A stretch of DNA of 64,000 nt, from the NCBI GenBank assembly GCA_037379345.1, contig CM074515.1:21638001-21702000 (forward strand), given 5' to 3'. Source of the DNA: Perna viridis. Taxonomy: Eukaryota. The notes under the pieces were generated by a model. It had not been told where the DNA came from. It did no database searches and was given only the letters and a program-made list of their open reading frames with translations. How positions within the stretch are numbered: position 1 is the stretch's first letter; each line of letters opens with the position of its first letter. Both the position numbers and the translations under genes were made by a program. This document shows positions 1 to 64,000 of the stretch, piece after piece.

Positions 1-32183: not shown

Positions 32184-35100
32184 TCAAAAGCCCTTAGTAG
32201 GTCCACTGTATCCTCTCATAGGTTTGACACTATGGAATGTCCACTGATCTGTTAATCCAAATTCACGTAAACTATTGACATTCTCAGTCTGTAACATGGT
32301 TGCTTTCTTTTCCCAGTTCAATTTTTCTTCTTCTAATTTCTCTATCAACTTACTCAAAGCATCCTGTTTAATTATAGATATAAACTATATAACAATATGT
32401 ACATTCATGAATGTTTTCTCATTGAATAATTAACCTAGGAGAAAACATTTGTGTATATCCCTATAGGGTTTGTAAGTCTCATTGTAGTTTCAGTTTCCCT
32501 TCTGGAATGTAGAACGTATCGAAATCTGAAGACTGGTCTGCATTTTATTGTTTACTTCCGGGAAATTGAAACACTATATCACAATGCAAAATCTTCTTTT
32601 TTTAAGCTTTTCTTTACGTCTTTATCCAGAAGAACAAGATATTTGTAATTTTTTTATCAGTATTTTTTTTCACAAAGAGATGTTTGCTTTGAACATTGAA
32701 CTCAATGCTATGTTAATGACAAATCTCTATGCATTTGAATGGGAGATGAGGACCCATTCTCATGAAATCACGGAGTCACGTGACGAGACTTACATATCCT
32801 ATACATGACACAAATTTCTATGGGAGCAGCAGACCCGAATATTGAACCTGGCCTGACATTTTGGTATTTTAGTGAGGTCTAAGCTTTGTTTTAATGTTTT
32901 TTTTTTTATTTCTTCCGTCTGTTACCGCCCCTACACAAACAACACAGAAAGAGACATAAAATACTGGTGGCTGTGTGTCCGTCCATCTGTTTTCGTGGAC
33001 TCAACCCCTCAAAAACCGCCCAACCATTTTTGTTTAAATTTGTAGTATGGTTTGTCACTATATGTAGTTGATCATAATTCATCAACACTTTGATTTGACA
33101 AATTTTACATGAGTTTATGGGACTTACTTGAATTTGTACATAATACACTAGGGGAACAATTTGTGGATGCAACTCCTCGGAAACTGCACAACAGATTTTT
33201 TAAAAAATTTTGTAGATTGTTAGTCACCATATGTAGTTGGTCATATTATGACTACCACCATTTTGATTTGACATATGAATTTAGTTCAATATGTACATGC
33301 TACACTTTGGGAACACTCAGAAACCCCTAACAGATTTTGTTTAAATTTTGTACCATATGCAGATGATCATATTGCACTGTGATTTTCATTCTACAAATTT
33401 AACAGGAGTTAGGAGACTTTTACAGTCCTCTTTTTAATTTTTTTTCTGGGGGAGGGGGGCATGTAGCTATGCAAAGAAATCTTGTTCAACTTATTTTACT
33501 TCTTGAACCAGGCCGTTTAATTAAGTTTTCATATTGTTCTACTATAGCAGATATGGTTCAATTTATTTCACTGATAAAGAATATTGGTACTAGACTTTTT
33601 ATAAGCATTTTTTTCTTGAATAACACCAAAAACCTTTTGAAAAGATACATTGCCTTATCAGTCCCTTCTTCAGCGTGAAAATATAACTCTAAGAAGGCTG
33701 AAATAAATTGGGAATTCTGATCTTGTTGCACTTACATCAAGGATTCTTTTGTAATCCTTTTCCATTTTGCGGATTTCTTTGTTTAAATCATCAATCTTTT
33801 CATCTTTCTCCTTGATAATCTGATCTCTCTCATCCTCTGTTTCCTTTAGTTTTATTTTAGTATCCTCTGTAAAAATGAAATTAATTTTAAATTTAACACA
33901 TCCTTCCTTTACAGCTTGGAATCTTGCTGTTAAATTTTATAAAGATCAACCAAGTAATATTCAAAATAAAGCATGAAACGAAATTTCCACCAAAGCCAAC
34001 AACATGGGTGATGGGTGCACCATACCGTTAAATGACTGCAAATTATTTGTTATCATATAAAAAGTATTGAAATACAGGACTAGTACATGTAGTGTATAAA
34101 ATTCTTACCAAGAGCTTTGTGCGTAAGTTGGAGTTCCCTCTCAGTCTGGTGTAGTTTCAATTGGAGACCAGTCATCATGTATTTGTACTGTCTGGTCATA
34201 TCTGTTAATAAAATATATGAACTGATAAAGCATGAAATTTGTACATAGATTGGTTTGATAACATTTGCATGCATTGCTCAGTGTGCATCATGTATTAGAA
34301 AATAAACTTGGTGCACTTTATTCTATTTCATCTTTTAAATCAAAAGCCTACCAATGGACTTTACAAACTTAATAAATTGGTGTATATCATGAGAAATGTA
34401 ACAGTTATAATAGTCAAATGTAAATACAGCAATTAAAATTTTATAAATGTACATGTATCAGGAGGTGAACAAAAACTTTTTAGATGTGTATCTTACTCTC
34501 AAAATACTTTACCTGCTGTAATGTCTTTCTGATCATTCTTGTGTCTCTCTAGTTCCTCCATGGCATTATTCATTTTAGCTTTCATTGAATCACTGTCTCC
34601 TTGTCCCCTCCTTGCCAATTCCTTTCTTACAGCTTTTCAATAAAAAAAAAATCAACAACTTCCACATGCAATGTCATATAAAACAACATGTCCTAGTTAA
34701 AATTTTCATATTGCTAAATATACCACATTTAAATATGTGATAAAGAAAAAAATTGTTAGTCAACCAAAAAAAAAATAATCATCAAACTTCAAACCATGAA
34801 CACTGTGGTTTGTGGTTGTTTATATTGTAAACAGATGAAGAAAAAAAAAGTAAACATAAAAAATAAATAATGGAAGTCCTAATAAAACCATTTTTATATT
34901 TGACTAAAACTTTGTTACCTAGCTGATCTTTCAAAGCTTCTATCTCATGAACAGTTTTCTTGTATTTGTCATCAAGTTCCATGGCCATAGGATCTGAAAG
35001 AAATATATTGAATCGTGTACATGTAGCAATATAATATCTATTCTACATGTACCAGGGTAAATGTATTTGAACCAAGGAAAATTGTTATTCATGAATAAAA

Positions 35101-38100
35101 ATGTTTTTTTCGTTTCTTATTGTATGAATCGAAATTTTTTTTAAGTAAAATCAAAATAATAATATCATTTTTCATTGGGATGCAACCCTTTTAATGATCA
35201 ATCTTAATTATTATTCTGATTACGTGAAACATGTACACACACCCTCACAGGAACTGTAATAATTTTTTAAGTAATATCAAAAGACATGGTAATTAATGTA
35301 TACCTGTTTACCATAGGATATTTTAAGGGCACCACATGTACATACATGAGGGAAATCAATTTACAAAAACCTGCAAAAAACAACCTTCAACCTTGATGTA
35401 AAACCACAGGCACTTGGAGCATGAATGGTTTTGACCACCATCCTTTTTTTAAGAACCAATATCTCTGTCTGATTCATTAATTTAATCGAAATTCGTATTT
35501 TTTCAATTTCTGGGCCCATTCATTGAAAATATCACAAAACCATCCATTTCCCAAGTATCTGTGGTCAGGGCTTATATTAGAGGGAGAAATGAGTAAAAAT
35601 ACCTCCTTGTTTGTGCTCACTTCTCCCATTTGTCTTTGACAGAGAGAAGTTTTTGAAATTGATATGTCACACACACAGACAAAAAAGGTCAATATTGTTA
35701 TATTTCAAACAGAATTTGCTAGAATTACTCCTTATCAATTGGGCCCTTAAAGTGTCATTAGTGTTTGCCAACACAATACATACATGTATAGGAAAACATC
35801 TTTAAATGCAAATTAGTTAAAAGAAAAAGAAAAAATAATTAATTGACCATGGTGCTAAATGATGAGGGCATGGACCAGGTCATGCTAAATTTGTCTATGG
35901 AGTAATCAAGGAAACCATGTTTCTAGTGGGAATCAAAACAATGCAAGGAGAGTATATTTACATACAATTGTGTAAATAGAGATCAAGTGTAACAGATTGG
36001 AGTATATTTGATGGAAATTCAAATCTCTTATGTTGCAACCATTTAATATGTAGGAGAGTTCTTGATGATGCCATCAGCAGTGAAAGAAATTAGCAGTAGA
36101 CCTACAGATCGAGTCTAAGTAAAATCAAGCAGGTCTATGTTGAAATAGGCTCAAGTTACTTTAAAATGTACAGTGCTGTCTACGTTGACAAAAAATTCAA
36201 TTTCTAACATTGTCATCAGGAACATATTATCTGGATTTTGGTTATCAAAAAATTCATAGTGTTGCATGGGGTATCAACTTCAAATCTTACCAACTTTTCC
36301 ATTATTTCAGATCCAAAATAAAAAAAAAATTCTGTTCCTTAAACTTCAAACAAAACTCTTTAGCAGTGCCAGTGGAATTTTCAGATAATTTGAAGTGATT
36401 GACTGATATTTAAAAAACTACACCTACATGTACAATGTATGTTATTTGAAATGTAGAGTCTATTTTTAATTATCGTATATCTTAAAAAACTTATATTTCA
36501 AGTTTCTAAGTTTTTAATTTACAGACAAAATATGAAATATTTTAATGAAAAAGAACCAAAGTAGGTTAAGAAATACATTTGTAACATAGTTATAACTATT
36601 TTGAAAACTGAGATCATTATCCTAAAATTTTTAATTGGACTGGCTAGAAAGTACATGTAGATCTATCCGTTTAAAACACAGAAGTAATTTTCGCCAATCC
36701 GCTTACCAAAGTTTTGTTATTCAATGAAAATCACTGTATGATAGCCAAATTTTTAGAGCAAAATATTAGCAATCTGTTTTCTTAAATTTTGGGCATGAAC
36801 TTGTTTCACAGGAGAGGACGAAAAATTGGCTAGCAAGAATTACTTTGACCAATACTGGTTAGAGAGTATATCTCATCAATTTCAATACAGAAGCATTTGT
36901 TGCAAATAGACAATATTCCAACTTGAGGAATTAATTTAGCTTTTCTCCATTTCTGGTAAAGATTATTTGGGGTAAAATGGCAGTTCACACAGTGTAGAGC
37001 AAGGGAGATTCTCACACAGGCAATTGTTTTTATGGATTTAAAGTAAAAAAAAAAAACAGATTCTTAACGCTTTACAATGCTCTTATTATCAACAAAAGGA
37101 AATTGGTGTTGATTATGATCATTTTGGAAGGCTAACATTGTTTCATACAAAACTTTTGATTTATGAATATCTTAATGTTGGTACCAGTTTTTCCATGACT
37201 GTTAACCTTTTAAATGCTCAAAGAGGGAGATCTACTTCTTTATAGCTTTTATTTTGATAGAAAACTATGTACAAAGATAAGACAAAGATATCAAATTTAT
37301 GATAATCTTGTTAACCTACTAAGGGTTCTAATCCAAATCTGAGAATTTACATTTGTGTAATACAACAAAAGGATTAATTATTTGTTGATTGTTTCTCAAA
37401 GATTATTGTGTTCCATGAAAATAGTACTTATATCAATTCAATAAGCCATTTAGAACATTATTTGTGCAATATTTCTGCTAATAGGGAGATTCAAGTCTCC
37501 CACATGGGAGACTTTCTCAAAGAGGGAGATTGATCCAAAAAGAGGGTGGGTTAACAGGTATGTTTTTTTTTCCAGTAGGACTGTATAATTACAAATTTGG
37601 GGTTTTCCCATTTGGAATAACACCTATCTGCTCACCAATATTTTATTCCTCAATGAAAACCATTGTATGATAACACATTTTTGAAAACAAAATATAAGCA
37701 ATCTGTAAGATGTTTTGTCTAAAATGTTTGACATGAACTTGCTTTACATGAAAGGATTAAAAAAAGAATTACTTGCCAGCAAGAACTACTCCTTGACCAC
37801 TGACCAGTATATCACAGCACGTTTTTTAACCAACATATTTGATACTTAATTATAATATGCAGTGTGATTGGCAACATATCCCAGTTTCCCTTAGCCTTAG
37901 CTTGGAGGGGGAACTAATTTAGCCAAATTTGGACAATGTCCCAAGAATCAAACTCAAAACCCTATCAGTATGGTTTGAACTTTGATGTGACTGATTTTGG
38001 ATTTAGATTAAGGGTTACAAGTCATGCAATTGCCTGTGATTTTTTTAGTTTTCAAAAATTTTACTGAAACCGAATCTTCACGCAATAGGTTTCAATCGTA

Positions 38101-38156
38101 CCATCCTTCTTTTTCTTCTTCCCCTTCCCCTTTCCTTTCTTCTTTTTAGGAGGCAT
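32184..38156 (-). CDS. CCDC153: Coiled-coil domain-containing protein 153 (dynein regulatory complex subunit DRC12), 217 aa, 6 exons: 38156-38102, 34993-34919, 34632-34513, 34201-34109, 33866-33736, 32363-32184
   Basis: GT-AG exons join in frame (654 nt): MPPKKKKGKGKGKKKKKD-DPMAMELDDKYKKTVHEIEALKDQL-AVRKELARR...KDITA-DMTRQYKYMMTGLQLKL...-EKDEKIDDL...-NWEKKATMLQTENVNSLREFGL. The basic N-terminus, DMTRQYK and LxEFGL are typical of CCDC153. Confidence 0.85.
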
Positions 38157-38434
38157 TTTCTTTTCTGCACTATCCTGCTTAATTCGGTATTTTATATTTG
38201 TTGTCAAACACGCACCACAGCACCGAAGTGTCTACTACTCTTACATATGATTGGTTAAAAATTGTACGATAGTCTGGTTTAAAATTTCTTATTTCTTTAT
38301 GCTAGCTCTTGGCATTCAAAAAGAAATAGAAACCAGATAATTTTTTGATCCTATCAATAGCACGCTTGAATTTCAAAGCAAATCTATACGTCATATTAAA
38401 CGCTCAATAGATTAAGTCTAATATTGTAAACATC
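38157..38434. promoter_or_regulatory. Bidirectional promoter region shared by CCDC153 (-) and UFC1 (+)
   Basis: Divergent ATGs only 278 bp apart. Contains ATTGG (CCAAT box, 38250-38254) and TACGTCAT (CRE/ATF-like, 38387-38394). Confidence 0.75.
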
Positions 38435-41400
38435 ATGGTCGACGAAGCCACGAAGCGAACTCTTGCACAGATTCCACTCCTTAAAACCAAAGCTGGACCA
38501 AGGGATGGAGAATTATGGGTTCAGCGACTTAAGGAAGAATACCAGTCCTTAATAAAGGTTGAAAAATGCAACTATCACTCTCTCAAATAAAAATATTTAA
38601 AATTTTCCCAGATTATTTCTTAACATATGTTAAAAAACAATCGTTGAACAGTCGTATTTCACCTCCCTGCAACCCTCCTATTTTATTTGGTTTATATTTG
38701 TAGTTATAAAAATGTACCATTAATAAACTCGAATTTATTTACAGTTCTGTACCGCTTGTCCTACACAGGTTACAGTCCAGTATAAACAAATTTTAAACTT
38801 AAAGTTAAATCAAATTGCAACAGAATATATACAGAAAAAAGTCTAATAAAAAATCTAAGTTGCAGAAAACTCAAATTAAGCATTTCAAAATGCCTATAGA
38901 AATTTACGTTGGAAAGGGCAGATACCTCAGTAAAAATATCATGTTTTTGTTCAGGATTTGTTATATTTTTTATCAGTTTCATGTAAAATATGATACTTAT
39001 GTGGAAGTTTTTTTTTCTCAATGACTATCACGCATAGTATGCTGTCCATGATATTTAAGTCATTTGGTTATGAAGGGTAAATTGATTTTTTGAGTAATTT
39101 CTGTCGGAGTGGATAAAAGCCTTGAGGTCTTTAATTTGAAATGTATGAAAGTTTTAAGTAGGTCAATGAGTGTCAATGCTACATCAGTTTTCAAAGACCT
39201 GGATTTAATAAAATTATTGTCTACTATACATGACAAATATGTTGTCGTACCATCAGACAAAGCCCAAAACAACATTGTTTTTGTCTGCAAAACGTTTTAT
39301 ATCCAATGATTATTATCAGGGGTAGACGTAGAAAATAATAGCAGTGATAAGACCTACACTGCTACTACACTGTCCAAAGAAGAGATAGTGGAAAACCATA
39401 AATTTGTGTTATCCTCTTTTGGTCTCTCTACCAAACACAATGATTGTGATTTACCATCTATGTACTGGATTCCGAAACTCCACAAAAATCCATGCAGACA
39501 ACGCTACATAGCTGGATCTGCAAAATGTACCATACCTATTTCAAACTTCTGTACTCACAGCTGTTAAAGAGGTCTCCAGTCCTACTACAACACTTCTTGC
39601 TCCTGTAGTGGTATTAATTCAGTGTGGATCCTGAAAAATTTGGAAGATCATCAGGAGACCTTCAATTCAAGATTATTATAAGAATACAATAGTATTAAAA
39701 TTGTATTAAAATCTATGATTTCTTAACACTTTATACTTCTATTCCCCATACTTAGTTAAAATCCTGACTCAAAAACATTATACATCATTGTTTATCCAAA
39801 AAAGATGGTACAGTTAGATACAAATATATGTAGTTCTTGGTAGGGATTCCTCATACTTGGTGAAAAATAATTCCAAATCATCTTCCAAATATACAGAAGA
39901 TGTTTTCAAAATGCTAGAATTTTTTATTGACAACATATTTGTCCTGTGTAGTTGACATGTTTTCAACAAATGGTCAGCATTCCAATGGGAAAAAATTGTG
40001 CTCCTCTACTTGCTGACCTATTCCTTCACTCTTATGAGGCTGACTTTATAGCTGATCTGATCTTAAAGAAATGACATCGCTTAGCGAGATCTTTTAATCT
40101 CAGTTTCCACTATATACATGTAGATGATGTATTATCATTAAACAACCCTAGTTTTGGGGATTTGATACATCACATCTACCCCCTAAGAACTTGATATAAA
40201 GGATACTACAGACACTGTGAAGTCAGCTTTATATCTTGACTTACATGTAGAGATCGATGGTAAAGGAAAACTTGTGACCAAACTTTTTTGACAAATGTGA
40301 TGACTTCACATTCAGAATTGTCAACTTTCCTTTCATCTGCGGCAACATCCCTTCAGCACTTTATATGGAATTTTCATATCATAACTGATATGTTTGGCTT
40401 CTGGAACATGGTTATGTTGCTACAAGATTGAAGTCATCACTACAGAAGTTTTATGGTTGTCATCATGAACTCATGGATCGTAACAGTGTATCCATCTGCA
40501 ATATGAAAGCTGATTTGTTCAACATGTAATAGTTTTCCTTTCCTCTTTCGTCTACCCTGGACTTGACTTTTTATGAGCAGCTTAGGGGGTGTTTCTAGAA
40601 AAGCAGGGGATGCTTAACGTTCTGATGCACCTGGTCCATACTGCCAGTTATAGTGGAGTCCGAGTTGATCATTTACCACATTCTTTATTTATTTTTTGTT
40701 GTGTTTGTCTTTTTTCCATGTCTATTCTTTGTCCCTGGATTACATTCTTTTGATTTCTGCTAGCATCTTGGTTCCCTTGATTAGTCTTTAATTACAGAAA
40801 ATTTATATATTCTGCCACTTCCATTTTTATTTTTTTTTAAATTGGTATTGTTTACATCTGCAAACTATCTATCAACAGTTTTGCCTTTGTTAAGAGAATA
40901 TTTTAACCACAAAAAGTAGAATATTTACATCATCACAATTGGAATTCTTTAACTTTATTATCTAGAAAATTGGGCAAATGGTTTACTATTTGTTTCAATA
41001 TCTAAGTTGTTGTTTTGTAAAAGATATGAAACCTCTTTATAAGTTGTAAATGGTCTTCTAATTAATGCTAAAATGAGCGCTATTGCTACACTTTATATAT
41101 CAGATACGACATTATTATAATTTTGTATAAAATTTTATTGTTTTTTTTTCAGCAATTTTTATCTCCCCTTTCCAATGTTAATTTCCATTGGAAATTTGAT
41201 TTGCTTATTTTGAAGTTTCTGCTTGTTGGATTGTGCTAGACCTTTTTCTGTATTCATTTGGGCTGTAATGCTATATGTTAAAGCTAAAATATCTTCTGTT
41301 GCAATTTGTTAAGATAAAGGGTAATATTTTACTGGATTGACTGGACTGATATCATTTTTCATTTGAAATTATGAATTGACATGAGGAAGGCAATGGCCAC

Positions 41401-44354
41401 CAGTGTGAGCAAAGTCTGAAGCAAAAGTATCAGGTTCCCTTTTTAACAAATTAGACCATGCCATTTATCATTTTGCCAATTGTTTTTTAGGAATTTTTCA
41501 TCAGTAGTAAGTGGGAGATGGCAAAGGGCATTCCAAATATTAAAAAAACTATCAGAAGAACTGTTCCTGGTTCAGCATAGATAGCAGGGTTTTATCAAGA
41601 TCCTTCTAACCAGGAATAGCTTTTTTGAAAATTAACATCGACTATTTTAACGTTTTGTATAGCCTGCATTTTTGCCGACGCAGTCAGTGTAAGTTTGCTT
41701 TTTGCCCCTTGTACGGAAAACGCAGGTAACCTGATTGCAATTCTGTTCCTCGATTGGCCAAATACTCATATTAACTTAGTGGCTATCAAGAAAACTATGT
41801 TGAAAATTGAAATTACATGCTATGTGTTTATCCCTGAATGAAATGTAGAAAATTATAAGTAAAAAGTACAAAATTTTATTGTGTCCGCTATCTTTTTTTA
41901 AAGATAGTATTTGTTACTATTCCTGAAGCTTTAATATATCCTGATGTAGTGCTTGAATGAAAGTTTCTCAAGTGTCAGTATGATGAATTTTTAGACAAAT
42001 TTCTATACAATTAAGGATGAGCTTTTTATTTATATAACCTCATATTTCAAACCATGTTGAAATGTCTTTTTTCCTCTACCAACTAAATTTGATATCCAAG
42101 AAAATAAATGAAGCCAAAGTATTATTATGACACACAAGTATAAGTTAAAAATGTTCCCTTTCTTTTCAGTATGTCCAAAACAACAAGGAAGCAGATAATG
42201 ACTGGTTTCGTTTAGAGTCCAATAAAGAGGGAACCAGATGGTTTGGAAAATGTTGGTATATATATGAACTACTAAAGTATGAGTTTGAAATAGAATTTGA
42301 TGTGAGTAATTTATTACAGTTATACCAGATATCATCCCAATTGTCAATTTAAAAAAATAGAAAAGTAAGTCATGCAGCTATTGCTCTTCTCTGCTATTGA
42401 AATAGTTCAATTTTAAGTAGCACTCCAGCTAAGAATCATGTAAAATGTGATTCATACGTAAAAAGCCTACATATTTTTATTTTTGATATTTTGTCTCAAC
42501 TGCCGTAGTAAACAAAAATTAATTTTCATTTTTTTCATATAACCCGTGTTCTTAGGAGATAAAAATTATATAGAATGCACTGTAGATTTCAAAATTAAGG
42601 GAGATAACTCTGTAAATGATACTCAAATACAATAGAAACTGTTGGATTTGCATTGTTGATTATCTGCTAAGAGCAGGCAGATTTGAATGAATAATTACAC
42701 AATTCATAGTATAGAGCCATAAAACAACTTAATTACAAAAATAAAAATATGTAGCCATTTTTAGGGTGTATCACATTTTTCAGATTTTGCATGATTCTTA
42801 CAGACAGCTACTTGATGTCCCATTTATCTGAATTTTAGTACTGTAATTTCATAATTGGTTGCGATTCCTTTTACAGGAACAAGTTGAGTGTTTTGTTTCA
42901 TATAACAATGATATTTTCAAAAGCATTAATTTTTTTTTCAATTGACTCAATTTAAGATTTTAAAAATGAAGTAGCCCTTTGTCGAAGAATTGTGCATAAT
43001 TAAGTTAGTCCAGGGATTTATCTGGGTATTTTGTTAAAAAAAAAATTATCAACAAATTTGCCATTTGGGATTCAAAATTAGGCAGGTAAAGTCAAAATTT
43101 TGGGAATATTGCATTTTCTTTCGGAAAGTGTCCTGTAAAACAGGACCCTGCTGAATGCTAGAAAAATCCAATTAAGTTACTTATAAGTGATTCATACATA
43201 AAGACCACATATATTTTATTTTTGATGTATGAAGCTAGCTTAAGGCAATTTATGGATTGATTTTTTCAAATGTTATCTAGCTTGCATATGCTAAAATAAT
43301 TAATTTCAGTCTGTGTAAAGTATCTCTAAAATATTCCCCAAAGCGATGGCGAAACAAACATTTTTCAGACTGATGTTTGTTAAAGATTGATCTAATACAT
43401 GGGATGATATTTTACATTGTTGCTTTATTTCAGATACCTGTAACCTACCCCACTACATCACCTGAGATAGCTATTCCAGAATTAGATGGAAAAACTGCCA
43501 AAATGTACAGGTAGGGATTTATACAGTTAACGGCTATAAAAGTGATGCATAAATCAATGGGAATAACTGGGTATTGATGTATAAAAGACAATTCCAGTCA
43601 AGATCTGCGTTTTATGGGGCTTAAAGCTTAAAAAAAAATGTAGCATTAATGTTTACATTTTAAGTTTAAAGGATTAAAATTGCAAGTTTATTTACCTTTA
43701 TACCATCCAGTTAATGTAGGTAGCAATATTTCAGTTTACAAATTTTAGCAGATACATTCCATACCAACAACTAAGCTTGTTGTATTTAGTATGTTCCATT
43801 TTATCTCTGTTCATGTTGATAGGATACAACAAAAATTGAGTGAATTTCTCTTTAATTTTGAAATGACTTTTTTTTATGTTTTCAGAGGAGGCAAAATTTG
43901 TTTAACAGATCATTTTAAACCTTTATGGGCCAGAAATGTTCCTAAATTTGGTATTGCCCACGCTATGGCTCTAGGGGTAAGTTGGAGTCTTTAAGGTTGT
44001 AATATGATGGCAGAAATGTATCAGCACAGTATCAATTAACTACTAATTAAAACTCATAGTACTAATGCATTTGCACTTCTGTAAACTTTTCATAGTAAAA
44101 ATTGCAATGGGAAATCAAAGATAGTTGCATTTAATTCGTAAACATGCAAAATGGAACATTGAAGCAGAATTCAACATTATCAAAGGAAGTAGTTTCTAAC
44201 ATGCAATTCATAATATTTACTCTTTCCATAAAATACACATGTAAAAACATATGTTCTATTCCAGTTGGGACCATGGCTAGCAGTAGAAATTCCTGATTTG
44301 ATACAGAAAGGTGTTGTAAAGCATAAGGAAAAAGAAAACGAAGCAGCCTCATGA
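38435..44354 (+). CDS. UFC1: Ubiquitin-fold modifier-conjugating enzyme 1 (UFM1 E2), 170 aa, 5 exons: 38435-38557, 42170-42301, 43434-43510, 43886-43976, 44265-44354
   Basis: [41 protein letters not shown] / [29 protein letters not shown] / [26 protein letters not shown] / [30 protein letters not shown] / [19 protein letters not shown] motif and catalytic Cys are present; 513 nt in frame. Confidence 0.98.
39145..40787 (+). mobile_element. Decayed, 5'-truncated Penelope-like retroelement (C-terminal RT, Naiad-type architecture) in UFC1 intron 1
   Basis: Fragmented frames: [95 protein letters not shown]. Many stops and frameshifts. No GIY-YIG domain after the RT; ends in the family 3' UTR. Confidence 0.8.
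42417..42811. mobile_element. About 390-bp MITE family, copy B (most complete; TTAA|GTAGC ... GCTAC|TTGA)
   Basis: TAAGAATCATGTAAAAT ... ATTTTGCATGATTCTTA TIRs with outer GTAGC/GCTAC termini. Confidence 0.8.
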
Positions 44355-44861
44355 TAAATCTTTCTTAGGAAAATCTTATTGTGCAATTAAAATTTTACTG
44401 AAGGCATTTTAGTAGAGATACTTCAACAGATGGTTATATTGTAATTGCCATTGAGCTAAAAGACATCATAGTGATGAACTGTTGGTAAAGTAAACAGTAA
44501 ACTTCCCAGATGTTCAAATTGATAGTTACCGTATACCAAAATTGCTGCCAAATTTATTTTGGTACAGTTTTACTGCATGATGGTATAGTTACTTTTGACT
44601 CTTCAACAAGCCTTCTACTGTTGTAAGTTGTTACATTGTAATGCATTAGTTCTGTGTTCAATTTGATAAAAAGTATAAAGTTTTCATAGTCTCAAGTGAA
44701 ATATTACAATGTTGTTGGTTCTTTAACTATAGTATAACAAGGAAGTGGCTACATATAGTTATTTTGCAAATAATGCAAGAATAATTGATTGGGCTATTTC
44801 TATGAAGTCTTTCATCTAATTTATTGTTCTTTTTGGTGCATTGTTCAATCAAGAATTGATA

Positions 44862-44867
44862 AATAAA
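44862..44867 (+). terminator. Candidate UFC1 polyadenylation signal
   Basis: AATAAA about 510 nt after the stop, followed by a GT/T-rich tract. Confidence 0.45.
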
Positions 44868-45102
44868 AAACTTGGTTTTATATTTATTATACATTTGTGG
44901 TTGTTTTTATATGCCAGTTTATTTATGCTGCTAATGTGGTATATCATTGTTTGTCCATTGAGCAATAAATTTTAATGTAAGTCAAATCCTTTGACAGATG
45001 TAAAGAAATGTTTGATACAATGTTTGCCATTGAAGAAGGTGTCTTCCTTCTGCTGTCATCATAAACTACTTCTTGTTTCACAGCTTTTGGGTTTTAATTT
45101 AA

Positions 45103-46170
45103 AACAAGAATCTCTCAGAAGCCTGAATCGCTGACCTGGTTAAATGTTTGCCTTTTAAGGGCAGTAAATTTAATAAGGACTTATCTAGCAAATTTGACTT
45201 AAGGAAACTTGGTAGGACTTATCACAAGGATCATTTCAGCAACTGAAAGAATTTGGCTAAACCTAACAGTTTTGGAGATGCATGCAAAAAACTACTTTCT
45301 GTCCCCTATGTTCTATTTTTAGTACCAGTGGCCATTTTTTCAATGGATCAAAATCACCACATCAGTTATATGCAGGATACCCCAGGAAACATTCATACCA
45401 AGTTTGGTTCTAATTGGTCAAGTAGTGTCAGAGGAGAAGATTTTTGAAAGAATTAACATTAAAAATAGCAAAAAATGTTGAAAAGGGGCAATAACTCCAA
45501 CATGGATTAACCGATTAAAATAAAAATTTAACCACAGATAGATCTTATCATGCTGAACACTTTTACCTTGTCAAAATTTTGCTAACCTAATGGTTTTGGA
45601 GATATTTGCGAAAAACTACTGTCTGACCCCCATGTTCTATTTTTGGTAATGGCAGTCATTATTTTTGACGGATCAAAAATCACCACTTCAGTTCTATGCA
45701 GGATACCCCAAGGAACATTTATACCAAGTTTGGTTCCAATTGGTCTAGTGGTGTCAGAGAAGATTTTTGAAAAATGTCATAAAAAAACAGCAAAAAACAT
45801 CAAAAAGGGCAATAACTCCAACATGGCCTAACACATTAAAACAAAAATTTGTTCAGAGATAAATCTCATCATGCTGAACATTTTTACTGGGCTTGAATTT
45901 GGCTTAACCTAACATTTATGGAAACATATGCAAGAACTACTTCCTCACCTCTGTGGTCTATTTTTAGGGACAATGTTTTTTTTTTTTTTCAATGGATCAA
46001 TAATCCCAACATCATTTCCATGCAGGATACCCAAAAGAACATGTATACAAAGTTTGATTCCAGTTGGTTAAGTAGTGTCAGAAGAAAAGCGTTTCGAAAA
46101 ATTGTTGAATATGATGAAAAATACCAAGTGATGACAATAACTCGCATGGCCTTTGGCTAGGTGAGCTAAA
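45103..46170 (+). mobile_element. Helentron-like non-autonomous element (HINE type) carrying about 3 internal tandem units of about 325-330 bp
   Basis: Starts aacaagaa...cgctgacctgg and ends ...ctcgcatggcctttggctaggtgagctaaaa (subterminal inverted repeat plus terminal hairpin). Internal repeats of atgcaggatacccc...taccaagtttggttc...gtgtcagag near 45370, 45700 and 46020. Confidence 0.7.
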
Positions 46171-46448
46171 AGAGGGACAAGCATATCACATGCTCAAGTT
46201 CATTTGTGTATTATACCCCCATAGAACCAGTGGTTGGTATTTTGGAAAGATCTTGTCAATTGTCCATTCTAACACTTGGCTTCCACTGGATGGATTGATT
46301 TCAAATTTGGTATTTGACTTGATATATACGAGGCATACATTGTAAGAAATTTTGGTTGCTGCCTGATATCAACTTACTGTACAAGTGGGGGTATATCTAG
46401 CATGATGATGCATGCAATTTCATTTTGTTTTCTCGACTGCTTTCATCT

Positions 46449-46681
46449 GGCCAAGAAAAAAATGTGTTTCAGATTACCCGACCTACCAAGCACATTTTAT
46501 CTGAATGTTTTTATGAAATGAGATAAAACAAACATTTTTAAGTTGAATACTATTAAATCAAGAAATCCTCCCATAAATGTTTATATAAAATAATTAAAAA
46601 AAATAAAATGATTTTACCCACCTACCTACCTTATTTTTTCATCCAATGTAACTAAAAAAAAGATATATTTTTTTCCTGGCC
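46449..46681. mobile_element. MITE with GGCC termini (PIF/Harbinger-like, tentative)
   Basis: GGCCAAGAAAAAAATGTGT ... ATATATTTTTTTTCCTGGCC imperfect TIRs; internal CCGACCTACC / CCTACCTACC motifs. Confidence 0.55.
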
Positions 46682-46887
46682 ATATTTAAATCTGCACAAT
46701 TGAAAATATGTAGACAGGGTTCCTTGTATTGACAGTTTGAAGATCATACTTACTTTTTCTTCCATTCTACACAAAGTGTTATGATTGTATGAATTTTATT
46801 TAACACTAGTTAAGAACAGAAATAATTAATATAAACAAAATTACAAATAAATCAAGTCTGGTGATTTTCTACTATACAGAAGTTTAA

Positions 46888-47273
46888 GTAGCACTCCAGC
46901 TAAGAATCGTGCAAAATGTGATATATGGTTGGAATGCCTACATACTGGTATTTTTATTTTTGATATCTTGTTTAAAATGCTTAAGTAAACAGAAAATATT
47001 ATGTGGCTTTTCATAGGGTCCTTGTTCATAAGAGATAAAAAATTATACAGAATGCTTTGTAGAATTCAAAAGTGGGGAAATAACTGTTAATGACACTAAA
47101 ATACAATAGAAACTATTGGATTTTCAATGTGAATTATCTCCTGAGAGCAGAGAGTTTGGAATGAATAATTATACATTTCATCACATCAACCTATAAAGCA
47201 ACTTAATAATAAAAATAAAAATGTGTAGCCTTTTTTGGGGTGTATCACATTTTATGGAATTGCCATGATTCTT
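46888..47273. mobile_element. About 390-bp MITE family, copy C
   Basis: Same 5' end as copy B (TTTAAGTAGCACTCCAGCTAAGAATC) and the same 3' TIR (CCATGATTCTT). Confidence 0.8.
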
Positions 47274-48468
47274 GCAAAGATTGTCACTTAATTGCTCAAC
47301 AATTACATACTAGTCAGAAATTGAAGACATCATTTGTCTACTACAATAAAAGGTGCACCAGTACAAAACAAAAAACATTGGATATTTTTCAACAACTATT
47401 CCTAATGACCATGCAGTAAAAGAACTTGTTTTTTTGTGTAAATTTTTAACTCATTCCACAACAACAAAACTATCTTTGTAGTTAATAAGTCAGTATTAAA
47501 ATGCTTCTGTCTGTGATAATATAACTCAAGAATAAATTCAGTTTTATTTTATTTTTTTATTAGTGGAATACATGTCCTCACATTTTTGGTTATTTTCAGA
47601 CATTTTCTTTTAGGGGACTGGTCCACCATATGCTGTTCAATACTTAATCATGTTTTGCAATGGGTTCTATACTTGCTGAAGTTATTGATAAAAATTCTAT
47701 TCTATCCTTCTAACTTTTTATGGAATGCTAAAAATATGTACAACTGAAACGATGTATTACTTTTTCTCACAGCCTGCATGATTCTTAGAGGAAGCACTTT
47801 ACTTGAAAACAACATATTATAACAATGCTGTAGTTAAAATCAAACAATTGGATGCCAAGAAATAAAAAAACAAGTGGGTTGTGAAATAAAGAACAAAATC
47901 CTGATTTACTGAAGACAACATGTATGTTAAACAACATTGAATAAATAACATGATCCCAAAGTAAATTTCCATTTGTTTAATTAGAGACAAAAGTAACAAG
48001 TAATTTTCTATTCACTACATGTACATGCAAACACTCATAATTTGTAACACTTTGGAATAAATGCCAGGAAATAAGTGTTATTTCACATGTTCATAGTTTT
48101 AGCAAACAAATATTTTTAAATTTTATTTAGATGTAAAAAGCATATTTCAAGTAAAGATGACATCTATGTAATTATCAATTTAACATTTGAATAAAAAATC
48201 TTTAAACAGCCCATAATGTGTTCAGTTTTGATTGAAAAATGACATCTGAATAATTATTAAGTTAACATATGAATAAAAAACATGTTTGTTTCATTTTTTT
48301 CAATATAAAATAATTTTTTAAGTAAAGATGACATCTGATGAATTAATAACTTAACATTTGAATATAAAACTTAAAACAGACCAAAACGTGTTCAGTTTTC
48401 ATTGTAAAATTGGAAAATCTTAACAGGTGATATATGTACAGGAATTATTTCAGATTGATATATATTAA

Positions 48469-48691
48469 GGCCATCATAAAAAATTCCTTGATTCTCATCC
48501 AACATTTTTCAAACTTTTTCACGGCAATTTTATTTTTTGTTATTTTTTTTATAATTTTAGTAAAAAATGTTGTCAATTTGAAAGAAATTGACCTAAATTG
48601 AATAAAAAAATTAAAATAACATTTTTCGGGGAGGTTAAAAAAATCGGGTTGGGAGGGGATGAGAATCTAGGATATTTTTTTGATTTTGGCC
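48469..48691. mobile_element. 223-bp MITE with TAA target-site duplication (PIF/Harbinger, Tourist-like)
   Basis: TAA|GGCCA..AAAAAATTCCTTGATTCTCATCC ... GGATGAGAATCTAGGATATTTTTT..TTGGCC|TAA. Confidence 0.75.
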
Positions 48692-49291
48692 TAATCACAT
48701 ACACTATGGAAGAACACACAATTTAACAGTAGAACTTTTAATACACAATAAAAGTACATATGAAAAGAACAATATACATATCAGTAATATTTTGTAATTA
48801 ATAAAACTGTTCAGGTATAAAACAATGATTGAAAAAGTTAAGTATTTGAAAGATATTGGATTTTCTTGATAAAAAGTTACAAACAGTAAAACCAATGAAA
48901 TCCAACCCATAAGTAAGTAAAATTATAATACATTAAATACTACTTGTACATATGATTGAAAATTTCCTTCATTTCAAAGCATAAACAGAACATATATAAG
49001 TTGAACAAGTCCAGGGATTTAAGATTTAAATTTTAAAAAGTTTTACTGTGTTAAGGTAGAACATATCATTAACAAGAAAATACATTTACTAACAAATATT
49101 AAACATTTATAGGTCATAAAACTCATGTATGATTAAAGTTTTAATCCATTCTCTGTAATAATTTGATACTTTTTTGAAGTTCGGCTAGAAAGGGACTAAG
49201 CCATGGATGTTTAAAATTCCGTGCATTAATAAATGCTGGTAAGGAACACAGTTTATCCATTAAATTTAATTCCTAGTAAAGTGTATCTACA

Positions 49292-49404
49292 TACATATTT
49301 ATAAATAAAATTAATATCAATATTAATAACATATTTATAAATAAAATTAATATTAAATATTAATAACATATTTATAAATAAAATTAATATTAAATATTAA
49401 TAAC
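49292..49404. repeat. AT-rich tandem repeat, about 37-bp unit x3
   Basis: ACATATTTATAAATAAAATTAATATTAAATATTAATA repeated three times. Confidence 0.85.
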
Positions 49405-49624
49405 TTGATGATGTTTCTCTGAGAAATTTGCATACAAAGGAAATGCCTGTCAAAAAAGTATTGTTTCTCCACAGAATATAACAGATTTTAATATATATAT
49501 ACATGTGTTACATTTCAATCAAAACTGATAATGAATAACAAACATTTTATAACATAAGAAGTCTGTGCACACTACATAAGGTGTGGTTTTCTTTGATCTT
49601 TTACCTGGACAGTTTATGACTGCT

Positions 49625-52600
49625 TTAGTGTTTGACTGGTCCTTGATGGGCAGCAGCATAAGGGGTGGACTGGAATAATAACATAGATGTTAGAAGAAAA
49701 AGGTTGACTGTGACCTCTGACCTTACTGAACTGGAACAGCCCAAGGTAAATGAATTCATCTATTGAATGATTAACTTCAATGTAAGTGTATATTTAAATG
49801 ACCACAGAGTTAAATCTCCATTGTTACTAATTCAATAAATGAATTCATTTAGCAAAATAGTTTATTTCCATGGGTTATTTTAGTTCAACAAGGTCAGAAG
49901 TCGTAATCAATGCAGTGTAATAATACAAAATAATGGCATCTTTAAAGTGAAGAGCGGTGTTTAATTTGATTTTTACATATAAAATTTATTCAAGATATTT
50001 TCCACATACCTGGTACTAGTAGCTTACTTTGTTTTGTTACTTAATAAACTTTGAAAATTATATATCAATTGTCTAAGAGTGACAATAATATAAGCTCACC
50101 ATAAATCTCTTTAGACTTAAGGACTATCTTTTGCTACTTATAATACTCTAAATAAGAGAGTTAAATTAGAGCAAGATGGCAAAAAACGGCTTTCTGGTGT
50201 GTGAACATTTTCTAATAAGCAGATGCCATGGGAAGGGAAGACTGCAATAACTAACTCTCATGGTTTTTGTGTCCTTTAAAAGCATTCCAGGTAGTGACAT
50301 TCTCATATCCTTTAATATACTTACAATTAGTCTGACACCAAACTGTGCATGGATATCATTCCTGTGTGTAGCCAGTGCTGACTTTATCTGTCCATTTTCA
50401 AGGACACCAACATGGTGTGTTACAGTTTTAAGTGATGCCATTGTGATGAACTGGTTTGTCTGGTGTAACTGTAGTTTGGTCTCAATGCCATGGGTTGATC
50501 CTGGTGGCTGAAAACAGCAAATGGGAGTAAAATTACATACCCCCTGGTACATTTGTATTAGATTGTAATTCCAGTAATAAATATATGTTTTTCTTTCAGG
50601 AGATGCCATGTTTCAGACATTCCTAAACTAGATTTGAATTAACCTCCTGGTATTTTAAAAACATTACTGAACATACATGTTCAAATATTTCATAAATTTT
50701 TTTTCGATTTGAAGTCTATTTTCTTCCACATTCTTACACTTATTTTGATACCACTTTTTCAGGGCTTTAAATTTACTTATTTTCAAAGTCTAGGGTTGGT
50801 TTTCTTCCAGATTAGCATTATTATAACTTGTAGCTAACGTATATCCCATAATTTATACAGATAGATGATTTATACAGAAATAATCTGATGATGCTTGCTG
50901 GATAACTCTTGCTACAAATTTTAACCCTACCGGTGCACCTGGTCCATGCTCCCAGTTTTTAGTGGAGTCCGAGTTGCTCATTTGCTTTTGTTACTTTGTA
51001 TGTATAATTTTAGTTACTTTATGTTCTTTGTCTGTTTTCCATGTCTGGTCTTTGTCCCTGGATTACATTCTTTTGATTACCGCTATAACCTTAGTTCCCC
51101 TGATTACTCTTTCAAGAGCCTTAATAATTGATTCAAATTGAAGTTCTTGATTTTTTTAAAAGTAATATTCCATCTAAGAATCATGCAATATGTGATTCAT
51201 GGTTGGAAAGCCTACATATTTTCATTTTTGATATTTTGTTTATAATTTTATGGTAAACAGAAATTAACATGTGGCTTTTCATAGAATCCCTGTTCATTGG
51301 AGATATTAATTATTAAGAATGTACTATAGTATTCAAAATTAAAAGAAATAACTATGTAAATAACACTGAAACACAACAGAAACTATTGAATTGTCAATGT
51401 GAATTATCTCCTTAGAGCAGACATATTGGAATGAGTGATCTTAGAGCAGACATATTGGAATGAGTGATAATACATTTTATCATATACAACCAAAAACAAC
51501 TTATTAACAAAAAATAAAAATATTTAGCCGTTTTTTTAGGTGTATCACATATTACAGAATTTGCATGTTACTTAAGACCCAAATTGGTTGCTCACTTCCA
51601 ATTTTTAACTTGAAATAACCCAAAATATTAAAAAAATAATATGAAAAATGTTTTTAAAAACCTTACAATATTTTTTTTAGCAACATTCAATTGTCAAAGT
51701 ATCAAAATCCACACAAAAATATAATAATAATATTTTAACGACTAAACCCACCATGTGAACAACCTGTGTTACTCCATTGACAACAGCCAGGTAATTATTG
51801 TTGTTATGGAGTCTGACTTGGTTATTTCCTTCATTTATCACAGTCCATAATGCTGAAGAACAAATAATCGTTAGTTAATCCCTTTTTAAATAGAACATTT
51901 CAGTGGTCAATATCCAAATCACAAAAATAAAGATTTCACAGAATACATTTTGTATCTCTGGTCAATAATAAAATATTATCCTACCAAGAATGTTCTTGAC
52001 ATTGAAACAATATTCTTTCTAAATATATCAACAAATTGCTGTACAGACTCAGTGTAAGAGGTTGCAATGTGTTTTATTTATACAAAATTCAACATTCTAT
52101 TAGAATAGGTCGTTTTATCTACCTCTTGGAGGGCTAGATATATTGTGATATCATATCATGGGGCAATGTAATATTAATTAGTGATATGAAAAATTTGTCA
52201 TTGTGATTGGTTGTTGTGCGATTGTGACATAAAATCAATTAAATCTGATTGGTCAAAAGTGACATTGTGACATATCTTATGTTGTTCTCCTGTAGCAACT
52301 CCAGATGTCATAGACCAACAATAACAACATTTCCACAATAGTAAATGTTGAATGTCAAGTGGCCAAATATTCCAGAGGATTCATAGAGAAAGGTTTTTAT
52401 ATCTCATGAAATTTTAATATTGCAATTTGCAAAATATAAACTTGATATTTGCAATATTCACTTTCACTCATTATGAAACACATATTTAACCAATCCTCAG
52501 CTAATAGTGATATGTATCCTACTGTTAAAGGCTTGTGGTCCTTCTTGTCCACATCCATCCACAACTAACTGTTGGGTTGGTGCCATGACGATTTGTAATG

Positions 52601-55600
52601 AACGTCCACTAGCTCGACAAATCAGCTGTACAACATTGTTAGTCTGGAAAATTTTCTGCAACAAAATCCATTTCAATATGCAATATACCACATACATGCA
52701 TCATATATAATAAATAGTTATACATGTACATACATCTAGAAATCTTGATAAACTTAAATCCATATATGAGACATGTTTTATGAACTATGGTAAGATTAGC
52801 ATTCAAGAGTTTTCATTAATTTACACAGTGAAATCTGTCTAAAATGAACTCTTTTGAGAATAAAGGACTTGCTTGTTTAAGACAGTTGTTTGGTTGTCCA
52901 ATGTTTAAAATAAATGAAACTGTTCAAAAGGAACTTTGGAACATTTCTGGTCTAGTCTTTGGGAAGGTTAAATTTAATCAGGTTTTATCTTGATCACATA
53001 ACTGATTTAGACAAAATAATTTTTTTATTGATAAAAGGTACAAGAAATAAAAGCGGTCATAACATCTATAAGGGAAGCAACTTAGACCTCAGACAAAAAC
53101 TAAGCTTAATATTTCTAACATTTTTTTCATTGGACATGTAAAAGAGGGTTGTGTGTAAGAGTTATTTGTCTATTTGTACTGTAGTGTATATATTTGTCTA
53201 CAAGGCATTGTCGCTCTTTCCTAATCATGTATATAAAACACAAAAAGAAGTTGCCAGTACTGTAAAGCTAGGCATACACCCACTCATATAGCAAGCAAAA
53301 TTACTTACAACGTATGCACCATCTATAAATAGCTACACACCAAATTTGAAATCAATCCATCCATTGAAAGCCACTATTTTTTTAGACAAAAATTTTCTCT
53401 ATCAATCCATATGATGAGAAGAGGCTAAGTCCCATGAAAAAGGAAGTTGAAATCTCCTGGTTCATGCTATAGTCAGGAATACTCACCAGCATATCTCCTG
53501 ACTCATCCTGTAGTCAGGAATACTCTCCAGGATATCTCCAGACTCATGCTGTAGTCAGGAATATTTGTCAGGATATCTTCTTATTCACAAAGAAGTTACG
53601 ACTCTCACCATTACTAAATATAACTGAATACTTTGATTAAAAAAGTATTCAATCATATTTAGGCGGATACTCACCAGGATAACTCCTGACTGATTCATGC
53701 TGTATTCAGTGATATTAACTATTTCAGATTTAGGTTATATGCTGGTGCATTTGTGGTCATTCACTACAGAATATCCATTCTTTTTCCAAGGATATCTCAA
53801 GAGTGATTCATACTGTTTTCAGTGATAATTCGTAGACTATCTCCTGATTCACACTTAAATCAGTGATACTCACCAGGACATCTCCTGTTTCACACTGTTT
53901 AAAACTAGCATCAATCTGGTTCCCTGCCCAATTCAAACCTTTCTCCACTTCTCTACCTAAAGTGTTGACTTCTTTCATTATAGAACCAAACAAGCCAGGC
54001 TACAAAATAAACCAGATTGTAGTTGGAACTATTTTTTTTTACAAACACGTTCTGACATTTTTATTTGTATTCAATACAATCAATCTAATCAAGAGCCTTA
54101 CATTAGTAAATGACTTTTAATTAATGATATTTGGTGAGATTTGAAACAGTTATTAAGGTTATTTCTACAACATAAACCTAAACAGTGCACAAGTTTCTAA
54201 TCATGAATTTCACATTCTAAAACAGGGCATCTAATGGGATATTAAATGATACCCTGCCACGTTGCAAGGTAAAAACAACTTACAATGGCCATAACTTTTG
54301 TGTAAGAGTAATCAAGGGAACCAAGGTTATAGCGGTAATCAAAAGAATGTAATCCAGGGACAAAAACCTGACATGGAAAACAGACACACACAACAAAGAA
54401 CACAAAGCAACCAAAACCATACATACAAAGCAACAAAAGCAAATGAGCAACTCAGACTCCACTAAAAACTGGGAGCATGGACCAGGTGCACCGGTAGGGT
54501 AAGCGTCCTCTGCTTTTCTAGAAACACCCGTCGAGTTGCTCATAAAAAGTCAAGTCCGGGGTAGACAAACAAGGAAAGGAAAACTATGACCCGTTGAATA
54601 AATCAGTTTTCATGGTGCAGATGGATACACCATAACGATCCACGAGTTCATGATGACGACCATAGAACTTTTGTAGTGATGACTTCAATCTTGTAGCAAC
54701 ATAACCCTGTTCCAGAAGCCTATTTGTTAGAGTTCTTGTAAATAACCTGAAATTTGAACTTGATCTGTATTTTATAATACTCAAGAACTATAGTATACAG
54801 AGTTTGAAAAAGATCCTTTAATACCTTCTTAAGTTATCGTCTGGGAAACATCAGGGACAGACAGACGGACATGCAACTTTTGGGAGGGTACTAGTATCGT
54901 GTAATACCTTGGCAGTTCAGGTGGCAGGGTATAAAAAGTGACAGGACTAAACTTACTGTGAAACAACTCTGTGTTTTCAAATCTAAAAAATAGCTATAAT
55001 ATCTACTGGTTTAATTTTTCATCAAAACCTGAATAAGTATTAAAATACTTGAGTCCATTTTACCTAAGGATTTATTACTTACTGATACATTAATTTGGGT
55101 CTCAATAGAAATTTTTTTAGAATTACAGTGCTTTCAACTGAATTCAAAACTTGTGACCTTTATTTGCCTCAAATATTTAAACAGATTGTGGAAATTACTA
55201 TGTACAAATATGAAAAAATAATAATCTGAAATATATTTCTATATCCATCTAAACAAAAAAAAGACTGCCCTCATTTTCTTTAATCATGTGTTGAACTTGA
55301 ATCCAAATGATCTTTCTTAAAATCTCTTTTCTAATGCTTCAAAAGTCTATAACTAGTTTTTCAAATAAAGTTGATCTTCACTTACAGAAGAGGTATGTAC
55401 AACTCTTGTTTGTGGCGGGTTTACATACACTGTGGTCTACAAAGAGAAATACTAAATGTAATTGTATTTAACATTTTTTCACAATGACAAAAAATAATTA
55501 AATGCATTCTTCACACATTCATTCAATGTTAATTGAACCTGAATTCAAGACTGCATTCATGGACAGTAAAAATTCTAATGCTAATTGATTCAAATTTATC

Positions 55601-55763
55601 ATCCATTTTTCTTGATTATACATTTTCAATAATCCACGTTTGATTTCTAATTTTAATGAACATTCAACAGTACATCACCTCTCTTAAAAATGATACTTAC
55701 ATTCTGTTGGTGGCCTCCCGGTGGGGCATATTGGTAAGGAGGAGGAGGTCCCTTTTGTGCCAT
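49625..55763 (-). CDS. Uncharacterised 233-aa intracellular protein: N-terminal PPPY motif, amphipathic helix, probable beta-trefoil domain; 7 coding exons: 55763-55701, 55436-55386, 53999-53874, 52655-52523, 51852-51752, 50507-50325, 49669-49625
   Basis: All junctions are GT-AG and in phase (702 nt): MAQKGPPPPYQYAPPGGHQQN-TTVYVNPPQTRVVHTSS-PGLFGSIMKEVNTLGREVEKGLNWAGNQIDASFKQCETGDVL-KIFQTNNVVQLICRASGRSLQIVMAP...AFN-TLWTVINEGNNQVRLHNNNNYLAVVNGVTQVVHM-PPGSTHGIETKLQL...HHVGVLENGQIK...HAQFGVRLI-STPYAAAHQGPVKH*. The last exon is the least certain. Confidence 0.82.
50924..51110 (+). mobile_element. 3' end fragment of the Penelope-like (Naiad-type) family
   Basis: accctaccggtgcacctggtccatgctcccag...ttgattactct, matching 40620-40787. 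Confidence 0.82.
51161..51575. mobile_element. About 390-bp MITE family, copy D (with an internal 29-bp tandem duplication)
   Basis: TAAGAATCATGCAATATGTGAT ... ATTTGCATGTTACTTA; CTTAGAGCAGACATATTGGAATGAGTGAT is duplicated at about 51411-51468. Confidence 0.78.
53450..53873 (-). repeat. 41-bp tandem repeat plus degenerate copies in the intron after coding exon 3 of the minus-strand gene
   Basis: AGTCAGGAAT recurs at 53471, 53512 and 53553; degenerate copies at about 53666 and 53788-53870. Confidence 0.85.
54305..54740 (-). mobile_element. 3' fragment (RT C-terminus plus 3' UTR) of the Penelope-like (Naiad-type) family
   Basis: Minus-strand [46 protein letters not shown] followed by the family 3' UTR. 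Confidence 0.85.
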
Positions 55764-56477
55764 TTAATATTACTGAAATAAAAAAACAGTACTGCACCCA
55801 AGAGTGAAAGAAGAAATTGACCAAAACTTCTATGATAGTGCAGTTGTGTTTAGTCTTCTTTCAATTATGATTATGTGGAACATCTACATGTATAAAATGG
55901 TCTTTTCCACAAATGTCATACAAAGTATGTGTATTTAATTGATGTTTTCTTCACTTTACTTTTGTAAAATGTTAATTCAAAAGTTATTAAAGCCATCTCT
56001 TTGAAATCCTTTACTACATAATTTATAGAGAGAGTATCTTTATCATAAGTAGATAGGTTATATTTAAAAAGATAAGGTAAAAGCAATGGCAAGTTATATT
56101 CATAATCATGGCACCATACATGTCTAATTGTACAATGTAAGTTCGAGGAAGACCTCTTTCGTTTTCATAGTGAAATGAACTCATTTTTTGAAGATTTGCC
56201 AAAATGTATGTTGTACAGATATGTATTTGACCCAAACATGTTACTATTTTATTTAAATCATGCTGTAAATTATATTTATAAACCATTTATTTGTAAATAC
56301 CACATATCTGCTCATTGTTTGAAAATAGAAACTGGTAGATATTATAATATTGAGAGCCATCTGAGACTTTGCAATATGCGTGATAAACATGTAATTGAAG
56401 ATGAATATCATTTTATTTTAGTATGTGAAAAGTATAATGAACTCCGGAAGAAATTTATCAAACCATATTATTGGAGA

Positions 56478-56716
56478 GTGTGTTGGTGGCTTAATAACCA
56501 CAGGGTAGTGATATGCGTCTAGTGCAGTAGTGATCGAACGTCTCTAGATCGCTACTGACGCTGGCTAGTCTACGTGTAGACGAAAAGGGGAGAAGCGTAA
56601 GCAGAAGCCTTCCTCTGCCAGTACATAGCCTCTACACTACCAAGACTCCTTCAATTTGCCTCCCCGAGGTAACACACGGTAACTTGGGTCTAGTACTCAA
56701 GGCTAACATGAAGGGG
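56478..56716 (+). ncRNA. Predicted HDV-like (double-pseudoknot) self-cleaving ribozyme with an expanded J1/2, at the RTE 5' end
   Basis: P1 GTGTGTT 56478-84 / AACACAC 56671-77. P2 CTCCTTCA 56646-53 / TGAAGGGG 56709-16. P3 GCC 56658-60 / GGT 56668-70. L3 TCCCCGA. P1.1 CC with GG 56678-79. P4 CTTGGGT/ACTCAAG. J4/2 GCTAA with catalytic C at 56703. Confidence 0.8.
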
Positions 56717-57090
56717 ATCTCGGAGTAACAAGGACCCTAGAGGTGTAGAGTGCAGGCCCACCGGCGCGTGGAACACGCCTTGGCTCTCACCAACCTTGCC
56801 CCACCTATGGGTTAAATAGATCGCTGCCTTGTGATGGACTGTTGAGTCAAAGGCTACGGGAGACAACCCAGACAGAAAACGATGGTCAGACTGGGATCAA
56901 ACCTTTGAAAGGGAACCTGTCTAGGAGAGGAAACTCTGATGTAAAACCCGGCTAGAAAGGAGTCATCACCCATGGTAGGGAACCTATCTAGGAGAGCTGA
57001 CTCTGATACAAAAGCATGTGAGGGACTTGCTGACCACCACATTAAAATAAAGCTGAAGCTAGAGGGCCAACCCCCCACTAGTGGATACAA

Positions 57091-60000
57091 ATGGTTACAG
57101 GAACGATTACAGTAAAAGTCATTCCTCGGACTCGTCAACGACTAGAGAAAGAGGACCAAACCAAACATCGAAGACAGCAAATGACGCGAAAGCTGATGAA
57201 GTTGTTCTCACCAAAACAACCAACAACCATAGGCACTTGGAATGTTAGAACAATGTATCAAAGTGGCAAAAGCTTGCAAATTGCGAACGAAATGGATAGA
57301 TAAAATATCGAAATTCTAGGACTCAGCGAAGTAAGATGGAATACAGCTGGAATGACAACACTATCTTCAGGTCATACGGTCATATTCTCAGGAAATCCAA
57401 ATGAAGACGACATACATGACAAAGGCGTGGGATTCATGCTTACAAAGAAAGCCAAGAAATCGCTTTTGGAGTGGAATCCAATATCTGCAAGAGTGATATC
57501 AGCTAGATTTGACACTCGATTCCAGAAAACAACATTTATACAGGTGTATGCACCAACAAACACCGCAGACGAAGATGATAAAAATGACTTCTACAACTTA
57601 TTACAATCAGTTGTTGATGCCGTTCCTAAAAGAGACATCCTTATCATCTTAGGAGATCTGAATGCCAAAGTAGGTGATGACAGAGGAGGTAGAGAAAGGG
57701 AGATAGGACCACATGGAATAGGGCAAATGAATGAGAACGGAGAGATGTTTGCTGACTTTTGCGCTATAAACAGTCTAGTAATTGGCGGTACTTGGTTTCC
57801 ACATAAATCTTGTCATAAAACCACCTGGATTTCACCATCTGGAGACACTGAAAACCAAATAGACCACATAACAATAAGCCGTCGATGGAGATCTTCATTA
57901 CAAGATGTACGAACAAAACGTGGAGCAGACGCAGCATCAGATCACCACCTTGTAATTGGAAAAATTAAACTCAAGCTTTTAACAACAAAGAAAAGAGAGA
58001 CTACAAAAAGGAAGTTTAATGTTGAGAAGTTTAAAGATCAGAAAGTGAAAGAAAACTTCCAAATTACACTCAGGAACAGATTTAGTACTTTATTAGATCT
58101 TGACAACGAAGAAATGAACAATGATATTGATGACATCTGGAACTCAACAAAGACAGCCATTCTGGAAGCATGCGAAGAAACAGTTGGTTTCATTCAAGTG
58201 AAAAGAAAGAAATGGATGTCAGATCAAACATGGGATACAATATCTGAAAGAAGGGAAATAAAAGAAAAGTTGATGAGTGCCAAAACCAGACAGCAAAAGA
58301 AAAACCTGCAAGACCTTTACAGCGCAAAAGACAGAGAAGTGAAGAAAAGCTGTAAAAGAGATAAAAGAAACCATGCTGAAAAGTTAGCAGTAGAAGCTGA
58401 AAACGCCTGCTTAAAAGGAGACATCAAAACATTGTATAACATCACAAGACAACTCAGTGGAAAGATCTCTCAAAATGAAAATTTACCAGTCAAAGATAAA
58501 AACAATAATACCCTCACAAAGCTAGAAGATCAGCTTGACAGATGGACGGAACACTTTAGTGAGGTATTGAACAGACCACCACCAACAAATCCACCAATAC
58601 TTGAAGACGGTCCAACACTTAACATAGAGACTGACAAAATTACCGAAAATGAAGTAAGAAAAGCCCTAAAACATCTTAAGAATGGGAAAGCAGCGGGAAT
58701 CGATGGCATACCACCAGAAGCCCTCAAGTCCATGAATGACACTACCATTCAATATCTTCTTGGGCTATTAAACCAGATATGGGAAAAAGAAAAAATTCCA
58801 AAAGACTGGCAAAAGGGACTCTTGGTAAAACTACCTAAAAAGGGGGACAAATCCAATTGCAATAACTGGAGAGGAATAACTCTTTTGTCCATTCCTAGTA
58901 AAATCCTATGCAGTATAATCTTACAAAGAATGAAAGAAGAGATTGATAGCAAGCTGAGAGATGAACAAACTGGATTTAGACAAGAACGATCATGTGTCGA
59001 CCAGATTGCAACACTCAGAATAATTATTGAGCAAATGATCGAATGGCAGTCATCCCTATATCTAAACTTTATTGACTTCCAGAAAGCATTTGACAGCATA
59101 GATCATCAGGTCTTGTGGAACATTCTAGGACACTATGGGATTCCTCCTAAGATTATTTCCATGATTAAGTTACTGTATGAAGAATTCTCTTGTCAGGTCA
59201 TACATGCTGGTACTTTGACGGATCCTTTCCCTGTAAAAACTGGCGTAAGGCAAGGATGCATTCTCTCTCCCCCTTCTCTTTCTCATAGTCATCGACTGGA
59301 TAGCAACAACAGCTTACAACGACCCTCATGGTATACAATGGACACTAACATCTCGTCTAGAAGACCTCGAATTTGCAGACGACATATGCACACTATCGCA
59401 TCGTCTTCAAGATTCCCAACACCAGGTCAACCATCTCGAAGAAACAGCTAAAAGAACAGGATTGTATATCAACACAGCCAAAACCAAAGCCATGAGAATC
59501 CAACAAAACCAGATGGATCCAATATTGGTAAATAACCAACAGATAGAGAATGTAGATAAATTTACGTACCTTGGAAGTGTCATGAGTACAACTGGAGGCA
59601 CTGACGAAGATGTACAAGCCAGAAAGATGAAAGCATTACAGGCTTTTTCCATTCTAAAACCAGTATGGAAAAGTAGAACACTGAGAACGACTACTAAGAT
59701 CAAAATTTTCAACAGCAATGTTAAGTCTGTCCTGTTATATGGTTGCGAGACCTGGAGAGAAACAGAAAACACCATGAAATCTGTACAAGTCTTTGTTAAC
59801 AAGTGCCTAAGAAATATACTGAATATCAGATGGCCAGAAAAAATAACAAACAAGAAACTCTGGCAAAGAACAAAACAACAACCAATAGAAAACACCATTC
59901 GAACCCGAAAATGGAAATGGATTGGTCATACTTTAAGGAAGAACAATAAAAACACTACAAAGCAAGCTTTAGATTGGAATCCCCAAGGGCAAAGAAAAAG

Positions 60001-60154
60001 AGGAAGACCAAAGAACACCTGGAGGAGGGGTTTGAACTCTGAACTGAAGAGAGTAGGACTAACGTGGAAGAATTGTAACACCATCGCCCAAAACCGTAGC
60101 GAATGGAGAGAAACTGTAGTCGCCCTATGTCCACCCATGGACGAAATGGAATAA
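57091..60154 (+). pseudogene. RTE APE-endonuclease / reverse transcriptase ORF, disrupted by one nonsense codon (57301-57303) and one +1 frameshift (C-run 59269-59273)
   Basis: IGTWNVRTM, ILGLSEVRW, QVYAPT, GDLNAKVG, NQIDH, SDHHLV (APE). KAAGIDGI, PKKGDKSNCNNWRGITLLS, FIDFQKAFDS, GVRQGCILSP, LEFADDI, FTYLGS, LLYGCETW, RKRGRPKNTW (RT and C-terminus). Confidence 0.93.
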
Positions 60155-60900
60155 ATCATAAATCATATTATTGGAGAAAACCTTCGAATTTTAAACTTGT
60201 ACAACTGCTATCTGTTCATAATGTAAAGGAACTTAACAATTTAGGGAAGTATTTATCCCTGGCCAAGAAGGCACATAATTAAATTCATTTATAAATGAAT
60301 ATAATATAATATGCGTTATTTTTTATCATACTCTGCTGTACTGTTACTGTTATATGGGTATACTTACTTATATGATTATCTGACTGATTGTTTGAATGTA
60401 TTATATATAGTTCACTAATGTAATAGAATATTTGTAATATTCATATTCTGTAAGTTGTATTGCTTACGAATGAAAGATAATTATTATTTATGTCATCCCT
60501 TATCAATTGTACAATGGTTTGTGCATTGTGTTCTATATAGTAAACCAGAGTACCATAAGCATGTTCCTACCTAACATCAACCTACACTGGCACAGCAAAA
60601 AGACCAACAAAACAGACAGAACTCAAACACACTTTGCTTTGGGATAAGCATTTAAAATAGATACTGAACAAGGGCAGACTTGTTGACATTATAATTAAAA
60701 AGTGAAACAAAAGAAGCTTTGTCTCCATATAATCAAAAATATAGCAAAAAGCCACAAAGACAGCATTGTTCATTACATGTAAATTTGAAGCAAAGAAGCT
60801 TTGTTTCCAACTAAAAATATCTATAGCCAGTCATTGATCAGTTCTGTTTCAAAAGATCAGAAAAAACCCCTGACTGATATGTGATAGAATACAAACTTAC

Positions 60901-60966
60901 CTGTAGTATATGTGAGCTTTGCTACTGTATAGAATGTACAAATGTATCCAGAGTATTGATTCTGGC
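60901..60966 (-). other. Candidate 66-nt 5'-UTR exon of the minus-strand PPxY/beta-trefoil gene
   Basis: tcctctttaag|GCCAG...CTACAG|gtaagt: strong acceptor and donor. The first coding exon (55772-55701) has an acceptor, so an upstream exon is required. Confidence 0.5.
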
Positions 60967-61039
60967 CTTAAAGAGGATCAAACACAAATTTTATGTGGAC
61001 TTGCAATGGCTGCAAACAAAATTTCCCTAGTTTAACAGG

Positions 61040-63070
61040 CATGAAACAGCAAGTTAAGTCGATAGAAGAAACAACTAACACCAAACTCGCCACAATTTAA
61101 TATAGAATGGGTACAATTGATAGTGTAGAAAAAGTACAAGAAGAAGTATAAAACCTTCTCTCATTGAAACAATAAATGGGGAAGTAAAAAACACACTGCA
61201 AACGAATGTAAGAAAAGAAATAAGAGAAAATGAGGACCAGAAAATACTTACTATGAACCTTATTCTTTTCAATGTTCAAGAAAGCTGTGACGAACAAAGA
61301 CAAATGCATAAAGACCATGACGTTAAAATGGTGACAGATCTTTATACATTCCGCAATATTGAGTTCCCTGATATTAAGACAAACTTCAGACTGGGTAATA
61401 AAACAAGCAATAGCTGGAGACCATTGAAACTGACTTTCAACAGCAAAAAATAAAGGAAAGATATATCAGACAATGCTAAACTCAAAAATATTTCTGATGA
61501 GAGTATTATTACAAATGGACAATACTCACAATCACAGGACATCCTCATATCCCTAAACAATAGGGGTCTCCTATCAGAATCCAGTTTAGGAGACAACACT
61601 ATTATTGGTAGATTTGATGTTGAACAAACAAGACTAAGAGAATAAAAAAGGCTCATGCCTGAGGTAAAAGCCAATCAATGGCAAACAGTTTTAACATTTT
61701 AACAAGCACTGTAAATAACGGGCACTTAAAGATTATGTACAGTCATGTTGATGGTTTTAACAATAAAATGGATGAACTAATTGCATTAAATACAACAGAA
61801 AGATTCAATGTGACATGTATCACAGAGACAATGCCAAAAAACCATGTTGACTCAAATACAGATGCAAATGAGTGGAAAATAATTGGATATGACATATTCA
61901 TGTCGCCAAAAAAACATATTTACAGGAAGAGGTTGCCTTTTTTATACCAAAAGGAGGTGCAAGCCTACCAAATAGAAACTATATTAAATAAATTTGTAGA
62001 ATAAGTACAGGTTGGAATAATTGGAACATTGGGAATCAAGCTATTAATTACATATATATATATCAAACCCCCAGCACACTAAATCCAGATTGTACTGAAA
62101 AACTCGACAATTCTGGAGGAAACAGCGACCACGGAGTACTACAATTTGAATTTAACTTTGGGATTACCAAAGTATTACAAAAAAAAGATAAACTAATTTT
62201 TTTAAATGGCAACTATGATGCTATAAACAACCAATTAGCAGATTAAACTGGGATTTAGAACTGGGAAGTGGAGATGTCGATAAAATTTGGAATAGTTTTG
62301 CCGATAAAATATCAAATACTTATAAAGAAAACATACCAGAGCGCAAATGTAGACCGATATCCTTAGATACTCTGTGGATGAATGAGAAAACAAAACAGGC
62401 AGTAATAACAAAGTGTAGACTATGGAAATAAATTAAATATTGCAGAAACTCTCAAAATAAAGATAACCACGAATCTGCTAAGAGAATATCGAACAACCAA
62501 GTGAGAAGGGCAAAATATGACTATGAGCATTCCATCACAACTAAAATTAAGGACAACAGTAAGATTTTTTGGAAATATATCCAATCTAAAACATAACAAA
62601 AGAAAACACTCCAGGCATTGTTGATGATAATGGAGAACTACATACCAATGACCAAGAGAACAGCTCCTTTAAAGGTGTATTTACAAATGAAGATCCAGAT
62701 CAAGTGATTCCACCATTCCCCAATAGAACTGACCAGAAAATTGATAGCATAATATTCAATAAGGATAAAATCCAAGTATACCTAAAAAGACTGAAAGAAT
62801 CCAAATCTCCAGGACCTGACCAATTACACCCAAAATATCTAAAAGAGACAGCTAGGAGTCAAGCAGAACCCCTAAACCTAATATTTGCCAAGTCATTAGA
62901 AACTATGAAAATACCCACAAGTCGAAGAATGGCTAATGTGTCTCCTATCCACAAAAAGGGCTCCAAAACTACAGTATCAAACTATCGTAAAATAAGTTTG
63001 ACCTCTGTAATCTGTAAAACCATGGAAACAATTTGTGAGAGACTAACTAATGGAAAACATGGAAAGTAAC
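61040..63070 (+). mobile_element. Decayed CR1-type LINE (ORF1 remnant plus APE and start of RT)
   Basis: NLILFNVQES...FRLG...RPLKLTF (ORF1). NNKMDEL...CITET, GNSDH, KIFWKYI, KSPGPDQLHPKYLKE, ANVSPIHKKGSK..SNYRKISLTSVICKTME (ORF2). Many stops and frameshifts. Confidence 0.85.
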
Positions 63071-63079
63071 ATGGCTTTA

Positions 63080-64000
63080 ATAATAATACTTTATTTCAAG
63101 AGGGTAACACAGTTAGTAAATACACTAATCTTCCTAAGGCCCTCAACAGTAAACAAATACAAAAAATCAATAATACATATTGTTTAAAATACATGGTAAC
63201 ATAGAGTCACACAAAAACAAAAAACATCAACTCTGTTTGCTGAGTAAATAGCATCTTAATCTGTTTTTAAAAATTTGGCAGTTTTTGGAATTTCTTACAA
63301 TTGTTGGTAGGTTGTTCCACAGAGTTGGACCAGAGTAACTAAAAGATCTTTTGTAGAGTTGAGTTTTCGTTCTAGGAATAGACAAGTTACCCTTGATTGT
63401 GTTTCGTAATTAGTAAGAGTTGTTATCAGATATATATATACTTGATCTTATTAGAGAGATAAGATGGAGCTTCATTTCTTATACTTTTAAAAATTAGAAC
63501 ACATTTGTGATATATCATCCTATTTTCAACTGTCAACCATTCTAGTGTTTTTAACAAGGGCGCAGATGGTGCAAGGAAATCTGTATTGCGCAGCCCTTTT
63601 TTGCAGTTTAAAAATGCGGCTCAGATTTTCCAGACTAGTTACCCCAAATAACTAAACAATAATCAATGAGAGGTAAATTATAGCCTGAATAAAAAAGCTT
63701 CTTTGAATCAAGATTTAGAAATTTCTTTATCTTAGATAGCAGATAAATATGACAGGATATCTTTAGACATACATCTTCTATCTGCTTTGACCAGCATAAT
63801 TGAGGATCTATCATAACACCTATTAACTTCTCACAATTGGAGTTTTTAATAATATTAGAGTTTATTGTAAATGATGGAGCATCACTTTGTGACAAGATTT
63901 TCTGTCTAGTTCCAATTAACATACATTTTGTTTTAGCAGTTTATGAACATCTTATTACTTTCGCACCATTTTTCTATTTCCACTAGGTCTTGTTGTATTT
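63080..64000 (-). mobile_element. 3' part of an L2/CR1-group LINE on the minus strand, running off the window
   Basis: KTKCMLIGTRQK...CEKLIGVMIDPQLCWSKQI...LPLIDYC.VIWG and downstream RSFSYSGPTLWN; ends in a hairpin-like 3' UTR with AATAAAG(TAT)n tail near 63080. Confidence 0.8.

What the first reader, a model, noticed from the sequence alone, without database searches (positions are those of the whole stretch)
56478..56716. HDV-like ribozyme whose cleavage site is the exact first base of the RTE element, with a 161-nt structured J1/2 insert
Seen: the TSD fixes the element start at G56478. The first 7 nt (GUGUGUU) pair perfectly with AACACAC about 190 nt downstream, and that segment sits in the HDV order: P2, P3 GCC, L3 UCCCCGA (U at position 1, G at position 6), P3' GGU, P1', GG, P4 hairpin, GCUAA, P2'. 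The J1/2 linker (56485-56645) folds into its own domain closed by GGUAGUG 56504-10 / CACUACC 56635-41, with inner hairpins CAGUAGUGAUC/GAUCGCUACUG, GUCUAC/GUAGAC and GCAGA/UCUGC. Established: HDV-like ribozymes cleave 5' of the first P1 G and process the 5' ends of R2 and some RTE retrotransposons from read-through transcripts. Inference: this mollusc RTE family frees its own 5' end by self-cleavage, and the large J1/2 may aid translation initiation of an uncapped RNA. The top of P2 is imperfect (AUUU against CA), which may be a family variant or a copy-specific lesion.
Basis: partly seen in the sequence, partly recalled or inferred. Interest (0 to 1): 0.82.

Follow-up and report, generated by a model that had tools for sequence, protein, structure and literature searches.

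The report
HDV-like ribozyme heading an RTE retrotransposon
The first 239 bases of this RTE jumping gene fold like a hepatitis-delta-type self-cutting RNA whose cut site is the element's first base; copies and sister families support this strongly, but RTE elements are already known to do it.

Summary
Every helix sits at the stated coordinates. A 14-bp target-site duplication bounds a 3.69-kb RTE element (56478-60163). 20 of 30 genomic copies begin exactly at G56478.

No cleavage was measured, so the evidence is comparative. A covariance model of the core found diverged sister families in the same genome (proteins about 35-68% identical) and relatives in metagenome contigs. Across them:
- P1 covaries over about 190 nt: GUGUGUU/AACACAC, GUGUGCU/AGCACAC, GUGCAUU/AAUGCAC.
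- P2, P4 and the 7-bp stem closing the 161-nt J1/2 domain also show compensatory changes. They are 90-95% paired, against 35-48% in slid controls.
- L3 U1 and G6 and the J4/2 C are conserved in 36-39 of 41 copies.
- Family B also starts at its P1 G.

The imperfect top of P2 is a family-A trait, not a lesion of this copy.

This is a new member of a known kind. HDV-like ribozymes at RTE 5' ends, structured J1/2 "pinch" domains and J1/2 loops of 216-498 nt are all published. The scan already reported the same ribozyme on another copy in this genome. The translation role remains speculation. The ribozyme's distribution across RTE lineages is patchy.

The parts
56464..56477 (+). Left target-site duplication CATATTATTGGAGA
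   Evidence: Identical 14-mer at 60164-60177.
56478..60163 (+). RTE-clade non-LTR retrotransposon, a defective copy. The 5'UTR is 56478-57090. The ORF-homologous region is 57091-60151, with a frameshift near 59270 and at least one stop before 57352. It ends in a short ATAAATC-type tail.
   Evidence: Pfam finds Exo_endo_phos, RVT_1 and DUF6451. tblastn of the intact 1020-aa relative P0001 gives 98.6-98.9% identity in two frames. At least 40 copies at 95-99% identity in the genome.
56478..56484 (+). P1 5' strand GUGUGUU. The predicted cleavage is between A56477 and G56478.
   Evidence: Pairs with 56671-77. 20 of 30 copies begin here. P1 is 93-94% paired across families, with compensatory changes at positions 4, 5 and 6.
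56485..56645 (+). J1/2 peripheral domain of 161 nt. It holds a small hairpin (56486-89 with 56498-501) and a closing stem (56504-10 with 56635-41). Three inner arms lie at 56517-65, 56568-81 and 56586-633.
   Evidence: MFE -55.7 kcal/mol, z = -2.7. The closing stem is 90-93% paired, with 4-5 of 7 pairs compensatory. The small hairpin is 96% paired and arm 56568-81 is 89-92% paired. The third arm is poorly conserved as drawn.
56646..56653 (+). P2 5' strand CUCCUUCA, followed by the AUUU internal loop at 56654-57
   Evidence: Pairs with 56709-16. It is 92-94% paired, with 2-3 compensatory pairs.
56658..56670 (+). P3 (GCC with GGU) enclosing L3 UCCCCGA at 56661-67
   Evidence: L3 U1 is kept in 39 of 41 copies, C3 in 37 of 41 and G6 in 36 of 41. 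P3 is 70-78% paired. Family B carries a C.A mismatch at the middle pair.
56671..56679 (+). P1 3' strand AACACAC (56671-77), then GG (56678-79) for P1.1
   Evidence: The first P1.1 pair is well kept (18-24 of 20-28 sequences). The second is lost in family C, which has GU.
56683..56701 (+). P4 hairpin CUUGGGU / ACUCAAG with loop CUAGU
   Evidence: 95% paired, with 5 of 7 pairs compensatory. RNAalifold recovers it independently.
56702..56716 (+). J4/2 GCUAA (candidate catalytic C56703), CA, then the P2 3' strand UGAAGGGG at 56709-16
   Evidence: The C is kept in 36 of 41 copies and the final A in 40 of 41. The weak Rfam match to drz-agam-2-2 aligns GGCUAA and P2'.
60164..60177 (+). Right target-site duplication

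Best explanation
Window 56478-56716 is the 5' end of a young RTE-clade retrotransposon. It encodes an HDV-like (nested double-pseudoknot) self-cleaving ribozyme.

Inferred mechanism: when the element is transcribed as part of a longer read-through RNA, the ribozyme cuts immediately 5' of G56478. This copy sits in the same orientation inside another repeated LINE-like sequence. The cut removes all upstream host sequence and leaves an element RNA that starts at its own first base and still carries the whole ribozyme. Every full-length new copy therefore begins at the same G and can repeat the process.

The 161-nt insert between P1 and P2 is a folded peripheral domain. Its conserved 7-bp closing stem most likely holds the far ends of P1 and P2 together, as the P1.2 helix does in the mosquito RTE ribozyme drz-Agam-2-1.

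Shown here: the fold, its covariation, conservation of the core nucleotides, and the coincidence of P1 nucleotide 1 with the element's 5' end in two or more families. Inferred: actual cleavage in vivo, co-transcription, and any role in translation. This particular copy is a dead one with a broken ORF, so the function belongs to the family.
For: Sequence and coordinates.

Element boundaries: the TSD and the RTE domains APE, RT and DUF6451.

Shared 5' end: 20 of 30 copies start exactly at G56478 with unrelated flanks. Family B copies start at the G of their own P1, with 14 of 16 reading GTGTGCT.

Diverged relatives: core model R1 finds 97 matches in the genome, in distinct score groups.

P1 covariation over about 190 nt:
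- GUGUGUU/AACACAC in the window
- GUGUGCU/AGCACAC in family B
- GUGCAUU/AAUGCAC in L108
- GUGUGCU/AGCACAU in L109
- GUGUUUG/AAAACAC in L097
- GUGCGCU/AGCGCAU in L112

Pair counts: in A3 80.5% of cells are paired against 35-47% when slid, and 33 pairs change on both sides, which 0 of 500 shuffles reach. In A4 90.1% are paired against 35-48%. P1, P2, P4 and the J1/2 closing stem are each 90-95% paired and show compensatory changes.

Independent prediction: RNAalifold recovers the small hairpin, the closing stem and P4.

Core nucleotides are conserved.

Known family: a weak match to drz-agam-2-2, an HDV-like ribozyme family in Rfam (RF01788, 18.7 bits, E 0.055).

Other samples: the same core lies upstream of APE and RT ORFs in metagenome contig L111.

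RNA-seq: the element is transcribed at low level, with no reads in the 478 nt upstream.

Literature: the cleavage site is the first nucleotide of P1, and J1/2 domains activate large HDV-like ribozymes (PMC4908430). RTE ribozymes cleave at the element's 5' junction (PMC3774820, citing Ruminski 2011).
Against: - No biochemical test was possible.
- The Rfam score is below the gathering threshold (18.7 against 38). No HDV or CPEB3 model matched.
- Nested-only folding of the 239 nt gives z = -1.85.
- RNAalifold prefers an alternative pairing of L3 UCCCC with the P2' GGGGA over P2. One covarying column fits both pairings.
- P3 is weak: a G.U pair here, and a C.A mismatch in the abundant family B. 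P1.1 is reduced to one pair in family C.
- Family A has a 2x2 internal loop between P2 and P3.
- Many family-C copies pair GUGUGUU with AAUGCAC only through two G.U pairs.
- The covariation rests on a handful of independent lineages.
- RNA-seq is too thin (29 reads) to show a 5' end.
- An internal promoter starting at +1 would also give a uniform 5' end.
Confidence: 0.85

Rival explanations
1. The region is a conserved structured 5'UTR that has the HDV-like topology but does not cleave. The uniform 5' end would come from an internal promoter that starts transcription at G56478. The fold would serve as a protein-binding or ribosome-recruiting element.
For: - No cleavage data exist.
- P3 and P1.1 are weak in some abundant families.
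- There is an internal loop at the P2/P3 junction in family A.
- In R2 elements the 5' pseudoknot region is also a protein-binding site, and an IRES-like role has been proposed (PMC6765202).
- The RNA-seq depth profile fits a transcription start equally well.
Against: - The nucleotides that matter only for catalysis are conserved: the J4/2 C, L3 U1 and G6, and the AA.
- P1 begins at exactly nucleotide 1 in families whose P1 sequences differ. A promoter model does not predict this.
- RTE ribozymes of this type have been shown to cleave at the element junction (PMC3774820, PMC6765202, citing Ruminski 2011).
Confidence: 0.1
2. The match is a chance resemblance to the HDV motif in an otherwise ordinary 5'UTR.
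For: The Rfam score is below threshold. The MFE z-score for the full stretch is modest.
Against: - Compensatory changes occur in P1, P2, P4 and the closing stem across families and across metagenome relatives.
- 0 of 500 shuffles reach the observed counts, and slid controls are 35-48% paired against 80-90%.
- A perfect 7-bp P1 sits at the independently defined first base.
Confidence: 0.02

Closest known systems
drz-Agam-2 HDV-like ribozymes of Anopheles gambiae (Rfam RF01788 drz-agam-2-2; drz-Agam-2-1 studied in PMC4908430)
   Same: - An HDV-like core whose cut site is the first P1 nucleotide. HDV-like ribozymes at RTE 5' ends are published (PMC3774820 and PMC6765202, citing Ruminski 2011).
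- A structured helix-closed domain in J1/2. The Rfam model itself carries a J1/2 hairpin. In drz-Agam-2-1 the P1.2 helix speeds cleavage about 1000-fold (PMC4908430).
- Similar sequence in GGCUAA and the P2' strand.
   Different: - The J1/2 here is much larger (161 nt) and multi-branched, with a small hairpin plus a closing stem around three arms.
- P4 is short (7 bp), whereas the Rfam model has a long P4 insert.
- The first P1 pair is G-C, not G.U.
- The score is below the Rfam gathering threshold (18.7 against 38 bits).
- The host appears to be a mussel according to an earlier scan note. I did not verify this.
R2 retrotransposon HDV-like ribozymes (PMC3774820)
   Same: - 5'-end processing of a non-LTR element from a co-transcript.
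- A conserved P1.1/P3/L3 core.
- Very large J1/2 loops (216-498 nt in silkmoths). In one species part of the loop is required for cleavage.
   Different: R2 is site-specific in 28S rDNA, and in most species it cleaves within upstream 28S sequence. Here the element is dispersed and the cut site is the element's own first base.
Twister-variant ribozymes at the 5' end of RTE elements (PMC8501958, PMC7761336)
   Same: The position and presumed job are the same: 5' processing of RTE RNA. A twister-P1-like match lies about 115 nt upstream of the RTE ORF in the Littorina locus L106 (40.4 bits, below threshold).
   Different: It is an unrelated ribozyme fold. This shows that RTE lineages use different ribozyme classes.

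Membership tests
HDV-like self-cleaving ribozymes (structural class) | Nested double pseudoknot in the order P1, J1/2, P2, P3, L3, P3', P1', P1.1, P4, J4/2, P2' | tested here: met
   All elements are present in this order. P1, P2 and P4 are 92-95% paired with compensatory changes. P3 is 70-78% and P1.1 65-73% paired.
HDV-like self-cleaving ribozymes (structural class) | Conserved active-site nucleotides: the catalytic C in J4/2 followed by a purine-rich AA, L3 beginning with U, CC for P1.1, and G near the 3' end of L3 | tested here: met
   GCUAA carries C56703. L3 is UCCCCGA. Conservation is 36-40 of 41 across families.
HDV-like self-cleaving ribozymes (structural class) | Cleavage 5' of the first P1 nucleotide (a G) | tested here: inconclusive
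   The support is indirect only. G56478 is the first base of 20 of 30 copies, and family B likewise starts at its P1 G. RNA-seq is too thin.
HDV-like self-cleaving ribozymes (structural class) | Mg2+-dependent self-scission abolished by mutating the catalytic C | not testable with these tools
   Needs in vitro transcription and a cleavage assay.
Rfam RF01788 drz-agam-2-2 (sequence family) | Covariance-model score at or above the gathering threshold (38 bits) | tested here: not met
   18.7 bits, E 0.055 on 2.5 kb. I therefore do not file it as a member of this Rfam family, only as the same structural class and the same biological setting.
RTE clade of non-LTR retrotransposons | A single ORF with an N-terminal APE endonuclease, RT and the RTE-type C-terminal domain. 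Also a short 3' tail of simple repeats, TSDs and a length of about 3.2-3.7 kb | tested here: met
   Pfam finds Exo_endo_phos, RVT_1 and DUF6451. The region is colinear with the intact 1020-aa P0001. The tail is of ATAAATC type and the TSD is 14 bp. No clade phylogeny was made.

The most novel reading that the evidence does not exclude
The ribozyme and its J1/2 domain may form a mobile 5'UTR module that is exchanged among, or repeatedly lost from, RTE-like lineages.

The same core and the same 3' half of J1/2 head elements whose proteins are only about 28% (L111) to 35-68% (families B and C) identical to this one. RTE relatives at 50-59% identity in other taxa show no HDV-like core, and one (Littorina) has a twister-like motif instead.

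If so, the conserved multi-arm J1/2 domain would probably do more than pinch P1 and P2 together. It might, for example, bind the element's protein or recruit ribosomes to an uncapped RNA.
Probability: 0.25. Interest if true: 0.55.

Novelty: new member of a known kind. Interest (0 to 1): 0.4.

Why it matters
This is a clean, well-supported natural example of an HDV-like ribozyme that defines the 5' end of an active-looking RTE family. It comes with several sister families in one genome, which supply ready-made compensatory mutants of P1, P2, P4 and the J1/2 closing stem.

That makes it a convenient system for testing how large peripheral J1/2 domains activate HDV-like ribozymes, and whether they also serve translation of uncapped retrotransposon RNA.

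It does not change what is known about how RTE elements process their RNA.

Tried and rejected
- **L031 false positive.** The best genome-wide match to RF01788 (31.8 bits) is an AT-rich repeat. It has U in place of the catalytic C, no RT ORF, and copies that do not begin at the putative P1. I rejected it.
- **Other-species RTE relatives.** Models R1 and R2 found no HDV-like core in loci at 50-59% protein identity, even with filters off (amphioxus L103, Littorina L106, a fish L107, metagenome contigs L102, L104, L105). This gave no cross-species support from those loci. Contigs for P0002 and P0034 were not on record.
- **RNA-seq.** Only 29 reads were laid and no "begin" sites were called. The Logan contigs are multi-copy and only guessed to be RNA. 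This neither shows nor excludes a processed 5' end.
- **Papers not held.** Ruminski 2011 and Webb 2009 could not be read. Their content is cited second-hand through PMC3774820, PMC6765202 and PMC4908430.
- **Third J1/2 arm.**
- **L095.** A perfect GUGCAUU sits 202 nt upstream of the core and has its own downstream hairpin. The 5' boundary of that family was not verified, so I did not count it.

Full report
**1. What is in the sequence**

- P1: GUGUGUU (56478-84) is perfectly complementary to AACACAC (56671-77).
- That 3' strand lies in an HDV-ordered core:
  - P2 CUCCUUCA (56646-53)
  - a 4-nt AUUU
  - P3 GCC (56658-60)
  - L3 UCCCCGA (56661-67)
  - P3' GGU (56668-70)
  - P1'
  - GG (56678-79), able to pair with C56662/C56663 as P1.1
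  - the P4 hairpin 56683-89 with 56695-701
  - GCUAA (56702-06, candidate catalytic C56703)
  - CA
  - P2' UGAAGGGG (56709-16)
- J1/2 is 161 nt (56485-56645) and is closed by GGUAGUG 56504-10 with CACUACC 56635-41.

**2. The element and its 5' end**

The 14-mer CATATTATTGGAGA occurs at 56464-77 and again at 60164-77. The second copy directly follows a short ATAAATC-type tail. Between the two lie Exo_endo_phos, RVT_1 and DUF6451 domains.

An intact 1020-aa relative (P0001) aligns at 98.6-98.9% identity over 57091-60151. The alignment falls in two frames that join near 59270. This copy is therefore a dead RTE copy with a 613-nt 5'UTR, of which the ribozyme takes the first 239 nt.

The genome holds at least 40 copies of the 5' region at 95-99% identity. 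In 20 of the 30 fetched, the sequence starts exactly at GTGTGTT and the flanks are unrelated from position -1. The other 10 differ at, or are cut within, the first 1-7 nt.

The 79-nt core of this copy is identical to that of 22 of the 30 copies. The imperfect top of P2 is thus a family trait, not a lesion of this copy.

**3. Diverged relatives and covariation**

The family is too young to show covariation on its own, so I built a covariance model of the nested core (R1) and searched the whole genome. Besides about 44 family-A copies at 100-114 bits, it found a family at about 71 bits ("B", many near-identical copies). It also found a spread of older copies at 40-68 bits ("C" and others).

Their ORFs are about 44-50% (B) and 35-68% (C) identical to P0001.

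Family B copies also begin exactly at the G of their own P1. 14 of 16 read GTGTGCT and have unrelated flanks.

P1 covaries with P1' across about 150-190 nt:

| Source | P1 / P1' |
|---|---|
| Family A (window) | GUGUGUU / AACACAC |
| Family B | GUGUGCU / AGCACAC |
| L097 | GUGUUUG / AAAACAC (6 of 7 pairs) |
| Metagenome contig L108 | GUGCAUU / AAUGCAC |
| Metagenome contig L109 | GUGUGCU / AGCACAU (G.U at the cleavage-site pair, as in HDV) |
| Compact relative L112 | GUGCGCU / AGCGCAU |

Many old family-C copies keep GUGUGUU against AAUGCAC. That still pairs, through two G.U wobbles.

Formal counts on a 28-sequence alignment:
- 80.5% of cells are paired, against 35-47% when partners are slid.
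- 33 pairs change on both sides, which 0 of 500 shuffles reach.

Counts on a 20-sequence alignment that includes metagenome relatives give 90.1% paired, against 35-48% when slid.

Per helix:

| Helix | Cells paired | Pairs with compensatory change |
|---|---|---|
| P1 | 93-94% | 3-4 of 7 |
| P2 | 92-94% | 2-3 of 8 |
| P4 | 95% | 5 of 7 |
| J1/2 closing stem | 90-93% | 4-5 of 7 |
| Small hairpin after P1 | 96% | 1 of 4 |
| Arm 56568-81 | 89-92% | 1-2 of 5 |
| P3 | 70-78% | 0-1 of 3 |
| P1.1 | 65-73% | none |

An example for the closing stem is GGUAGUG/CACUACC in A against GGAUUGG/CCAGUCU in B. Family B has a C.A mismatch at the middle P3 pair. Family C has GU instead of GG for P1.1.

The active-site nucleotides are conserved in 41 core copies:
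- L3 U1: 39 of 41
- L3 C3: 37 of 41
- L3 G6: 36 of 41
- J4/2 C: 36 of 41
- final A of J4/2: 40 of 41

RNAalifold, run without my structure, recovers the small hairpin, the closing stem and P4.

**4. Caveats**

- The lineages are few and related, so the shuffle counts are not probabilities.
- RNAalifold prefers pairing L3 UCCCC with the P2' GGGGA over P2. One covarying column fits both pairings. This may be a competing inactive fold.
- The Rfam match to drz-agam-2-2 is only 18.7 bits, against a threshold of 38.
- Nested-only folding of the whole stretch gives z = -1.85. The J1/2 domain alone gives -55.7 kcal/mol and z = -2.7. Family B's domain has the same architecture but z = -0.7.
- RNA evidence is thin. 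One raw-read RNA run gave 29 reads. Depth is zero over 56000-56431 and starts in the bin that contains 56478. One contig from a run only guessed to be RNA starts at 56481.
- That pattern is compatible with processing, with a transcription start, or with reads coming from other copies.

**5. Mechanism**

The best reading is the known one for RTE and R2 elements.
- The element is transcribed within a longer RNA. Here it lies in the same orientation inside another repeated sequence. That sequence's ORF ends with a Cys/His motif, seen as ...HFILVCEKYNELR....
- The ribozyme cuts 5' of G56478. The cut RNA, which still carries the ribozyme, is reverse-transcribed to give copies with an invariant first base.
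- The conserved closing stem of J1/2 corresponds to the P1.2 helix that "pinches" P1 and P2 together in drz-Agam-2-1. That helix accelerates cleavage by nearly three orders of magnitude (PMC4908430).
- In L111 the closing stem follows P1 directly. In the compact L112 the whole J1/2 is a 16-nt hairpin. Both fit that role.
- A role in translation of the uncapped product is published for other HDV-like ribozymes (PMC6765202, citing Ruminski 2011). It is untested here.

**6. Comparison with what is known**

- HDV-like ribozymes at RTE 5' ends, cleaving at the element junction, are published (PMC3774820 and PMC6765202, citing Ruminski 2011).
- Structured J1/2 domains are published (PMC4908430).
- J1/2 loops of 216-498 nt occur in silkmoth R2 ribozymes. 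In one species part of the loop is required for cleavage (PMC3774820).
- An HDV-like ribozyme in a mollusc (abalone) is mentioned there too.
- An earlier follow-up in this scan (s1-753431) reached the same conclusion on another copy in this genome. I re-derived it independently on this copy.

The finding is therefore real, but it is a new member of a known kind.

**7. What is mildly new**

The distribution is patchy.
- RTE relatives at 50-59% protein identity from amphioxus, a periwinkle, a fish and metagenome contigs show no HDV-like core, even with filters off.
- The periwinkle element has a twister-P1-like match about 115 nt upstream of its ORF (below threshold).
- Contig L111 carries the same core and the same 3' half of J1/2, yet its APE and RT are only about 28% identical to this family's.

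This hints that the 5'UTR ribozyme module is exchanged or repeatedly lost among RTE-like lineages. I did not test that further.

I did not verify the host organism.

Noticed in passing
window 56160-56477 and 60178 onward: The RTE copy is inserted, in the same orientation, into another repeated sequence. That repeat has at least 40 matches at 66-94% identity. Its ORF (56175 onward) ends with a Cys/His motif, seen as ...HFILVCEKYNELRKKF..., which I recall as typical of non-LTR ORF2 C-termini. This is a plausible source of read-through transcription. Pfam found nothing in the ORF.
   Followed up: partly
L106:2333-2387 (Littorina saxatilis, GCA_037325665.1): A twister-P1-like match (RF03160, 40.4 bits, E 1.3e-05, below the 67.2-bit threshold) lies about 115 nt upstream of an RTE ORF. 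That ORF's protein (P0093) is 49% identical to the 699-aa ORF of this copy. Different RTE lineages seem to carry different ribozyme classes.
   Followed up: no
L111:5015-5212 (-) with ORFs 3472-4395 and 1709-3559 (-), contig MDSQ01009507.1: The same HDV-like core (70.7 bits to R2) and the same 3' half of J1/2 head an APE+RT element. Its protein is only about 28% identical to this family's. This suggests the ribozyme 5'UTR module is shared across distant lineages.
   Followed up: partly
L112:3098-3178 (-), a GC-rich metagenome contig: A compact HDV-like ribozyme with a nearly identical L3/P3/J4/2 core. P1 is GUGCGCU with AGCGCAU, J1/2 is a 16-nt hairpin and P2 is short. No RT follows it, and an SNF2-type helicase ORF lies nearby.
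   Followed up: partly
L104 and L105 (ENA metagenome contigs): Full-length RTE relatives at about 56% protein identity, with about 580 nt upstream of the ORF. No HDV-like, twister or other Rfam ribozyme match was found there.
   Followed up: partly
L031:1501-1635 (G000:C14:1255894-1256028): The best genome-wide match to RF01788 (31.8 bits) is an AT-rich dispersed repeat without the catalytic C or an RT. It is probably a false positive.
   Followed up: yes
window 60150-60163: The element's 3' end is a short tandem ATAAATC-type tail that overlaps the TSD by a few bases. The exact 3' junction is therefore ambiguous by about 1-3 nt.
   Followed up: no
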